From: Nitrososphaeria archaeon
GTDB lineage: Archaea > Thermoproteota > Nitrososphaeria > JACIWG01
DNA: 64,000 bases
Assembly (NCBI GenBank): GCA_050011875.1
Contig: JBEKIG010000003.1
Coordinates: forward strand, 64,001 to 128,000
Reading direction: 5' to 3'
Below the pieces are notes generated by a model. The model was given only the letters and a program-made list of their open reading frames with translations. It was not told the DNA's origin and did no database searches. This document shows, piece after piece, positions 1 through 64,000 of the stretch. The translations under genes were made by a program, and so were the position numbers. Within the stretch, counting starts at the first letter, position 1. Every line of letters starts with the position of its first letter.

Positions 1-81
1 ATGAAATTAATAAAATATTCCTACCACACCTCATAACACTTAATTACCTCGCTGAAGACATTTTTTGAATGTGATATCGCC

Positions 82-355
82 GTGAAATTAGTCGATGTCC
101 TATCCCTTTCCTCTGTAGTCTTCCTTTGGGGCTCGACCTTCACGATAATCAAGCTTGCTCTGTTCAGCTTTGGCCTTCCTTCTCTGGAACCGTGCTCTAA
201 AAGAAGTCCCAGCGACTAAAGCAGGTGCTTTCCTGTTCTTTATACCTGTAGTTTCAGTTGTGATCGCACATTTTGTCCTATTTGAACCCTTAGATATCTT
301 TTTCATCATAGGCACCCTTCTTGTGATGGCTGGTGTTGCGGTAACAGAACTGTAG
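82..355 (+). pseudogene. EamA/DMT-family transporter, internally deleted and frameshifted
   Basis: GTG at 82 gives MKLVDVLSLSSVVFLWGSTFTIIKLAL (typical EamA N-terminus). It joins out of frame to LCSALAFLLWNRALKEVPATKAG...FEPL (typical EamA C-terminus, ORF 155..355). The middle of the protein is absent. Confidence 0.75.
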
Positions 356-500
356 AAAAATGATTACGATGATAATAACACCAATCATTCCCAGAGCCTT
401 TAACGTTTATATTGAAATAGAATGAAATATTTTCCTATAATTTTAAGGTTGTTGTCAAAAAATAGGGGAGGCTAAGTGGTCTTTAAACCCGTTCGCCTTT

Positions 501-596
501 TTAGGCAAGGAAGAACATTCTCCTCTTTTTCTTAGCCTTATCTACAGGCATTAGGCCTTGTTCTTCCTCTATTTCGTCCATGTCTTTCCATGGCAT
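501..596 (-). CDS. Small 31-aa protein MPWKDMDEIEEEQGLMPVDKAKKKRRMFFLA
   Basis: ATG at 596, TAA at 503-501, with a minus-strand TTTATATA box at 620-627 about 24 nt upstream. Too short for the ORF track. Confidence 0.4.
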   Translation of the reverse strand: MPWKDMDEIEEEQGLMPVDKAKKKRRMFFLA

Positions 597-1164
597 GGTC
601 TAGGCCCACTTTACAGTGCTATATAAATCTATAATAATATAACAAAAATTTAATGGATAGCAGAAAATATTATATTTTAAACGCTAAAAGGAGCGTCTAT
701 ATCAGTTTATATATAGTCCGCTCTAATTTTGGTCACTAATTCATTAGTTTATTTTATTATAGTTCCCTTTTTCATAGACTACAGGTAACGTGACAAAGTG
801 CTCATTTTAGTCTGAACGTACAAAGAGAATTGTAAGCCTCCTAACAAGTCAGGCCGACACAGGAATAACGGCGATGTCAGGTTGATTAGGGAATATATCC
901 GTCTAAGCTTTCTATCAGAAAGGTAAAACGTATATACAAAGATTTTTTGGTAGCAACGGTCTGTGTGCATATTAATGGGGCTCCATTTTAAAGAGCTCCT
1001 TTATTATATCGGTCAATGCACACGGACCTATATTATTATTTGTAATATTTTAAGAATATCTGTTCCAATGTCTAAAGTTCTTGACTAACTATGGACTAGA
1101 ACTATTCTGCGTGCACAGCGCAACTCCTGCAAGAACGACATTTTCGAATATGGTGAAGCTGTAG

Positions 1165-1197
1165 GTGAACCACCACCGTTTAAAAACGGTGGCTTTC
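1165..1197 (-). mobile_element. Orphan IS200/IS605-type right-end hairpin
   Basis: Minus strand reads GAAAGCCACCGTT-TTTA-AACGGTGGTGGTTCAC: perfect 8-bp stem, TAAA/TTTA loop and terminal TCAC, the layout of tnpB-element right ends. No tnpA or tnpB nearby. Confidence 0.55.
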
Positions 1198-1217
1198 CAT
1201 AGGACGCTGAATGAAAT

Positions 1218-1685
1218 TTAGAAGTGAATGAGGAACTTCTTGAGTTTGGCATGTCCTTCTATCATTTGAACTGTACTTTTAGTGGACTCATTGATTTGGT
1301 GATCTAATGCTCTAGATAGCAAAAGTGCGGTTATAAAGGATATAATGGAAACAAACACGCCCTCGACGACATTTATGGTGCCTAGATACCATATTATGCC
1401 CAGTGTTACTAAAGCGCCAACAACACTCATAATCGTAGATCTCACTATAAAATATAACCTTTGGGTCCAGCTTATTGACAAGAAAATCCTCATCAACTCT
1501 TTCTTCCCTTCTTCCGTCATCTGTTCCGAATCACTTATGTTCGTTACCATTTTGCTCTGTACACAGGAAAAAACTTCTGCTGAAAAAACTTTTTGTATCT
1601 CCTCCAGTACACCGTCAGCAAATTCAACATCGAAACTAGTTTGTGGCTCAGACTTCATTTTTTTCTCCGATGCAAATATCACCAA
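1218..1685 (-). CDS. Hypothetical membrane protein (two TM helices)
   Basis: 155-aa ORF with a hydrophobic hairpin (IMSVVGALVTLGIIWYLG / VFVSIISFITALLL). True start may be a later Met. Confidence 0.7.
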   Translation of the reverse strand: MVIFASEKKMKSEPQTSFDVEFADGVLEEIQKVFSAEVFSCVQSKMVTNISDSEQMTEEGKKELMRIFLSISWTQRLYFIVRSTIMSVVGALVTLGIIWYLGTINVVEGVFVSIISFITALLLSRALDHQINESTKSTVQMIEGHAKLKKFLIHF

Positions 1686-1785
1686 TATGTCCTCTTTTAT
1701 AAATTTCTCTTGTTATCCTAGCATAAAGAGGAAAAAATAGAATTCTTTTGATGCCGTTGTCAAATTAGCCCTCAAAAGAAAATTT

Positions 1786-2244
1786 CTATTTAAATACAAG
1801 AACGGAGCAGGGCGCGTTCTTCGTAACCTTTTCGGCAACATTACCCAGCGACAACATTGTAGAATGTGTGCTGTGGTAGCCTATTACTATAAGATCATAT
1901 CCCTTTTCGGCTTCCTTAACAATTTCGCTCGCGGGGTCTCCGAAGACTATGGCGTAGTCGATCTTTTTAGATAATTTTTCGACATCTTCCCTTGTCTGGG
2001 ATAGAACGTCCAGGGCTTCCTTTGTCATAAGGTCGCGCATGTTTCCTGGGATAGGTAGAATCGTGCCTTGAAGTTCACTGCTGTGTGTGGCGGCTGACGA
2101 AGAAATCATCGGCCCTACTACGGTCTGACCGGCGACGTAGAAAACGGTAATGTAGCTTTCGAAGAGGCCTGCAAGCTTTATGGCTAGAGATAGACACTTT
2201 TTGCTCTTCTCTGAACCGTCGAATGCGACAAGTATCTTTTCCAT
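1786..2244 (-). CDS. Universal stress protein (UspA family)
   Basis: KILVAFDGSEKS, GDPASEIV, DLIVIG, LGNVAEKVTKNAPCSVLV. Confidence 0.93.
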   Translation of the reverse strand: MEKILVAFDGSEKSKKCLSLAIKLAGLFESYITVFYVAGQTVVGPMISSSAATHSSELQGTILPIPGNMRDLMTKEALDVLSQTREDVEKLSKKIDYAIVFGDPASEIVKEAEKGYDLIVIGYHSTHSTMLSLGNVAEKVTKNAPCSVLVFK

Positions 2245-2289
2245 ATGCTTCTGCCTGAGCTGTTTACCTCTGCTAAATAAGAACTTTAC

Positions 2290-3570
2290 CTATTCCGTGC
2301 TCTGATCCCTCGACCTTCTTGGCAGGCTCGAACGCAATTCTTCGATCAGCGCCTTTCTTAGCGTTGTTTCAGATTTCTTTGTTTCTATAAGCCTCTGATG
2401 CATTACAGCTATTGCGAGTCTCCCAAACACTGATATCATGTAAACAAACTGCAGCGCTATAACTAGACCAAAGTATGGTTCACCCAGAGCGATGAGCACA
2501 CCTCCCGTGATTGAACCGAAAAGGTATGACATACCGGTTGCAAAATTATACAATGAAGTGCATACACCCCTCTGGCCTCCCGGCGTTGAATCAAACATGT
2601 ACGCCAGAACGCCTGTATCGTTCAGAGCCGAAAAGACCCCGCCGATAAGGTTTGCGATATATAGAAACATCATATCTGGGGAAAACGCGTACGCAAGAGG
2701 AAGGACCAGAAGGCCAGCCCTGGCAAAGACGAGAACAGGCACCCTACCTGCTCGATCGAACAGATGCCGGAAGACGTTCTGAGCTACAATATACGATACC
2801 ATAGCCGATATCTGTATTAAGCCGAATTCGAGAACACCCGCATTATGGACTTCAGCAAGGGTCAGCCCTGTCAGAGGCCACATCAAGGACATGAAGAAAC
2901 CGTAAAGAGAGCTCATGAGGACAAACTGGGTGAAAAGAGGGTTCGTTTTCGTAATCTTGATAAGGTCGCTGAAGAGCTGCGTTGACTCCTTTACGGGTTT
3001 CGTCTTAGGCTCCTTTATAAAATGGATTGAAATAGTCTGGAAGACTCCGAAGGCGATAGAAGCCAGGAACATGAACTGGAATCCAGACGCGCTTACACCA
3101 AAGATAAAATATACGGCGACAGAAGTGAATAGTGTGGCAATGAGGCTGCCGAAACCGTTGAGCAGGTTCAGCTTCGCCATGATCCCAGCCCTGTTCTCCA
3201 TCGTCGTCGCCTCCCCGATAAGCACGAGGAAAGCCGGCGTCATCATCGCACCCGCAGCAGACTGGATCGATAACAGTAGCACAAATTCCTTGGGCGTCCG
3301 CACTAATAGAATAGGGACGAAGATTACGAAGTAGATCACGCTTGCAATGTAAAGGATCAGCTTCTTCTTCCCCAGCCTGTCCGTTAAACTGCCGAAAGGC
3401 AGTTGGAACACGTTTGGAACAACGTTCACTGCAGCCTGTAGGAGACCTAAGTCAATAGAATTAGCTCCCAAGTCTATCGCAAAAAGCGTCAGGAAAGGCC
3501 CTGAAAGTCCCACCGCTAAAGCCAAGAGTGTTGCCCTTACAAACAGTGGACGATAAAATGAGGTGCTCAT
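2290..3570 (-). CDS. MFS transporter
   Basis: About 12 hydrophobic segments, motif A GSLTDRLGKK and its repeat LFDRAGRVP. Confidence 0.92.
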   Translation of the reverse strand: MSTSFYRPLFVRATLLALAVGLSGPFLTLFAIDLGANSIDLGLLQAAVNVVPNVFQLPFGSLTDRLGKKKLILYIASVIYFVIFVPILLVRTPKEFVLLLSIQSAAGAMMTPAFLVLIGEATTMENRAGIMAKLNLLNGFGSLIATLFTSVAVYFIFGVSASGFQFMFLASIAFGVFQTISIHFIKEPKTKPVKESTQLFSDLIKITKTNPLFTQFVLMSSLYGFFMSLMWPLTGLTLAEVHNAGVLEFGLIQISAMVSYIVAQNVFRHLFDRAGRVPVLVFARAGLLVLPLAYAFSPDMMFLYIANLIGGVFSALNDTGVLAYMFDSTPGGQRGVCTSLYNFATGMSYLFGSITGGVLIALGEPYFGLVIALQFVYMISVFGRLAIAVMHQRLIETKKSETTLRKALIEELRSSLPRRSRDQSTE

Positions 3571-3605
3571 TCAGAATCAGGGCTCAATTTTGCTTCCTTT
3601 TTGAC

Positions 3606-3998
3606 TTATTTTCTAGGATCGAAGACGTGAGATTCGAGCACAAGGCACACGAATTTTCCTTCGAAAACCTTTTTTTCTTCAACGAATACTTCAACGCTTG
3701 CATAGCATCTGTTATTTTGATGCTTATATAATCGGGCTTTCGCTATCAAAGTGTCACCGACTTTCACAGGAGAAGTAAATTTAACTAACGCCTTTAAGAG
3801 GACAACGTTCGGATGGTTTACCGCGATCATAGCCGCGTAATCGGCGACCGAAAATGTGAAGCCACCATGAACCAACCCTTTTTCATCCGCCTTCATAAAA
3901 TCCTCTGTCTTGAGGGAAACAATAGAACGCCTTCCAGGGATTAGGTCAAGACACCTTCCAGAAAAGCGCTCATCAATACTTTTATGAGTTCTCAGCAT
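3606..3998 (-). CDS. PaaI-type hotdog-fold thioesterase
   Basis: GLVHGGFTFSVADYAAM and FTSPVKVGD. ATG at 3998 preferred over 4016. Confidence 0.88.
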   Translation of the reverse strand: MLRTHKSIDERFSGRCLDLIPGRRSIVSLKTEDFMKADEKGLVHGGFTFSVADYAAMIAVNHPNVVLLKALVKFTSPVKVGDTLIAKARLYKHQNNRCYASVEVFVEEKKVFEGKFVCLVLESHVFDPRK

Positions 3999-4145
3999 AA
4001 ATGTGACACTCAACACTTTCCCTTAACTGGTTATAAAAAAGTTTATGGCCTTTTCGGAAGGGAAAAAAGAGAGGGAGAGGGATAAATCCAAGGTATTAAT
4101 ATATTCTTTAGTTACGAAGTCTAAAATTGGGATCATGAATATGCT

Positions 4146-5048
4146 TTAGTCTATTCCCAGAAGCTTTGCAGGTTTGTCCTTCACCATCTTTTCAACTTCT
4201 GACAGGGTAAAACCATTATCCAACATTAGGTGAATATATTGGCACATCCCTTCTATTGGATGAGGATTTCTTATCTGACCGAAATCGGTTGCCATTACAC
4301 ACTTATCTGTCCCAACCTTCCTTATCGATTCCACCAGATGTTGCACGGTGAACGACCTTTCCGGCTTATCTAAGCAGCCAAAGACGTCATGTTCCATGAT
4401 AGCGCCCATTTCTGCCATCCTAACCTGATCCGATATCTGCCAGGGTGTGATGTAAAAGCCAGGATGTGTTATTAGTATCTTCTTGACCCCGGATTTCCTT
4501 GCCGACTTTATTAGAGCGAAGACTTCTTCCTTTGAAATGTGACCTGATCCGAGAATCAAGTCGTTTGCGGCAATAAGGTCAAGTATCTCGTAGACTTCCT
4601 GTTTTACTTCACCATCTTCTTGCAGAATGTTTATTCCTTCTATAGGTCCCAGGTCAGAGTTGGGGACAAACCTTGAAGCATCATATGAGGTTTGTCCTGC
4701 AACTTTGATATGATTCTGTGCATGGAAGGTTGGCATCCAAACTTCCCTCGCACCAAACCCTATCGCAGCCCTTACAGCCTTAGGGTTCAGTCCACCCACT
4801 GTATGATTTAGAACGATGCCGCCGAAGAACTTTACACATGAAACTTCAGCGCCTACGATCTGCGCTCTGTCCGCTGTGATCACAAAATGATTTTTCGACA
4901 ATACCGCCCTGTACCCTACATCTACGGCACCTTTGGCGAATTCGATTTCGTTTAAGGATCTCAGAAATAGGTCGGGTGCAAGGTGGACATGCATTTCGCA
5001 GACGTTTTCAAGGAGAAGTCTGTCTTCCTTTGACACTTCAATGCTCAT
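4146..5048 (-). CDS. DUF6282-type amidohydrolase-superfamily metalloprotein
   Basis: MHVHLAPD, SKNH, GGIVLN..VGGLNP, VWMPT, GSGHIS, ITHP, TDFGQ. Confidence 0.8.
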   Translation of the reverse strand: MSIEVSKEDRLLLENVCEMHVHLAPDLFLRSLNEIEFAKGAVDVGYRAVLSKNHFVITADRAQIVGAEVSCVKFFGGIVLNHTVGGLNPKAVRAAIGFGAREVWMPTFHAQNHIKVAGQTSYDASRFVPNSDLGPIEGINILQEDGEVKQEVYEILDLIAANDLILGSGHISKEEVFALIKSARKSGVKKILITHPGFYITPWQISDQVRMAEMGAIMEHDVFGCLDKPERSFTVQHLVESIRKVGTDKCVMATDFGQIRNPHPIEGMCQYIHLMLDNGFTLSEVEKMVKDKPAKLLGID

Positions 5049-5106
5049 AATAATACGAATGTCTTGTTCTCAGTCAATTATTTATACTTTATAAACAAAA
5101 AAAAGC

Positions 5107-6492
5107 TTACTTGATTTTTTCGATGAATTCTTTGTGCAATGCCCTGACAGCTTTTGCACCATCTTCTTCTTTAACAACAAAGCTTATGTTAAGCTCACTC
5201 GAGCCCTGAGCTATCATCCTAACGTTCACCCCCGCGTCGGCTACGGCTCTGAACATTCTAGCCGCAACACCTGGGGTACCTTTCATGCCCTCTCCGACGG
5301 TCGCTACAACCGAAATGTCAGCTTCCATTTCCATTCTTTTAGCATTTTTACCAATTTCCGAATCGAGTGCCCCATGCGCTCGTTCTAGGTACTGCTTCTT
5401 CATGACGACGCTGATGTTGGATTCAGAAACGCTCTGTGAAATCATCATAACGTTTATTTTGGCATCAGCAAGTAAATCAAAGAATTTTGCAGCTGTCCCC
5501 GCTTCTCCCACCATTGAAGCGCCTCTAACTGTCAGCATGCCCGTGTCTTTTATAAGAGAAATGACTTTAACGATAGAATAGTTTGGTTTTGAAGCCTTAC
5601 TCACGATCAACGTTCCATTGTGGGTCGGATTGAATGTGTTCTTCAGCCTGACAGGTATCTTCTTTTCTATTGCAGGTTCTAACGCTCTAGGATGCAGAGA
5701 CTTGGCACCTATTACGGCCATCTCTAGAGCTTCATCATAGGTTATCTCTGGAAGCGTTTTGGCTTCGGGTACGATTTTTGGATCCGCTGTCATTATGCCG
5801 TTAACATCGCTCCATATCAAAACTTCATCAGCTTCTATCGCATTTGCTATAATCGTCGCAGTGTAATCACTGCCACCTCTACCGAATGTTGTAACAATCC
5901 CTTCCTTTGTAGCGCCCGCAAATCCGCCGACAACGGGAATAGATCCTCCATTTAGAAGAGGTTCTAGATTAGCCTTAATATTCTCCCTTGTTGCTTCCAT
6001 TATTGGTGTCGCCTCCCCAAAACGATTGTTTGTCACAATACCTGCTTCCCCACCTGTAAATGATTTAGATTTGTAACCTGCGCTTAGTAGCGTCTCAGAA
6101 GCTATATCAGACGAATACCGTTCACCAAAACTTGTAACGTAATCAACGCTCCTTGATGTTGCCTCCTGTAGGTATAGGATTCCGTATAGAACATGCTCAA
6201 GTTCATAGTCCGCCTGGGACAAGCGTTCCTCAAGCTTATGGGGTATTTGGCCGACAGAATTCTTGGCAACCATCCGTTGGGTTTCTTTCAGATTGTTTAA
6301 AAACGCGTTCACCCATTTTTGGTCCCCCGACTCAGCTCTTTTCGTTGCTTCGAGCAGGTCATCGGTTACGCCTTTTAGCGCGGAGACGACTATGATAACC
6401 CTGTCATCCTTAAAGTTTGATAGCAGCTCTGATATCTTTTTGTATCCTGCATCCTTAACCGATGTACCGCCAAACTTCATTACATACTTCAT
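5107..6492 (-). CDS. ask: Aspartate kinase (two C-terminal ACT domains)
   Basis: KFGGTSV, VVSA..GVTD.L, GRGGSDYTA, DVNGIMTADP, QGSSELNIS. Confidence 0.96.
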   Translation of the reverse strand: MKYVMKFGGTSVKDAGYKKISELLSNFKDDRVIIVVSALKGVTDDLLEATKRAESGDQKWVNAFLNNLKETQRMVAKNSVGQIPHKLEERLSQADYELEHVLYGILYLQEATSRSVDYVTSFGERYSSDIASETLLSAGYKSKSFTGGEAGIVTNNRFGEATPIMEATRENIKANLEPLLNGGSIPVVGGFAGATKEGIVTTFGRGGSDYTATIIANAIEADEVLIWSDVNGIMTADPKIVPEAKTLPEITYDEALEMAVIGAKSLHPRALEPAIEKKIPVRLKNTFNPTHNGTLIVSKASKPNYSIVKVISLIKDTGMLTVRGASMVGEAGTAAKFFDLLADAKINVMMISQSVSESNISVVMKKQYLERAHGALDSEIGKNAKRMEMEADISVVATVGEGMKGTPGVAARMFRAVADAGVNVRMIAQGSSELNISFVVKEEDGAKAVRALHKEFIEKIK

Positions 6493-6496
6493 TAAA

Positions 6497-7552
6497 CTAT
6501 CTCTCCAAGTAGCACAATCTATTGAGAAGCTCGGCTGTCAGTATCGCGTTACCCGCCGCCCCTCTTATTGTGTTATGACTCAAAAGGGTATATTGTAGGG
6601 ATCTTGAGTCAAGGCCCCTCCTAACCCTTCCGATCACTACGCTCATTCCTGGAACGGTTCCAGCAAACCTATCGCGCCTAACCTGAGGCCTGTCTTTACC
6701 CTCCCTAACGATGAGAGGATGCTCAGGAGCCGAAGGCAGCTTAAAATCCTGTGGCAAGCCTTTGAAAGAGGACATCGTATTTTTCGCTTCTTCTACATCG
6801 ATTTCTCCTTCCGTCTCTATGTACACGGATTCCGTGTGACCGTCGATCACGGAAACTCTATTGCAGGAGGCGGCGAGCAGCATAGGATTCTCAATTACAA
6901 AATTATCTCGAATGTTTCCGAGTATCTTCTTTGTTTCGTTGACAAGCTTTTCCTCTTCATCCTTGATGTAAGGTATGATATTGTCGATTATCTGGAGGCT
7001 GGAAACGCCTGGAAATCCTGCACCGCTGACAGCCTGCATCGTAGTAACTATTACCCTCTTAACCTTATACCTATCGTCTAAAGGTTTAAGAGACATTACA
7101 AGGCCGGTTGTTGTACAGTTCGGTTTTGTTACAATGAAACCCTTCCAACCCCTTTCCGTCCTTTGCCTTTTGATAAGCTCTAGATGGCTACTGTTTATTT
7201 CGGGTACCAACACCGGGACATCCCTTTCCATTCTGAAGGCGCTAGTGTTACTGACAATCGGATGCTTCTTCGCATATGCTCCTTCCTGCTCTTTAGCCGC
7301 ATCTGAAGGAAGACAGCTGAAAATGAGCCCTACGAAATTCTGGGGAACCGATTCCTCGACCTGCATCCTCTGAATACGCTCTGGTGGATCATTTTCACCA
7401 ATCCATTCAGCTGCTTCACCATAGAGTTTTCCAGCGGACTTCTTCCCTACTAGAAGTGAAACTTCAAACCATGGATGCGACTCTAGCAGGCGTATGTACT
7501 GTTGACCGACCATGCCTGTCGCGCCCAATACAGCGACACTGATCTTTGCCAC
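6497..7552 (-). CDS. asd: Aspartate-semialdehyde dehydrogenase (archaeal/fungal type)
   Basis: GATGMVGQ, PNCTT, QAVSGAG, CNRV.V.DGH, SHNTIRGAAG. Starts 4 bp before ask. Confidence 0.96.
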   Translation of the reverse strand: MAKISVAVLGATGMVGQQYIRLLESHPWFEVSLLVGKKSAGKLYGEAAEWIGENDPPERIQRMQVEESVPQNFVGLIFSCLPSDAAKEQEGAYAKKHPIVSNTSAFRMERDVPVLVPEINSSHLELIKRQRTERGWKGFIVTKPNCTTTGLVMSLKPLDDRYKVKRVIVTTMQAVSGAGFPGVSSLQIIDNIIPYIKDEEEKLVNETKKILGNIRDNFVIENPMLLAASCNRVSVIDGHTESVYIETEGEIDVEEAKNTMSSFKGLPQDFKLPSAPEHPLIVREGKDRPQVRRDRFAGTVPGMSVVIGRVRRGLDSRSLQYTLLSHNTIRGAAGNAILTAELLNRLCYLER

Positions 7553-7659
7553 TTTCTTTACACTTGTTTGCCTAAGATTAAAACCACTAACCTTTAATAT
7601 ACTTTACTTCAAAACTCAAGCATCCAACTTTTTCCTATGTCTAATATGTGATTAGATGA

Positions 7660-8100
7660 TCATTGGACTACAGTATTATTGGCCGCTTTCCAGGCCGTGA
7701 GACCTCCGAGCATGTTATATACGTGACGGAAACCGTTGTTAGCTAGTATAGTTGAAGCTTGGGCACTCCTAGTTCCCGTACCACAGTAGACCAGGATATA
7801 CGATTGAGGATCTAATTTACTAATATTCTCTTGTAGAGTGTTAATGGGGATACACATGGCTCCTTCGATGTGTCCGCTGTTAAATTCATCAAAGGTTCTA
7901 ACGTCTAGAATAACTAAACCTGTAGTATTTCTTATCAATTCTTTAGCCTGTTCAACCGTAACATCCTGATAACCTTTTTTTCCTGACTGGACACTCGGCA
8001 GCCATACATAGGAATAATAGATTACCACGGAAAAAACTATAGCTACGATAACCAGGATAACTGCAAGACGCTTTTGATTTATTGAGAGCCCTGTCTTCAT
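7660..8100 (-). CDS. Membrane-anchored single-domain rhodanese
   Basis: N-terminal TM helix, ILDVRT.DEF..GHIEGA, active-site YCGTGTRS, NMLGGLTAW. Confidence 0.9.
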   Translation of the reverse strand: MKTGLSINQKRLAVILVIVAIVFSVVIYYSYVWLPSVQSGKKGYQDVTVEQAKELIRNTTGLVILDVRTFDEFNSGHIEGAMCIPINTLQENISKLDPQSYILVYCGTGTRSAQASTILANNGFRHVYNMLGGLTAWKAANNTVVQ

Positions 8101-8415
8101 GCTCTATACCATCTGACTTCTATTAAAGATTCTTTGCTATAAACCTTAGTTTATAATCAAACCTTCTAGCGAAAAATGTTTTTTTTAGACGATTGACTTT
8201 ACTTCCTTAAGGATTTTCACGTTATCATAGACAGTAATTGAAGTCAAAAGCACAAACCTGATATTATGCGATAATGGAATTGGTTAAAGGAAATATAAAT
8301 GATCCTTCATAATTAAAACAGTAGATCTGATTACGCGATTTGATAACGATATCGTAGGCGTGTTAGACTCTCAACATGTTTAAATATCTAGCAACTGTTC
8401 CCTAAATCGGATTTG

Positions 8416-9756
8416 ATGAAGACTGAAGCTTACCTTCAGTGTATAATACCGAGCTGTGGAAAAAAATATGACACCAAAGGAATAAGAACGACCTGCGATT
8501 GTGGCAACCTTCTAGACGTAAAATATAAGGGTAGGTTTTCAAGAAGGTTGGAAGATAAATTTTTTCAGAGAAGGAACCCGTTAGGTAACATCTTCAATGA
8601 AAGCGGCGTGTGGAGGTTCAGGGAACTCATCAACTTTACAGGATTTGATTCTGAAGATCACGAAAATTACAGTAAGGTCTTCGTGTCGTTCGATGGCGCA
8701 GAAGGGAGGACAAGACCTTATCAGATGACGAAGGTCGCAGAATATGTTGGAATGCCTAAAGAAAACGTCCTCTTTCAGCCTGAGGGACTTAATCCCAGCG
8801 GCTCCTTCAAAGATAACGGCATATCCACAGGTTTGACTCATGCAAAGATGATAGGGGTTAAGGAAGTAATATGTGCTTCAACAGGAAATACTTCAGCATC
8901 TCTTGCGATGTACGCGGCGAACGAGGGTATTAGAGCTGGAATATACATACCGAAGGAAGAGGTTGCACCGGGAAAGCTTGGTCAGGCTTTTCAGTTTAAT
9001 GCAGACGTATATGAAGTAACAGGTAACTTCGATGACGCGCTCCAAGTTGTTCTGGAGAAGGGAAGAAGGGGAGCGTATGTTATGAACTCTGTTAACCCGT
9101 TCAGGCTAGAAGGCCAGAAGACGATGGTCTACAGGGTGCTGGAGTACCTTAACTGGGAGGCGCCTGATTGGCTTGTGTTCCCCCGCGGAAACATGGGGAA
9201 CTGTTCGGCGTTTGGAAAAGCGGTCATTGAACTTTATGAGTGGGGATGGATAAAGAAGAAGCCGAGATTTGTTTCCGTCGACGCCGAAGGTTCTAAAACC
9301 TTCTTCACTCTCTTCAATGGCCTGTACAATGGAGAAAAATTGAGGTGGAACAATGGAGACGTTGATGAAGAGCTGATAGAAGACTACTATAATTATTTAG
9401 ATAGAAGAGGGGTGAGGCCTAAGACAAACGCGACGGCGATACAGATAGGTAGACCTGTAAATATCAAGAAAGGTCTAAGAAGTCTGGACTTCACAGATGG
9501 AATCTCGGTGGAAGTTAATGATAAAGAAATGGAAGATGGTGTAGCTGTCGTCGGTAGCAACGGATTCGATTGCGAACAGGCTTCAGCCGCATGTATTGCA
9601 GCGATAAAAAAACTTGTTTTAGAAGGGACTATAAAGAAGGATGATAAGGTTGTCGGCATCCTAACTGGCAGGCTGAAGGACCCTCAGATGATTGTGAACT
9701 ATCACGCCGACAAAGATAACAGATTCGCTAATCCTCCTAAAACAGTTAAGATCTGA
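8416..9756 (+). CDS. thrC: Threonine synthase
   Basis: N-terminal Cys cluster, EGLNPSGSFKD (PLP Lys), CASTGNTSASLA, NSVNPFRLEGQKT, ATAIQIGRP. Next to thrB. Confidence 0.93.
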   Translation: MKTEAYLQCIIPSCGKKYDTKGIRTTCDCGNLLDVKYKGRFSRRLEDKFFQRRNPLGNIFNESGVWRFRELINFTGFDSEDHENYSKVFVSFDGAEGRTRPYQMTKVAEYVGMPKENVLFQPEGLNPSGSFKDNGISTGLTHAKMIGVKEVICASTGNTSASLAMYAANEGIRAGIYIPKEEVAPGKLGQAFQFNADVYEVTGNFDDALQVVLEKGRRGAYVMNSVNPFRLEGQKTMVYRVLEYLNWEAPDWLVFPRGNMGNCSAFGKAVIELYEWGWIKKKPRFVSVDAEGSKTFFTLFNGLYNGEKLRWNNGDVDEELIEDYYNYLDRRGVRPKTNATAIQIGRPVNIKKGLRSLDFTDGISVEVNDKEMEDGVAVVGSNGFDCEQASAACIAAIKKLVLEGTIKKDDKVVGILTGRLKDPQMIVNYHADKDNRFANPPKTVKI

Positions 9757-9798
9757 AGACAACATTGTTGATTTGCTATTTGGAATTTACTGTTACAG

Positions 9799-10758
9799 TT
9801 ACTTGTCGACCATCCTAGCACCTACGCCAGGTTTTGTGATGTAATAAGACGCTTCAACGTCAGCCCTGTTAAAGGCTTCGCACATTGACTTGCCTATCTC
9901 CGAACCATCGCAAACGCTGTTGTCAAAGAATGCAGCCATGCTTGGACCAGCACCGCTGATTGTCACACCGAGGGCGCCAGAACCGGATGCGGCCTCCTTA
10001 ACATAGGAGTATCCTGGGATCAGCTTTGATCTTGCAGGTTCAACTACCGCATCACTGAGTGAGCAGCCGAAGAGCTTTAGATCTTTTAGAAATAAAGCAG
10101 CCACTACGGCGGAGGCGTTACCTACGTTGTGAACAAGCTGCGTCAGTTCGATTGATTTTGGTATGACTGCTCTAAACTGCTCCGTCTTCTTTGCGCCATA
10201 GGACAATTTGGGTGAGGAGATGCATATGCCGAGATGTTTAGGTGGATCAACTTTAATGACATCCATGGGTGTGTAGGACCTGACTATCGTGAAACCCCCT
10301 AACAGAGATGCTGAAACATTGTCAGCATGGGGTTTGCCAGCAGAAGCTACTTCCCCTAATGAAGCGTACCTGACAAGAGCGTTCTGGTCCAGGTTTAAAG
10401 AAAAAAGCGTATTTACGCCAAAAGCAACCGCACAAGCTGAAGCAGCACTACTTCCCATCCCCATGCCTACCGGTATCCCCTTGACGACTTTGACGTCTAA
10501 ACCCCTTGTCAAATGGAAATCCCTCGCCATCGTAGACGCGACAATTCCAGCAGTGTTACCTTCCAATTGAATAGGTATCCTGTCGGAGTCTATTCCTTCA
10601 ACAGAAACCTTCAGCCGCTCCCCTCCGACAGATATGGTAACCTTATCCTTTGGCGAAACTAATGCTAACGCAAAAACATCGAAGCCAGGGCCGACGTTGG
10701 CTGAAGATGCCGGTGCTTCGACAATTATCTTGTCTTGCCCAAACTTTAAGGCGGGCAT
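9799..10758 (-). CDS. thrB: Homoserine kinase
   Basis: APASSANVGPGFD, IPVGMGMGSSAAS, HADNV, ISGAGPS. Confidence 0.95.
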   Translation of the reverse strand: MPALKFGQDKIIVEAPASSANVGPGFDVFALALVSPKDKVTISVGGERLKVSVEGIDSDRIPIQLEGNTAGIVASTMARDFHLTRGLDVKVVKGIPVGMGMGSSAASACAVAFGVNTLFSLNLDQNALVRYASLGEVASAGKPHADNVSASLLGGFTIVRSYTPMDVIKVDPPKHLGICISSPKLSYGAKKTEQFRAVIPKSIELTQLVHNVGNASAVVAALFLKDLKLFGCSLSDAVVEPARSKLIPGYSYVKEAASGSGALGVTISGAGPSMAAFFDNSVCDGSEIGKSMCEAFNRADVEASYYITKPGVGARMVDK

Positions 10759-10831
10759 TTATTTCTCTCAAGATAAAATAGGCATCATATTTAAACTTGC
10801 ACGTGTTTATATTGGTAATGGAGGATAGAAA

Positions 10832-11425
10832 CTATTTCTTATCTTTAAGCATAAGAGATGAGAGGTTTGGGTATTCAGAGACAAATCTTATCCTATAGGT
10901 GAAGTCAGGTTTTATCTGGCTAGACTGCTGGATAGCCCTTTGGATTTCCGTCTCATCTAAGCTTGTGTCAGCGATAAGGTTTTCGATAGAAGACCTGATC
11001 TGTAAGGAGACCTGTTCGCTAAGCCTTTCCTTAGAAAAATATTTTAGAATATCTTCGATTACAGCGATCTTCCCTAAAATTTCAACCTTTTCCATCGGTT
11101 CTTTGAACGCTTCCTCGGCTAAAACCTGCAGCCTTATCTTTATCTGGGCCAGTTCTCTGAGTATGACGATTATTTCGTCTTCTAGCCTTATCAATTCGTA
11201 AGAAGAAGAAGCCTTCTGAAGGTCGTTTAATGTAGATACATCGTGTATCCTGTTCAGGGAATCAAATAGTCTATCTACGCACTTTGTGACATTCTGAATA
11301 TGTGCGATTACATCTTCCTGTAGCTGTGAATATTTCTCAGGTAACTTCTTTTCTAGGACGAATTTCCTATTTCCAGCTACAAATATCGATAAGGTTTTGA
11401 GAACTTCAATTGTGTCCTCTATCAT
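10832..11425 (-). CDS. Hypothetical helical protein
   Basis: 197-aa ORF with amphipathic helical pattern and an upstream TATA-like sequence. No motif recognised. Confidence 0.65.
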   Translation of the reverse strand: MIEDTIEVLKTLSIFVAGNRKFVLEKKLPEKYSQLQEDVIAHIQNVTKCVDRLFDSLNRIHDVSTLNDLQKASSSYELIRLEDEIIVILRELAQIKIRLQVLAEEAFKEPMEKVEILGKIAVIEDILKYFSKERLSEQVSLQIRSSIENLIADTSLDETEIQRAIQQSSQIKPDFTYRIRFVSEYPNLSSLMLKDKK

Positions 11426-11509
11426 CGATTATATCGCGCGGATATGCTTTAATAATCTTTGTAACCAAAGTTAATGAAAAATCGCTTCCATCGCAGAATT
11501 TATATAAGC

Positions 11510-12469
11510 TTATAGTTTCACCATCCTTAATCCACCTAAAACGAAATCAGGGGCCAATAGGTTACCTGAGACAACTTCAACGCCATATGATCTAAATACT
11601 TTATCGCCGGCACAAAAATCGATCCTGACATTATCATATACCATAGATGTGTCCAAAATAAAATCAAAGAGCTGAGCTTGATCGCTGAAACTAATTATTC
11701 CAGTCTCTTCCGACGTTGTGCCGAAGTAGCAGGTGCCAAGTTCTTCAGCTTCTGCGGCAAATGAACTTATCGGATCACATGTGAGGAGGACTATCACGTT
11801 ATTTCTGAACTCTATCGCCCTCTGCTTAAACTTCCCCGTAGCATCTGCTATCTCTTTACGTATCCAGACACCAGAATGTCCTCCTTCATCTATACTGGAG
11901 AAGCTCGCCATGAGTGACACGTCTAAGGGTGGAAAAAGTGTGAACTCAGTATTAGCTTTCAGGAAGTTGATTTCATTCATCGCATAGAATGCCTTACTTC
12001 TATCAATTGAAGAACTCTGAACTCCAGTTTCGGTATTATATCCCATCTTCTCTATCTCCAACATAGCGAGCCTTGGCACCGCAAATATGAGATTTTTCAG
12101 AGTTGGACCAAGAATGTGTGACAGAAGCTTTGAACAATATCGGCTACTGATGAATCCAATATCAGGGACCAAGTATTTATAGCTCATCTTGGAAAGAAAG
12201 AATTCTTTCCAGTCTGGGGCTGTTATAAGCTTTCCCACCCTTTCTCCCGAAAGACAGGTGGTTATCCTAGAAGGATTGTATACGTTGAAGAATTGGGTGT
12301 TAAGGTCCAGTTCCTTCTGAAACTTTATACTTCTGGAAGCGTCATCGTATTCCCAAACCTTATCTTGATCTCTGTAGGTGCGTATGGTAAGAGACGCGCT
12401 TTGGAGCTTTGCATTGAAATCTAATGCTTCTATAAGCTCCGAGAACTGCTTCCGCTCTACTACGCTCAA
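11510..12469 (-). CDS. Hypothetical protein with PIN-like domain
   Basis: YLVPDIGF / VPRLAMLEIE / LLTCD...AAEAEEL spacing resembles PIN nucleases. Confidence 0.5.
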   Translation of the reverse strand: MSVVERKQFSELIEALDFNAKLQSASLTIRTYRDQDKVWEYDDASRSIKFQKELDLNTQFFNVYNPSRITTCLSGERVGKLITAPDWKEFFLSKMSYKYLVPDIGFISSRYCSKLLSHILGPTLKNLIFAVPRLAMLEIEKMGYNTETGVQSSSIDRSKAFYAMNEINFLKANTEFTLFPPLDVSLMASFSSIDEGGHSGVWIRKEIADATGKFKQRAIEFRNNVIVLLTCDPISSFAAEAEELGTCYFGTTSEETGIISFSDQAQLFDFILDTSMVYDNVRIDFCAGDKVFRSYGVEVVSGNLLAPDFVLGGLRMVKL

Positions 12470-12567
12470 ATTCCGTCAGAAAGATGTAAAAGTGCCATGA
12501 TATAATCTTTGACCAACACTTCGACCATACATCGTCAGGACTATCCTCTTGAATTCTTCGACAGCCC

Positions 12568-14955
12568 TCATGAAGCATGCATCCACTGTAAAGGAAAGGT
12601 TATTGTGAACTTTGAACCCTTTCCAACACTACTTTCTACGGTTATCCTTCCACCATGTGCCTCTATCAGTCTCTTACATATTGCAAGCCCTAATCCTGTA
12701 CCCTTTGATTTAGTCGTAAAGAAGGGCTTAAAGAGTTTTTGTAAATTCTCCTCGGATATACCGACACCTGTATCTTCAACGCTAACTATTCCTTCTTTTT
12801 CAGTCTTTGACATTTTTATTTGCAGATGACCTCCCTCTGGCATAGCTTGGATCGCGTTCGTAATCAAGTTAGTAAACACCCTTGCCATAAAGGCTGAATC
12901 AACAAAAACTTCAGGGAAACCGTCTTGAACTTCAATTTTAAACGTGATATTATTCGGGATTTCAATTGTTAAAATAAGCGAGTTTAGAAGCTCCAGCAAG
13001 TTTGTTGGGGCAAAAGCCGGTTTAAGAGATCTCGCATAATCTTGGAGATCTGAGACCATCCTGCTCATGTACCCAATCTGCAAATCGATATCGTCTAGCA
13101 TTTCCTTAATGTCTCGTTTCTCCTTATCCAAAAGCTGCAATGGCTTGATCTTATCTTTTGCGAGGAATGTCTTATATATAATGACCTGCAATGGAGAACG
13201 TAAGTCATGCCCTATCATGGACGCCATTTCGCCTATAGCAGCCAAACGCTCTGCTTCCTTCAACTGCTTTGTCCTCTCTTCCACCAATTCCTCAAGATGT
13301 TTCGAATAGCGTTCAAGTTCTTTCTCCATTCTTTTATGTTCTGTTATATCACGAAATATTCCCTGCATCACTTTTTTGCCTCCAATTTCGAAGATACTAG
13401 ACTTGATCGAAACATCTTTGATTTCCCCCCCTTTGGTGATAATCTGCGATTCTAAGACTTGCCCTTCCATTTCTCCTAGATGCTGTTTAAAGGCTCGAGT
13501 AAATTTGCCTTCTACTTCCTTTTTGGGATGTAGTGTGATTCTACTCTGAAGCTTTCCAACGATTTCTGATCTTTCTTTGCCTACTAGCTTTTCTGCTTCT
13601 TTGTTGCAGTCAATTATCAGGCCAGTGCTTGCATCAGCTAAAAATATAGCGTCCATCGCTTTCTGGAACTGCGTTTTATACCTATTCTCTGAAATTTCAA
13701 GTTCATTTAAAGTCCTATAGTTTTCATAGGAGACTGCTACAAGTTCGGCGAAAGCAGAAACCAATAACAGGTCATTCCTATTAAAACCACCCGGCTTATT
13801 GCCTAAAATGATAAGACCTACGGGTGTTCCTTTAACACCTAAAGGAGATATTAGAATATTTTCGAGTTGAATATGCCCATCTGGTGGAGTTCCCACCTGA
13901 ATATCCCTTTTTAAATTATTATTATAAATCGCTTTTTTTGGAAGGTGTAAATCTCTATGTATACCAGTAATAGCTTTTTCAACATCTTCTTTGGTAATAT
14001 TCGGGTTTTGTTCGAAACCTAGAAATAAGATTTTTTCCTTTAAGCTTTTAGGACTTGCAAATGAGATATATCCATAAGACACACCCATCAAGCGCATACA
14101 TGAATTGAAAATGAATTTTGCAGATTCCTCGAAATTAGGATATTTAAGGACTGCTTGCGCGCTTTCAAATAGAGTTAAGAATTCCTTCGATTTTTGTTGC
14201 GCCTCTTTTAAAGTAACTTCAAGGTTTTTTTCAGTATTTTTTCTTATTGTTATATCTCTTCCATAAAAGTTAATGTATCGCTTTTCAAGCACCATTTTCA
14301 CATAAAATAGGTAAGTTCTTGAATTGTGTTCGATCTCAACACTTTTGACCTCTTCACTTTTACTAACTTCCAAGATCAAGTTCTTCCAGAAATCTGATGC
14401 ATAGGATCCTACTTCTCCTACTATGTCCTTAATCAGTTCTTTGGTGGCTCTGTTCTCATATAGTACTGTGCCATCGATTCCTATGCGAAAAACGGGATTT
14501 GGGTTTTCTTCCGGAAAACTTGCATTGTCCTTAATTTGCTCTTCTTCTATCTTTTCCTTTGTTATATCAGATAAAGTGATTACCGATTTGCCATCATTAA
14601 GCATTCTCATTTCTGCTTTCACATATCTCAATTCACCACCCTGATTAGATATACGGTAAATTGATGTGCCACCTCCTTCAATCAAGTGCCTTCTAAAAGT
14701 CGTGTACACATTCTTTTGGTCTCCCTCGACTGGAAAAACCTTGGCTATTGTATGCTTCACGTTTTTGATTTCATCCAGATTGCAGCCAAGGATTCGAAAG
14801 GATTCAGGATTAGCATATATAATATCCACATCCTTTCCGACTAAGATGATACCATAAGGTGCAGCATCCAAGATAGATAGAAGGGTTTCTTTTTCCTTCT
14901 GCAGAGCCTTATCACCAAGCTTTGAATTATGCGTAGCCGATTGCATTTTAATCAA
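12568..14955 (-). CDS. Soluble PAS-PAS-GAF-PAS sensor histidine kinase
   Basis: GHDLRSPL (H-box), NLITNAIQA (N-box), EDTGVGI, FKPFFTTK, GTGLGL. PAS ends SDITK, RDITI, RDITE. Confidence 0.95.
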   Translation of the reverse strand: MIKMQSATHNSKLGDKALQKEKETLLSILDAAPYGIILVGKDVDIIYANPESFRILGCNLDEIKNVKHTIAKVFPVEGDQKNVYTTFRRHLIEGGGTSIYRISNQGGELRYVKAEMRMLNDGKSVITLSDITKEKIEEEQIKDNASFPEENPNPVFRIGIDGTVLYENRATKELIKDIVGEVGSYASDFWKNLILEVSKSEEVKSVEIEHNSRTYLFYVKMVLEKRYINFYGRDITIRKNTEKNLEVTLKEAQQKSKEFLTLFESAQAVLKYPNFEESAKFIFNSCMRLMGVSYGYISFASPKSLKEKILFLGFEQNPNITKEDVEKAITGIHRDLHLPKKAIYNNNLKRDIQVGTPPDGHIQLENILISPLGVKGTPVGLIILGNKPGGFNRNDLLLVSAFAELVAVSYENYRTLNELEISENRYKTQFQKAMDAIFLADASTGLIIDCNKEAEKLVGKERSEIVGKLQSRITLHPKKEVEGKFTRAFKQHLGEMEGQVLESQIITKGGEIKDVSIKSSIFEIGGKKVMQGIFRDITEHKRMEKELERYSKHLEELVEERTKQLKEAERLAAIGEMASMIGHDLRSPLQVIIYKTFLAKDKIKPLQLLDKEKRDIKEMLDDIDLQIGYMSRMVSDLQDYARSLKPAFAPTNLLELLNSLILTIEIPNNITFKIEVQDGFPEVFVDSAFMARVFTNLITNAIQAMPEGGHLQIKMSKTEKEGIVSVEDTGVGISEENLQKLFKPFFTTKSKGTGLGLAICKRLIEAHGGRITVESSVGKGSKFTITFPLQWMHAS

Positions 14956-15266
14956 ATACTAATCAATACATTTATTTTAACTTTATTTATTGTGATTATG
15001 CCTATAATATTAGTAAAGTTGCTAAAGCCGACTAGTAAATAAAAGATAATTGTATGTATTTAGGCATATAATGCAAGAGAAGTGTTTGTGATGGTGTTGA
15101 AGATTCTTCACATTCCTGCCTTCTTTGCGATTTCAGTCAGCTACAATCGGCTTCTGCAAAAGTAGTGTTTCCTTACACACTTATGTTTAGAATCAGCAAG
15201 GTTTATTTAAGCAATAAACTTCTCATCACTAGATCGACTTTCCAATGTGAGGCACAGTGATATCTA

Positions 15267-17144
15267 ATGGCCAATTACACTTTGTTGGATGCAAAATATG
15301 ATGGTAATGTAGTCAGACTATTTTATCTCTCTGATAAAGGTAAAATCGAGGAGTGGAATGAAGGAATAGAATATCACCCCTACTTCTACTCCCTTGAAGA
15401 TTCAGATACAATAAGTAAAGTAAAGGATCTCGGCTGCAAGATAGCCCCGGACAGGAAGAAGGAACTTTTCTCAGATAAAGAGCTAGGCTATTATAGAATC
15501 GTTGGAAATGGGGCAGCGCTCGAAGAGGCGAGAAGTGTTTTAAATAAGGTCTGGGAAGATGATCTTCAAGTTGAGGAAAAATATGTCTTTGATAAAGGCG
15601 TAAGGTTCGGCGTTGCATACGACGATTTCGGTGAAAGCTTTCGGCCAGTCGGCGTCGATGCTAAAGTTTTCGAAGAAACTTTCGGTGATCTTGCGGATTC
15701 TGACTCGGTAAAGTACGATCTTGCCAAGAAATTCTTCAATATTATTGAGCAGCCACTTCCTGATATACCGGAGGAAGTCTCCAGACATTTCAGATATGAT
15801 AGGGATAGAATGCTTCAAGCTTTATATCTTTCACGGATTACCAATAGTCCGATAACTTTTAGAAACGCTCCTCCAAGTAATTTCATTAAATCATTGTACT
15901 ACCTATACCTGAAGAGCGAAGGGTATGTAATTCCTAAACCGGAAGAGTTGGCACGCGGTGAGAGCCCTAGAGGTGTCTATGGGAAAGCGGCGTTGGTGAT
16001 GACGCCTGAGAAAGGTATATTCTTGAATACCTATGCTCTTGACTTCGAGTCACTCTACCCGAGTTGTATTGATGTCTATAATCTATCACATGAAACAGTA
16101 AATTGCGAACATAGTGAATGCCTGACAAATAAAGTACCTGGAGAGCAACATCATATCTGCACGAGAAGAAGAGGGAAATATTCCACTTTGATTGGGACAC
16201 TCAAAGACCTCAGAATAAGATATTACAAAAAGAAAGGAAGAGAAGGAGACCCGAACACAAAGGTTATTTCTGAAGTTCTAAAGATGATACTGGTCATCTG
16301 CTATGGTGTTACGATAAGGATAAAAGGTCTCGCGAACCCCGCGCTCGCTGAATCCATAACGGCATACTCCAGAAATGCACTGAAAACTGCATGGAAATTT
16401 GCTCTCGAACAAAACCTAAGACCGGTCTACGGGGATACGGATTCCCTTTTTGTTGTAAACCCTTATGGTAAACAGCTGCAAACGTTGATTGACAGGGTAA
16501 GAAGTGAGCTCAGCCTCGACCTTGCTATAGACAAGAATTATAAGGTCTGCGTCTTCTCATCCGCTAAGAAGGCGTACCTTGGGATATACGAGAGCGGTAA
16601 GATCGATCCGAAGGGCCTTGTAGCCTTCAAGTCAAATACACCAAGATTTGTCAGAAACGTGCTCGAGGAAACAGCGATGGAGCTGGCCAAGATAAATACT
16701 CAAGATGATATCGCAGATGTTCGAAATAGAGTATATAAGATATTGGAAAGCAGGGAGAAAGATCTTCTTGCGAAGAGGTTTGAGGTCAAAGACATGGAAT
16801 TTAATGTTATACTACATAAGAAGCCTTCAGAAATAGCTGGTTCAAACGTATTCGCGCAGACTTATCAATGCGCAATTCAGATGATCAATTCCGGAGTCAA
16901 TTTGAGAAGGGGCCAAATTATTACCTTTGCAAAGGTGAAGGCCTTTAACTATCGTGGGAAAAAATTTACTGTTAAGCCAATAAACGCCGTTAAGAAGGAA
17001 GAAATCAACATAGCAGATTACATATCAAACTTGTACAGCATGATGGGCCAGATATTGGAGCCTTTAGGAATAAGTAAAAGCAACTCAGATAAAGGATATG
17101 ACGTTCTTACAAAATGGTTTAAGGATGCGACGGACCAAACGTGA
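15267..17144 (+). CDS. Family B DNA polymerase, PolB1-like, lacking the 3'-5' exonuclease domain
   Basis: Motif A DFESLYPS, motif B KMILVICYG, motif C YGDTDS, KKAYLG, KGL. Only 625 aa and no ExoI DIE motif. Confidence 0.9.
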   Translation: MANYTLLDAKYDGNVVRLFYLSDKGKIEEWNEGIEYHPYFYSLEDSDTISKVKDLGCKIAPDRKKELFSDKELGYYRIVGNGAALEEARSVLNKVWEDDLQVEEKYVFDKGVRFGVAYDDFGESFRPVGVDAKVFEETFGDLADSDSVKYDLAKKFFNIIEQPLPDIPEEVSRHFRYDRDRMLQALYLSRITNSPITFRNAPPSNFIKSLYYLYLKSEGYVIPKPEELARGESPRGVYGKAALVMTPEKGIFLNTYALDFESLYPSCIDVYNLSHETVNCEHSECLTNKVPGEQHHICTRRRGKYSTLIGTLKDLRIRYYKKKGREGDPNTKVISEVLKMILVICYGVTIRIKGLANPALAESITAYSRNALKTAWKFALEQNLRPVYGDTDSLFVVNPYGKQLQTLIDRVRSELSLDLAIDKNYKVCVFSSAKKAYLGIYESGKIDPKGLVAFKSNTPRFVRNVLEETAMELAKINTQDDIADVRNRVYKILESREKDLLAKRFEVKDMEFNVILHKKPSEIAGSNVFAQTYQCAIQMINSGVNLRRGQIITFAKVKAFNYRGKKFTVKPINAVKKEEINIADYISNLYSMMGQILEPLGISKSNSDKGYDVLTKWFKDATDQT

Positions 17145-17237
17145 TGCAGTTCCTTTAAAAAGAAAAAATCTTCGACGCAGGCAATCTACGTAGTAAAGGA
17201 TCAACAGGATTTTTTTAGAACGTCAGCGGTTATGAAT

Positions 17238-18311
17238 CTATGTGAATCTGCTCCGTGCATTAATCGGCCAGATAGCTTCTATTTCACCATTTCTAATCGC
17301 GTAGAATTTGTCGTGAAGATTTACGGTGGTACAGATGTGGCTAGGATACAGTTCGACCATGTCTCCAATTCTGAATTTATTTTTGGTCGCACCAAGATTT
17401 AAGACCCCATGTTCGTCGCTCGATACGTGGCATTCGACATGTTCCGAACCTTTTACCAGAGGCATTCCAGAGTCTGTTGAGCAAGCCTTTGTACCACAAT
17501 CAACTACAACTCTGCCGGTTGAAGAAATACTGATCACCCTTGATAATACTGTTGCGGCCATATCAAACTCTGGGGCAGCGACCTTATATCTCCAATCCAT
17601 CAGAGCGTAGGAACCGGCTTGAACTTCGTCAAGGACATTAAATTCGTATTTGTATGTTCCAGTTCCCGCACCGCTTACAACTTCAAGGTAGATGCCAGCA
17701 TGTTCAAAGTCTTCTCTAAGAACTTTTATTTTGTCTATAACTTTCTTTACTTCTTTCATTTTCTTATCTTTCCCTATCGTATGTTCGGCCATTTGCAGGT
17801 GACCATCATAAGCTTGAATGCCTTTTAGCCTCACACCTTTTAGCAAAGAGATCACCTTAGCAAGATTCAATGCCTCCGAAGGTTCGACGCCACATCTGTT
17901 CATTCCAACGTTTACTTCTATTAAAACATCCATCTGTTTATTCTTCCTTTCAGACGATCGAGAAATAAGTCTGATGTTTTCTATATCATCGACTAAACAC
18001 TTAATTTCAGAAAAGTTCAGAAGGTTGATCATCTTCTGAATCTTGGACTCTTGAACTATCTGATTTGTAAGAAGGATTTCACGGACGCCTGCATTTACTA
18101 ATACCTCCGCCTCATTAAGTGTTTGACAGCAGACACCGGAAGCTCCATATTGTAATTCTCTCCAAGCTACCGCAGTGGACTTTGGTGTCTTGAAATGAGC
18201 CTTTAACTTCGTTTTCTTTCCTAACAGCCATTCTTTCATAACTGTTAAATTCTTTTCCATAATGTCCAAATCTATTATTAGAGCAGGTGTTTCGATATCC
18301 GTTATCTTCAA
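17238..18311 (-). CDS. DSD1/D-threonine-aldolase-like fold-type III PLP enzyme
   Basis: TPALIIDLD, HFKT.K (PLP Lys), EVNVGMNRCGV, QAYDGH, SGAGTGT, EVQAGSY, DEHG, PSHICTTVNLHD. Confidence 0.9.
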   Translation of the reverse strand: MKITDIETPALIIDLDIMEKNLTVMKEWLLGKKTKLKAHFKTPKSTAVAWRELQYGASGVCCQTLNEAEVLVNAGVREILLTNQIVQESKIQKMINLLNFSEIKCLVDDIENIRLISRSSERKNKQMDVLIEVNVGMNRCGVEPSEALNLAKVISLLKGVRLKGIQAYDGHLQMAEHTIGKDKKMKEVKKVIDKIKVLREDFEHAGIYLEVVSGAGTGTYKYEFNVLDEVQAGSYALMDWRYKVAAPEFDMAATVLSRVISISSTGRVVVDCGTKACSTDSGMPLVKGSEHVECHVSSDEHGVLNLGATKNKFRIGDMVELYPSHICTTVNLHDKFYAIRNGEIEAIWPINARSRFT

Positions 18312-18535
18312 CTTTGTTCCTATGATTTACATATTTTTAACTTATTAAAGATTCTTTATTAAAAGCTGAGCTCCTATTTTTCACTTTCATTCGTATAACA
18401 TGACTTGGACAGGTGGTTTTTTATTGTCAGATCTTCTTTAAAAGCTCTTTAAGAGAATTTAAAACGTAAGTTACTAGTCTTTTTTTTCCTCAGCCTTATA
18501 TTTAACTTCACTTCGGAGCACCAGAAGGAGAAAGC

Positions 18536-18740
18536 CTAGTTCATTGGATAAACACCAGCCAAATGGAACAAAGCGTATTGAAATGGGAGACAGGCATTAA
18601 AGCTAATCCCAGAACCCGTTATGTACATGTCTCCTTTGTACTTTTTTTAAAATATTATCAGCGATTACCTTCACTTTCTCACTATTCCCGTCATAAGTTT
18701 TGTTTAGCGCTTCCGGCTCTTCAAGTATCTCCTTTAACAT
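18536..18740 (-). pseudogene. Truncated, frameshifted SIS-domain (GlmS/AgaS/FrlB-like) sugar isomerase remnant
   Basis: ATG 18740 gives MLKEILEEPEALNKTY...NILKK. After a 7-A run (18642-18648) the +1 frame continues KYKGDMYITGSGISFNACL to TAG at 18538. Confidence 0.75.
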
Positions 18741-18781
18741 GCTATGGCCAAATTAGTTTCTTATTATCTTTTTTCCATCCC

Positions 18782-20062
18782 CTATTTTTCCTTATCAACC
18801 TTTTCTCCGTTGAATTCCTGTTTTAGATAGACCCTTGAATTAGGCACCGTATCGTTGTATAGAACAACCCCTGGACCGACGATGCTGCTTGAGCCTATCT
18901 TAACCCCAGGCATTAACATAGCTCCCACTCCAATACATGACCCCTCACCCATCATCGCTCCCAGCTTCATTCTTCCAGTATCCTGTAGGATGTTATTAAC
19001 GTAGACCTTTATCGTTTTTTTATCAAACCTAAGGTTTGCGGTTAACGTTCTGTCACCAAGAAGACAATTATCAGCTATTATGCTGTCTCCGACGTAGTTT
19101 GAGTGGAAAAAACATCCGTTCCCGATGTATGATCTGGTTATCTCTGTTGAAAATCCAATTGTACAACCACTCCCTATGTGTACGTGATCTCTTACAAGTG
19201 AATAGTTTCCTATAGTCGTTTTTGGCCCTATATAACACGGCCCCTTGATTATTGCACCTTCCAAGATTTGAACCTCATCTGAGATGAAGACGTTTCCATC
19301 CAGGGTAGCCTTTTTCGATATGCGAGCTGAACCGGATATCTTAGAAACTTTTAAACTATTTAGAAAATATTCCGCAGCCTCAATAATGTGCCATGGATAC
19401 TTGATGGCGATCCATGGGCCGTCGTATTCTAAAACCTTCACTTTATAGCCCTTTTTTATAAGGCTGGTAAACGCACTTTCGTAAATATTGTCATCTGAGC
19501 TCTTCGTCTTTTCAATTTGATTAAGAAGTTTTTCTGGATCCCTGTGAAAGTGAACCACTATGTTGATGAGATTGCTTGGCTCGTTGCCTGGTCCTGGTTT
19601 TTCTGAGATACTTAGAAGTTCGTGCTTGGAGTTGACAACCAAATATCCGCCTGGAAAATATGAGTCGACTCTATGAGCTGCAATAGATGAATCATATCCA
19701 TTGCTCTCAGCTTCTTCTATGATATTCTGGTATAAAGAAGAAGAAAAAATATCGTTGGGATTAACCACTAAAATTTCATCGTTCAAGATAGCGTCTTTGG
19801 CTTTCATAAGCGCATCAGCCATTCCAAAAGGGCCGTCTTGGATGAAGAAAACGGCTTTAACTTTGTTTCTTGAGAATATGGACTTGATCTTTTTAATGTT
19901 AGAAGAATTGCCTACGATCACAAAATCATTTAAACCGATCTTTCTAGCCTGTTCTATATGGTGTTCAAGCAAAGGTTTACCCAAGAAGTCAAGTAAACAC
20001 TTGTCCTTCTTTATCGGAAACATCCTTTTACCTACTCCACCACATAAGAATATAATCTTCAT
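18782..20062 (-). CDS. glmU: Bifunctional sugar-1-phosphate nucleotidylyltransferase/acetyltransferase (archaeal GlmU type)
   Basis: LCGGVGKRMFP..K, EKP, YPWHI, left-handed beta-helix repeats, YVGDSII, TANLRFD, GRMKLGA. Confidence 0.85.
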   Translation of the reverse strand: MKIIFLCGGVGKRMFPIKKDKCLLDFLGKPLLEHHIEQARKIGLNDFVIVGNSSNIKKIKSIFSRNKVKAVFFIQDGPFGMADALMKAKDAILNDEILVVNPNDIFSSSLYQNIIEEAESNGYDSSIAAHRVDSYFPGGYLVVNSKHELLSISEKPGPGNEPSNLINIVVHFHRDPEKLLNQIEKTKSSDDNIYESAFTSLIKKGYKVKVLEYDGPWIAIKYPWHIIEAAEYFLNSLKVSKISGSARISKKATLDGNVFISDEVQILEGAIIKGPCYIGPKTTIGNYSLVRDHVHIGSGCTIGFSTEITRSYIGNGCFFHSNYVGDSIIADNCLLGDRTLTANLRFDKKTIKVYVNNILQDTGRMKLGAMMGEGSCIGVGAMLMPGVKIGSSSIVGPGVVLYNDTVPNSRVYLKQEFNGEKVDKEK

Positions 20063-20225
20063 TCCACCATTCTTCCTTCTAACAATTACGCCATCTCTAG
20101 CTATTTAGTGTTTTCCAGCTGGTATGATTTATGAAAAAATGGTTGATAGCAGCACGTATTCTCCAATAAACAATAAATATATTCATAACATACTTTAAAT
20201 ATAGCCAACTAACGTAATTAAATGA

Positions 20226-21272
20226 GTGTTGGATTTGAAAGCTGTTGGAAAAACTAGCAAGAACGCTGGAATAGAAATTTTTGGAATAGAAGAGCCTAAA
20301 CTAGCTTCTGGTGACGTTTTAGTTGAAGTTAAAGCGACCGCAATCTGTGGCACAGACCTTCATTACTATCATTGGGACGGTTATGCCGAGAGGCACAACC
20401 CAGGTTTCCCGAGGGTTCTTGGACATGAATTCTGCGGCGATGTCGTCAAAGTTGGAGAAGATGTTAAGTCTCTGAAGGTTGGGGACAAAGTCGCTGCCGA
20501 GACACATATACCCTGCGGTACTTGTTACTTCTGTAGAACAGGCAAGATGCACATATGTAAAAACATGAAGATATTTGGTGTAGACACCTTATATGGATCT
20601 TTCGCATCACATACAGTCTTACCTGAAATAATAGCTGTCAAGGTCCCGGACGACATCAGTTACGAGGAAGGAGCTGTCTTAGAGCCTTTGGGGGTCGCTC
20701 TCCATGCAATCACAAAGGCTAATATCAAACCCGGAGACTCGGTTGTTATCACAGGATGTGGCCCAATAGGCTTATTTGCGCAACAGCTAGCCAAGGTTGC
20801 CGGTGCATCAAAGATCATTTCAACAGATCTTAAAGAATATAGGCTGGGTCTTTCAAAAAATGTTGGAGTTACTGAAGCAATCAACGTAGCAGCTGTTGAC
20901 CCCGTCAAAAGAGTGAAAGAGCTGACAGGAGGAGAGGGAGCGAGTGTTGTCATCGAAATCTCTGGTTCAAATGTCGCTATAAAACAAGCCCTTGAGATGG
21001 CGTCGCTTACAGGAAGGGTGATACTTGTTGGAACAGCCCAGAAACCTACGGATATCGATACGACAAACATGTTGATATACAAGGAGATAGATCTCTCAGG
21101 AATCACAGGTAGGCTAATGTTCGACACATGGTATAGGGCAATAGAAATAGTATCAAACAGGTTAATTGATCTGCATTCCATCATAACTCATAAGCTATCC
21201 CTTGATGATGCTGAAAAAGCCTTTAATCTCTCTGATAAGGGTGAAGCTGGTAAAGTACTATTTATACCTTAG
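20226..21272 (+). CDS. tdh: Zn-dependent MDR dehydrogenase, L-threonine 3-dehydrogenase-like
   Basis: AICGTDLH..W, GHEFCG, AETHIPCGTCYFC....HIC, EPLG, GCGPIG, GITGR.MF.TW. Confidence 0.8.
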   Translation: MLDLKAVGKTSKNAGIEIFGIEEPKLASGDVLVEVKATAICGTDLHYYHWDGYAERHNPGFPRVLGHEFCGDVVKVGEDVKSLKVGDKVAAETHIPCGTCYFCRTGKMHICKNMKIFGVDTLYGSFASHTVLPEIIAVKVPDDISYEEGAVLEPLGVALHAITKANIKPGDSVVITGCGPIGLFAQQLAKVAGASKIISTDLKEYRLGLSKNVGVTEAINVAAVDPVKRVKELTGGEGASVVIEISGSNVAIKQALEMASLTGRVILVGTAQKPTDIDTTNMLIYKEIDLSGITGRLMFDTWYRAIEIVSNRLIDLHSIITHKLSLDDAEKAFNLSDKGEAGKVLFIP

Positions 21273-21313
21273 GTAGTTCCTTGAACATTCTGCTGCGGAA
21301 CCTGTTGCATGTC

Positions 21314-22750
21314 CTATATGCTATAATCTTCATCTATATCCTGAACTTGTATAGGTTGAGATTTCGGGGTTCTCTTTATGAAGGCATAATATGATTTGAG
21401 GGCATCTTTAAAAGTCCATGGTTCAGTGAGATAGTATATGAATGCTGCTGCCAAAACATAGACCATAGGTGTTAGTGTGATTACATAGAAGCTGTACTGA
21501 GTCTTATTGCCGAGTAAGTATACTCCAACAAATCCGAAGAATCCTGCGAGGAACCACAGCGTAGGGATCAAGTATTTTTTATTTATTTTAAAGTAGATGT
21601 ATGGAATAAAGACCAGCATTACTAAGGCCATAATATAAATTACAGGGTCGACTTTTGCTATAACATCCGGTTTGAAGTTCAGGGCAAATGGGTTCTGATT
21701 ATAGAACCACCCCCAAGGAGTGGAGACCGGTGGACCTGTGGGCCTATTTGTAATATCCCATTTTGATCCATTTTCAACTTGGCTGACCCAGTTTTTAAAA
21801 CCGTAATGTAGGATAAGAGGAATGTTGACAGAAACATATACAGCTGGAGAAACGATTAACGGGTATACGAAAGATTTTATAACATCGAACCTAATGACCA
21901 ACATGTAGATAAGAAGTGCTATGACTGGGAAGACGCCAGTTAGTTTAGATGAAGCTGAAAGACCTAACGATACGGCTGAAAGGAAAAAATTATTTCTTAA
22001 CGCCAACCACGCTGATAATGTTAGAAAGAAGGCTGCGTAAATGTCCAACATGGCTACAGAGGACATGGCCATGAAAATTGAATCAACGAATGCGAAGAGG
22101 AATATCAGAAAGACGATAAATAAGTTGTCTGTGAGTTTGTATACTATCAGGCATATGAGAACCAGCATGAGTGTTCCCAATATGATGCTGGGAATTCTCC
22201 ATGAAATAGGTTTATCTCCTAAGGACAACATGGAAAAACCAATGATGTACTTTGCAAGGGGAGGATGTTCTGTGTTCATGTAGTTTTCAATCCCAGCAAT
22301 ATCGGGATACTTATAACCCGCTTGAATAAGCTCAATTCCCTGAATACTGTCCTTTATGGACTGCTCGTTCAGCGGCTTCTGCGTCACTACGTTGAGACAG
22401 AGTGTATTGTTGTACGTGGTGGGCAATATGTATCCTCCGTACTGGGCGTTGAGAGTACTGTTGAGACTTGGTATCATATTAGCAAGATCACTGGGATCAT
22501 TGAAGAATATAGAGTAATGGTAATAGCCATCGGAAATATAGGATGGCTGGACATTGAACAATTCTCTTAGAATATTCTTTGATGAACTGGCGTACCAGCA
22601 TTCGTCAGATACGTACCCTAGAGTGCCCTGCATGTTATTTGCAAGCGTGAAAGATTCATATGCAAAGGCTATTGTTAGGATAATCATCAACACTATCAGA
22701 ATCTTTCGAGCCCTCTTAGATGAGAGCTTATCGAATATGTCCAAACGCAT
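21314..22750 (-). CDS. GT39/PMT-like dolichyl-phosphate-sugar-dependent glycosyltransferase
   Basis: YVSDECWY (DE motif in first loop), EHPPLAKYII, WRIPS, AMLD, multiple TM segments. Confidence 0.85.
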   Translation of the reverse strand: MRLDIFDKLSSKRARKILIVLMIILTIAFAYESFTLANNMQGTLGYVSDECWYASSSKNILRELFNVQPSYISDGYYHYSIFFNDPSDLANMIPSLNSTLNAQYGGYILPTTYNNTLCLNVVTQKPLNEQSIKDSIQGIELIQAGYKYPDIAGIENYMNTEHPPLAKYIIGFSMLSLGDKPISWRIPSIILGTLMLVLICLIVYKLTDNLFIVFLIFLFAFVDSIFMAMSSVAMLDIYAAFFLTLSAWLALRNNFFLSAVSLGLSASSKLTGVFPVIALLIYMLVIRFDVIKSFVYPLIVSPAVYVSVNIPLILHYGFKNWVSQVENGSKWDITNRPTGPPVSTPWGWFYNQNPFALNFKPDVIAKVDPVIYIMALVMLVFIPYIYFKINKKYLIPTLWFLAGFFGFVGVYLLGNKTQYSFYVITLTPMVYVLAAAFIYYLTEPWTFKDALKSYYAFIKRTPKSQPIQVQDIDEDYSI

Positions 22751-22757
22751 AGTTAAC

Positions 22758-23804
22758 CTACCTCCAAATCACCATCTCACTAAAGAAGTAGTTCGCTGCA
22801 AAACCGAATAGGATACCGACCCCATCAGCGAGAATATAGTTTATTCCTAGATATAAAAGTATAGCAGATAGGATGTAGTTAATAAGAGCACCTAACGCGG
22901 TAACATTACATTTTATAAGCCGGTGCAAGAACCGCCCACTTCTCCTGTTCTTAAAAGTCCAAAAATCGTTTAATAAAAAGTTACTGAGGATTGAGGCCTC
23001 AATTGCTACGGCAAGCGCTAAGAGACCAGAAAGATTTATGGCCGAAACAAAAAGCCAGAGCACACCCAAGTTAACGAAAACCCCTGAAACACCAACTGCT
23101 CCAAATTTGAAGGCCCTAAAGTCAGAAAGCGTAACCAGCTGTTTTATGTAATCGATTATTTCGCTTGCCTTCATCTTGCTCTCTCCGGCCAACCGAGGTT
23201 TAAACGTGTAGGGGATTTCAGCCACCGTGCTGTACTTGCCCTTAACAAGTATTTCAATCAAAAGCTTGAACCCTCTAGTAGTAAGTGTTACGTTTTCGAT
23301 GACGTTCTTTCTAAAGATAAAGTAACCTGACTGTGTATCTTTTACATTTCTAGTCTTCTTTAAAAGCAGGTGCGAAAGCCATATTGCACCTTTAGATATG
23401 ATTCTTCTAACAAATGACCAGCCCTCGATCCTTCCACCCTCGATATATCTTGAAGCAATCACGATATCGGTACCGCTTTCTGCTTTCACAAACATACTTC
23501 TCAAGAGATCTGGAGGATGCTGGAGATCCGCGTCAATAACGCTAACAAAGTCACCTTCAGACACCTTAATACCGTCTAAAATCGCCGTTCCGAGACCCAT
23601 CTTACCTTCCCTATGTACAACCTTGACTTTTTGATACCTTGAAGATATTTGGTCCGCAAGCTTTCCAGTGCCATCGGGGCTGTTATCGTCCACTATGATC
23701 AACTCGAAGTCCAACCCCTCCAATGAAGCAAAAACCTTACTTACGAGGTTCTCGAGGTTCTCCTTCTCATTGTATGTTGGCACTATTATAGAAAGCTTAT
23801 TCAC
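22758..23804 (-). CDS. Dolichol-phosphate mannose synthase-like GT2 fused to GtrA domain
   Basis: IIVPTYNE, VDDNSPDGT, DADLQHPP, ASRY, D..SGY, C-terminal GtrA TM segments (NFLLNDFWTF). Confidence 0.92.
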   Translation of the reverse strand: MNKLSIIVPTYNEKENLENLVSKVFASLEGLDFELIIVDDNSPDGTGKLADQISSRYQKVKVVHREGKMGLGTAILDGIKVSEGDFVSVIDADLQHPPDLLRSMFVKAESGTDIVIASRYIEGGRIEGWSFVRRIISKGAIWLSHLLLKKTRNVKDTQSGYFIFRKNVIENVTLTTRGFKLLIEILVKGKYSTVAEIPYTFKPRLAGESKMKASEIIDYIKQLVTLSDFRAFKFGAVGVSGVFVNLGVLWLFVSAINLSGLLALAVAIEASILSNFLLNDFWTFKNRRSGRFLHRLIKCNVTALGALINYILSAILLYLGINYILADGVGILFGFAANYFFSEMVIWR

Positions 23805-23852
23805 GTTTTGTCAGGGAGCTTTTTGACGAATATAAAAGTTTAATTAAGGATG

Positions 23853-24083
23853 TCAAAATTTATTTAAAAAAGTAGACATCAGAGTACAATTAAGGTAGAG
23901 GCTGAACCGATAAAGAAGTCTCGCCGACGTTATAACCAGACCACTTATGAGAACGTCTATAGAAAGAACATCACGAAGATAAGGTAGGACCAGAGTTATA
24001 GAAAGGATGAAGCCAAAGTTAAGTAGGCCTGCTGTAAAAGAATAAAATATAAGATAAGCGTTATAAACAGCTAGGTAGGTCAA
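23853..24083 (-). pseudogene. Possible MFS transporter fragment
   Basis: FTAGLLNFGFILSITLVLPYLRDVLSIDVLISGLVITS resembles two consecutive MFS helices. It overlaps the promoter of the divergent GT2 gene. Confidence 0.3.
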
Positions 24084-24089
24084 ACAGAC

Positions 24090-24797
24090 ATGGAGCACCC
24101 CCTTATCAGCTTCATAATTCCTGCACTTAATGAGGAAAAATATATAGGCTCGACTTTGACTTCGATACAAAAACAGGATTACAAGGGGGATTTTGAGATA
24201 GTTGTAGCAGATGGAATGAGTAAGGACAGAACGATTGAAGTGTCAAAGAAATATACTGAAAGGATAGTAACCGTCAACCGTAAAGGAGTGTCCGCTGGAA
24301 GGAATGAAGGAGCGAAGGCGGCCAAGGGGGGCATATACGTCTTCCTCGATGCAGACACCATCGCATGCCGAAACCTCTTAACCAACATCGCCAAGCATTT
24401 CAATAATAAGCAAGTTCTTGCTGGCACACCTAGGATACTTACAACTGAATACGGTAAGAATTTTATACTATATACTGCAGCAAATGAGATTGGAATGAAT
24501 ACATTATTCAAGATAAAGAGACCGATATTACCTGCCGTGTGCTTGGCTTGCAGGAAAGAAGCTTTTTGGGAGGTTGGAGGATTCAATGAGAAACTTAAAG
24601 TTGCTGAAGACCTAGAGTTCTCTTCGAAGATTAGAAAATTACCCGGCAAATTTGTTTACATGCGAAACACGTACGTTTATACTTCACCTCGAAGGTTAAA
24701 AAGTTGGGGCGTCGTTAGACAGCTGAGAGCCTGGCCCTTCGGATACATCTACATCAGATTAAGGAATAAGCAGCCGAGGTATGAGCCGATAAGATGA
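24090..24797 (+). CDS. Glycosyltransferase family 2
   Basis: SFIIPALNEE, VADGMSKDRT, GRNEGA, FLDADT, GGFNE...AED, TSPRR. Confidence 0.93.
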   Translation: MEHPLISFIIPALNEEKYIGSTLTSIQKQDYKGDFEIVVADGMSKDRTIEVSKKYTERIVTVNRKGVSAGRNEGAKAAKGGIYVFLDADTIACRNLLTNIAKHFNNKQVLAGTPRILTTEYGKNFILYTAANEIGMNTLFKIKRPILPAVCLACRKEAFWEVGGFNEKLKVAEDLEFSSKIRKLPGKFVYMRNTYVYTSPRRLKSWGVVRQLRAWPFGYIYIRLRNKQPRYEPIR

Positions 24798-25013
24798 GAA
24801 TAATTTATTGAAGTGGAACCAACACAAGGCATCGTCAATCTTCGCCAAAACTATATTATAATCTGATCTTTTAGCGCTATCAAAGATGTTTTTCGAGTTA
24901 AAAGGATGCTAGATTATCCAAACTCTCTGCTCTCAGTTGACCTTGGAAAAAGCGTTATAGGGATGGAGAAAAATAAATAAGACAGTTTAACAGTTTTCCC
25001 GAAAGTGTGCTGA

Positions 25014-27161
25014 TTGATGGTTAAAGAGCAACATATTATTATGAAATTAGAAGACTTGTCTTCCACTATATTAAGCTTAGATCACGTGGACCACGTTATT
25101 CAAACAGCCTTTAAGGGTCACGTGAAGCTTGCCGCAGATCATATTTTAAACAGAGGGATGATAGGGCGTCTTGAAAAAACCGTTGGAAGTATAACGCGAA
25201 AGCTGAATTTAAAATTCTATGAGAGTAGATACCTTCCCTTACAGGAATCGATTATCGTTCGGACCAAATCTTATGCTACACTTTTAAATATCGCATTAAA
25301 TTTTTTTGGTTTTGAGCGTGTACTAATAGGGTTTTCAGAAGATGAGACAGAGATTGCTATTGACTATATAAGAAGAACTTTAGGAGAATGGGAAGAATAT
25401 GAAAAGAAATATTTTGCGACTACAATCGCAAAGGATGTCGTCGACGATTTTATTGCCGAAATGAAGATACCGATGTCCAAGAATTACAAACCACCCGGGT
25501 CGATGACCTCGAAGATAGGTGAAACCGTAGAAGGAAAGCTTAGGGCGGATGAGAGGATGTTGAGCTTTTTGGAGGCCGTAAAAGAGGAAGTTCAAGAAAA
25601 CATATACTATCGCATGAGTATTAAGAAGAACAAGTTCGGCAACGATTATGCTCTTGGTCTGAGGTGGCTGAGGCACTTGGGTTACGTTCAGGTTTCAACA
25701 AACCCAGTTCTAGCCGCCGCAGCATATGTAGATGATCCCTCTCTTTGGGATGGCTTTAAAGGAGAAAGCTTTTGTCAGGATTTCAAAACGGTGGCAAAGG
25801 AGAACAGAAAATGGTTAGATGAACCAGAAGCGTTCGCCGACGAAATTGCAATGAAGGCCACTGAGATATGTGTCTTTCCTAACCTAGCAGTGTTCAGGCC
25901 TATTGCTATAGCCTCAAACTTTGTACACGGCATGGTTAGCTATCAGCTCAGCCCGAATGTTAGTGGAAGCAGTAAAGAGAGTGTTAAGGATGCTTTACAT
26001 ATATATTCTGATGCCTCTAATTTTCTCAGAAAATATGACGAATATCTTCTGTGGGGATATAACGATCTCGACATTGAAAAGATGCGACCAAACATTGTGT
26101 TCAAGGTCTCTGGAAACAATTCTTCTTCTATCGATACAACACACGATTTGGAGAGTTTGGGAATAGGCACGAACAACACCGAGACTTATACTGTCTCGCA
26201 GGAGACGACTCTAATAATTTCTAAAATAGAGGGTAGAGCGAAAGCTGTCAAAAAAGGGATTCATGTCGGAACATCTTATGAAACTACTATGTGTGGACGA
26301 CTCAACGATTATTTACGTGAAAAACAGGCTAGAATAATGTTGGAAATGATGTATAACAAGACCAAAGACTTCTCTGCTATAGCACAACTAGCCAAAGATC
26401 TTGGTGTACAGGATGTAGGTGCTCTGTCTATCGAAAAGCTATTCGAGATATCTAGTGATCTCCGCTATCTTAGCTCATTAACGATTAAACCTTTCGTAAA
26501 ACTTGCTATGGAGGCAGATATGTTCGGAGGAACTAAGGAAGAAGTGCAGGCATACTTATCAAGGCTGGAGGACGATATCTGTAAATGTGGAATAGCCGTT
26601 ACACAAAGGGTTTATGAAGTCTTCTTTTTTCCGGAGAATAGGTCTAAGTGGCTAAATTACATCAGAGCCAGATACGAGCTGAATGAAGAGCAGACGGAGG
26701 AAGTTATAGCATTCATAGACATGCTTCCCGCTTCGAAGAGAAAACCTAGAGAGACATTTTTGACCCTGGCATCAAGTAACATGACTAATACAGAATTTCC
26801 AAACCATCAGACAAACGTCTTGAACGAGAGCAGGAAACCAGGTTTCAATTTAGAAGAATATCTGGACGCTGTTGTGAACAGAGTAGTTGAAGCTGAAACA
26901 ATACACAGACTTTTTGAAGAATATGAAGCGAAGGATGAATGCAGAAAAGCCTTACAACTTACACCTGCTATTTTGAAAAAGCTCAAAGAGGTTGGGGTAA
27001 ACGTGAAGTTCGGAGAAGATGGACTGACGCCTGAGGAATGGCCTAATTTTGGGGCTGTAATAAAAACTAAGAGCGAGTTCACAAGAGCTTATAATAATTT
27101 CAGGCAGGAAGCGGTTAGCTTTGTTAAAAAACAAAAAACACTTTATAGCACCATAAATTGA
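25014..27161 (+). CDS. Large transaldolase-family (class I aldolase) protein with N-terminal extension
   Basis: GNDY, VSTNP, PNIVFK (Schiff-base Lys), TNNT, GRL.D, LPASKR, TNT motifs in transaldolase order. 715 aa. Confidence 0.75.
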   Translation: MMVKEQHIIMKLEDLSSTILSLDHVDHVIQTAFKGHVKLAADHILNRGMIGRLEKTVGSITRKLNLKFYESRYLPLQESIIVRTKSYATLLNIALNFFGFERVLIGFSEDETEIAIDYIRRTLGEWEEYEKKYFATTIAKDVVDDFIAEMKIPMSKNYKPPGSMTSKIGETVEGKLRADERMLSFLEAVKEEVQENIYYRMSIKKNKFGNDYALGLRWLRHLGYVQVSTNPVLAAAAYVDDPSLWDGFKGESFCQDFKTVAKENRKWLDEPEAFADEIAMKATEICVFPNLAVFRPIAIASNFVHGMVSYQLSPNVSGSSKESVKDALHIYSDASNFLRKYDEYLLWGYNDLDIEKMRPNIVFKVSGNNSSSIDTTHDLESLGIGTNNTETYTVSQETTLIISKIEGRAKAVKKGIHVGTSYETTMCGRLNDYLREKQARIMLEMMYNKTKDFSAIAQLAKDLGVQDVGALSIEKLFEISSDLRYLSSLTIKPFVKLAMEADMFGGTKEEVQAYLSRLEDDICKCGIAVTQRVYEVFFFPENRSKWLNYIRARYELNEEQTEEVIAFIDMLPASKRKPRETFLTLASSNMTNTEFPNHQTNVLNESRKPGFNLEEYLDAVVNRVVEAETIHRLFEEYEAKDECRKALQLTPAILKKLKEVGVNVKFGEDGLTPEEWPNFGAVIKTKSEFTRAYNNFRQEAVSFVKKQKTLYSTIN

Positions 27162-27208
27162 TTGACAGCAATAAAAAAGTGGGAAGAACGGTGTCTTTAA
27201 AAGGAAAT

Positions 27209-28213
27209 CTATCTGATAGGATTGTCTTTTATCTTTTGTACCAGAGAGATGGTATAATTTGAGTCTAGGTATTCGTCTAACTGTTCAAGGGCGTCAAATT
27301 CTTCTTTGGTTTTTTGGGCGGAGCTCTCAAAATTATAAAATCTACCACAGATTTTGCATTCCGTCTTAGTTAAAAGAACTATGTTATCTTTAATCCTGTT
27401 AAGCGTTATATCCGATCTTACTAACTTGAGAGATGCACCACACCCACATCTTTGTCGAAGAGCGTTCTTTAACGCCTTCCTTCTCTCGTGAGCACCACGC
27501 TCAGTAGATCTTAACAGCTCACTTCTATAAGCCCTGTATTGGGGGTCATCCGATATTATCGGAAATGATTGTTCGAGGTTATCTAGTGTTGTCATAATGT
27601 TATATGTGTCGTCCTCATAGATTTTTGGCCTCAATAGGTCGTCGGTCTGGAATTTTTGAATCGCCCACGTAGGGACATCATAGTCTAGAAGCTTCTCGAA
27701 ATAGGTTAAGAGTTCCCACAGTGCACGCCCTACGTCTTTTCCAGCTCTACCCTTTAGTTTTGAGGTTGGTGGAAGGTTGACTACGATGTCGCACAATAAA
27801 ACGTTGAAAACATGATCAAGGAAATCTTCTCTTCCACTATAATAGCTGCACCAGAATACATAGTACACGTGATCGATAAGTTTTCCGACAGACTTGACAT
27901 ATCTTTTAGAACTAAGAGAAAAATTTGGAGTGTTACGTCTACAGTTCGCATAAAAATGGTCGAATATTACTTCTGACGCTTTATTCAAATAATACTTTGA
28001 AGAGGATAAAAGTTGCTCATATAATCTTTCATCACAATCGTGTAGATCATTTAGCCAAGAGATAAAGTAAGATGATGAATGACAAATGCTATTAACATTA
28101 GATTTTGTAGGTTTCAGCGTAAGGTAATATGCTAGGCTATTCTTCCACCTTTCGCATCCTCTTATTAGCCTCTTTTGCTCATCAGACATTATTTTTTTAT
28201 CGCAAGCCAGCAA
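27209..28213 (-). CDS. Hypothetical protein with C-terminal zinc-ribbon motif
   Basis: 334-aa ORF with CGCG...ECKICG. Confidence 0.65.
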   Translation of the reverse strand: MLACDKKIMSDEQKRLIRGCERWKNSLAYYLTLKPTKSNVNSICHSSSYFISWLNDLHDCDERLYEQLLSSSKYYLNKASEVIFDHFYANCRRNTPNFSLSSKRYVKSVGKLIDHVYYVFWCSYYSGREDFLDHVFNVLLCDIVVNLPPTSKLKGRAGKDVGRALWELLTYFEKLLDYDVPTWAIQKFQTDDLLRPKIYEDDTYNIMTTLDNLEQSFPIISDDPQYRAYRSELLRSTERGAHERRKALKNALRQRCGCGASLKLVRSDITLNRIKDNIVLLTKTECKICGRFYNFESSAQKTKEEFDALEQLDEYLDSNYTISLVQKIKDNPIR

Positions 28214-28441
28214 CTAAACGATCTTTAATAAACTTTTTGAAAACAGAAACATATAAGCGTTCAAAAATTAAAAATTAAATTACCTTAATTTTTGAAGGTT
28301 TTCAATTCAAAAGTTTTTATCGCCAGCTAAAATCAATTGGAACCATATTGCTAAAAACAGCGAAAGCCTACAGCAAAAGAAAGCTTTGAGAACTACATTG
28401 GCCACCTTTGCTCGCGATATTAGGGGGGGTCGTGTAAAGAC

Positions 28442-28669
28442 ATGCCTTCTAACATAGACAAGTATATCAGCATGATCTCTATATGCGAGCTCGCCTCTGA
28501 CGAAATCGAAAAAGTCAAGGGAAAGATATTTAAGATAAAAGAGAAGATAGTGAAGTATCAAAAAAATTCTCAGATGAAGCTTGAGAGCAATAATTGGAGA
28601 GAGAATGCCCTGGCAGGATTTAGTTTAAGAACAAGGGTTAACCAAAGCCATAGAGGAAGAATGATATAG
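28442..28669 (+). CDS. Small hypothetical protein
   Basis: 75-aa ORF with a G-rich SD-like element upstream and a coiled-coil-like segment. Confidence 0.4.
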   Translation: MPSNIDKYISMISICELASDEIEKVKGKIFKIKEKIVKYQKNSQMKLESNNWRENALAGFSLRTRVNQSHRGRMI

Positions 28670-28738
28670 AAATCATATTTGGAATTAAGAATTAACTTAC
28701 CCAACCCCAAATTTTTTAACTTTAATAAAAAGATATGT

Positions 28739-29092
28739 TTAGAATTTGGAGAGCATTCTATATTTCCTAATATCAGGGTCAGTGGAAAGAGCAGCTTCAA
28801 GAGAATTTGAATTAATTAGTCCAACAAGTATATCAGGTTCGGGTCTATTGGATGTCGCTCTAAAACCGTTTCGAGTAATTAATATATTCAAAGCGATAAG
28901 AGCCTTTACCGATTCATTAAGCTCTTCTTTACTAAAGGCCACAGGCCTCCCCAAAGTAAGCCTAAAAGAATTAAGTTCCGACGATAATTCACTGAACCAG
29001 AGATTTCCTAATTGTAAACTTAAGACTCTAACTATATCGCTCATAAAAAGTTCTTTATTATTTTTAGGCGCATTTAAAAAGGAAAAAGACAT
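28739..29092 (-). CDS. Small hypothetical protein, possible winged-helix fold
   Basis: 117-aa ORF with LWFSEL...ELNESVKALIALNILIT and a TATA-like site upstream. Confidence 0.55.
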   Translation of the reverse strand: MSFSFLNAPKNNKELFMSDIVRVLSLQLGNLWFSELSSELNSFRLTLGRPVAFSKEELNESVKALIALNILITRNGFRATSNRPEPDILVGLINSNSLEAALSTDPDIRKYRMLSKF

Positions 29093-29172
29093 AACAACAA
29101 ATACAAAGAAGGTGTTCTATAAACTTTAGGAAAAAATCATCTTCACTCTGTAATCTTTGGAGACATACTGGA

Positions 29173-30303
29173 TTACGATTTATGCAATGGATATTTACCG
29201 TATTTTCTTGCCTCATCGACCATAGTGTATATGTTTTCTACTTTAACGTTCGCATGAAGCGAATTGCTCGATGTTAGGACGTAGCCGCCTCCCTTCGCTG
29301 CCTCGTCTATACATCTTCTAACGTCCTTTCTAACCGCTTCCTCATTCCCAAATGGTAGAACATTCCTACAGTCAACGTTTCCTGCGAGACAAATTCTGCT
29401 TCCATATCTTTCTTTTACATCTTTCAAACTCATCGCCCCCGGCTCAATAGGATGGAGACCTGTTATTCCCGTATTAACGATGTCGTCAAGAATTGGGTAT
29501 AGATTTCCATCCGAATGCTTCATCAAGGGTATACCATGTTTCTTAGCGATATTTACTATCTCCTTCAGCTTTGGGAGTTCATATTCTCTGAAAAGTCTAG
29601 GGTTCATCATCGGACCTTTATTATCTGCGTAATCGTCTGTAACAAATAAAACATCGGTACCGGCTTCGATAAGGGATTTGGCAAACCCTTGACAGGTCTT
29701 TGAAATCTTGTCAAATAGCTTGCGGGCGAAGCTTGGGTTCTTGTAAAAGTCTATTGAAAGCTTGTCAATACCACCTCTAACTTGGAAAGCCATATGCCAT
29801 CCGCTGTGACATTGAGCCGTTATTACAATATCCTCTCCCCTTATCCTTCTGATTGTTTTCTGCATCATTTCTACGACATCGGGATGGAAAGGATCCGGAG
29901 GCTCGTAATTATCTAGATCTTCTGGAGAATTTATCGTACCTCCTACAAAGTATGTAGTTTTGGATCGCTGATCCGTCTGCATTATTCTACCCCAGTGGTC
30001 TATGTACCTCTTCTCGTCGATAAACTTGGGTTTATAGTCCTTGGTGGTTAGTGAATAGTCTGACATTGCCGCAACCGCATCGAAGTCGATCTTCTTGCAT
30101 GCTTCAAACATGGAAAGTCTATAATCTATAGACGACTGCCAGCTGTCGCTCCCCCCGGCCATATTTAATACTGTTCCAAGCTTCTTTCCCAAAATTGCTT
30201 CGACAATGGGTGGATCTGGACCTAAATCTGTTATCGGCACGCAATCTGGTTCCTTCAAATCAAGTGCTGCGAAGAATCGTTCCCGATGATTCATACAATT
30301 CAC
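29173..30303 (-). CDS. UROD/MtaA(MT2)-fold protein
   Basis: MNHRERF.AAL...EPD.VP, DHWG, DDYA...GPMMNP..FRE, HSDG, GLHPIEP, GNVD, GGGYVL.SSNS. Confidence 0.88.
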   Translation of the reverse strand: MNCMNHRERFFAALDLKEPDCVPITDLGPDPPIVEAILGKKLGTVLNMAGGSDSWQSSIDYRLSMFEACKKIDFDAVAAMSDYSLTTKDYKPKFIDEKRYIDHWGRIMQTDQRSKTTYFVGGTINSPEDLDNYEPPDPFHPDVVEMMQKTIRRIRGEDIVITAQCHSGWHMAFQVRGGIDKLSIDFYKNPSFARKLFDKISKTCQGFAKSLIEAGTDVLFVTDDYADNKGPMMNPRLFREYELPKLKEIVNIAKKHGIPLMKHSDGNLYPILDDIVNTGITGLHPIEPGAMSLKDVKERYGSRICLAGNVDCRNVLPFGNEEAVRKDVRRCIDEAAKGGGYVLTSSNSLHANVKVENIYTMVDEARKYGKYPLHKS

Positions 30304-30319
30304 TTACCTATATGTTGCA

Positions 30320-30405
30320 ATTATTCTTATAAGCTTTTAGCTAATCAGTAAGCCGATTCTGAACGTTGTTTGAGTGTTGATCTCAGCGAAACTTATAAAT
30401 GAAAG
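30320..30405. promoter_or_regulatory. Divergent BRE/TATA promoters for the UROD-fold gene and the RACo gene
   Basis: Minus strand AAAAGC-TTATAAG near 30327-30339. Plus strand CGAAAC-TTATAAA at 30387-30399. Each lies about 25-35 nt before its start codon. Confidence 0.6.
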
Positions 30406-30432
30406 CTTTTTAATGAAAAGTGAGCTTTAGAG

Positions 30433-32301
30433 ATGTCGAAAAGATTGCACAAGGTTACGGTTTATCCAAAGGCTTCAATTATATATACAAATGATGAAGA
30501 AACATTATTCGAAGCTTTACTTAAAAATGGAATAGAGATCGGGGGCATATGTGGCGGAAAAGGATTGTGCGGCAAATGTTATGTTAAGGTAGCTAAAGGC
30601 GCGGTATCGCCTTTGACTAAGCAAGAGGAAAGATGGCAAAGGGTTCTCGATTCAGATAGTAGACTGTCCTGCCAGATTCGTATTCTATCGGATGCTGAAA
30701 TAGAATTGAATCAGCAGTCAAGGGCTTCCGGAACCAAGATTCTTGTTTGGGGACGAGAAGTAAAATCAGAGCTAAAGCCGAATGTAACCAAGTGTAGGGT
30801 GGTGTTGAAGAAACCATCCCTAGAGGATCAAGAACCAGATCTTAACAGACTTCTCTTATATTTAGACATTGAAAGGTACGATAGCCTTATATTAAGAAAA
30901 GTTTCAAATGTATTGTGGAATTCTGATTTTGACGTCGACGTAGCTATTTTCGATGATGAACTAATCGATCTGTGTCCACATTTTGAGGCAGGTCACTTAT
31001 ACGGGATAGCTTTCGATATAGGTACAACAACCGTTGTTGGCTATTTACACGACCTAGAGGACGGAAAATTGTTAGCTATCAAATCTCACTACAATGAACA
31101 GATAAAATTTGGAGAAGACGTTATTAGCAGAATCGAGTTCGCAAACAGGAATGAAGAAAATCTGTCCAAGATGCATTCGGCGATAATTGAAACCGTAAAC
31201 AGAATCATCTCTGAACTTTTAGAAGAGGCAAAAGTAGATTCCGAAAAGATCTACGATATTGTCTGTTCCGGCAACACCGTCATGTGCTCTTTTCTCCTAG
31301 GGAATAGTGCCTACTTCTCTTCACGTGTACCATATATTCCACCTTTCACTTTACCCACGAAATCTAAGACAAGGGACCTAAAGGTTATATCAAACGGAAA
31401 CGCGTATCTTAGAACACTGCCTTCAATAAGTGCCTACGTTGGAGGAGATCTGGTGGCAGACATACTTGTTTCAGGAATACATAGATTTAAGGAACCTGCT
31501 GCTTTAGTCGACTTGGGAACAAATGCGGAAGTAGTCATTAAGACTGAAGACTGTTTCTTAGCATCTTCCTGCGCTGCTGGCCCCGCCCTTGAAGGATACA
31601 GCATAAGGAACGGCATGAGGGCGATGGAAGGAGCCATAGAGTCGGTGTCCATAAGCGAAGATAACAACGATGTCTTTTTCAAAACTATCGGTGGAACAGA
31701 ACCTTTAGGTATATGCGGTTCAGGAATCGTTGAAGCGCTGGCATGGATGAAGATAAAAGGAATTGTTGATAGAACCGGAAGAATAGTTCTTGGATCAAGT
31801 AAAAAAATCATCAAAGAAAATAGCGAACTTCAGTTTATACTCTTCCAAGAGAAAGGAAAAAAAATAGTTATAACACAAAATGATATTCGGAAGCTCCAGT
31901 TAGCTAAAGCAGCAATCTTCTCCACGTTACTGACGCTGGCAAAGCTGGGAAAGGTTGACATCAGAGACTTCAAGAAATTCTTCGTCGCAGGTGCTTTTGG
32001 CACATACATCGAGCCTTTTTACGCTACAGTGATTGGTCTATTACCTGAACTACCCAATGACAGATATATCCAGATTGGAAATGGCTCTGGTGCAGGTGCA
32101 ACAGCTCTGCTCTTGTCTAGAAATGAATGGAAGGAGGCAGACTCTATCGTTAAAAAAGTTAAAGTCGTCGAGCTCAACCTGATAAAGTTCTTTAAAGACG
32201 AATTCATCAACGCAACCTTTATCCCTCACAAAGATGAGACGTTATTCGACAAGACTCTGAGCTCGATTCGCCCCTTAGGTGGGAAACGAGATAGCGACTA
32301 A
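30433..32301 (+). CDS. ATP-dependent reductive activator of corrinoid proteins (RACo/DUF4445, ASKHA) with N-terminal [2Fe-2S] domain
   Basis: CGGKGLCGKC...RLSCQ, DIGTTTV, GEDVISRI, YVGGD, DLGTNAE, CAAGPALEG, GICGSG, DIRKLQLAKAAI, AGAFG. Confidence 0.93.
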   Translation: MSKRLHKVTVYPKASIIYTNDEETLFEALLKNGIEIGGICGGKGLCGKCYVKVAKGAVSPLTKQEERWQRVLDSDSRLSCQIRILSDAEIELNQQSRASGTKILVWGREVKSELKPNVTKCRVVLKKPSLEDQEPDLNRLLLYLDIERYDSLILRKVSNVLWNSDFDVDVAIFDDELIDLCPHFEAGHLYGIAFDIGTTTVVGYLHDLEDGKLLAIKSHYNEQIKFGEDVISRIEFANRNEENLSKMHSAIIETVNRIISELLEEAKVDSEKIYDIVCSGNTVMCSFLLGNSAYFSSRVPYIPPFTLPTKSKTRDLKVISNGNAYLRTLPSISAYVGGDLVADILVSGIHRFKEPAALVDLGTNAEVVIKTEDCFLASSCAAGPALEGYSIRNGMRAMEGAIESVSISEDNNDVFFKTIGGTEPLGICGSGIVEALAWMKIKGIVDRTGRIVLGSSKKIIKENSELQFILFQEKGKKIVITQNDIRKLQLAKAAIFSTLLTLAKLGKVDIRDFKKFFVAGAFGTYIEPFYATVIGLLPELPNDRYIQIGNGSGAGATALLLSRNEWKEADSIVKKVKVVELNLIKFFKDEFINATFIPHKDETLFDKTLSSIRPLGGKRDSD

Positions 32302-32374
32302 CATTTGAATTTCCTTTTCACTGTTCAAACAAAAGACTTTTAATGGCTCACAGCTGTCCCTAATTCAGAGCCTA

Positions 32375-33211
32375 ATGATACCTGTATTGCTTGTTACAGG
32401 AAAGGGAATAGCGGAAACGTGGGAAAAGTCTTTGAGCACGTTATGGAAAAACGGTATCAACATTAAGACCGAATATGATAAACCAAAAGATCCACCTAGC
32501 GTCGATGCTACAATGATTATGGTAGTAAGTGAACCTCTCTGTGAGCCAAGAATCCATCTATCTATTCCTTCTATGTTCAAGGACCTAGAGAAGTATAAAC
32601 AAGAAGTGATTGAAGGCGTTCATGACCATTGGATTGACCCAAAAAGCGGAAAATGGACTTACACATACCATCAGAGACTGTTCAAATATCCCACACGAGA
32701 GGGATTCATCGACCAAATCGATTATTTAATCAACAAACTTGCAAGTGTCCCCTACACAAGAAGAGCTCAGGCAATAACTTGGAACCCTATGTTGGACCCT
32801 TCAACAGACGATCCCCCATGTCTTCAAAGAATATGGCTCAGATGCACCGAAGAAGATGGTCAGTTAAAATTAAATATGAACACTCATTGGAGATCAAGAG
32901 ACGCCTACAAAGCAGCTTTCATGAACATTTTTGCTCTAACAGAACTACAGAAAAAAATTGCATCGATGCTCTCAAATAAGATCAAAAAGGCAATCGAAGT
33001 CGGACAGTACACGGATATTTCTGACTCATATCACATATACGGATCTTATTTAGACGACTTTAACAGCAGGTTCCTTAAGGCAATAGAATTAAGGGAATTT
33101 TATTCGGAGAACATACGCAATTCTCGAACCATAGCGAGTACACATCCTATTGTTCTAAAAGAGTTCGAGCAGGGCAAAATGGAACTGAAAAAAGAACTTA
33201 GATCCAAATAA
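32375..33211 (+). CDS. thyA: Thymidylate synthase (ThyA)-fold protein, archaeal/divergent type
   Basis: YTYHQRL, TRRAQA, catalytic PPCLQ, WRSRD, dUMP-specific Asn in AFMN, SYHIY. Confidence 0.8.
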   Translation: MIPVLLVTGKGIAETWEKSLSTLWKNGINIKTEYDKPKDPPSVDATMIMVVSEPLCEPRIHLSIPSMFKDLEKYKQEVIEGVHDHWIDPKSGKWTYTYHQRLFKYPTREGFIDQIDYLINKLASVPYTRRAQAITWNPMLDPSTDDPPCLQRIWLRCTEEDGQLKLNMNTHWRSRDAYKAAFMNIFALTELQKKIASMLSNKIKKAIEVGQYTDISDSYHIYGSYLDDFNSRFLKAIELREFYSENIRNSRTIASTHPIVLKEFEQGKMELKKELRSK

Positions 33212-33428
33212 TCGACCATTTTTTACGTGAAAATATAAATTGCGCAATAAGTCGATTTTTATTAGACGTGGAAAGTAGACACCATCTAAATCGTTGTTTT
33301 ATGCTCAAGTTATATAGTATTAACAGTGGAGAGATAGGGCATTTCATCTTCTAACGTTCACATACTTAATGTTGGAGTAGAATCTTCGAAATCTCACTAA
33401 GTAGCTATTCGCAAACTTTTAAAGGCAT

Positions 33429-34778
33429 TCAGGTTTCTAAGTAGTCTTTAACCTTGAGCTTGCCAACCTTTTGCTGGTAACTCGGTAGAGTTTGTTCGAC
33501 CTTCTTTAAAGGATCTCGATAAATATCATCCAATTTATCTTTCGCAGTCTCCAGATACCTTTTCTCGCTCTTGCCAAGTTTCAACCTTTGTTCTCCCATT
33601 ATCAAAATTGAAGCCTTTATTCCACTGGAGATAGTTCTAGAAAGCTCGTCCCCTCCACCGACTATGGCTCCCCCTATTTCACAAGCTATTTCTGGAGATA
33701 GAACAAAAGCCTGAGGGTCAACATATTTGTCGGATTCAACTAAAATAGTCTTCAGTTCTTGCTGCATTCCAATTTTTATCGCTGTGTTCATAATTTTTGT
33801 GTCATAGTGGAGAATCTCCAAAAAAACTTCGGGACCGTAGCCGCCGAAAAGCCTAATGTTTTCAACCTGCTCATTTGACCAGAGATCACACACTCCACCG
33901 ACAATATTTCCGACAAGACTCGAATGTGCGCAAGCAGCGGTCTTTCCTTCCAATGACATCGGGTAACCTGTTATTGCCTTAATAATTACATTTTCATAGG
34001 CGCAATCCTTTCCAGGTCCAACAGCACCCTCCTCGTACGCTACTAGACTTCTACATGCTGACATGGCCCTTACTATCGCTGCAAGAGAGTGGGGGATGAC
34101 GTTGTCTCTGAGACCCCCTGCAAGCCTCATTGAAGTATTACCAAATGCGCAGGCACTGTCACCACCCGCGATAACATTCTTATTCCTGGCGATTTTAACG
34201 ATTTCCCTCCACAATTTTTTCATATCATAAGTTGCCAAGTACCCTAATGCCGCGACAATTCCAAGAAGATCTTGCCTTATTACTGCGTAGTTAAAAAGTT
34301 CTTTTCCGCCTTCGGATTCTATCGAAAGGACATCAGCACCATTAGAAGCTACCTGCTCAAAAGCATCCATCATCCTATTAAATCCGCCTTCGTCGTTTTT
34401 TGGTTTGCCGAAATCCCTGATGTCTGGAACAGTTACTCTGAGAGCGAGTTGCATACCGTATTCTTTAGAATATGCATCTATCAGATTCTTCTGTAGTCTA
34501 GTTATTTCTCCTGGAAGAGTCGATTGCTGCATCTCAACATATGTCAATTCGGTTTCAAGCTGGAGTCTATCCACGCCTAAACTCGTTGCCCTCTTCAAAA
34601 CCTGTTCAGTTATAGCTTTGAACTCTTCCTTCGAATCTTTGCCTACTCTTGGAAAATACTTGACCTCGGGTACAACACGCCCTTTTCCTATCTCTAAGCC
34701 ATTGCCATATATCAGGGGATGGCGACTAAAACCAAAAACTAAGCTGTTTTTATCGAGCTCCACCCTGTTAAACTTCAT
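33429..34778 (-). CDS. mtaB: Methanol:corrinoid methyltransferase MtaB family
   Basis: GADVLSIES.GGKE, GDSAC..NT, GPGKDCAYEN, EGK..ACAHS...GN, DLWSNE. Zn-ligand Glu/Cys/Cys positions present. Confidence 0.92.
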   Translation of the reverse strand: MKFNRVELDKNSLVFGFSRHPLIYGNGLEIGKGRVVPEVKYFPRVGKDSKEEFKAITEQVLKRATSLGVDRLQLETELTYVEMQQSTLPGEITRLQKNLIDAYSKEYGMQLALRVTVPDIRDFGKPKNDEGGFNRMMDAFEQVASNGADVLSIESEGGKELFNYAVIRQDLLGIVAALGYLATYDMKKLWREIVKIARNKNVIAGGDSACAFGNTSMRLAGGLRDNVIPHSLAAIVRAMSACRSLVAYEEGAVGPGKDCAYENVIIKAITGYPMSLEGKTAACAHSSLVGNIVGGVCDLWSNEQVENIRLFGGYGPEVFLEILHYDTKIMNTAIKIGMQQELKTILVESDKYVDPQAFVLSPEIACEIGGAIVGGGDELSRTISSGIKASILIMGEQRLKLGKSEKRYLETAKDKLDDIYRDPLKKVEQTLPSYQQKVGKLKVKDYLET

Positions 34779-34802
34779 ACGGAGCCTGGCTCCTCCCCTT
34801 TC

Positions 34803-35462
34803 TTACTTTACCCACTGCTTGCAGAGTCTTACTCCTTCTACTGCGTTCGAGCCATAGCTGTCGGCGCCTATGCTCTTTGCAAATTCTTCGGTGACAGCCG
34901 CGCCCCCAATTATGACTTTAACCTTCTTCCTTAAACCAGCTTTCTTAAGCTCGTCTACAACGCTCTCCATTTCCACCATTGTTACCGTCAGTAGAGCTGA
35001 CATTGCGACTATGTTAGGCTTATCTTTCTTAACAGCATCGACGAACGCTTCTGGGGAGACATCAGCACCCAAATCTATGACGTTAAACTCAGATGCTTCA
35101 AGCATCATTGAGACAATGTTCTTTCCTATATCGTGAAGGTCACCTCTAACAGTTCCTATAACAACTTTCCCAATTTTCTTAATCTTGACACCCTTCAGCT
35201 TGGGCTCAAGTAGCTTTGTTACTTCTTTTCCAATTTCTCCAGCAACTATGAGCTCGGATAGAAAATATTCGGACGCTTCGAACTTTTTACCTACGATCTC
35301 CATACCCTGAGCTATACTTTTGAGGATTACTTCTTGTGGATCAACACCCATCTCCATAGCCTTTAGAGTATTCTCTTTCGATTTGTCAAAGTCAAGGTTT
35401 ACTATATTGTCGCGAATTGCTTCCAGAATCTCGTCTTTGTTCATGTCTTCTCGTCGTCTCAT
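34803..35462 (-). CDS. mtaC: Methyltransferase cognate corrinoid protein (MtaC-like)
   Basis: GM..VG.KF...EYFLSEL cap, GDLHDIGKNIV (B12 His-on), MSALL, IIGGA. Lies 24 bp upstream of mtaB. Start may be 35444. Confidence 0.93.
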   Translation of the reverse strand: MRRREDMNKDEILEAIRDNIVNLDFDKSKENTLKAMEMGVDPQEVILKSIAQGMEIVGKKFEASEYFLSELIVAGEIGKEVTKLLEPKLKGVKIKKIGKVVIGTVRGDLHDIGKNIVSMMLEASEFNVIDLGADVSPEAFVDAVKKDKPNIVAMSALLTVTMVEMESVVDELKKAGLRKKVKVIIGGAAVTEEFAKSIGADSYGSNAVEGVRLCKQWVK

Positions 35463-35604
35463 TTATCAAATCCATATTTAAGTTTTATCTGAAAAAGATT
35501 GAATGAATGAGGATTCCATTAAATATTTTTATTTTATTATCATCCCAGAACGCAAAGGGTCTTATTTTTATTTGAAAAAATTAAAGTGTAGATAGACTTT
35601 GATA

Positions 35605-36558
35605 CTAAAGCGTATTATATGATTTTATAATTTCCGCGTGGTCTATTTTTCCATCCCCGTCTTGATCGTAGCCCTTAATTATCGAAGCATACCTTGATTG
35701 TCCGTTATAGAATTTTAGTGTCTCTTCTGACGGTTCTGTCAAACCAATTATGGCCGATTTTGTTCCGAGATGTCTAATACCAGCTATAATTATGATACAC
35801 TTTTCAGGGTCATAGGGATTTTTGATCTTTGATATTAAAGCATCCGTCTCCCCCTGGTACACATTGCCATCTTGATCAATTAGACCTGACCAATAGTTTG
35901 GCTCCGCAAACTTTATAGGAAGATGCTTATTTATTTCGGATGTTATAATATTTGTTATAGGACCTCCTACTAAAATGAGGTTTTCATTATATAATCGTTC
36001 AGCTTTTATATCCGTATCTAAACGGATAATGAAATTCTTTAGATTATTTGAACATTTTCCAAGGAAAAATGATAATTCTGCTGCATAGTGACCGTCTCGT
36101 GCGACAGCCCTAAAAGGCCCATGCGGTTCAGGTGAACCTACAACGATGTACCCATTAAACGAGTCGTCTTTGCAGAATTCTTTGAAAAATAAAGGGAATT
36201 TGTTATATAAATGATAAATTTTTAAAGCTTCTTCCTTTGGTTCTTTAAATAGTATTGTAATTCCATTATTTGACAAGAGAACTTTTTTTGCTCTAGCGCC
36301 GCGGATATTCTGTTCTTCAACTATGTTTATTATGCCAGATGTTAATAGTTTTTTAATGTGATAGTAAACACTTTGTTCGTTTAATGAAAGTTCTCTGGCT
36401 ATCTCTCTGGCATACTTTGGCTTGTCTTCGATAGAATGGATTATCTTCCAACTTATGTCATTTGATAATACTCTCGTAGGGGTTAAGTCAAAAAATACTG
36501 AAGTATGGGCAGTAAGATTCTTGTCTTCTTTTTGGTATGTTAAAAGTCCATCAACCAT
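35605..36558 (-). CDS. ArsR-like HTH transcriptional regulator with C-terminal ligand/S-layer-like domain, divergent from glmS
   Basis: PKYAREIARELSLNEQSVYYHIKKL HTH, then IVVGSPEPHGP, NLILVGGPITN, IAGIRHLGT. Confidence 0.8.
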   Translation of the reverse strand: MVDGLLTYQKEDKNLTAHTSVFFDLTPTRVLSNDISWKIIHSIEDKPKYAREIARELSLNEQSVYYHIKKLLTSGIINIVEEQNIRGARAKKVLLSNNGITILFKEPKEEALKIYHLYNKFPLFFKEFCKDDSFNGYIVVGSPEPHGPFRAVARDGHYAAELSFFLGKCSNNLKNFIIRLDTDIKAERLYNENLILVGGPITNIITSEINKHLPIKFAEPNYWSGLIDQDGNVYQGETDALISKIKNPYDPEKCIIIIAGIRHLGTKSAIIGLTEPSEETLKFYNGQSRYASIIKGYDQDGDGKIDHAEIIKSYNTL

Positions 36559-36698
36559 TTTAAGTCAAATTATAATATTTTATTTCTGCTTATAAGTTTT
36601 TATTGTCTTCACACCCAAAGAACGTATTAACGGAATACGAATATTAACAAATTAGACAGCGATGGTGGATTTATACAGCTTATATAGACTTTTAAACC

Positions 36699-38477
36699 AT
36701 GTGCGGTATAATAGGTTACACAGGGGAAAATAGAGCGGCTTCAGTAATTTTTATGGCACTCAAACGATTAGAATATAGAGGATACGATTCCGCAGGAATT
36801 GCTACACTTGATGGAAATGGCAGGATCCAAATAAAGAAAGATATTGGACGCGTAGAAGAAATAAATAAAAAAATTGACCTTCAATCCATGGAAGGTACAA
36901 TGGGAATTGGACATACTAGATGGGCTACACATGGGGGAGTCACACGTGCAAATGCTCATCCTCATATTTCAAATAATAGCAAGATCGTTGTTGTACATAA
37001 TGGAATAGTTGAGAATTATCAAGAAATAAGAAAAATGCTTGAAGAAAATGGCTTCACCTTTTACAGTGAGACAGATACAGAAACGATACCCAATCTGATA
37101 GAATTAGAAATGCGAAAAGGAAAAAAATTTGAGAGTGCTGCAATTGATGCGATAAGACAACTTGAAGGATACTATGCAATTCTCGCTATGTGCGAGGGTG
37201 AAAGAAAAATAATTGCTGCCAGAAATGGTTCACCCCTTGTAGTAGGTGTCGGAAAAAAAGAGAGCTTTATTGCAAGTGACATACCTGCTTTTATAGAGCA
37301 TACAAAAGATGTGATATATGTGTACGATAAAGACTTTATAACTATAGGCTCCGATAATGAAATTAAATTCTTTTCGTTGAAAGAAAATAAAGAAGTGACA
37401 AGACCTATACATAGTATAGATTGGAGTGTTGACCAGGCGCAAAAGGGTAATTTTGACCATTTTATGATGAAAGAAATATCAGAACAAGTGGATACAATTC
37501 AAAAGGCAGCGAATCAAGATATAAAAAACCTATTTGCTGTTGCGGATGCCATTAACAAAGCAAAAGGAGTGTTTTTAGTTGCCTGTGGTAGTTCGTACCA
37601 TGCATGCCTTTCTGCGAGTTATATTTTTTCCAAAATCGTTAAGATGCATATAAATGTGGTATTAGCCTCAGAGTTCTCAAATTATGAACATTATCTTACT
37701 CCTGAAACACTTATAATAGCTGTCTCCCAGAGTGGAGAAACCATTGACGTCTTGGAGGCTGTCAGCACTGCAAGAAGAAAAAATAGTCAAGTTATGTCCG
37801 TAGTAAACGTAGTTGGTTCATCCCTCCACAGAGACTCAGATAGAGCTCTAATGCTAAATACAGGGCCAGAAATATGTGTCTTATCAACGAAGACTTATAC
37901 GGCACAACTAGCTGTTCTTTCGCTTTTGGCGTATACTGTAGCAGGTAGGTATGAAGAGGGTCTATCTAATCTTAGATATCTTTGGAATTCGATCTACAAC
38001 CTGACATCTGTAAGTACAAGAGAACATATAAAACAAATAGCTGATAAACTAAAAGACAAAGAGCACATATTCTTAGTTGGACGAGGACTGATGTACCCTA
38101 CTGCGTTAGAGGCGGCATTAAAAATCAAGGAGGTATCATACATTCATGCTGAAGGTTTCAGTGGAGGAGAATTAAAACATGGAACAATCGCTCTGATAGA
38201 AGATGGTACACCGTGTATAGTTTTTTCTTCAAGAGAAACTGAGAAGGATATCGTATCAAACGCAATGGAAATCAAGGCAAGGGGAGGATATATTATAGGT
38301 GTTAATTCAAAGAATAATCCCATCTTTGACTTCTTCATAAAAACACCTGATTCAGATATTTTGGACCCTATAACACACATAGTCCCGATTCAAATTCTTG
38401 CATATCAACTGGCAGTACTCCGTGGTTATGATCCAGATAAACCGAGAAATCTTGCTAAATCGGTGACTGTAAAATAA
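36699..38477 (+). CDS. glmS: Glutamine--fructose-6-phosphate transaminase
   Basis: MCGIIG, LEYRGYDSAG, GHTRWATHG, HNGIVEN, SQSGET, ELKHG, DKPRNLAKSVTV. Confidence 0.97.
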   Translation: MCGIIGYTGENRAASVIFMALKRLEYRGYDSAGIATLDGNGRIQIKKDIGRVEEINKKIDLQSMEGTMGIGHTRWATHGGVTRANAHPHISNNSKIVVVHNGIVENYQEIRKMLEENGFTFYSETDTETIPNLIELEMRKGKKFESAAIDAIRQLEGYYAILAMCEGERKIIAARNGSPLVVGVGKKESFIASDIPAFIEHTKDVIYVYDKDFITIGSDNEIKFFSLKENKEVTRPIHSIDWSVDQAQKGNFDHFMMKEISEQVDTIQKAANQDIKNLFAVADAINKAKGVFLVACGSSYHACLSASYIFSKIVKMHINVVLASEFSNYEHYLTPETLIIAVSQSGETIDVLEAVSTARRKNSQVMSVVNVVGSSLHRDSDRALMLNTGPEICVLSTKTYTAQLAVLSLLAYTVAGRYEEGLSNLRYLWNSIYNLTSVSTREHIKQIADKLKDKEHIFLVGRGLMYPTALEAALKIKEVSYIHAEGFSGGELKHGTIALIEDGTPCIVFSSRETEKDIVSNAMEIKARGGYIIGVNSKNNPIFDFFIKTPDSDILDPITHIVPIQILAYQLAVLRGYDPDKPRNLAKSVTVK

Positions 38478-38566
38478 TTGAAAAACTATAGGTATCAACG
38501 CATAATAAAAAAAATAAAGTTAAAATAAATTTTCTTAATACCATTAAATGAGGAACATCCCTAGGT

Positions 38567-39700
38567 CTATTCACTGTAGTACGTTTGCCCATATTTCCAA
38601 GCTTCATCGAACATGGCAACAATGTTCTCAGGCGGCGTAAATGGTTGGATATTATGAACCGATGCTAGAACGTATCCTCCGTCTTTACCTAACTGATTTA
38701 TTCTCAACCTAACTTCTTCTCGAACATCTGATGGTTGACTAAAAGGAAGAATATGCTGCGTGTCTATTGCGCCCCAAAAGGCGACCTTGTCTCCAAACTT
38801 CTCCTTTAGATCATTGCCATCCATCCCTTTTGCTGATACTTGGACAGGATTGATACCTGATACACCAGCATCAACAATGTCATCGATAAGGGAAGATATT
38901 GCCCCATCACTGTGAATTATTACCTTAGCTTTCGTTACACGTTTGAAGGCGTCAACGATTTTTATATGCTTGGGCTTAACGTACTTCCTATAAACTTGCG
39001 GCGATATTATGGCAGCTGTCTGAGCCCCTAGATCATCTCCAAAGAATACGAAATCGAGATAGTTGCCAATAGGTTTGACGTATTCTTCAATTAAACTAAC
39101 CATTATACCCGCAACTTTTTCCATAATGGCATCAGCAATCTTAGGATGCAGTATCATATCAGCTAGAAACTGTTGATAGCCTCTGAGAAGCATCGAATGC
39201 GCAAAGGAGCCAACTATTACATATGGCAGACCTACAGCGTAGTCCTGTTTAGTAAGTCTTTCAGCCTGATCGATCATATCTTCGAGATCATAAGAGATGG
39301 TGTGTGAATCAGGCCAATTGAATTGCTCTATCTCTTCCATATCTTTTGCCTTTGAGAGTGGGCTACCATCCTTTGTCACATCATAATAATATCCTGTGAA
39401 CCTCCTCTTAACACCCCATACATCTAGCATTTCTTTTGGATAGTTGAGCTCTTTTCCAGCAGATTTTGGATAGATATACCTCGTATCTACGTGAAATTTC
39501 CTAAGAACTTTTTCGTCTGGTCTAGACGACCCGCTAATCAAATCTAAAAGCCTGATTTTATCTACGTCTATCTTAAGATTTCTAAGAAGAGGTTTATATG
39601 CTTCAACATGTATCGTAGAAACTGTTCCACCCATATCGATAGGTATACGGTCAGGCTGTTCGTGGTTAAGTGCAGATAGAACTCTTTCTCTGGAGTTCAA
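38567..39700 (-). CDS. Second UROD/MtaA(MT2)-fold protein
   Basis: MNSRERV..AL.H..PDRIPIDMGG, DVWG, GDDLGAQ...ISP, HSDG, INPVQVSA, FWGAIDTQ, GGYVLASVHNIQ..TPPEN. Confidence 0.9.
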   Translation of the reverse strand: MNSRERVLSALNHEQPDRIPIDMGGTVSTIHVEAYKPLLRNLKIDVDKIRLLDLISGSSRPDEKVLRKFHVDTRYIYPKSAGKELNYPKEMLDVWGVKRRFTGYYYDVTKDGSPLSKAKDMEEIEQFNWPDSHTISYDLEDMIDQAERLTKQDYAVGLPYVIVGSFAHSMLLRGYQQFLADMILHPKIADAIMEKVAGIMVSLIEEYVKPIGNYLDFVFFGDDLGAQTAAIISPQVYRKYVKPKHIKIVDAFKRVTKAKVIIHSDGAISSLIDDIVDAGVSGINPVQVSAKGMDGNDLKEKFGDKVAFWGAIDTQHILPFSQPSDVREEVRLRINQLGKDGGYVLASVHNIQPFTPPENIVAMFDEAWKYGQTYYSE

Positions 39701-39859
39701 AATTATCTATCGTCAACTATCTTTTATTAATTCTTTATATTTCTTTTGTGAGGACTAAAAAAACAATTCGTCTATTTCTAAGCATAAAAACAAAAGAAAT
39801 TATTAGCTCGTATAATCTTATAAAAGCTTTTATACTCATTTTAGATATAATAATATTTA

Positions 39860-40264
39860 ATGTCAGTAAAGTTGTTGAATGTTAAGGACGTTAAAATTAT
39901 TAAAGCGCTTGGAGGACCCATAAAACCTATAATCTCCAACGAAACCACAAGTAAAAACCAGGACTTCGCGATGGGCGTCTTCAAACCCAAGGATGGGCTG
40001 TACCCTCATACCCACGTCAATTCAGAGGAAATTTACTTTGTTTTAGAAGGGAGAGGCACTGTTTTTGTCGGAAAAGAAAAGAAGGCTATGAAGATCTCTG
40101 AAGGAGACGTTGTGTACATACCTTCCGGCGTTGTGCATGGCGTTACAAATACGGGGAAGAAGAAGCTTCTGATAGCATTCTTTGTGTCACCAGGAAAGCA
40201 ACACGCAGGCTTTAGCATAGGCAAGGATTGTGTTGTCTTCGAAGAAAAAATTCTGACACCTTAG
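39860..40264 (+). CDS. Cupin-domain protein
   Basis: PHTH..SEEIYFVLEGRG, GDVVYIPSGVVHGV.N. Confidence 0.9.
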   Translation: MSVKLLNVKDVKIIKALGGPIKPIISNETTSKNQDFAMGVFKPKDGLYPHTHVNSEEIYFVLEGRGTVFVGKEKKAMKISEGDVVYIPSGVVHGVTNTGKKKLLIAFFVSPGKQHAGFSIGKDCVVFEEKILTP

Positions 40265-40437
40265 AAAAAACATTGAATAAATAATGTTGATTAAGGCAAA
40301 TGGATTTTAGAGCTTTTTTCACAACCCTTTCCTTTTTTGATACCATTTTTTCTAACTCTAGAGAGTATTTTAAATAACATTTCTGACTATAAAACAAAAA
40401 GATATAGCCAGGATTTTTACAGTGTAAGCTGGTAGAA

Positions 40438-41682
40438 ATGTACCCCAACATGGTAGATGTCAGACAATACTTTGATGCACCTCCAGCGATAGACTATAAA
40501 AATGTACTACGAGAGGAACTGAAAAACGCTGATCTTAAATCAGTCGTGAAACCAGGTACAAGGGTCGCCATAACAGCTGGAAGTAGGGGAGTAACAAACA
40601 TAGCTGATATTATAAAGACAGTTGTTGACGAGGTGAAGAAAGTTGGAGGGATTCCCTTTATCATACCTACAATGGGAAGCCACGGTGGCGCCACTTCTGA
40701 AGGCCAAGTCAGAGTGCTGAGCGACCTTGGTTTGACCGAGAGCTTTGCCGGCGCACCTATAGTGTCATCAATGGAGGTAAAAGAGGTCGCGAGACTCGAC
40801 AACGGTAAACCTGTCTACGTTTCAAAACCTGCTCTTGAAGCTGATGCGATTATAGTTGTTGGCAGGGTTAAGTCCCATACGGATTTCAAGGACGAAGTCG
40901 AGAGCGGCCTTATGAAGATGATGGTTATCGGCCTAGGCAAGCAGAAGGGAGCACAGACATTCCATTCCAATGGAAGATATGGTTACCATAACTTGCTCGT
41001 ACCAACTGCAAGGAAGATCATGGAAAATGCCCCAATCAAGCTTGGCATAGCCATCGTTGAGAACCAGTACCATGAGACAGCCCTGATAAAAGCGCTTAAA
41101 CCTCATGAGATAGAAAGAGAAGAAAGAAAACTTCTTGCAAAATCAAAGGAATGGATAATGACGATCCCTTTCAACCAACTAGATCTGCTCATAGTGGAGA
41201 AGATGGGGAAGAACATCAGCGGTTCAGGGATGGACCCAAATGTTACAGGTAGATTTGCTTGGCCTGAAGAAAAACCAAAGGACCTACCCGACTTAAGAAT
41301 GATTGTTACACTTGATCTAACTAAGGAAACCGAAGGAAACGCAATAGGCGTTGGACTAGCTGATATAATAACGAAAAGGCTATTTGATAAAATAAACTTC
41401 AACGACACATACATGAATTCTTTAACTGCCGGTATGATCGGGATAATCGCAGCCAAGATCCCTACTGTGATGCCAACAGATCAGGACGCCATAGGACTTG
41501 CACTGCGGCTCCTAGACAAGAAGAATGAAGAAGTTCGAGTTATACGTATTAAAAACACTCTTGAACTGGCTACATTCCAAGTATCAGAACCTCTAATCAA
41601 CGAAGTTGAGAAAAATAAAAAACTTGAACTAACCGGTGAAATTGACGAGATGCAGTTCAATATTCTTGGAAATCTTATGTAG
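40438..41682 (+). CDS. LarA-like (lactate racemase domain / DUF362-DUF2088) protein
   Basis: VAITAGSRG, PTMGSHGGAT.EGQ, RVKSHTDF, ESGLMKM..IGLGK, GKNISGSGMDPNVTGR. Confidence 0.8.
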   Translation: MYPNMVDVRQYFDAPPAIDYKNVLREELKNADLKSVVKPGTRVAITAGSRGVTNIADIIKTVVDEVKKVGGIPFIIPTMGSHGGATSEGQVRVLSDLGLTESFAGAPIVSSMEVKEVARLDNGKPVYVSKPALEADAIIVVGRVKSHTDFKDEVESGLMKMMVIGLGKQKGAQTFHSNGRYGYHNLLVPTARKIMENAPIKLGIAIVENQYHETALIKALKPHEIEREERKLLAKSKEWIMTIPFNQLDLLIVEKMGKNISGSGMDPNVTGRFAWPEEKPKDLPDLRMIVTLDLTKETEGNAIGVGLADIITKRLFDKINFNDTYMNSLTAGMIGIIAAKIPTVMPTDQDAIGLALRLLDKKNEEVRVIRIKNTLELATFQVSEPLINEVEKNKKLELTGEIDEMQFNILGNLM

Positions 41683-41744
41683 TAGATGCTTAAAGCTCTT
41701 TAAAAGGATACAGTTAAAAATCATCGGTATCTGTATTAGTATAG

Positions 41745-42719
41745 CTATCTTGCGGCATTTGTTACTCCGCTTACGTGAAAGCAGGACACAAGGTGCCCGA
41801 CACCTTCAAGTTTTGGTTCCTTTGAGCGGCATAGGTCATCTGAATATGGACAGCGTGGACTAAACTTGCAGCCTTTTACGACCCCATTTGATCCTTCATG
41901 AATAACATTGTAATTTGACACATCGTATTTGTTTGACATGTAAAGAGATGGAACAGAGGATATAAGTAACTTTGTATAGGGATGAAGAGGATTGTTGAAT
42001 ACTTCGTTGCTTTCACCTATTTCCACAAGCTCTCCTAGATACATGACGCCCACTCTATTACTCACATAACTTACAACTGAGAGGTTGTGGGAAATGAACA
42101 AATAGGATAAGCCAATTTTTTTCTGGATTTCAGTAAGTAAGTTCAAGATCTGAGCCTGTACAGACACGTCGAGAGCCGAAGTCGGTTCGTCTAGGACAAT
42201 AAATTCGGGTTCAGCTAAAATAGCTCTTGCGACAGCAACTCTCTGTTTCATCCCTCCACTTAAATGGTGTGGAAACATGTCTATGACGTCAGGTCTAAGG
42301 CCGACGTCTTCGACAACGCTCTTTATTCGGTCATGACAGTTCCCCTTATAACCGCTGCATTCGAGACCCTCTAACAAAATCTTGCCAATCTTCATCCTCG
42401 GATCTAGTGACGAGTCAGGGTTTTGGAAAACTACCTGCATTTTTCTTCTCGCTTCTTTGACGACTTTCTTCTTAGCTTTCAACAGATCTAAGTCCTTAAA
42501 GAGCACCCTACCAGAACTCGGCCGTTCCAACCAGAGGAGAAGCCTTCCGAGTGTGCTTTTACCACTGCCACTTTCACCAACAAGCCCGAAGACTTCTTTA
42601 GCTCGAATTGAAATATTGACTCCTTCGACAGCTTTAAGCACACTTGATTTAGTGGTTGAAACCTTAACGTCATAGAACTTTGATAGATTTTCTCCTCTAA
42701 CGATTTCCACAAATGTCAC
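41745..42719 (-). CDS. dppF: Dpp/Opp ABC transporter ATPase (DppF/OppF)
   Basis: GESGSGKST, LSGGMKQR, LDEPTSALD, HPYT, C-terminal GC.F..RCP Cys domain. Confidence 0.93.
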   Translation of the reverse strand: MTFVEIVRGENLSKFYDVKVSTTKSSVLKAVEGVNISIRAKEVFGLVGESGSGKSTLGRLLLWLERPSSGRVLFKDLDLLKAKKKVVKEARRKMQVVFQNPDSSLDPRMKIGKILLEGLECSGYKGNCHDRIKSVVEDVGLRPDVIDMFPHHLSGGMKQRVAVARAILAEPEFIVLDEPTSALDVSVQAQILNLLTEIQKKIGLSYLFISHNLSVVSYVSNRVGVMYLGELVEIGESNEVFNNPLHPYTKLLISSVPSLYMSNKYDVSNYNVIHEGSNGVVKGCKFSPRCPYSDDLCRSKEPKLEGVGHLVSCFHVSGVTNAAR

Positions 42720-43675
42720 CTCACTCTATTACAAGCTATAAGCCTCCCCTCTATTGGCACAAGTTCGGGTTCATCAAGCCTACAATACTCTTGCGCATAC
42801 GGGCAGCGTGGACGAAACTTGCAACCTTCAGGAAGGTTAGACATGTCGGGTACGTTTCCTGGCAGTGGTTTAAGGACACCCTTTTGCCCTTTTGGAATAC
42901 AGCTCATCAATGAGAGCGTGTAGGGGTGTTTTGGGTTGTTAAAGATGTCCTCTAAAGAGCCCATTTCAAGAATTCTTCCAGCGTACATTATCCCGATATA
43001 ATTGCAGACTTCTGCGGCGACGCCCATGTCGTGTGTTATCAAGATCATCGATAGGCCTTTGCTTTCTGAAAGGTTTCTGATAAGCTTCAGTATCTGATCC
43101 TGTATCGTTACATCAAGTGCAGAAGTTGGTTCATCGGCTATTATTAGGCGAGGGCCAAGCGCTATAGCCATGGCTATAATTATTCTCTGTTTCATCCCTC
43201 CACTTAGCTGGTGTGGATAGTAGCCCATCCGCTTTCCTGCATCAGGTATTCCAACTATTTTTAGAAGGCCTAAGCTTCTATTATATGCTTCCGATTTAGA
43301 AAAACCGTGTGATGTGAAGACTTCCATTACCTGTTCTCCGACACGCATAACTGGGTTGAGTGCTGATCCTGGATCTTGGAAAATGATTGAGACTTCAGAG
43401 CCCCTCATCTTCCTAATCTCTTCTTCTTCGAGCTTAAGTAAATCCAGACCTTCAAGGAGGACTTCTCCTGTAATCTCTGCTGGACAAAGCCTGATAATTG
43501 AGAGACCTAAGGTGCTCTTGCCGCTTCCACTTTCCCCTACTATAGCGACCCTGTCGCCCTTCTTAAGGGTGAAGCTAACTCCATCAACAGCTCTTATTGT
43601 AGAACCACTTAGCTTATAGTTGACTTTCAGATTGCGAACATCGAGCAGAACCTTATTTGACTGCAATGACCTCAC
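42716..43675 (-). CDS. dppD: Dpp/Opp ABC transporter ATPase (DppD/OppD)
   Basis: GESGSGKST, YPHQLSGGMKQR, IADEPTSALD, ITHD, HPYT. Confidence 0.93.
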   Translation of the reverse strand: MRSLQSNKVLLDVRNLKVNYKLSGSTIRAVDGVSFTLKKGDRVAIVGESGSGKSTLGLSIIRLCPAEITGEVLLEGLDLLKLEEEEIRKMRGSEVSIIFQDPGSALNPVMRVGEQVMEVFTSHGFSKSEAYNRSLGLLKIVGIPDAGKRMGYYPHQLSGGMKQRIIIAMAIALGPRLIIADEPTSALDVTIQDQILKLIRNLSESKGLSMILITHDMGVAAEVCNYIGIMYAGRILEMGSLEDIFNNPKHPYTLSLMSCIPKGQKGVLKPLPGNVPDMSNLPEGCKFRPRCPYAQEYCRLDEPELVPIEGRLIACNRVR

Positions 43676-44474
43676 CTATTCTGTCTCCAATCCTGTTGAA
43701 TGAAAATACTACAAGAAATACGGCAAGTCCTGGGAAAATAATTATGTGGGGAGCATAGAAAATATATGCACTCCCCGTACCCAGCATCGTCCCCCATTCG
43801 GGCTGGGGCGGTGGAATACCTATTCCTAAGAAACCAAGGCCTGAAATAAAAAGAATTGCGGTTCCAAGGTTCAAAGTAACCTGGGCGATCAGTGTGGGAG
43901 AAATATTTGGAATAATGTGTCTCGTCATTACTTTCATATTTCTGACGCCTAGCTGTTTTGCTGCCGAGACATATTCTAGTTCCTTCACCTGCAACGTCAA
44001 CCCTCTAGCCATCCTTATAAATGATGGGATCATAGCCAAAGCTACTGAAACTATTACTGTAGTCAGGTTATTGCCCATGATTGCGATGAACATTATAGCA
44101 AGCAAGAAACCCGGCAGTGCCAGAAGGACGTCTGTTAGCCTTTGAATAACCATATCCACAGCGCCACCATAAAAACCGGAAAAAACTCCCCCGATTATTC
44201 CCACTGCAGCGCCTACTGCCGTAGCTGCGAACGCTATAGAGAGCGTCAACCTTGCGCCGTAGATAACTCTGCTCAAGATGTCTCTTCCTAGTTCATCGGT
44301 GCCAAATGGATGAGATAAACTGGGAGGCTGGCAGCTCTGCGAAAGATTTGTAGCTAAAGGATTGTAGGGTGCAATAAAGTTAGCAAATAAACCCATTGCT
44401 ATGAAAGCTGACAATAAGAGCACGCAAACAAGGACCATCTTGTATCTTAGAACTTCCTTTATAGTCGAAATCAT
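43653..44474 (-). CDS. dppC: Dpp/Opp ABC permease (DppC/OppC)
   Basis: PPSLSHPFGTDELGRDILSRVIYGAR, EAA-like EYVSAAKQLG, PPPQPEWG. Confidence 0.93.
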   Translation of the reverse strand: MISTIKEVLRYKMVLVCVLLLSAFIAMGLFANFIAPYNPLATNLSQSCQPPSLSHPFGTDELGRDILSRVIYGARLTLSIAFAATAVGAAVGIIGGVFSGFYGGAVDMVIQRLTDVLLALPGFLLAIMFIAIMGNNLTTVIVSVALAMIPSFIRMARGLTLQVKELEYVSAAKQLGVRNMKVMTRHIIPNISPTLIAQVTLNLGTAILFISGLGFLGIGIPPPQPEWGTMLGTGSAYIFYAPHIIIFPGLAVFLVVFSFNRIGDRIGEVIAVK

Positions 44475-45397
44475 TTGAGATTCACCCGAGGGTCAACAAC
44501 CGTATAGATGACGTCTACAGCAAGGTTAACCAGAGCATAAAAAAGGGCGAAAATGAATATGGAACCTTGCACCATAGGGTAGTCCCGGGACTCTATTGAA
44601 TCGACAATCAACCTTCCGAGTCCGGGCCAAGCGAAGACATTTTCCACGATAACAGCCCCGCCGAGCAGGGCACCAAATTGTAGGCCGACTATGGTTATGA
44701 CCGGGATTAACGCATTTCTAAGAATATGCTTGTAAAGCACAACCCTTTCACTTAAACCTTTTGATCTTGCTGTTATTACATAGTTCTTCTCCATCGTGTC
44801 AATTACACTGGCTTTGGTTATCTTTACGACAAAAGCCATCAGATAAAGTGCTATGGTAACAGTTGGCAAGATATAGTTTGCAGGGGAACCGGTTCCACCT
44901 GCTGGTAGAATATGTAAGCTTACGGCGAATATCATTATCAGTATCAACCCAAGCCAATAAATTGGCATCGAAATGCCAGCGATTGAAAAAGATGAAATTA
45001 ATGTGTCGAAAAAGGTGTTTTTTCTTGATGCCGCAAAAACCCCTAATGGAATACCTAGAATGACCGCTAGGATGGTGCCTCCTAAGGCTAAGGAGAGCGT
45101 GTATGGAAACCTTGAAAGAACTTCTGTAAGAACGGGAGACCTTGTCCTTGCTGAGACACCCAGATTGAATGTAAATAGGTTGCTCATATAAATAAAATAC
45201 TGTACATAAATGGGTTTATCAAGGCCAAGCTGTTGTCTAAGAGCTGCAACATCTTGTGGACTTGCCATAAGACCGGCTAGCACTCTAGCAGGGTCCCCTG
45301 GTATAAGCCTAACAAGAATGAAAAGGAATGTAACTAAACCTATCAGAGTGGGTATGAGAAGCAGGAGCCTTTTAAAAAAATAGGAGAGGGCTGACAG
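44471..45397 (-). CDS. dppB: Dpp/Opp ABC permease (DppB/OppB), probable CTG start
   Basis: The frame extends 38 codons beyond the track start: LSALSYFFKRLLLLIPTLIGLVTFLFILVRLIPGDPAR. CTG at 45397 lies 7 nt after an AGGTG SD. Also TARSKGL, HILRNAL, RDYP. Confidence 0.9.
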   Translation of the reverse strand: MSALSYFFKRLLLLIPTLIGLVTFLFILVRLIPGDPARVLAGLMASPQDVAALRQQLGLDKPIYVQYFIYMSNLFTFNLGVSARTRSPVLTEVLSRFPYTLSLALGGTILAVILGIPLGVFAASRKNTFFDTLISSFSIAGISMPIYWLGLILIMIFAVSLHILPAGGTGSPANYILPTVTIALYLMAFVVKITKASVIDTMEKNYVITARSKGLSERVVLYKHILRNALIPVITIVGLQFGALLGGAVIVENVFAWPGLGRLIVDSIESRDYPMVQGSIFIFALFYALVNLAVDVIYTVVDPRVNLK

Positions 45398-45413
45398 TAT
45401 CGTACACCTGTCA

Positions 45414-47096
45414 TCATGAAATTGTTACTTTTCTGATGTCAAATGTTTCATAGGGACTGATGATTAACCCATGAATTCTGCTACTTGTTACGATAACGAA
45501 TTTTTGACTGTATAGGAATATCCATGGAGCATCATCCCATATGTCCTTCTGCGCGATAGCGTACATTTGGAGCCTATAGGTACTATTACTCGATTGCCTA
45601 CCTTGTTCAAGAGCCCAATCTACAGTTGCGTTTTTGTAGAACATTGTGTTAAATTTGCCTGGTGCCCATTGTGATGAGTCGAATACTGGGTAGAGCATCT
45701 GATCTGCGTCTGGAACAGTCATAGCATATCCTATCAAGGTCAGATCCCAAGTGGTTGAAGTTGCGTTACCTCCCATCAGCTCGCTGACGAAGGTTGGCCA
45801 GTCCGGAGTAGATATTGTCACATTTATACCCACCTGTGCGAGCATGGACTGTATTGCTTCACCAACTTGTGTGTCAAAAAGGTATCTACCTGTAGGACAC
45901 AGCATCTTCAACGTAAACCCGTTTGGATACCCTGCAGCCGCAAGTAGCTCTTTAGCTTTCGTAACGTTATATGTGTACTGTTGTTGTGGCGAATAGCCGA
46001 AAAACGTTTGCGGTACCGCGCTATTGTAAACTGTTCCCATGTTGAAGAGGACGTACTTGACTATGGAGTTCTTATCGATTGCGTAGTTTAGGGCTTGTCT
46101 GACTCTTACATCCTTGAGTGGACCTTTCTGTGTTTCTATGTTAACACAAAGCATTCTTGAACTGTTTGCCATTATTACATTGACGCCAGCTGTCGAGTTC
46201 AGTTTAAGAATGTCTGTTGGAGGAGGGGACAGTATCATATCTAGGTCTCCAGATAGCAACATAGCTTCCCTTGTCGTAGCATCTGGTACGATCACCCATG
46301 TGACTTGATCAAAAGCCGCAGGTCCACCCCAATATTGGTTAAACCTTGTAAAGGTTATATGATCGCCTTTAACCCATTCCTTGAACATAAAAGGCCCTGT
46401 ACCCAGACCAGCAAGAGAGCTTTTAATACCTGCTTCACCGAGTTTTGCGTAAGATGTAGGCGAAATTATTGGAAACATCGAAGTAGCCATAATAAAGGGA
46501 GCGAATGGGTATTTTAGGTTGAATTGAACCGAATATGTACCTGTGATTTCTGTTGAATTAAGGCAGGCAATTGAACTTCTCAGAGGAACTGTTACGTTAG
46601 GGTTCAGAGCTCTATCAAACGAGAACTTGACAGCTGTCGCATTAAAGTCAGTGCCATCCTGGAACTTGATGTTCTTTCTTAGTTGGACATCAACTTTGAG
46701 ACCGTCAGAGGATACTGTATAGCTTTCGGCGAGGAGGTTCACTACTTTTCCATTTTGGTCGTAGTAGAACAAAGGTTCAACTGCGAATTGAATCATGTTC
46801 TCAATGGTCGTTGTAGTTTGACCATCGGGATCTAAAGTATCAGGGTCTGTTCCTATACCTATCCGTAGGTTAGTCGAAGTTGAATTAGAGCTTGATGTTG
46901 GAATGGTCGACGTACTCGTGGAAGTCGAAGTAGATGCTGAGCTAGTTGTAGTGCTTGTTGAAGTTGGAGAGAAGGAAGTTGTGGTCTTCATCGTTCCCGA
47001 AAGGTAAATGGCTGAAACTCCAGCAATCACAATAACAACTGCTACTGCGATAACCAACATCTTATTCAAAGCTCTCATCTGCCTATTGGTTGACAT
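45414..47096 (-). CDS. dppA: Family 5 ABC substrate-binding protein with N-terminal anchor and Ser/Thr-rich linker
   Basis: TM anchor, TTTSFSPTSTSTTTSS... linker, DPDTLDP, LAESY, GTGPF, DVRVRQALNYAIDK. Confidence 0.93.
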   Translation of the reverse strand: MSTNRQMRALNKMLVIAVAVVIVIAGVSAIYLSGTMKTTTSFSPTSTSTTTSSASTSTSTSTSTIPTSSSNSTSTNLRIGIGTDPDTLDPDGQTTTTIENMIQFAVEPLFYYDQNGKVVNLLAESYTVSSDGLKVDVQLRKNIKFQDGTDFNATAVKFSFDRALNPNVTVPLRSSIACLNSTEITGTYSVQFNLKYPFAPFIMATSMFPIISPTSYAKLGEAGIKSSLAGLGTGPFMFKEWVKGDHITFTRFNQYWGGPAAFDQVTWVIVPDATTREAMLLSGDLDMILSPPPTDILKLNSTAGVNVIMANSSRMLCVNIETQKGPLKDVRVRQALNYAIDKNSIVKYVLFNMGTVYNSAVPQTFFGYSPQQQYTYNVTKAKELLAAAGYPNGFTLKMLCPTGRYLFDTQVGEAIQSMLAQVGINVTISTPDWPTFVSELMGGNATSTTWDLTLIGYAMTVPDADQMLYPVFDSSQWAPGKFNTMFYKNATVDWALEQGRQSSNSTYRLQMYAIAQKDIWDDAPWIFLYSQKFVIVTSSRIHGLIISPYETFDIRKVTIS

Positions 47097-47099
47097 TGT

Positions 47100-48365
47100 T
47101 TAGAACCCCCTCTTCGCGTGTATCGAACCTTCCTTGACGACGAGCCTAATGTTGTCCCTCTTCTGTAGTAGACCGATATCATCTAGAGGGTTACCATTAA
47201 CTGCTATCAAGTCGGCAAACTTGCCTGCTTCAAGTGTCCCCGTCATGTTTGTAAGCCCACACGCTTGAGCGCCGGTCTTGGTTGCTGCAACTATCGCCTC
47301 CATGGGTGTGAAATTGCATTTTTCTACCAGCAGTTGTAGTTCCATAGCGTTGGTTCCGAACTTTAACATTGGGGTTCCAACGAAATCTGTTCCCGTAGCT
47401 ATTTTGACTCCAAGTTTTTTTGCTGCAGAAATATTTTTTACATGGTCTTCGATTACTTCCATAGACTTTTTCAAACCCCATTCTGGAGTACCTGCTTCTC
47501 TGCCCTTTGCTATCAGCTGGTGAACGATAGATAACGTTGGAACAACGATCGCATCCTTTTCAACCATCATCTTCGCAGCTTCTTCATCGATGTATATTCC
47601 GTGCTCGATCGTTTTAACACCCGCAACGAGGGCGTTCTTGATTCCTCTCGCACCCTGTGCGTGAGAGGCTACGAATGTACCGACTTTCCTGGCTTCGTTT
47701 ACTATTGCACCTATCTCCTCTACCGTGAATTGTTCGTCGTTTGGCTTGTCCCTCTCAGACATAACCCCTCCTGTGGAGCATATTTTTATGAAGTTCGCAC
47801 CCTCTCTTAGCGCAAGTCTGGCAGCTCGCATGCATTCAGGGACACCATCGCAAATAATACTGCCCATACCCTGTTTATACTCACTCCTCTTTTTTGCTAT
47901 CTCAAGAGGAAAGAAATGTTCGTCGCCATGGCCGAAGGTTTGAGTAAGCACCCTTCCCGATGCGACGATTCTAGGTCCCCTTGTTATACCGGCTTCAACC
48001 GCCATTCGAAGATATGGGCCGTTATTTCCTCCACAGTCTCTAACAGTTGTGAAACCTGCGTCAAGTAGATCCTGTATATCGTAAATAGCTTTTATGAGTA
48101 GAAGCTCTGTTGGTCTTATTATAGTTTCCTCTACGAATTTGTCAGTCCAGTGACCGGCGATATGCAGGTGTGAGTCGATCATGCCTGGCATAACGGTGAA
48201 ATTTCCGGCATCTAAAACTTCTAGGGATGAATCCACACGCTTCGATATTGAATCAATTTTTCCATTGTTTATGACGACAAAGACATCGTGCAGAGGTTTA
48301 TTACCAGTACCATCTATTAGCAGCCCAGATTTTATAGCGTATTTAGTGCTGTTTTTATCTGACAT
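47100..48365 (-). CDS. Metal-dependent amidohydrolase (Xaa-Pro dipeptidase-like subgroup)
   Basis: PGMIDSHLH, GFTTVRD, GHGD, IKICSTGGV, SHAQG, IEHG, GTD, GKFADLI. Confidence 0.92.
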   Translation of the reverse strand: MSDKNSTKYAIKSGLLIDGTGNKPLHDVFVVINNGKIDSISKRVDSSLEVLDAGNFTVMPGMIDSHLHIAGHWTDKFVEETIIRPTELLLIKAIYDIQDLLDAGFTTVRDCGGNNGPYLRMAVEAGITRGPRIVASGRVLTQTFGHGDEHFFPLEIAKKRSEYKQGMGSIICDGVPECMRAARLALREGANFIKICSTGGVMSERDKPNDEQFTVEEIGAIVNEARKVGTFVASHAQGARGIKNALVAGVKTIEHGIYIDEEAAKMMVEKDAIVVPTLSIVHQLIAKGREAGTPEWGLKKSMEVIEDHVKNISAAKKLGVKIATGTDFVGTPMLKFGTNAMELQLLVEKCNFTPMEAIVAATKTGAQACGLTNMTGTLEAGKFADLIAVNGNPLDDIGLLQKRDNIRLVVKEGSIHAKRGF

Positions 48366-48564
48366 TTGTAAATCAGAGCTATTTAAGAATTGTATATAAA
48401 CTTTTAAATGTTAATAAGATAAAAATTTTAATTTTTTGACGATTAAAGAAAAAAAATAAACTTTATGATACCCATCCTAGAAATTAACATGTTTAACTTA
48501 ATATATTCCTGTCATCTACGAGTTAGACTAATATTGTGAAAGAGAATAATTATATCGCTAAAAC

Positions 48565-49962
48565 CTAATCAGATACGTATATTACTCTGAGATCTTGAAC
48601 ATTTGTTCCAGTGCTACCTGTATAAATCAAGTCCTCAAGCCTTGCTAGAGCTTGGTACGAATTATGATCCTCTAACGCTTTATAGATGTCGACATCAAGC
48701 TCTCTAGCCCTCTTAACAGTAAATCCATCAGAAATGCCCCCGGCCACTTCGGTCGGCCCATCTGTGCCATCAGAGTCGACGCTCCCTACAGTTATTTTAT
48801 CGCTTCCTTCTATCCTGGTTGCTGACGCTAAAGCAAATTCCTGATTGCGACCACCCTTAACATCTTTTCCTACATACTTGCCCATGGTCACAATCAATTC
48901 ACCTCCCGATATAAGTGCACATGGGGATTTGAAGGGCCTTTTACGCTGTTCAACCTCACGTGCAATGCTCGCAAGTGTTCTAGCCGAATCCTTTGCTTCT
49001 GCACTTACTCTCTGAGCCAAGATCACGCTTCTTATCCCCATCTCCTCCGCCTTTCTCCTTGCACCCAGAAGCATATACTCGGCTGTCATGACAACATTTT
49101 TTCTAAAGTACACTTTAGAGAACTCTTCCCTGCTCGGAAGTTCATACCTCGGATCTGCCCTCTCAAATAGAGACTTTACTGAACGAGGAAGTTCGTCCCA
49201 AGCGCCATACTTTTTCACAATATTTATCGCGTCCTTGAATGTCGAGTAGGGTTCAGTATATGATAGTGTTTCTTCTGGCCAGAGTTCGTTAGTCAAAATA
49301 TAGATGTATTTGGCTGGATAGACGTACATGTTTATTCTGCCTCCACCTAACATCGAGAGATGATGCCTTACAACATTTAACTCCCAAATAGGTATACCTC
49401 GATCATAATATAGTAGAAGATAAGTTTTGGCCAAATCTTCTATGCTGACCTCTGGCGGTGGCAGAGCACTTAACGAAGTTGCACCGCCAGATCCCACATA
49501 TATTACAATATCGTCTTTGGTAGCTTTCTCAGCTATTTGCCTTATGCGTTCAGCGCCTTCCACTGAGTCTTCATCGGGTAGAGGATGGCCGGCAAAGGTT
49601 ACTTCAATTTTCTTAAGGTCGCTGCATTCCCCTTTTTTTATATTTATGTGACCCTCCGTAAGTCTATTTCCCAACACTTCCTCGAATACCTTAGCCATCC
49701 TTTGGACAGCCTTCCCAGCACCTATAACGTAGATGTTCTTTACCTCTGAAAGATCGAAAACATCTGATCCTATCATCAGTTTCCCTTTCTTTATACGAAC
49801 TATCTTACGCGTGTTAGGGTAAGGGTCCGCTGATCTTAATCCTTCCTCAAGAATTTGTATAACGATTTTGCGCCCTTCGATGTTTCCGTGTGAAGAAAGG
49901 ATATTAGAATTCTTGATAGGGTTAGATAGACTTAAAGGTCCTTGGACCCTTGAAGGCATCAT
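48565..49962 (-). CDS. Glycerate-2-kinase-like protein (DUF4147 + MOFRL), divergent
   Basis: VIGAGKA, AGHPLPD, SGGE..V, GGRNQE, SDGTDGPT, GSTGTNV.DL. Confidence 0.85.
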   Translation of the reverse strand: MMPSRVQGPLSLSNPIKNSNILSSHGNIEGRKIVIQILEEGLRSADPYPNTRKIVRIKKGKLMIGSDVFDLSEVKNIYVIGAGKAVQRMAKVFEEVLGNRLTEGHINIKKGECSDLKKIEVTFAGHPLPDEDSVEGAERIRQIAEKATKDDIVIYVGSGGATSLSALPPPEVSIEDLAKTYLLLYYDRGIPIWELNVVRHHLSMLGGGRINMYVYPAKYIYILTNELWPEETLSYTEPYSTFKDAINIVKKYGAWDELPRSVKSLFERADPRYELPSREEFSKVYFRKNVVMTAEYMLLGARRKAEEMGIRSVILAQRVSAEAKDSARTLASIAREVEQRKRPFKSPCALISGGELIVTMGKYVGKDVKGGRNQEFALASATRIEGSDKITVGSVDSDGTDGPTEVAGGISDGFTVKRARELDVDIYKALEDHNSYQALARLEDLIYTGSTGTNVQDLRVIYVSD

Positions 49963-50035
49963 TTTTCAATTTCTAACAATGCTTATAAACTTTAGACGGA
50001 GGAGACGCAGAAAATAGTATCTGAAAATTCTATTT

Positions 50036-50722
50036 TCAGTGAAAGATAATCTTTAAAGTTTTTTTCGATTCATTTATCATATCATTTAAAGCCTCAAACG
50101 CTCTACCAACGTCTTCGTTTTTCACTAGAATAACAGTATCAGTATAAGAACTTGTAGTATCTTCAATGTTGACACCCGATGTGAAAAGCTTTTCATATAT
50201 TGATATCGCACACCCGGGAACATCTGTAATATCCGGTGGACTGCCTACAATTATTGCCGCAAGTCCTTTCCGGAATTCTAACGAAGAGCCTTTACCTAAG
50301 AAGTCCCAAGCATCCATCGATTGATCTTCATCCATGATTATAGTTATGGCGGAAGTTCCTAAAGAAATATGTATAATAGATTGTAAGAATTTTCTTATGA
50401 ATTCAGTAAATCTGATCATCATCGCTCTCGTCTTCTCGACAGTTATCTTTGCAACACCCGTTTTGACGGAAATGTCGCTGTCTGCTAATATCATAATAAC
50501 ATTCTTATTCATTTGTGGAATAGCCGGTTTGAACCTCTTAAGCGCTGTGACTATACTCTGATATTCAACATCATACCCCATTCTCCTGTCAACCATTGGC
50601 TTTATCATCCTAGCTATCGCGCTATAGTTGGAATATCCTCCTTTAATTGAAGCCTGAAGGAAAATGTCATTTGAAACTATATCTTTTACGCTTAAAGTTA
50701 TGCTTTGACCAATATTGGTCAT
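50036..50722 (-). CDS. ACT-domain protein, probable amino-acid-responsive regulator divergent from argG
   Basis: N-terminal NYSAIARMI...VTALKR helix bundle and C-terminal ACT (DVPG..I...L...GVNI...SSYTD). ATG at 50722. Confidence 0.75.
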   Translation of the reverse strand: MTNIGQSITLSVKDIVSNDIFLQASIKGGYSNYSAIARMIKPMVDRRMGYDVEYQSIVTALKRFKPAIPQMNKNVIMILADSDISVKTGVAKITVEKTRAMMIRFTEFIRKFLQSIIHISLGTSAITIIMDEDQSMDAWDFLGKGSSLEFRKGLAAIIVGSPPDITDVPGCAISIYEKLFTSGVNIEDTTSSYTDTVILVKNEDVGRAFEALNDMINESKKTLKIIFH

Positions 50723-50763
50723 AATTATTTCCAATTGGACAAAAATAACCAAAAAATATATAA
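50706..50763. promoter_or_regulatory. Palindromic operator-like array plus argG TATA box
   Basis: TGACCAATATTGGTCA (50706-50721), TCCAATTGGA (50730-50739) and TTGG-N10-CCAA (50735-50752), followed by TATATAAA (50757-50764). Confidence 0.45.
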
Positions 50764-50789
50764 ACTTATCTATTGGAAGCAAAAATCCT

Positions 50790-51998
50790 ATGCCTAAAGA
50801 GAAAATAGTGCTAGCCTATTCTGGTGGTTTAGATACTTCCGTGATGATAAGGTGGTTACCAGAAAAGTACGGGTACGATGTTATAACCGTCATAGTTAAC
50901 CTTGGTCAAAAAGAAGATTTCAAAACAATTGAAGAAAGAGCATATCAAATCGGTGCAATCAAACACTACACGATCGATGCACAGGACGAATTTGTTGACT
51001 CATATATCACAACGGCAATAAACGCCAATGGCCTTTATGAAGGGAAATACCCTCTTAGTACGGCTATTGGGAGACCTCTTATAGTAAAAAAACTCGTTGA
51101 GATTGCAGAAAAAGAGGGGGCGCAAGCTATCGCTCACGGATGCACTGGAAAAGGAAACGATCAAGTTAGGTTTGAAGTTACAGCAAAAGCGTTGAACTCG
51201 TCCCTTAAGATTATTGCACCAGTAAGGGAATGGAATCTGAGCAGGCAGGAGGAAATTGAATACGCTAAAGAACATGGCATAACGATTCAAAGAAGTGCGA
51301 AAAAATATAGCATAGACCAAAATTTGTGGGGAAGATCGATAGAAGGCGGCTCCCTTGAAGACCCAATGAGTGAACCAGAAGAAGACGTTTACGAATGGAT
51401 TACACCGGCATCTAAGGCACCAATTACACCAGCCTATGCGGAGGTTGAATTTGAGGAAGGAAACCCCGTGTCATTAGATGGAAAAAAAAGAAGCTTAAAG
51501 GACATAGTATTCCTGCTTAACAAGCTTGCGGGAGAAAATGGTGTAGGCTTGATAGATCACATCGAAGATAGACTTGTCGGCATAAAAAGCAGAGAAGTTT
51601 ACGAATGCCCTGCGGCTGTAACACTTATAGAGGCACATAAAGCTCTTGAAAAGATGGTTTTGACAAGACATGAACTAGCTTTTAAAGAGGCGGTCGATTC
51701 CGAATGGTCAAGACTCACCTATTTCGGTCTTTGGATGGATCCTCTGAGAGAAGATTTAGAGGCTTTTATTAAACATTCACAGAAGAGAGTTTATGGCAGA
51801 GTTAAGATTAAATTTTATAAGGGAAGTTTATCGATTGCGGGCCTTGAATCTCCTTACTCGCTCTATGATAAAGCACTCTCAACATACGGCATAGATTCAA
51901 CCTTTGATCAAAAGGATTCAGCTGGATTCATTGAGATCTGGGGCCTCCAGTCAAGAATAGCGTCAGAGGTTCAAAGAAAAGCGGGAGCCAACAAATGA
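50790..51998 (+). CDS. argG: Argininosuccinate synthase
   Basis: LAYSGGLDTS, HGCTGKGNDQVRF, SIDQNLWGRS, GIKSREVYE. ATG at 50790. Confidence 0.97.
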   Translation: MPKEKIVLAYSGGLDTSVMIRWLPEKYGYDVITVIVNLGQKEDFKTIEERAYQIGAIKHYTIDAQDEFVDSYITTAINANGLYEGKYPLSTAIGRPLIVKKLVEIAEKEGAQAIAHGCTGKGNDQVRFEVTAKALNSSLKIIAPVREWNLSRQEEIEYAKEHGITIQRSAKKYSIDQNLWGRSIEGGSLEDPMSEPEEDVYEWITPASKAPITPAYAEVEFEEGNPVSLDGKKRSLKDIVFLLNKLAGENGVGLIDHIEDRLVGIKSREVYECPAAVTLIEAHKALEKMVLTRHELAFKEAVDSEWSRLTYFGLWMDPLREDLEAFIKHSQKRVYGRVKIKFYKGSLSIAGLESPYSLYDKALSTYGIDSTFDQKDSAGFIEIWGLQSRIASEVQRKAGANK

Positions 51999-53473
51999 AC
52001 GATTTGCTGAGAGGTAAACGGCTAGAGGAAATGAACGAGAAAGCTCTGAATTACACAGCTTCAATTGACTTTGATTCACCACTGCTCCCTTCAGTTATAA
52101 AAATAAACAAGGCACATACGATAGCCCTTTATGATGCAGGTGTTCTCAGTGGGCCTGACGCTTTAAGACTACTCAAGGGGTTGAACATAAAGGAGGAACT
52201 TCCAAAGGAATCGAGGCTTGAAGACGTACACATGTTTGTCGAGCAAAGGGTTAGGGAAAAAACTGGAGAAATAGGAGGCTATCTAAATTTAGGAAAAAGC
52301 AGGAACGACCAGGTGGCTACTGCCATAAAAATGGTGACAAGAGAATATATTATAGCTACTATGTCATCTCTTCTAAACCTGTCTGAAACCTTAGTGAACA
52401 AAGCTGAAAGGTCAACGGAAATGGTTATGCCTGTGTACACACATCTACAAGTAGCGCAACCAATAACATTCGCTCATTGGCTTCTAGCCTATGAAAGCAT
52501 GATTTCGCGTGACATGAGCAGACTAAGTGAAAACTATAGAAGGGTAAACTCTTCGCCGATGGGTGCAGCAGCTTCAGCAGGCACAACCGTCAAAATCAAC
52601 CGAAAGGAAGTGGCGGACTACCTCGGATTCGCATCCGTCGTAGGAAATTCGATCGATGCAGTAAGTTCAAGGGACACCCTACTTGAATTCATCTTCATTA
52701 CTTCGTCGATAGCTCTTACTTTGAGCAGGCTCAGTGAAGACATAAACTTTATGTCAAACAACGAGACAGGCATTCTGATTGTACCAGACTCATATGCTTC
52801 AACAAGCAGTGCGATGCCTCAAAAGAAGAATTCAGTAGTGACAGAAATTGCGAGGGCATGCCCTGGGATAATCTTGGGCAACTTGGTAAGCACAATATGT
52901 GTCTATAAAGCGTTGCCGTCATCATACAATCTTGATCTACAAGAAATGACGCCAAAAATGTCTGAAAGTTACTTGCTTATCCAAACGACCATCGATGTAA
53001 TGATAGGCTTAATAGAAGGCCTCAAATTCAACGAAAAAAGAAGTGAAAACATTCTTATAAAAAATTTTTCTACCGCAATGGAAACAGCTGAATATATTAC
53101 AATAAAAATGGGAATACCATTTAGGGAAGCACATCATATATTAGGGGCTTATGTGAGGGAATGTTTAGAAAAAGAGTTAGAGCCTCTTTCCAAAGAAGCA
53201 TACTCAGTATTTCTAAAAGAGCTCACTCCGTACAAAAAAAACGCAATCAATTTTAAAAAGTACAAGTCACTTTTGGACCCTAAACAAAGCGTCATCAAAA
53301 AGACTATATACGGGGGACCTAGTCCTTCGAATACAATAAAGATGGTGTCAGAAGGACGCTTGTATATTATTAAGTATAGGGAAAACATAAGAAAAGAGGC
53401 CGAACGATTAATTAAAGCGTCTTCAAAATTAGATCAAAAAGTTGCAGAAATAATTGGAGGTGAATCATCTTGA
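51995..53473 (+). CDS. argH: Argininosuccinate lyase
   Basis: EDVH, GKSRNDQ, YTHLQ.AQP, SSAMPQKKNS, PFREAH. Confidence 0.95.
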   Translation: MNDLLRGKRLEEMNEKALNYTASIDFDSPLLPSVIKINKAHTIALYDAGVLSGPDALRLLKGLNIKEELPKESRLEDVHMFVEQRVREKTGEIGGYLNLGKSRNDQVATAIKMVTREYIIATMSSLLNLSETLVNKAERSTEMVMPVYTHLQVAQPITFAHWLLAYESMISRDMSRLSENYRRVNSSPMGAAASAGTTVKINRKEVADYLGFASVVGNSIDAVSSRDTLLEFIFITSSIALTLSRLSEDINFMSNNETGILIVPDSYASTSSAMPQKKNSVVTEIARACPGIILGNLVSTICVYKALPSSYNLDLQEMTPKMSESYLLIQTTIDVMIGLIEGLKFNEKRSENILIKNFSTAMETAEYITIKMGIPFREAHHILGAYVRECLEKELEPLSKEAYSVFLKELTPYKKNAINFKKYKSLLDPKQSVIKKTIYGGPSPSNTIKMVSEGRLYIIKYRENIRKEAERLIKASSKLDQKVAEIIGGESS

Positions 53474-53643
53474 AAACCGTGTGTGAAACATGTGGCGGAG
53501 AAATAGAAGTCCCCGACGACGCTATTAAAGGCGAAATAGTTAGTTGCCCAGACTGTGGCACAGAATTTGAGGTTATCGAAATCAAGAACGGAGTCGCGTC
53601 GCTAAAGTCTGCAGAAGAAATAGGAGAAGATTGGGGAGAATAA
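53470..53643 (+). CDS. lysW: Amino-group carrier protein LysW (57 aa, missing from ORF track)
   Basis: TTG start after GGAGGTGA. MKTVCETCGGEIEVPDDAIKGEIVSCPDCGTEFEV...AEEIGEDWGE*, with two CxxC and the terminal EDWGE. Confidence 0.97.
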   Translation: MKTVCETCGGEIEVPDDAIKGEIVSCPDCGTEFEVIEIKNGVASLKSAEEIGEDWGE

Positions 53644-53651
53644 GGAGCAAA

Positions 53652-54506
53652 ATGCTTCTATCCATACTATATGACAGACTTCGATGGGAAGAAAAAGCTC
53701 TTGCTGAAGAAGCTAATAAGATGGGGCTTAACGTAGACTTGGTCGACGCGAAAACCTGCCCTCTAGAACTTGTCGGAAACGCCGTATCAAAGACTCCTTT
53801 TGGAGATGTGGTCTTGGAAAGGTGTATGAGCCACATGAGGGGGCTCTATTGTGCTGCGATACTTGAAAAGGAGAAGGTCGTCATCAACAGCTTTGATGTC
53901 CTTTCTATAACAAGTAATAAACTTCTAACAACATTAGCTTTAGATAAAGCTAAAATACCCACCCCAAGGACAGCGGCCGCTTTCTCACAGGAATCAGCAC
54001 TTGAGCTAGCCGACAGAATGGGGTACCCTCTAGTAATAAAACCAATTGTGGGAAGCTGGGGGAAGATGATTGCCTGCCTAAGGGATAAACGCGAAGCGCA
54101 GGCCCTGTTTGAGACAAGGGAAATGCTTCATGAACCTCTTCAACAAATCTACTACCTGCAGGAATATATTCGAAGACCCCCAAGAGATATCAGAGCAATA
54201 GTCATAGGCGATAATCTCTTAACATCAATATTCAGATATCAGCCTGACGACGACTGGAGGACAAATGTCGCTCGCGGAGGTTATTCCGAATTGGCTTCAC
54301 TTGATAAAGACCAGGAAGAGCTCATACTTAAGGCGGCCGATGCTGTCGGAGGCGGCGTGCTTGGAGTTGATGCAATGGAAAGTGAGAGAGGACTTCTCAT
54401 ACATGAAATAAATGGAAGTGTTGAGTTCAAGGGGGCTTCAAGTGTTTCCACAGTTAATATACCAAAGGCGATAGCAGGGTACGCGTTGGAAAAGGCGAAA
54501 AAATAA
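53652..54506 (+). CDS. argX: Glutamate--LysW ligase (ArgX-type ATP-grasp)
   Basis: RWEEK, KP.VGSWG, WRTNVARGG, EINGSVEFKG (ArgX-like signature). Follows argGH-lysW. Confidence 0.8.
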   Translation: MLLSILYDRLRWEEKALAEEANKMGLNVDLVDAKTCPLELVGNAVSKTPFGDVVLERCMSHMRGLYCAAILEKEKVVINSFDVLSITSNKLLTTLALDKAKIPTPRTAAAFSQESALELADRMGYPLVIKPIVGSWGKMIACLRDKREAQALFETREMLHEPLQQIYYLQEYIRRPPRDIRAIVIGDNLLTSIFRYQPDDDWRTNVARGGYSELASLDKDQEELILKAADAVGGGVLGVDAMESERGLLIHEINGSVEFKGASSVSTVNIPKAIAGYALEKAKK

Positions 54507-55558
54507 TGGTGAAAGTGGGGATAATAGGAGCGTCTGGTTACGTTGGAGGAGAACTTCTTAGACTATTACTGATACATAACGGGGTTGAAGTCTCTCTAGC
54601 AACTTCGAGACAGCATGTGGGAGAATACGTCTTCAAAGTTCATCCCAATCTGAAGGGAACAACAAACCTTCAGTTTTCAGCAGATGATCCGATTACAGCT
54701 GCCTCAAAAGTGGACGTTGTTTTCTTATCTGCCCCACATGGTACCTCCTCTAAGATTGTACCGAAACTTATAGCAACAGGAACAAGGATAATCGACATGG
54801 GCGCGGACTTTAGGCTCAAGGATCCCAAAGCCTACGACAAATGGTATGGTTGGACTCATCCAGCCCCCGATCTTCTTAACAGATTTGTCTATGGATTACC
54901 TGAGCTTCATAGAGAAGAGCTAAAGTCTACAAAATACGTAGCTGTGCCAGGATGTATGGCCACATCATCTATTGTTAGCCTTGCTCCTTTGGCTAAGGCA
55001 GGATTAACCGAAAAAACTGTGATAGTGGATGCGAAGATAGGCTCTTCTGGCGCAGGGGGTAAACCATCTCTTTCAACACACTTTTCTGAACGGTTCGGAG
55101 TCGTGAGAGCGTATAAGCCTGTTGCGCATCGCCACACTGCTGAAATAGAACAAGAGTTAAAATATGTGTCGGGTAAAGAGACCGAAATTGGAATGACAGC
55201 ACATGCTGTAAACATGGTGAGGGGAATACTTACGACCTCACATGTGATGAAGACATCTAGACCTGACGCGGCTACTGTTTGGAAGGCTTATAGAAACTTC
55301 TACAAGGACGAGCCATTTGTAAGGTTCATAATGGACAAGAAAGGCCTATACAAGTATCCGGACCCGAAGATAACCATTGGATCGAACTTTGCAGACGTAG
55401 GTTTTGAAATAGACCCCCATGTTGACCGAATTGTTGTATTTGGAGCTATTGACAACCTCATCAAGGGAGCAGCAGGAAACGCCGTGCAATCAATGAATAT
55501 AATGATGGGCTTCGGCGAGAAAGAAGGATTGAACCTACCGGCACTGCACCCGGTGTAA
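54506..55558 (+). CDS. lysY: [LysW]-aminoadipyl/glutamyl-phosphate reductase
   Basis: GASGYVGGEL, ADFRL, YGLPE, PGCMAT, GSSGAG, HRH, DNLIKGAAG. Confidence 0.93.
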   Translation: MVKVGIIGASGYVGGELLRLLLIHNGVEVSLATSRQHVGEYVFKVHPNLKGTTNLQFSADDPITAASKVDVVFLSAPHGTSSKIVPKLIATGTRIIDMGADFRLKDPKAYDKWYGWTHPAPDLLNRFVYGLPELHREELKSTKYVAVPGCMATSSIVSLAPLAKAGLTEKTVIVDAKIGSSGAGGKPSLSTHFSERFGVVRAYKPVAHRHTAEIEQELKYVSGKETEIGMTAHAVNMVRGILTTSHVMKTSRPDAATVWKAYRNFYKDEPFVRFIMDKKGLYKYPDPKITIGSNFADVGFEIDPHVDRIVVFGAIDNLIKGAAGNAVQSMNIMMGFGEKEGLNLPALHPV

Positions 55559-55563
55559 TTAAA

Positions 55564-56370
55564 ATGGTAACTGTCGTGAAAGTGGGAGGCAGCCTCCTTA
55601 AACTTGGACCCCCTGAAAATATCCTTTCAGATTTCTGCAAAGCGCTGCAGGAAGAAAAGCTAGTTTTAGTCCATGGAGGGGGATTTGAAGTCACCGAGGT
55701 AGCTGAAAAGCTGGGAAAGAAGCAAGAGTTTGTCGTCTCTCCAGAGGGGATAAGAAGCAGATACACGGACAGGGAAACAGTGGATATATATACAATGGTT
55801 ATGAAAGGAAAGATAAATTCTGAAATCGTACTCGCTCTTGAAGGGAAAGGAGTGAAAACCGTTGGAATAGCCGGATTCGATGGTAAACTTCTTGTAGCAG
55901 AAAGAAAGAAGAGACTCCTTACAGTAGACAGCAGAGGTAGAAGGGTGGCCTTAGAGGGAGGCTATACTGGAAAAATAATCAGTGTAAACAGCAACATACT
56001 TGAGACGCTCTTAAAAGAAGACTTCGTCCCCGTCGTATCGCCGATAGCCTTAGGAACAGAAGGCGAACCTCTAAACGTGGATGGAGACAGAGCCGCAGCG
56101 TATATTGCGGGCGGATTAAAAGCCGAAAGGGTCGTCTTCTTAACGGATGTCAATGGCGTCCTTATCGACGGACAGCTTGTCAAGGAACTTACTTTAGCGG
56201 ACGCAAGTGCCAGCATCAGAAAGGTGGGTCACGGTATGGATAAAAAGATCCTTGCGGCCGTTGAAGCCATAGAACAGGGGGCGAAAGAGAGCATAATATC
56301 TTCAGGAAGCTTAGATAATCCCATAACGAACAGTTTAAGGGGGCAAAATAGGACGGTGATAAGGAAATGA
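55564..56370 (+). CDS. lysZ: [LysW]-aminoadipate/glutamate kinase
   Basis: VVKVGGS, VHGGG, SP.G.RSRYTD, GGYTGKI, LNVDGDRAA. Confidence 0.93.
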   Translation: MVTVVKVGGSLLKLGPPENILSDFCKALQEEKLVLVHGGGFEVTEVAEKLGKKQEFVVSPEGIRSRYTDRETVDIYTMVMKGKINSEIVLALEGKGVKTVGIAGFDGKLLVAERKKRLLTVDSRGRRVALEGGYTGKIISVNSNILETLLKEDFVPVVSPIALGTEGEPLNVDGDRAAAYIAGGLKAERVVFLTDVNGVLIDGQLVKELTLADASASIRKVGHGMDKKILAAVEAIEQGAKESIISSGSLDNPITNSLRGQNRTVIRK

Positions 56371-57572
56371 CGATGACATTCGATGAAATTAGAGCTTTAG
56401 AAGACGCACACATAGCACATACATACCAGAAGCTTCCAATTGCGATAGCAAGAGGAAAGGGCACTAGAATCTGGGACGTCAATGGGAAAGAGTACATAGA
56501 CTATATGGGTGGCTATGGCGTTGCGATACTTGGGCAATCGTATCCTAAGGTTATTAACGCAATAAAGGAGCAGATTGACAGATTAATGATTTTGCACAGC
56601 TCATTGTACAACGAGCAAAGGGCACTGTTTGTTAAAAAACTCGTTTCAGTGAGTCCAAGTGGACTCGATATGGTGTACCTGTCAAACAGTGGAGCCGAAG
56701 CCCTTGAAGCCGCGTTGAAGATTGCTGTCAAATACTCTAAGAGAAAGAAGATACTCGCAATGAAGGGAGCCTATCATGGAAAAACTCTCGGCGCACTCTC
56801 ACTGACATACGGAGAAAAATATCGGACATCATTCGATGAATTTGTATACAAGGGGGTTGAATTCGCCGAATTCGGTAATCTTGATGATGTTGAGAGGGAA
56901 AGAAATTTAGACGAATTCGCGGCCATATTTGTCGAGCCAGTTCAAGGTGAAGGAGGGATAAAAATACCTCCTGAGGGGTTCTTTAAAGGTTTGAGGGAGA
57001 TAGCGGACAAGCATGGCTCGCTCTTGGTGGTTGATGAAGTTCAAAGCGGACTTGGTAGAACCGGTAAAATGTGGGCGCACCAGCATTGGGGAATAATACC
57101 TGACATAATGACCATAGGCAAAGGTATTGGAGGAGGTATCCCGATGGCTGCAACGATAGGTAAAACAGAATATTTGAGCACTTTAGAAGTTGGAGAGCAC
57201 ACAAGTACTATGGGAGGAAACCCAATAGCGTGCGCGGCGGGAAGGGCTGTGCTTGAATCCCTATACGATGACGGTGTAGTCGACAAAGCTAGAATATCAG
57301 GCGAATACCTCCAAAAAGAACTCAGAGAACAGGTTGGAAGTTCAAAGATTGTTAGAGAGCTGAGGGGAAAGGGGTTGATGATAGCTTTAGAGCTTAAGGT
57401 AAGGTTTCATGATATATTATTTAAAGCGATTGAATCGGGTCTGATTACGTTGTATTCAGGCAAGACCATACTCAGGCTACTTCCTCCACTGATTATAGAT
57501 CAAGAGGACATCACCAAGGGAACGTCGATACTAAGAGAATCGTTAAATTGGTACGAAAATCAACATATTTAG
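56367..57572 (+). CDS. lysJ: [LysW]-semialdehyde transaminase
   Basis: NSGAEA.EAA.K, YHGKT, EPVQGEGG, DEVQSGLGRTG, GKGIGGG, HTSTMGGNP. Confidence 0.92.
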   Translation: MTMTFDEIRALEDAHIAHTYQKLPIAIARGKGTRIWDVNGKEYIDYMGGYGVAILGQSYPKVINAIKEQIDRLMILHSSLYNEQRALFVKKLVSVSPSGLDMVYLSNSGAEALEAALKIAVKYSKRKKILAMKGAYHGKTLGALSLTYGEKYRTSFDEFVYKGVEFAEFGNLDDVERERNLDEFAAIFVEPVQGEGGIKIPPEGFFKGLREIADKHGSLLVVDEVQSGLGRTGKMWAHQHWGIIPDIMTIGKGIGGGIPMAATIGKTEYLSTLEVGEHTSTMGGNPIACAAGRAVLESLYDDGVVDKARISGEYLQKELREQVGSSKIVRELRGKGLMIALELKVRFHDILFKAIESGLITLYSGKTILRLLPPLIIDQEDITKGTSILRESLNWYENQHI

Positions 57573-57612
57573 AAGGAAAATGTTTTAAATAAGCCGCTTT
57601 TAAGGCTATGAT

Positions 57613-58029
57613 ATGGAATTTGATAGGATAGATGCTGCGATTATCGAATCACTGGAAGAGAATTCAAGGACTTCTTACATAGAAATAGGGAAAAAGGTTG
57701 GCCTATCTGAAGCAGCTGTCAGAAGAAGGATAAAGAAACTTTTAGAGGAGGGGATAATAAGAAAATTTACAATAGATGTGAAGGAAGAAGCTGCTCACGC
57801 GTTCACCCTGATAGCCGTCAATCCGTCGACTCCTACATTCGAAGTTTCGAAGTCCATAAAGGAGATTAAAGGAGTTAAACTGGTGTACGAAATAACAGGG
57901 CAATATGATATTTTAGCCTTCATAGGTGGACCCAATATTACGGAAGTCAACACGTACGTTGAAGAAATACGAAAAACGAATGGCGTACTTAGAACTAATA
58001 CTGTAATTATTTTGAAGGAAGTTACCTAA
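57613..58029 (+). CDS. lysM: Lrp/AsnC regulator LysM
   Basis: D.ID..I...L.ENSR.S..EI...VGLSE.AVRRRI, YEITGQYDI. Located inside the lys cluster. Confidence 0.88.
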   Translation: MEFDRIDAAIIESLEENSRTSYIEIGKKVGLSEAAVRRRIKKLLEEGIIRKFTIDVKEEAAHAFTLIAVNPSTPTFEVSKSIKEIKGVKLVYEITGQYDILAFIGGPNITEVNTYVEEIRKTNGVLRTNTVIILKEVT

Positions 58030-58065
58030 AACACTGTAACAGATTATAACCTGAAGGTTTTAAAA

Positions 58066-59271
58066 ATGGAACTTGAAGAAGACATTGAAAAGATCAAGGA
58101 AGATCAAGAAAGGGTGGGTTTTGGCCCACAGATTAACGGAAAGAGCACGTTGGAGGGAAGAAAAATTACTATTTTGGATAGCACGCTCAGGGAAGGGGAA
58201 CAGTTTCCAGGATGCTCTTTCACAAACAGTGAGAGAATACAGATAGCGTGGACTCTAGATTTCCTCGGCGTAGATGCGATAGAAATAAGTCCGGTAATAT
58301 CACGGCAGCACATGGAAGCATGTAAGAAGATCGTTAAAGCAGGGCTTAAGGCAACCATCGTAGCACATGGAAGAGCCCTGAAGAAGGACATAGATCAAGT
58401 GCTTGAATGTGATGCGGCATTCATGGCGATGTATCACTCCGTCTCCGACATACATCTGAAATACAAACTGCGAATCACCAGGGAGGAAGCGTTATCGAGA
58501 ACATTAGAAGCTGTGGATTACGCTAAGGCGCATGGGCTCAGAATTAGAGTTACCCTAGAGGACGCTAGTAGGGCGGACCCGAGCTATATGGTAGCATTTG
58601 TGAAAGAACTGGAAAAAGCGCATGCCGATAGAATAAGTATACCGGATACGGTAGGAATTATGACACCAACGGGTATGTATAATTTGGTTAAAACCATCAA
58701 AAAAAGTGTTAACGTCCCACTTGACGTCCACTGCCACAATGATATGGGTCTGGCGCTGGCGAACTCTGTTGCAGGACTCGAAGCTGGAGCGGAGCAGATA
58801 CATGTAACAGCAAATGGGTTGGGTGAAAGAGTTGGGATAGCCGATCTTTCTCAGGCATCAACTGTTTTAAAGCTTCTGTACGGTGCAGAAATAAAGATAA
58901 GATTCAATATGCTTTTCGACCTAGCAAAACTAATCGAGGAGTACACGAGCATACCTGTACCCACTTCGGCGCCTTTGGTAGGGGCAAACGCCTACAAACA
59001 TAAAGCAGGGACACACATAGCCGCTGTATTAAGAAATCCCAAGACTTACGAACTGATTCCACCTAAAGTAGTAGGAAACAAAAGAAGGCTTGTCTTTGGC
59101 GGACTTCTTGGAAAGAACGGGGCAGAATTTTTGCTTAAGATGTTCGGTATAGAAGCGCCTGGCGAAAGTGGAAAGCTTGTATCAGGGCTAAAGGATCTTG
59201 GAATAGATCTGTTCGAACTCGAACTTACTGAAGAAATGGAAGAGTTACTGAAGCGTGGGGAGGAGCCCTAA
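58066..59271 (+). CDS. Homocitrate synthase (LeuA/HCS family, no regulatory domain)
   Basis: DSTLREGEQ, EDASR, DTVG, HCHNDMG, GLGERVG, HKAGTH. Context between lysM and lysX. Confidence 0.85.
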   Translation: MELEEDIEKIKEDQERVGFGPQINGKSTLEGRKITILDSTLREGEQFPGCSFTNSERIQIAWTLDFLGVDAIEISPVISRQHMEACKKIVKAGLKATIVAHGRALKKDIDQVLECDAAFMAMYHSVSDIHLKYKLRITREEALSRTLEAVDYAKAHGLRIRVTLEDASRADPSYMVAFVKELEKAHADRISIPDTVGIMTPTGMYNLVKTIKKSVNVPLDVHCHNDMGLALANSVAGLEAGAEQIHVTANGLGERVGIADLSQASTVLKLLYGAEIKIRFNMLFDLAKLIEEYTSIPVPTSAPLVGANAYKHKAGTHIAAVLRNPKTYELIPPKVVGNKRRLVFGGLLGKNGAEFLLKMFGIEAPGESGKLVSGLKDLGIDLFELELTEEMEELLKRGEEP

Positions 59272-59286
59272 ATAGGATATAAGGAT

Positions 59287-60150
59287 GTGAAGGCATTGTC
59301 CAAGATTTCTTTACTTTACGACGTCATAAGATGGGAGGAGAAGGCGTTGTACGAGGCAGGAAAGAAGCTCGGCGCAGAAATAGACATGATAGACATTAAG
59401 GAAGAGCTATTCGACATCTCGAAGCCGCTGGACAAAAAAATCGGCGACATCGTTCTCCAAAGAAGCGTCAGCTACTACAGGAATCTACATACGACGGCCT
59501 TCTTCGAATACAAGGGGAAAAGGGTCGTCAACTCTCTAAGCACGGCCACAATAACTGGAAATAAGATGTTCACCACTCTAGTGCTCCAGAGAAACAGGAT
59601 ACCAACTCCTAGAACAGTTGTGGCACTAACATCTGAAGCAGCTATGAAAGCTTTCAGAGAAGAATTTGGAGGAAAAGCTGTGCTTAAACCTGTGAGCGGT
59701 AGCTGGGGAAGGCTTATCGCACTTTTAAATGACGAGCCGGCAGCCCAAGCAGTATTTGAAGATAGAGATTATATGTATCCAATGTATCAGCTATACTATC
59801 TGCAGGAGTATGTCAAAAGGCCCCCCAGAGACCTAAGAATATTTGTAGTAGGAGAAGAGGTTATAGCGGGAATATACAGATATCAACCGGAAAGCGACTG
59901 GAGGACAAACACGGCTAGAGGAGGAAAGGCAGTCAAATGCGACATAACACCAGAAATTAGCGAATTAGCGATCAAGTCAGCCGAAGCCGTTGGGGGAGGA
60001 ATATTCGGTGTCGACATGATGGAGTCACCGGATGGTCTAATAGTCCATGAAGTCAATAACACGACCGAATTCAAGAACACAGTTCCGGCGACAGGAATAG
60101 ATATCCCCGGTTCAATTATAAAATACATGGTCAAAGAGGCTAGGGGATAG
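59287..60150 (+). CDS. lysX: Alpha-aminoadipate--LysW ligase
   Basis: RWEEK, RSVSYYR, GSWGRL, WRTNTARGG, EVNNTTEFKN (LysX-like signature). Confidence 0.88.
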   Translation: MKALSKISLLYDVIRWEEKALYEAGKKLGAEIDMIDIKEELFDISKPLDKKIGDIVLQRSVSYYRNLHTTAFFEYKGKRVVNSLSTATITGNKMFTTLVLQRNRIPTPRTVVALTSEAAMKAFREEFGGKAVLKPVSGSWGRLIALLNDEPAAQAVFEDRDYMYPMYQLYYLQEYVKRPPRDLRIFVVGEEVIAGIYRYQPESDWRTNTARGGKAVKCDITPEISELAIKSAEAVGGGIFGVDMMESPDGLIVHEVNNTTEFKNTVPATGIDIPGSIIKYMVKEARG

Positions 60151-60156
60151 CAGCAA

Positions 60157-61248
60157 ATGGACTACGTGGACCTCCTTTACGAGCTTGTTTCAATCTATTC
60201 TCCAAGCGGATGTGAATCGACGCTAGCGGACCGGATACGCGTATGGTTAACATCGGACCTGTCAGCAGACAGCTCTTACATAGATGCGGCTGGAAATGTC
60301 ATAGGAATATATGAGGGAACCGAGCCTTCGATACTTCTCTGTGGACACCTAGACACTGTTGTAGGAGAGCTGCCCACGCAGCGTAATGAGCAGTTTATAA
60401 GTGGAAGAGGAGCGGTTGACGCTAAATCACCTATGGCAGCCTTTCTGTGCGCAGCTCATGAGTTAAAGGAGGGGTCTTTTCGGAACAAAATCATCGTAGC
60501 TGGGGTCGTGGGAGAGGAGGACACCGGCAATGGCATTAAAGAGCTCATCAGAGGAGGGTGTAGGCCATCATACGTGGTCTTTGGAGAACCCTGTTCGCTA
60601 ACGAACATCGTTATAGGATACAGGGGAGGTTTACGTCTAAGCCTTAGTTTTGAGACTTCAAGTTATCACTCTAGTTCACCGTGGCTTGGTAAAAGTGCCG
60701 TGGATGCCGCGATAGAGCTATGGACATCAATAAAAAGATATAATGACGAAGCACAGAAAAAGGAAAAAAAATTTGGCACCATCAGCGCCTGTCTCACGAA
60801 GATATCGGGAGGGGAGTCCCACAACATGTCCCCATCGTCATGTAAAATGACGGTTGACGTAAGATTTCCACCTTCTGTCGAAAGTGAGGAGGTCGTCGAA
60901 AAAATAAAAGTAGAAGCCGAACACATATGTGAAGAGAAAATAGGTTTCAGAATGGAGGTCGAAGACTTCACACCAGCGTATACGGCACCTGTCAACAGCC
61001 AATTGGTTAAAGCATTCAAAGCTTCGATATTAAAGGTCAAGGGCAAAAACGCCATGCTTGTCAGGAAAACTGGCTCAGGCGACATGAACATTTACGGTAA
61101 AGAAGTTGGAGTACCATCAATAACATATGGTCCAGGTAATTCGAAACTCTCACATACACCTTACGAGAGGGTGGAAATCAGAGAATATTTGGACAGCATA
61201 GAAGTTCTAAAAGAAGCTATAATTAACGTGTGCGGAGAAAATAAATAG
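60157..61248 (+). CDS. lysK: [LysW]-lysine/ornithine hydrolase (M20)
   Basis: GHLDTV, GRGAVDAK, EE, GEP, KTGSGDMN, YGPG....HT..E. Confidence 0.9.
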   Translation: MDYVDLLYELVSIYSPSGCESTLADRIRVWLTSDLSADSSYIDAAGNVIGIYEGTEPSILLCGHLDTVVGELPTQRNEQFISGRGAVDAKSPMAAFLCAAHELKEGSFRNKIIVAGVVGEEDTGNGIKELIRGGCRPSYVVFGEPCSLTNIVIGYRGGLRLSLSFETSSYHSSSPWLGKSAVDAAIELWTSIKRYNDEAQKKEKKFGTISACLTKISGGESHNMSPSSCKMTVDVRFPPSVESEEVVEKIKVEAEHICEEKIGFRMEVEDFTPAYTAPVNSQLVKAFKASILKVKGKNAMLVRKTGSGDMNIYGKEVGVPSITYGPGNSKLSHTPYERVEIREYLDSIEVLKEAIINVCGENK

Positions 61249-61411
61249 CCGTATCTGAAGCACATTGAAGCAACAATTGTTCTAAAAAGTTTATAACTCG
61301 TTTAGATTCTTAGACACCTGTATGAGTTCATCGCCTATCGGGAAGGAGCGTAAAGGTAATATATTCAATAAACATTTATTTGCTGTTAAAAAGCAATTAT
61401 TGTGATTTAAA

Positions 61412-62359
61412 TTGAATACAACGCTCGGTATAGATTTAGGTGGAACAAACGTTAGAGTCGCAATTGGCGTTAAGGACGGAAGAATTCTTGCAAAAGTTGT
61501 GAGGAAAACTGTGCGCGAGGGAGACGAGTACGCCATAAGCAGACAGATTATAGAAATGATCAAAGAACTACCCAAGCAACTATTAGATAATCTTGTAAAT
61601 GTGAACATCGGTACAGTGGGACCTCTTGACCAGAAACTTGGCTCAATTTCGCCACCGAATCTACCCTTCAAGCGATCCTACCTTGTAGAGCCAATAGCTA
61701 GAGAACTGAATCTACCTATTAGAATGTACAACGACTGCGTAGTAGCCGTAATCGGTGAAAAATTCTTTGGCCAAGGCAGGGGAGTCGATAACGTAGTTTA
61801 CGTCACGATAAGTAGTGGCATAGGTGGTGGAGTTTTTGCCAATGGCCACCTTCTCCTGGGTAAGGAGGGAAACGCTCACGAAATCGGGCACTTTACAATA
61901 GATCCAGAAGGTAGACTTACTTGCGGGTGTGGGAAGAGAGGGCATTGGGAAGCCTACTGCTCCGGCAGTAATATCACAAATTATGTGCGTCTAGTGGCTA
62001 GCACCTTCAAAGAAGATACGTTAAAGCAGAGTAGCCTTTATCAGAAATTAGACTCCTTGACAAGCAAAGACTTCTTTGACGCAGCAAAATCAGGTGATAG
62101 GTTCGCTTTATCCGTCTTAGAAAACGTGAGTAAATTCAACGCAATAGGATTCGCTAACGTAATAAACGCATACGACCCCGAGGTTATCGTCGTAGGAGGC
62201 TCTGTGGCATTAAATAATAAGGAACTCTTATTTGAACCGATAGAAAAAAAACTTGGCGATTACATGGTCAACCGGCTCCCCGAAATAAAGTTCACATCCT
62301 TGGGAGATGACGTTGGACTTTATGGAGCGATTGCAGCAGGATTCTACCTAGAAAAATGA
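61412..62359 (+). CDS. ROK-family sugar kinase (glucokinase-like)
   Basis: GIDLGGTN, NDC, SSGIGGG, EIGH, CGCGKRGHWEAYCSG. Confidence 0.92.
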   Translation: MNTTLGIDLGGTNVRVAIGVKDGRILAKVVRKTVREGDEYAISRQIIEMIKELPKQLLDNLVNVNIGTVGPLDQKLGSISPPNLPFKRSYLVEPIARELNLPIRMYNDCVVAVIGEKFFGQGRGVDNVVYVTISSGIGGGVFANGHLLLGKEGNAHEIGHFTIDPEGRLTCGCGKRGHWEAYCSGSNITNYVRLVASTFKEDTLKQSSLYQKLDSLTSKDFFDAAKSGDRFALSVLENVSKFNAIGFANVINAYDPEVIVVGGSVALNNKELLFEPIEKKLGDYMVNRLPEIKFTSLGDDVGLYGAIAAGFYLEK

Positions 62360-62394
62360 TTCCACGCTAAACAGCTGTGCAAGTGTTAAAACTT

Positions 62395-62874
62395 CTATGG
62401 TTCCCTATCCAAATATAATGAAATCTTAGAGAACCATTCGGGGACTTTGATATATTGAATCCTCCTGTAAGGAGTATAGGGTTTGATGTCTATAACAGGG
62501 GTGCCATCGTAAACATCTAAACCACTGACTTTAATGAATCGGCCGTCAAATTCGAGTGTTTTGACGATGCTTACACCCACAGGATTGGGTCTTTTCGGAG
62601 AATCGCTTGCGAAGACCCCGACCTCAGGAAGGATATCGGGTGGTAAACCGGCTTGTTGAAGATGACGGAATCTAATCTTGAGCGTACGTCCGGCCTCAAC
62701 GCTAACTCTATCAAGAAAGGTAATCAGAATAAGATGTGGAAACCCTTCAATGGAATTCAGCCCTTCCCGGAAATCTTGGAACACTTCTATCCTGCCCACC
62801 ACCGAACCTGATTTGGACAAATCTTCATCCTTAACGTCTGTGTGAACAACTCCAATAGGTGTTAAATCGAACAT
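62395..62874 (-). CDS. tsaA: TrmO/TsaA (YaeB-like) SAM-binding tRNA methyltransferase
   Basis: PIGVVH, GL..IEGF.HL, GVFAS.SP.RPNP.G.S, GLD..DGTPVIDIKPY. Confidence 0.88.
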   Translation of the reverse strand: MFDLTPIGVVHTDVKDEDLSKSGSVVGRIEVFQDFREGLNSIEGFPHLILITFLDRVSVEAGRTLKIRFRHLQQAGLPPDILPEVGVFASDSPKRPNPVGVSIVKTLEFDGRFIKVSGLDVYDGTPVIDIKPYTPYRRIQYIKVPEWFSKISLYLDREP

Positions 62875-63036
62875 GTTGTTATAACCTTAGGCGGCGTTCT
62901 TTAAATCTTTTAGTTATCTGAAATAACGGGAACCAGATGACTTCAATCTGATGAAACTGTATTTTACTATCAAGCTATGTTTGAATTTCAAGAAAAAATC
63001 GTTGGACGAAATAAACGATAGGAAGCAGGTTGGAAT

Positions 63037-63342
63037 CTACAGCCGACCATCTTTCCGCATCCTTTCAAACAGCGCATCAACGTCTTTGCATCTTAATATC
63101 AGAACAGTTTTCCCTGATATACCTAAGCTTGAAACCGTCTCTGAGTCTTCTAGTTTTTGCTTCTTTAACTCTAAAAAATAGAGGTCATCATATGGCAAGT
63201 TGAGGTGTTTTAGAACAGCTTCCTTTATCTTGCTAACTGTTGTAACGGAGTCGACATCCACTTTAACAATGTCTCGTGAAAAGACTGGCTTTTTTGAAGA
63301 ATAGGAATTGGAATAGTCCACAGAAATTGTTAAGCCTGACAT
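63037..63342 (-). CDS. Ubiquitin-like (beta-grasp) protein without terminal GG
   Basis: IVKVDVDSVTTVSKIKEAV...LP...KLEDSETVSSLGI...VLILR aligns by eye to ubiquitin TITLEVEPSDTIENVKAKI...IP...QLEDGRTLSDYNI...LHLV. Confidence 0.65.
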   Translation of the reverse strand: MSGLTISVDYSNSYSSKKPVFSRDIVKVDVDSVTTVSKIKEAVLKHLNLPYDDLYFLELKKQKLEDSETVSSLGISGKTVLILRCKDVDALFERMRKDGRL

Positions 63343-63348
63343 GCTAAT

Positions 63349-63999
63349 CTAAAATGAGTAGCCTGTCTTTCTTGTAATTTCTTCCAACCTTTTTATCCTT
63401 TTTTCAGTTGTTGGGTGTGTACTGAAAAGTTCGAGCATTGAACTGCCCCTGAACGGGTTTGCGATCCATAAAGATGCAGTTGAAGGCGAAGTTTTTAGAG
63501 TAGCGCCGCGGCGTATCATCCCCTCTATCTTTGACAACGCACTTATCAGAGAAAGAGGTTTCTTGGTTAGAATCGCACTCGCCTCATCAGCATAATACTC
63601 TCTGTTTCTGGATATTGCTAACCGAACAAATGACGCAGCTAAAGGTGCTACTATCACCGCCCCAAGAGCAGTCGCGCCACTCCCTTTTCTACCGCCGCCT
63701 CCCGAAAGCATTAACATCATGATAATCATGCCGATATACGAGATGGCTGTCGCAATAGATGCGGCGACTGTTGCAACCAGCATATCTTTGTGAACAACGT
63801 GCCCTATTTCATGGCCTAACACTGCCTCGACTTCGCTGTCATTCATGATATTTAACAGACCAGTTGTCGCGGCCACTATTGCATGGTCCTTATTTCTTCC
63901 GGTTGCAAAAGCATTGGGTTGCGGGCTATCAACTATAGCAATTTTAGGTTTTGGTATTTTAGCTTCATATGCTAACTTGGCAACTATCGCGTGAAGTCT
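63349..63999 (-). CDS. htpX: HtpX M48 zinc metalloprotease (5' part outside the window)
   Basis: The frame is open to the window edge: PQPNAFATGRNK..AIVAATTG, HEIGH, AISRNREYYAD, FSTHP...RI. Confidence 0.95.
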   Translation of the reverse strand, partial: RLHAIVAKLAYEAKIPKPKIAIVDSPQPNAFATGRNKDHAIVAATTGLLNIMNDSEVEAVLGHEIGHVVHKDMLVATVAASIATAISYIGMIIMMLMLSGGGGRKGSGATALGAVIVAPLAASFVRLAISRNREYYADEASAILTKKPLSLISALSKIEGMIRRGATLKTSPSTASLWIANPFRGSSMLELFSTHPTTEKRIKRLEEITRKTGYSF

Positions 64000-64000
64000 G

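What the first reader, a model, noticed from the sequence alone, without database searches (positions are those of the whole stretch)
29173..35462. Methanol:corrinoid methyltransferase cluster with an embedded thymidylate-synthase-like gene: candidate methylcorrinoid-fed dTMP synthesis
Seen: UROD/MT2-fold gene, RACo activator, ThyA-like gene, then mtaB and mtaC converging on it. The ThyA-like protein keeps the dUMP-handling residues (TRR, PPC nucleophile, RSxD, Asn, HIY). The window has no DHFR, pterin-binding methyltransferase, MetF/Mer or mcr gene. Established: MtaB methylates MtaC from methanol, RACo reactivates Co(II), folate-independent methionine synthases can take methyl groups from corrinoid proteins, and Cys-activated uracil C5 can attack a methyl donor directly (TrmA-type chemistry). 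Inference: the ThyA-fold protein may be the methyl acceptor module, making dTMP from CH3-corrinoid without folate. A milder reading is that the cluster feeds methanol-derived C1 into biosynthesis in a non-methanogen.
Basis: partly seen in the sequence, partly recalled or inferred. Interest (0 to 1): 0.85.

Follow-up and report, generated by a model that had tools for sequence, protein, structure and literature searches.

The report
Thymidylate synthase tied to corrinoid methyltransferases
A divergent thymidylate-synthase gene sits inside a methanol-to-vitamin-B12-protein methyl-transfer cluster, and comparative genomics plus a docking model suggest, without proving, that it may take its methyl group from the B12 protein instead of from folate, which would be a new way to make the DNA base thymine.

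Summary
The gene calls are right: URO-D/MtaA-like methyltransferase, RACo activase, a ThyA-fold gene, then MtaB and MtaC converging on it.

The ThyA belongs to a large divergent subfamily, here called ThyA*. It is the only PF00303 hit in 23 of 25 other host genomes.

My first reading was an ordinary ThyA that merely sits there. Later evidence weakened that reading:
- ThyA* lies within 5 kb of RACo, corrinoid-protein, MtaB or core-MetE genes in 24 of 152 informative loci. All 24 are archaeal, and a tree needs at least 5 changes of state.
- These include tight corrinoid→ThyA* pairs in a Thermoplasmata-like class.
- RACo is present in 51 of 54 ThyA*-bearing Thermoproteota against 70 of 247 without it.
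- A ThyA* dimer plus MtaC complex model scored 0.65 against 0.00 for the controls.

Several results point the other way:
- This genome has folP-folK-folA and SHMT.
- The pterin-anchoring Asp is invariant.
- No bacterial locus is linked.
- Two DPANN hosts lack a corrinoid carrier protein.

Verdict: methyl-corrinoid-fed dTMP synthesis is a serious, untested candidate (about 0.45). No paper proposing it turned up in my searches.

The parts
29173..30303 (-). URO-D-fold, MtaA/CmuA-like methyltransferase (MT2a). It is a candidate methyl-corrinoid:acceptor (thiol?) methyltransferase, or an MT1 for another substrate. It is transcribed divergently from RACo.
   Evidence: PF01208 at 129.9 bits. The NCBIfam MtaA-type hits score 67-81 bits, far below cut-offs of 235-400. 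It keeps this position at 76-95% identity in L004-L006, L008 and L087. It is one of about 10 URO-D paralogs in the genome.
30433..32301 (+). RACo-type ATP-dependent reductive activase of corrinoid proteins, with an N-terminal 2Fe-2S ferredoxin domain. It is the only copy in the genome.
   Evidence: Fer2, RACo_linker, Raco_middle and RACo_C_ter (275.7 bits) are all present. AcsV-like hit of 433 bits, below its cut-off of 800. It is the single tblastn hit in the genome.
32375..33211 (+). ThyA* is a divergent ThyA-fold protein of 278 aa, 73 nt downstream of RACo on the same strand. All dUMP-handling residues are kept and the cofactor side is altered. A subfamily-specific C-terminal extension begins at about residue 225 and is absent from the archaeal ThyA model.
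   Evidence: PF00303 at 45.7 bits; TIGR03283 at 132.5 bits, below cut-off, covering residues 6-224 only. AlphaFold model with pLDDT 85.4; Foldseek top hits are all ThyA at TM about 0.55-0.59 and 16-18% identity. Residue map to E. coli ThyA. It is the only PF00303 hit in the genome, and there is no ThyX.
33429..34778 (-). MtaB, the methanol:corrinoid-protein methyltransferase (MT1). It converges on ThyA*. It is the only copy in the genome.
   Evidence: PF12176 at 500 bits. NCBIfam MtaB_Meth at 470.6 bits, below its equivalog cut-off of 720. Single copy.
34803..35462 (-). MtaC-type small corrinoid carrier protein (cap domain plus Rossmann B12 domain, DxHxxG). It is the only such protein in the genome.
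   Evidence: B12-binding_2 at 50 bits and B12-binding at 96 bits; pyl_corrinoid TIGR02370 at 187.7 bits, below 215. Motif GDLHDIGKN. Single copy.
35605..36558 (-). Winged-helix (ArsR/HTH_20-type) protein with an S-layer-like C-terminal part. It is a possible regulator next to mtaC. Its membership of the system is uncertain.
   Evidence: HTH_20, HTH_5 and S_layer_C hits. A homolog was found only in the near-identical locus L004 among the 80 loci.
38567..39700 (-). Second URO-D-fold methyltransferase paralog (MT2b) at the edge of the cluster. It is separated from the cluster by glmS (36699-38477).
   Evidence: PF01208 at 100.1 bits. It is found beside the cluster at 59-97% identity in L004-L008 and L087.

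Best explanation
The locus is a methanol:corrinoid methyl-transfer system of a non-methanogenic archaeon.

Steps that follow from established family functions:
- MtaB loads the methyl group of methanol onto Co(I)-MtaC.
- RACo re-reduces accidentally oxidised Co(II).
- URO-D-fold enzymes pass methyl groups to acceptors. In relatives a core-MetE does so too.

The inferred step is that the embedded ThyA-fold protein (ThyA*) is a further acceptor module. Cys149 would add to C6 of dUMP, as in every ThyA. The resulting C5 enolate would then attack CH3-Co(III) on the docked corrinoid protein. That would give dTMP and Co(I) with no pterin oxidation and so no need for DHFR.

The same partnership may hold across the whole ThyA* subfamily. 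Elsewhere ThyA* co-occurs with a distinct family of small corrinoid proteins and with RACo.

What is shown here is gene identity, recurrent linkage, co-occurrence and a passing complex model. The methyl-transfer chemistry itself is not shown.

I put about 0.65 on some functional coupling between ThyA* and a corrinoid protein. I put about 0.45 on direct methyl transfer to dUMP.
For: (1) Linkage. I examined 216 ThyA* loci, which gave 199 unique sequences.
- 24 have RACo, a corrinoid protein, MtaB or a MetE-type gene within 5 kb. 128 do not. 47 have flanks too short to tell.
- On a FastTree the linked state needs at least 5 changes.
- The arrangements differ between lineages:
  - RACo→ThyA*, with MtaB-MtaC convergent (own family; L004-L009, L087).
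  - coreMetE-MtaC-MtaB-ThyA*-RACo-UROD (L168/L169).
  - ThyA*→coreMetE→MtaC→MtaB with RACo opposite (Brockarchaeota; L010, L170).
  - RACo divergent, 187 bp from ThyA* (L190).
  - RACo plus a corrinoid protein about 3 kb away (L200).
  - ThyA* with a convergent Meth_synt_2 gene (L012, L090, L091).
- In the class of G157, 4 of 37 genomes carry ThyA*. In all 4 a corrinoid-protein gene lies directly upstream on the same strand, with gaps of 30, 32 and 83 nt. In the fourth genome the ThyA* is truncated. The surrounding genes are unrelated.

(2) Complex model, two ThyA* chains plus MtaC.
- ipSAE was 0.65, 0.66 and 0.62. The best of 3 controls was 0.00.
- The mark was reached by 58 of 80 solved complexes and by 2 of 110 mismatched pairs.
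- The runs agree in at least 87% of contacts, and the partner's pLDDT is at least 84.
- My own 10-row alignments were used, so the calibration holds only roughly.
- The interface uses ThyA* residues 62-68, 70, W86 (= E. coli W83) and the C-terminal extension 227-263. On MtaC it uses the cap helix 64-76 and the DxHxxG loop (109, 112, 115).
- No solved ThyA structure closer than E = 1e-7 exists.

(3) A charge reversal beside the modelled contacts (32 genome pairs).
- ThyA* K69 goes with corrinoid E/D76 in 12 of 12 pairs with K69.
- ThyA* E/D69 goes with R/K/H76 in 18 of 20 pairs. The exceptions are G155 and G165.

(4) Co-occurrence.
- RACo is in 51 of 54 ThyA*-bearing Thermoproteota genomes and in 70 of 247 without ThyA* (cross-tabulated by eye).
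- RACo is in 21 of 25 other hosts. It rings in 1 of 14 control genomes.
- A corrinoid frame of 212-251 aa is in 22 of 25 hosts.
- In G159's bacterial phylum ThyA* is in 58 of 65 genomes and one orthologous small corrinoid protein is in 62 of 65.
- In 16 of 18 bacterial loci those corrinoid proteins are closer (47-55%) to the ThyA*-operonic archaeal one than to MtaC (39-46%). L229 is the reverse, at 39% against 42%.

(5) This genome has no MTHFR, no MtrH and no Pterin_bind protein other than FolP. There is therefore no recognisable route from CH3-MtaC to a pterin.

(6) ThyX co-exists with the cluster-embedded ThyA* in 4 of 5 family relatives and in both Brockarchaeota genomes. In those genomes ThyA* is therefore not simply the one housekeeping enzyme.

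(7) Cofactor-side residues differ from canonical ThyA: W80→H83, L172→K179, F176→M183, H147→L150.

(8) Context from papers (passages read).
- Archaeal ThyA enzymes have never been purified and characterised (PMC9931769).
- Brockarchaeota MtaBC lack a known second methyltransferase (PMC8065059).
- Core methionine synthases are predicted to take methyl groups directly from corrinoid proteins (PMC7857596).
Against: - The counterpart of E. coli D169 is D176. D169 is recalled as the pterin-anchoring Asp that opens the cofactor ring, and the title of PDB entry 1bjg agrees. D176 is invariant in 15 of 15 subfamily members, as are the counterparts of W83 and Y94.
- This genome encodes SHMT and a folP-folK-folA operon, so a canonical SHMT-ThyA-DHFR cycle is complete here.
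- None of the bacterial loci is linked to corrinoid genes. Their neighbours are MiaA, PolX, a dGTPase-like HD protein and a sigma factor.
- Nine loci, those named being Omnitrophota or Ratteibacteria MAGs (two are unnamed metagenome contigs), have folK 2-5 kb from ThyA*. One locus has SHMT about 600 bp upstream.
- Those bacteria lack FolA yet make folate. They must own another dihydrofolate reductase, so the 0 of 25 FolA count is weak evidence.
- Two DPANN hosts (G156, G158) and the 0.9-Mb G153 have ThyA* but no RACo and no carrier-type corrinoid protein. The G158 and G153 B12 hits I fetched and annotated are B12-radical-SAM enzymes.
- No ThyA*-B12 fusion was seen in the 10 long members examined.
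- The RACo co-occurrence is confounded by lifestyle and descent.
- The charge swap separates essentially two clades, so it counts as roughly one event. One row of the other clade was in the alignment given to the complex model.
- Cell-extract work in Methanosarcina and Sulfolobus found dTMP formed from formaldehyde plus modified folates. I saw this only as summarised in PMC9931769; the original paper is not held.
- No methyl transfer from methylcobalamin to a pyrimidine carbon is known to me.
Confidence: 0.45

Rival explanations
1. ThyA* is an ordinary reductive thymidylate synthase of the archaeal type. It uses a methylene-pterin (H4folate or a modified folate). It lies beside corrinoid genes only through inherited or co-transferred synteny of C1-biosynthesis genes.
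For: - All dUMP residues plus the counterparts of D169, W83 and Y94 are kept.
- It has the ThyA fold.
- Its nearest curated family is the archaeal thymidylate synthase model.
- SHMT and folP-folK-folA are in this genome.
- It is the only ThyA/ThyX-type gene in this genome and in 16 of the 25 other hosts.
- Inteins in 5 of 10 long members and an RNase H fusion fit an essential DNA-precursor enzyme.
- folK or SHMT lies near ThyA* in 10 bacterial loci.
- 128 of 152 informative loci are unlinked.
Against: - This reading does not explain tight corrinoid→ThyA* pairs amid unrelated genes in 4 of 4 genomes of one class.
- It does not explain linkage in at least four differently arranged lineages.
- It does not explain the passing complex model.
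- It does not explain why ThyX-bearing relatives keep ThyA* inside the mta cluster.
- 0 of 5 family relatives have any Pterin_bind protein and 0 of 9 have FolA.
Confidence: 0.33
2. ThyA* takes its carbon from a methylene-pterin, but the corrinoid protein, kept in the Co(I) state by RACo, supplies the two electrons. The pterin leaves as the tetrahydro form and no DHFR or MT1 is needed.
For: - In bacteria and in the Thermoplasmata-like class, the partner-type corrinoid gene stands alone or with RACo. No MtaB homolog is nearby and a URO-D homolog only in L227, L231 and L234; neighbours were not screened for MttB-, MeTr- or MtrH-type MT1s.
- The D169 counterpart is retained.
- FolA is found in only 1 of 35 hosts.
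- The complex model passes.
Against: - I know of no precedent for cob(I)alamin as a hydride-equivalent donor to an exocyclic methylene.
- ATP-driven re-reduction at every turnover would be costly.
- In the window and in Brockarchaeota the partner sits with MtaB and core-MetE, which form a methyl-transfer set.
Confidence: 0.07
3. The association is regulatory or spurious. The corrinoid protein would be a B12 or light sensor, or the complex model and the linkage would be false positives, with ThyA* function unrelated.
For: - A MerR-type gene lies about 1.6 kb from the lone corrinoid gene in L223, and homologs lie within 4 kb of it in 5 loci (L221-L224, L234).
- According to the tool's own note, 7 of 44 blind-picked neighbour pairs passed this test.
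- The calibration does not strictly apply to my alignments.
Against: - RACo, MtaB and core-MetE are catalytic methyl-transfer parts, not sensors.
- The controls scored 0.00.
- The linkage recurs in independent arrangements.
Confidence: 0.1

Closest known systems
Canonical thymidylate synthase ThyA (E. coli, L. casei; PF00303)
   Same: Same fold: Foldseek top hits at TM 0.55-0.59. It keeps the catalytic Cys, the phosphate-binding Arg pair and Arg-Ser, the uracil-reading Asn, the His/Tyr at the 3'-OH, and the counterparts of D169, W83 and Y94.
   Different: Only 16-18% identity. W80, L172, F176 and H147 are replaced. It has an extra C-terminal extension. FolA is absent from 34 of 35 host genomes. 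It is linked to corrinoid genes in archaea.
Archaeal thymidylate synthase model TIGR03283 (thy_syn_methano)
   Same: It is the best curated hit, E = 1.3e-38 over residues 6-224. According to PMC9931769 (passages read), these enzymes too are biochemically uncharacterised.
   Different: The score of 132.5 is below the equivalog cut-off of 174.55. The model ends before the C-terminal extension that forms half of the modelled interface.
MtaB/MtaC/MtaA methanol:coenzyme M methyltransferase system of Methanosarcina, with a RamA/RACo-type activase
   Same: MT1 (MtaB), corrinoid carrier (MtaC, DxHxxG), ATP-dependent activase and URO-D-fold MT2 candidates are all present.
   Different: There is no mcrA and no MtrH in the genome. 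The URO-D proteins score far below the MtaA cut-offs. A ThyA-fold gene is embedded, and in relatives so is a core-MetE gene.
Core (folate-independent) methionine synthases MesA/MesB/MesC (Price et al. 2021, PMC7857596; passages read)
   Same: The logic is the same: a biosynthetic methyl acceptor enzyme that has lost its folate dependence and is predicted to take methyl directly from a corrinoid protein. A Meth_synt_2 core enzyme lies next to ThyA* in L010, L011, L009/L169, L168, L170 and L088. More distant paralogs lie next to it in L012, L090 and L091.
   Different: The fold is different (TIM barrel with zinc) and the nucleophile is a thiolate. For ThyA* the nucleophile would be a carbon enolate.
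SAM-dependent uracil-C5 methyltransferases (TrmA/RumA) and cobalamin-to-carbon methyl transfer in TsrM (both recalled, not from any call)
   Same: In TrmA/RumA a Cys-activated C5 attacks a methyl donor directly. In TsrM a carbon nucleophile takes methyl from methylcobalamin. Together they make the proposed chemistry plausible.
   Different: They are unrelated folds. Neither uses a separate corrinoid carrier protein with a ThyA-fold enzyme.
Flavin-dependent thymidylate synthase ThyX
   Same: It is another way to make dTMP without producing dihydrofolate. It co-exists with ThyA* in 7 of 25 hosts and in 4 of 5 family relatives.
   Different: It is not homologous to ThyA, and it is absent from this genome.

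Membership tests
ThyA thymidylate synthase (PF00303) | ThyA fold and a Pfam score over the gathering threshold | tested here: met
   45.7 bits against a cut-off of 24.3. In Foldseek the top 50 listed hits (of 396 with E<=0.001) are all ThyA, at TM 0.52-0.59.
ThyA thymidylate synthase (PF00303) | Catalytic Cys and dUMP-binding residues (E. coli C146, R126/R127, R166, S167, N177, H207, Y209) | tested here: met
   C149, R129/R130, R173, S174, N184, H220 and Y222 align to them. All are invariant in 15 of 15 subfamily members.
ThyA thymidylate synthase (PF00303) | Folate-pocket residues (E. coli W80, W83, D169, L172, F176 and the C-terminus; this list is recalled) | tested here: inconclusive
   D176=D169 and W86=W83 are kept. 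H83, K179 and M183 replace W80, L172 and F176. The C-terminal region is not alignable. No coordinates were available to inspect the pocket.
ThyA thymidylate synthase (PF00303) | Functional coupling with DHFR (FolA) in the same genome | tested here: inconclusive
   FolA is present here. It was not found in 0 of 9 family relatives or 0 of 25 other hosts. The folK-bearing, FolA-less bacteria show that other reductases must exist.
ThyA thymidylate synthase (PF00303) | dTMP formation from dUMP and a methylene-pterin | not testable with these tools
   This needs an enzyme assay.
Archaeal thymidylate synthase equivalog TIGR03283 | Score over the curated equivalog cut-off | tested here: not met
   132.5 bits against 174.55.
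Corrinoid-dependent methyltransferase system (MT1 / carrier / MT2 / activase) | MT1 of the MtaB family | tested here: met
   PF12176 at 500 bits. It is below the NCBIfam equivalog cut-off, 470.6 against 720.
Corrinoid-dependent methyltransferase system (MT1 / carrier / MT2 / activase) | Small corrinoid carrier with a cap domain and a DxHxxG B12 domain | tested here: met
   PF02607 and PF02310 both hit. GDLHDIGKN is conserved in 10 of 10 aligned proteins.
Corrinoid-dependent methyltransferase system (MT1 / carrier / MT2 / activase) | RACo/RamA-type reductive activase | tested here: met
   All four RACo domains are present.
Corrinoid-dependent methyltransferase system (MT1 / carrier / MT2 / activase) | ThyA* acting as an MT2, that is, binding the methylated carrier and accepting the methyl group | tested here: inconclusive
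   The complex model passes at 0.65 against 0.00 for the controls, and the linkage recurs. The chemistry is untested.
MtaA methylcobamide:CoM methyltransferase (NF040654 / TIGR01463) | Score over the curated cut-off | tested here: not met
   74.9 and 67.9 bits against cut-offs of 400 and 235.4 for 29173-30303. 57.6 and 55.3 bits for 38567-39700.
Methylotrophic methanogenesis | Methyl-coenzyme M reductase present | tested here: not met
   No MCR_alpha in the 97%-complete genome.

The most novel reading that the evidence does not exclude
ThyA* defines a third chemistry of thymidylate synthesis. It would be a ThyA-fold dUMP C5-methyltransferase that takes an intact methyl group from a methylated small corrinoid protein. 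In this archaeon the protein would be loaded from methanol by MtaB, elsewhere by other MT1 enzymes, and kept active by RACo. The reaction would consume no folate reducing power. ThyA* would then be the main dTMP source in whole anaerobic lineages, in 58 of 65 genomes of one bacterial phylum and in many Thermoproteota. It would also be the missing second methyltransferase of Brockarchaeota-type non-methanogenic methylotrophy.
Probability: 0.45. Interest if true: 0.95.

Novelty: new variant of a known kind. Interest (0 to 1): 0.85.

Why it matters
Only two ways of making thymidylate are known, ThyA and ThyX, and both take their carbon from a methylene-folate.

If ThyA* takes a methyl group from a B12 protein, several things follow:
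- DNA synthesis in many uncultured anaerobes would depend on cobamides rather than on the folate redox cycle.
- That would explain ThyA-type genes in genomes without FolA.
- It would give archaeal ThyA, which has never been purified and characterised, a testable donor.
- It would assign a role to orphan small corrinoid proteins that are near-universal in one bacterial phylum.
- It would show how non-methanogens use MtaBC, feeding methanol-derived methyl groups straight into methionine and thymine.

If it is refuted, the recurrent ThyA-corrinoid operons still need an explanation.

The test is cheap and sharp. Three deuteriums retained from a CD3 donor mean methyl transfer. Two retained mean the methylene route.

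Tried and rejected
- My first reading was an ordinary folate-dependent ThyA that merely sits beside the cluster. I held it at about 85% after finding DHFR, FolP and SHMT in the genome. I downgraded it.
- I considered that contig C20, which carries folP-folK-folA, might be contamination. Its tetranucleotide make-up is typical, rank 20 of 33 contigs of 10 kb or more. Its first 3.7 kb shares repeats with the congener G005. The stretch 3.8-14 kb has no DNA match in G005. I treat it as genuine but accessory.
- I looked for fusions of ThyA* with B12 domains in 10 long family members of the 150 listed. None was found. Five carry inteins and one is an RNase H fusion.
- I planned a within-phylum contrast of ThyA* against RACo in G159's phylum and abandoned it. 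ThyA* is in 58 of 65 genomes there, so there is no contrast.
- I looked for an MT1 next to the bacterial lone corrinoid genes. tblastn found no MtaB or core-MetE there. RACo was adjacent in 4 of 18 loci and a URO-D-like gene in 3. Otherwise the neighbours are housekeeping genes: plsY, gpsA, a formyltransferase, MerR and dnaK.
- I checked the literature for a corrinoid- or methylcobalamin-dependent thymidylate synthase and for MJ0757. Nothing on the idea was found in the held library. Subscription journals are mostly not held, and supplements were not consulted.
- Residue-level inspection of the pocket and of the Co-to-C5 geometry was not possible, because the tools return no coordinates.
- I did not attempt the RNA evidence tools (look-up of sequencing runs, read laying).
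I therefore did not test MT1 candidates (Pterin_bind, MtrH) in the bacterial hosts, or the partner-type corrinoid protein in genomes without ThyA*.

Full report
OBSERVATION

- 29173-30303(-) is a URO-D-fold protein. Its best NCBIfam hits are MtaA/CmuA-type but far below their cut-offs.
- 30433-32301(+) is a complete RACo activase.
- 32375-33211(+) is a ThyA-family protein. It scores 45.7 bits on PF00303, and 132.5 bits on the archaeal model TIGR03283 (cut-off 174.55).
- 33429-34778(-) is MtaB at 500 bits.
- 34803-35462(-) is an MtaC-type corrinoid protein. Its DxHxxG motif is visible.
- A second URO-D paralog lies at 38567-39700(-).

RACo and ThyA are co-directional with a 73-nt gap. MtaB-MtaC converge on ThyA. 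The quoted motifs (TRR, PPC, RSRD, N184, HIY) are present. In a profile alignment they map onto E. coli R126/R127, C146, R166/S167/D169, N177 and H207/Y209.

THE GENOME

The window is part of a 2.64-Mb, 119-contig, 97%-complete genome. Its class-mates look like Nitrososphaeria. That label is my inference from genome sizes and the NCBI names.

What the genome holds:
- One ThyA-family gene and no ThyX.
- No mcrA, no MTHFR and no MtrH.
- SHMT and a core-MetE.
- Single copies of MtaB, MtaC and RACo, and about ten URO-D paralogs.

That operon is unusual for the family. FolA was found in 0 of 9 other family genomes, and Pterin_bind in 0 of the 5 examined. The C20 stretch carrying the operon has no DNA match in the congener G005. 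The contig's composition and its flanking repeats nevertheless look native.

THE PROTEIN FAMILY

The ThyA belongs to a large, well-conserved subfamily, here called ThyA*. 7,542 of the 8,000 scored candidates had E <= 0.001. Against the representative library, 214 proteins scored E <= 1e-30.

Members occur in Thermoproteota, Brockarchaeota, a Thermoplasmata-like class and DPANN. They also occur, at 55-62% identity, in Omnitrophota, Ratteibacteria, Planctomycetia-labelled MAGs, Elusimicrobia, Aminicenantes and others.

The active-site residues are invariant across archaeal and bacterial members. Whatever the chemistry is, it is probably the same throughout the subfamily.

No close relative has a solved structure; the best PDB hit has E = 1e-7. 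An AlphaFold model with pLDDT 85 matches canonical ThyA at TM about 0.55-0.59 and 16-18% identity.

On the cofactor side the counterparts of D169, W83 and Y94 are kept. W80, L172, F176 and H147 become H, K, M and L. A C-terminal extension from about residue 225 lies outside the archaeal ThyA model.

Five of the 10 long members I examined carry inteins and one is fused to RNase H. This fits an essential DNA-precursor enzyme.

NEIGHBOURHOODS

I collected 216 loci and scanned them with the window's proteins and those of relatives. They gave 199 unique ThyA* sequences.
- 24 have RACo, a corrinoid protein, MtaB or a MetE-type gene within 5 kb.
- 128 do not.
- 47 have flanks that are too short.
- On a FastTree the linked state needs at least 5 changes.

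All linked loci are archaeal, and their arrangements differ.
- The window's own family keeps UROD / RACo→ThyA* / MtaB-MtaC. This holds down to 73% ThyA* and 58% RACo identity.
- A family of another class (L168/L169) has coreMetE-MtaC-MtaB-ThyA*-RACo-UROD.
- Brockarchaeota-type genomes have ThyA*→coreMetE→MtaC→MtaB with RACo opposite. One has ThyA*→coreMetE plus RACo only.
- L012, L090 and L091 have a convergent Meth_synt_2 paralog.
- L190 has RACo divergently 187 bp away, L205 has it 1.6 kb away, and L200 has RACo plus a corrinoid gene 3 kb away.

The most telling case is the class of G157. Four of its 37 genomes carry ThyA*. In all four a small corrinoid-protein gene lies directly upstream on the same strand, with gaps of 30, 32 and 83 nt. 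In the fourth genome the ThyA* is truncated. The surrounding genes are unrelated: thermosome, DUF835 and an endonuclease-IV-like TIM barrel.

A rough estimate of my own puts chance immediate adjacency to one of about five such genes near 0.5% per lineage. Four tight cases among a few dozen family-level lineages is well above that.

Bacterial loci show no such linkage. Their neighbours are MiaA, PolX, a dGTPase-like HD protein and sigma/anti-sigma genes. Nine loci, those named being Omnitrophota or Ratteibacteria MAGs, have folK 2-5 kb away. One locus has SHMT about 600 bp upstream.

CO-OCCURRENCE

In a 301-genome sample of the phylum, 54 genomes have ThyA* at E <= 1e-20 and 121 have RACo. Comparing the two lists by eye, 51 of the 54 have RACo, against 70 of the 247 without ThyA*.

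Among 25 other hosts:
- RACo is in 21.
- A corrinoid frame of 212-251 aa is in 22.
- FolA is in 0.
- ThyX is in 7.
- No second, canonical ThyA is in 23.

In G159's bacterial phylum ThyA* is in 58 of 65 genomes, and a single orthologous small corrinoid protein is in 62 of 65. In 16 of 18 bacterial loci those corrinoid proteins are 47-55% identical to the ThyA*-operonic archaeal one. They are only 39-46% identical to the window's MtaC. L229 is the reverse.

There are caveats.
- Lifestyle and descent confound these counts.
- The FolA-less bacteria that carry folK must reduce dihydrofolate some other way, so missing FolA says little.
- Two DPANN hosts and the 0.9-Mb G153 have ThyA* without RACo or a carrier-type corrinoid protein. 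The B12 hits I annotated in G158 and G153 are B12-radical-SAM enzymes.

COMPLEX MODEL

Two ThyA* chains plus MtaC were modelled with 10-row alignments taken from the same loci.
- Scores were 0.65, 0.66 and 0.62, against 0.00 for all three controls.
- The mark was reached by 58 of 80 solved complexes and by 2 of 110 mismatched pairs.
- The runs agree in at least 87% of contacts, and the partner's pLDDT is at least 84.
- The tool warns that its calibration holds only roughly for my alignments and for three chains.

No ThyA-corrinoid complex is solved, so memory of a known structure is unlikely to explain the pass.

The interface joins ThyA* residues 62-68, 70, W86 and the C-terminal extension to two parts of MtaC. 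These are the cap helix (64-76) and the DxHxxG loop. By the alignment, this is the side of ThyA* where the folate cleft opens. That last point is my inference, because no coordinates were available.

A table of 32 genome-matched pairs shows a charge reversal next to the modelled contacts. K69 pairs with E/D76 in 12 of 12 pairs. E/D69 pairs with R/K/H76 in 18 of 20 pairs; the exceptions are G155 and G165. This separates essentially two clades, so it is weak, though it points the right way.

HOW IT MOST LIKELY WORKS

Established parts:
- MtaB methylates Co(I)-MtaC from methanol.
- RACo repairs Co(II).
- Core-MetE-type enzymes are predicted to take methyl groups from corrinoid proteins (PMC7857596, passages read).

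This genome has no recognisable enzyme to pass the methyl group to a pterin or to oxidise it. The cluster therefore most plausibly feeds biosynthetic acceptors.

The inferred step is that ThyA* is one such acceptor module. Cys149 activates dUMP, and C5 takes the methyl group from CH3-Co(III).

Two further observations fit this.
- In 4 of 5 family relatives and in both Brockarchaeota genomes, ThyX co-exists with the cluster-embedded ThyA*. That is expected if ThyA* is a second, methanol-linked route.
- The Brockarchaeota paper noted that their MtaBC lack a known second methyltransferase (PMC8065059, passages read).

RIVALS

An ordinary methylene-pterin ThyA remains quite possible, at about 0.33. 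In its favour are the invariant D169 counterpart, the complete SHMT-ThyA-FolA set in this genome, the unlinked bacterial loci, and extract data for other archaea. I saw those data only as summarised in PMC9931769. This reading leaves the corrinoid→ThyA* operons and the complex model unexplained.

A hybrid is conceivable but has no precedent, at about 0.07. In it the carbon comes from a pterin and the electrons from Co(I).

A regulatory or false-positive association gets about 0.1.

NOVELTY

Four literature searches found nothing proposing a corrinoid-dependent thymidylate synthase. PMC9931769 states that archaeal thymidylate synthases have not been purified or characterised. PMC9012536 says their cofactor specificity is hard to predict. 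For all papers I read passages only, and I saw no supplements.

I file the locus as a new variant of known kinds: a ThyA-fold enzyme and a corrinoid methyltransferase system. If the chemistry is confirmed it would be a new class of thymidylate synthesis.

Noticed in passing
G000 contig C20:4227-6105 (locus L084): A folP-folK-folA operon is present only in this genome among 10 family genomes for FolA, and 0 of 5 relatives have Pterin_bind. The 3.8-14 kb stretch has no DNA match in the congener G005, while the first 3.7 kb consists of repeats shared with several G005 contigs. It looks like an accessory, possibly transferred, folate-synthesis island.
   Followed up: partly
proteins P0121, P0138, P0142, P0170, P0247: ThyA* family members of 427-736 aa carry inteins (Intein_splicing/Hint, some with LAGLIDADG). 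In P0121 and P0138 the match breaks at about residue 150, next to the catalytic Cys; P0142 and P0170 break near residue 96 instead.
   Followed up: partly
protein P0127: An N-terminal RNase H / RVT_3 domain is fused to a ThyA* domain in a 451-aa protein.
   Followed up: no
whole genome G000: About ten URO-D-fold paralogs exist, but only one MtaB, one corrinoid protein and one RACo. This suggests that many substrate- or acceptor-specific methyltransferases share a single carrier.
   Followed up: no
L181:8774-9643, L200:9239-10171, L242:2151-2954: An AP_endonuc_2 (endonuclease IV / xylose-isomerase-like TIM barrel) gene lies within about 0.5 kb downstream of ThyA* in three unrelated archaeal lineages. 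This may be a DNA-repair link.
   Followed up: no
L243 (G495:C1), about 8004-8276: In one genome of the Thermoplasmata-like class ThyA* survives only as a fragment of about 90 aa overlapped by a larger ORF. The upstream corrinoid gene is intact.
   Followed up: no
L005-L009, L087: In relatives the 3' ends of ThyA* and the convergent mtaB overlap or abut by 0-15 nt. In the window they are 217 nt apart.
   Followed up: no
L016, L017, L025, L036, L044, L045, L048, L101, L113: A folK (HPPK) homolog lies 2-5 kb from ThyA* in Omnitrophota/Ratteibacteria-type loci, although the sampled genomes of these groups (L016, L045 among the 25) have no FolA. An unrecognised dihydrofolate reductase is implied.
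   Followed up: partly
L223:5053-5379 and orthologs in L221, L222, L224, L234: A small MerR-family gene lies about 1.6 kb from the lone corrinoid-protein gene in L223 (orthologs within 4 kb in the others), in a plsY-gpsA housekeeping block. This recalls split CarH-type B12 regulators.
   Followed up: no
L244:905-3724 (G158, Pacearchaeota): A B12-binding radical-SAM protein of 939 aa is interrupted by an intein with a LAGLIDADG domain.
   Followed up: no
window 25014-27161 (+): A 715-aa ORF has only a sub-threshold transaldolase (TAL_FSA) hit, 26.2 bits against a cut-off of 27, and no NCBIfam hit. Its function is unknown.
   Followed up: no
L012:847-1803 (Pfam-annotated); L091:2582-3538 (same size and position, not annotated): A D-2-hydroxyacid dehydrogenase gene lies directly upstream of ThyA* on the same strand in L012; a 318-aa ORF holds the same place in L091. 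It could be a serine-pathway (C1 supply) enzyme.
   Followed up: no
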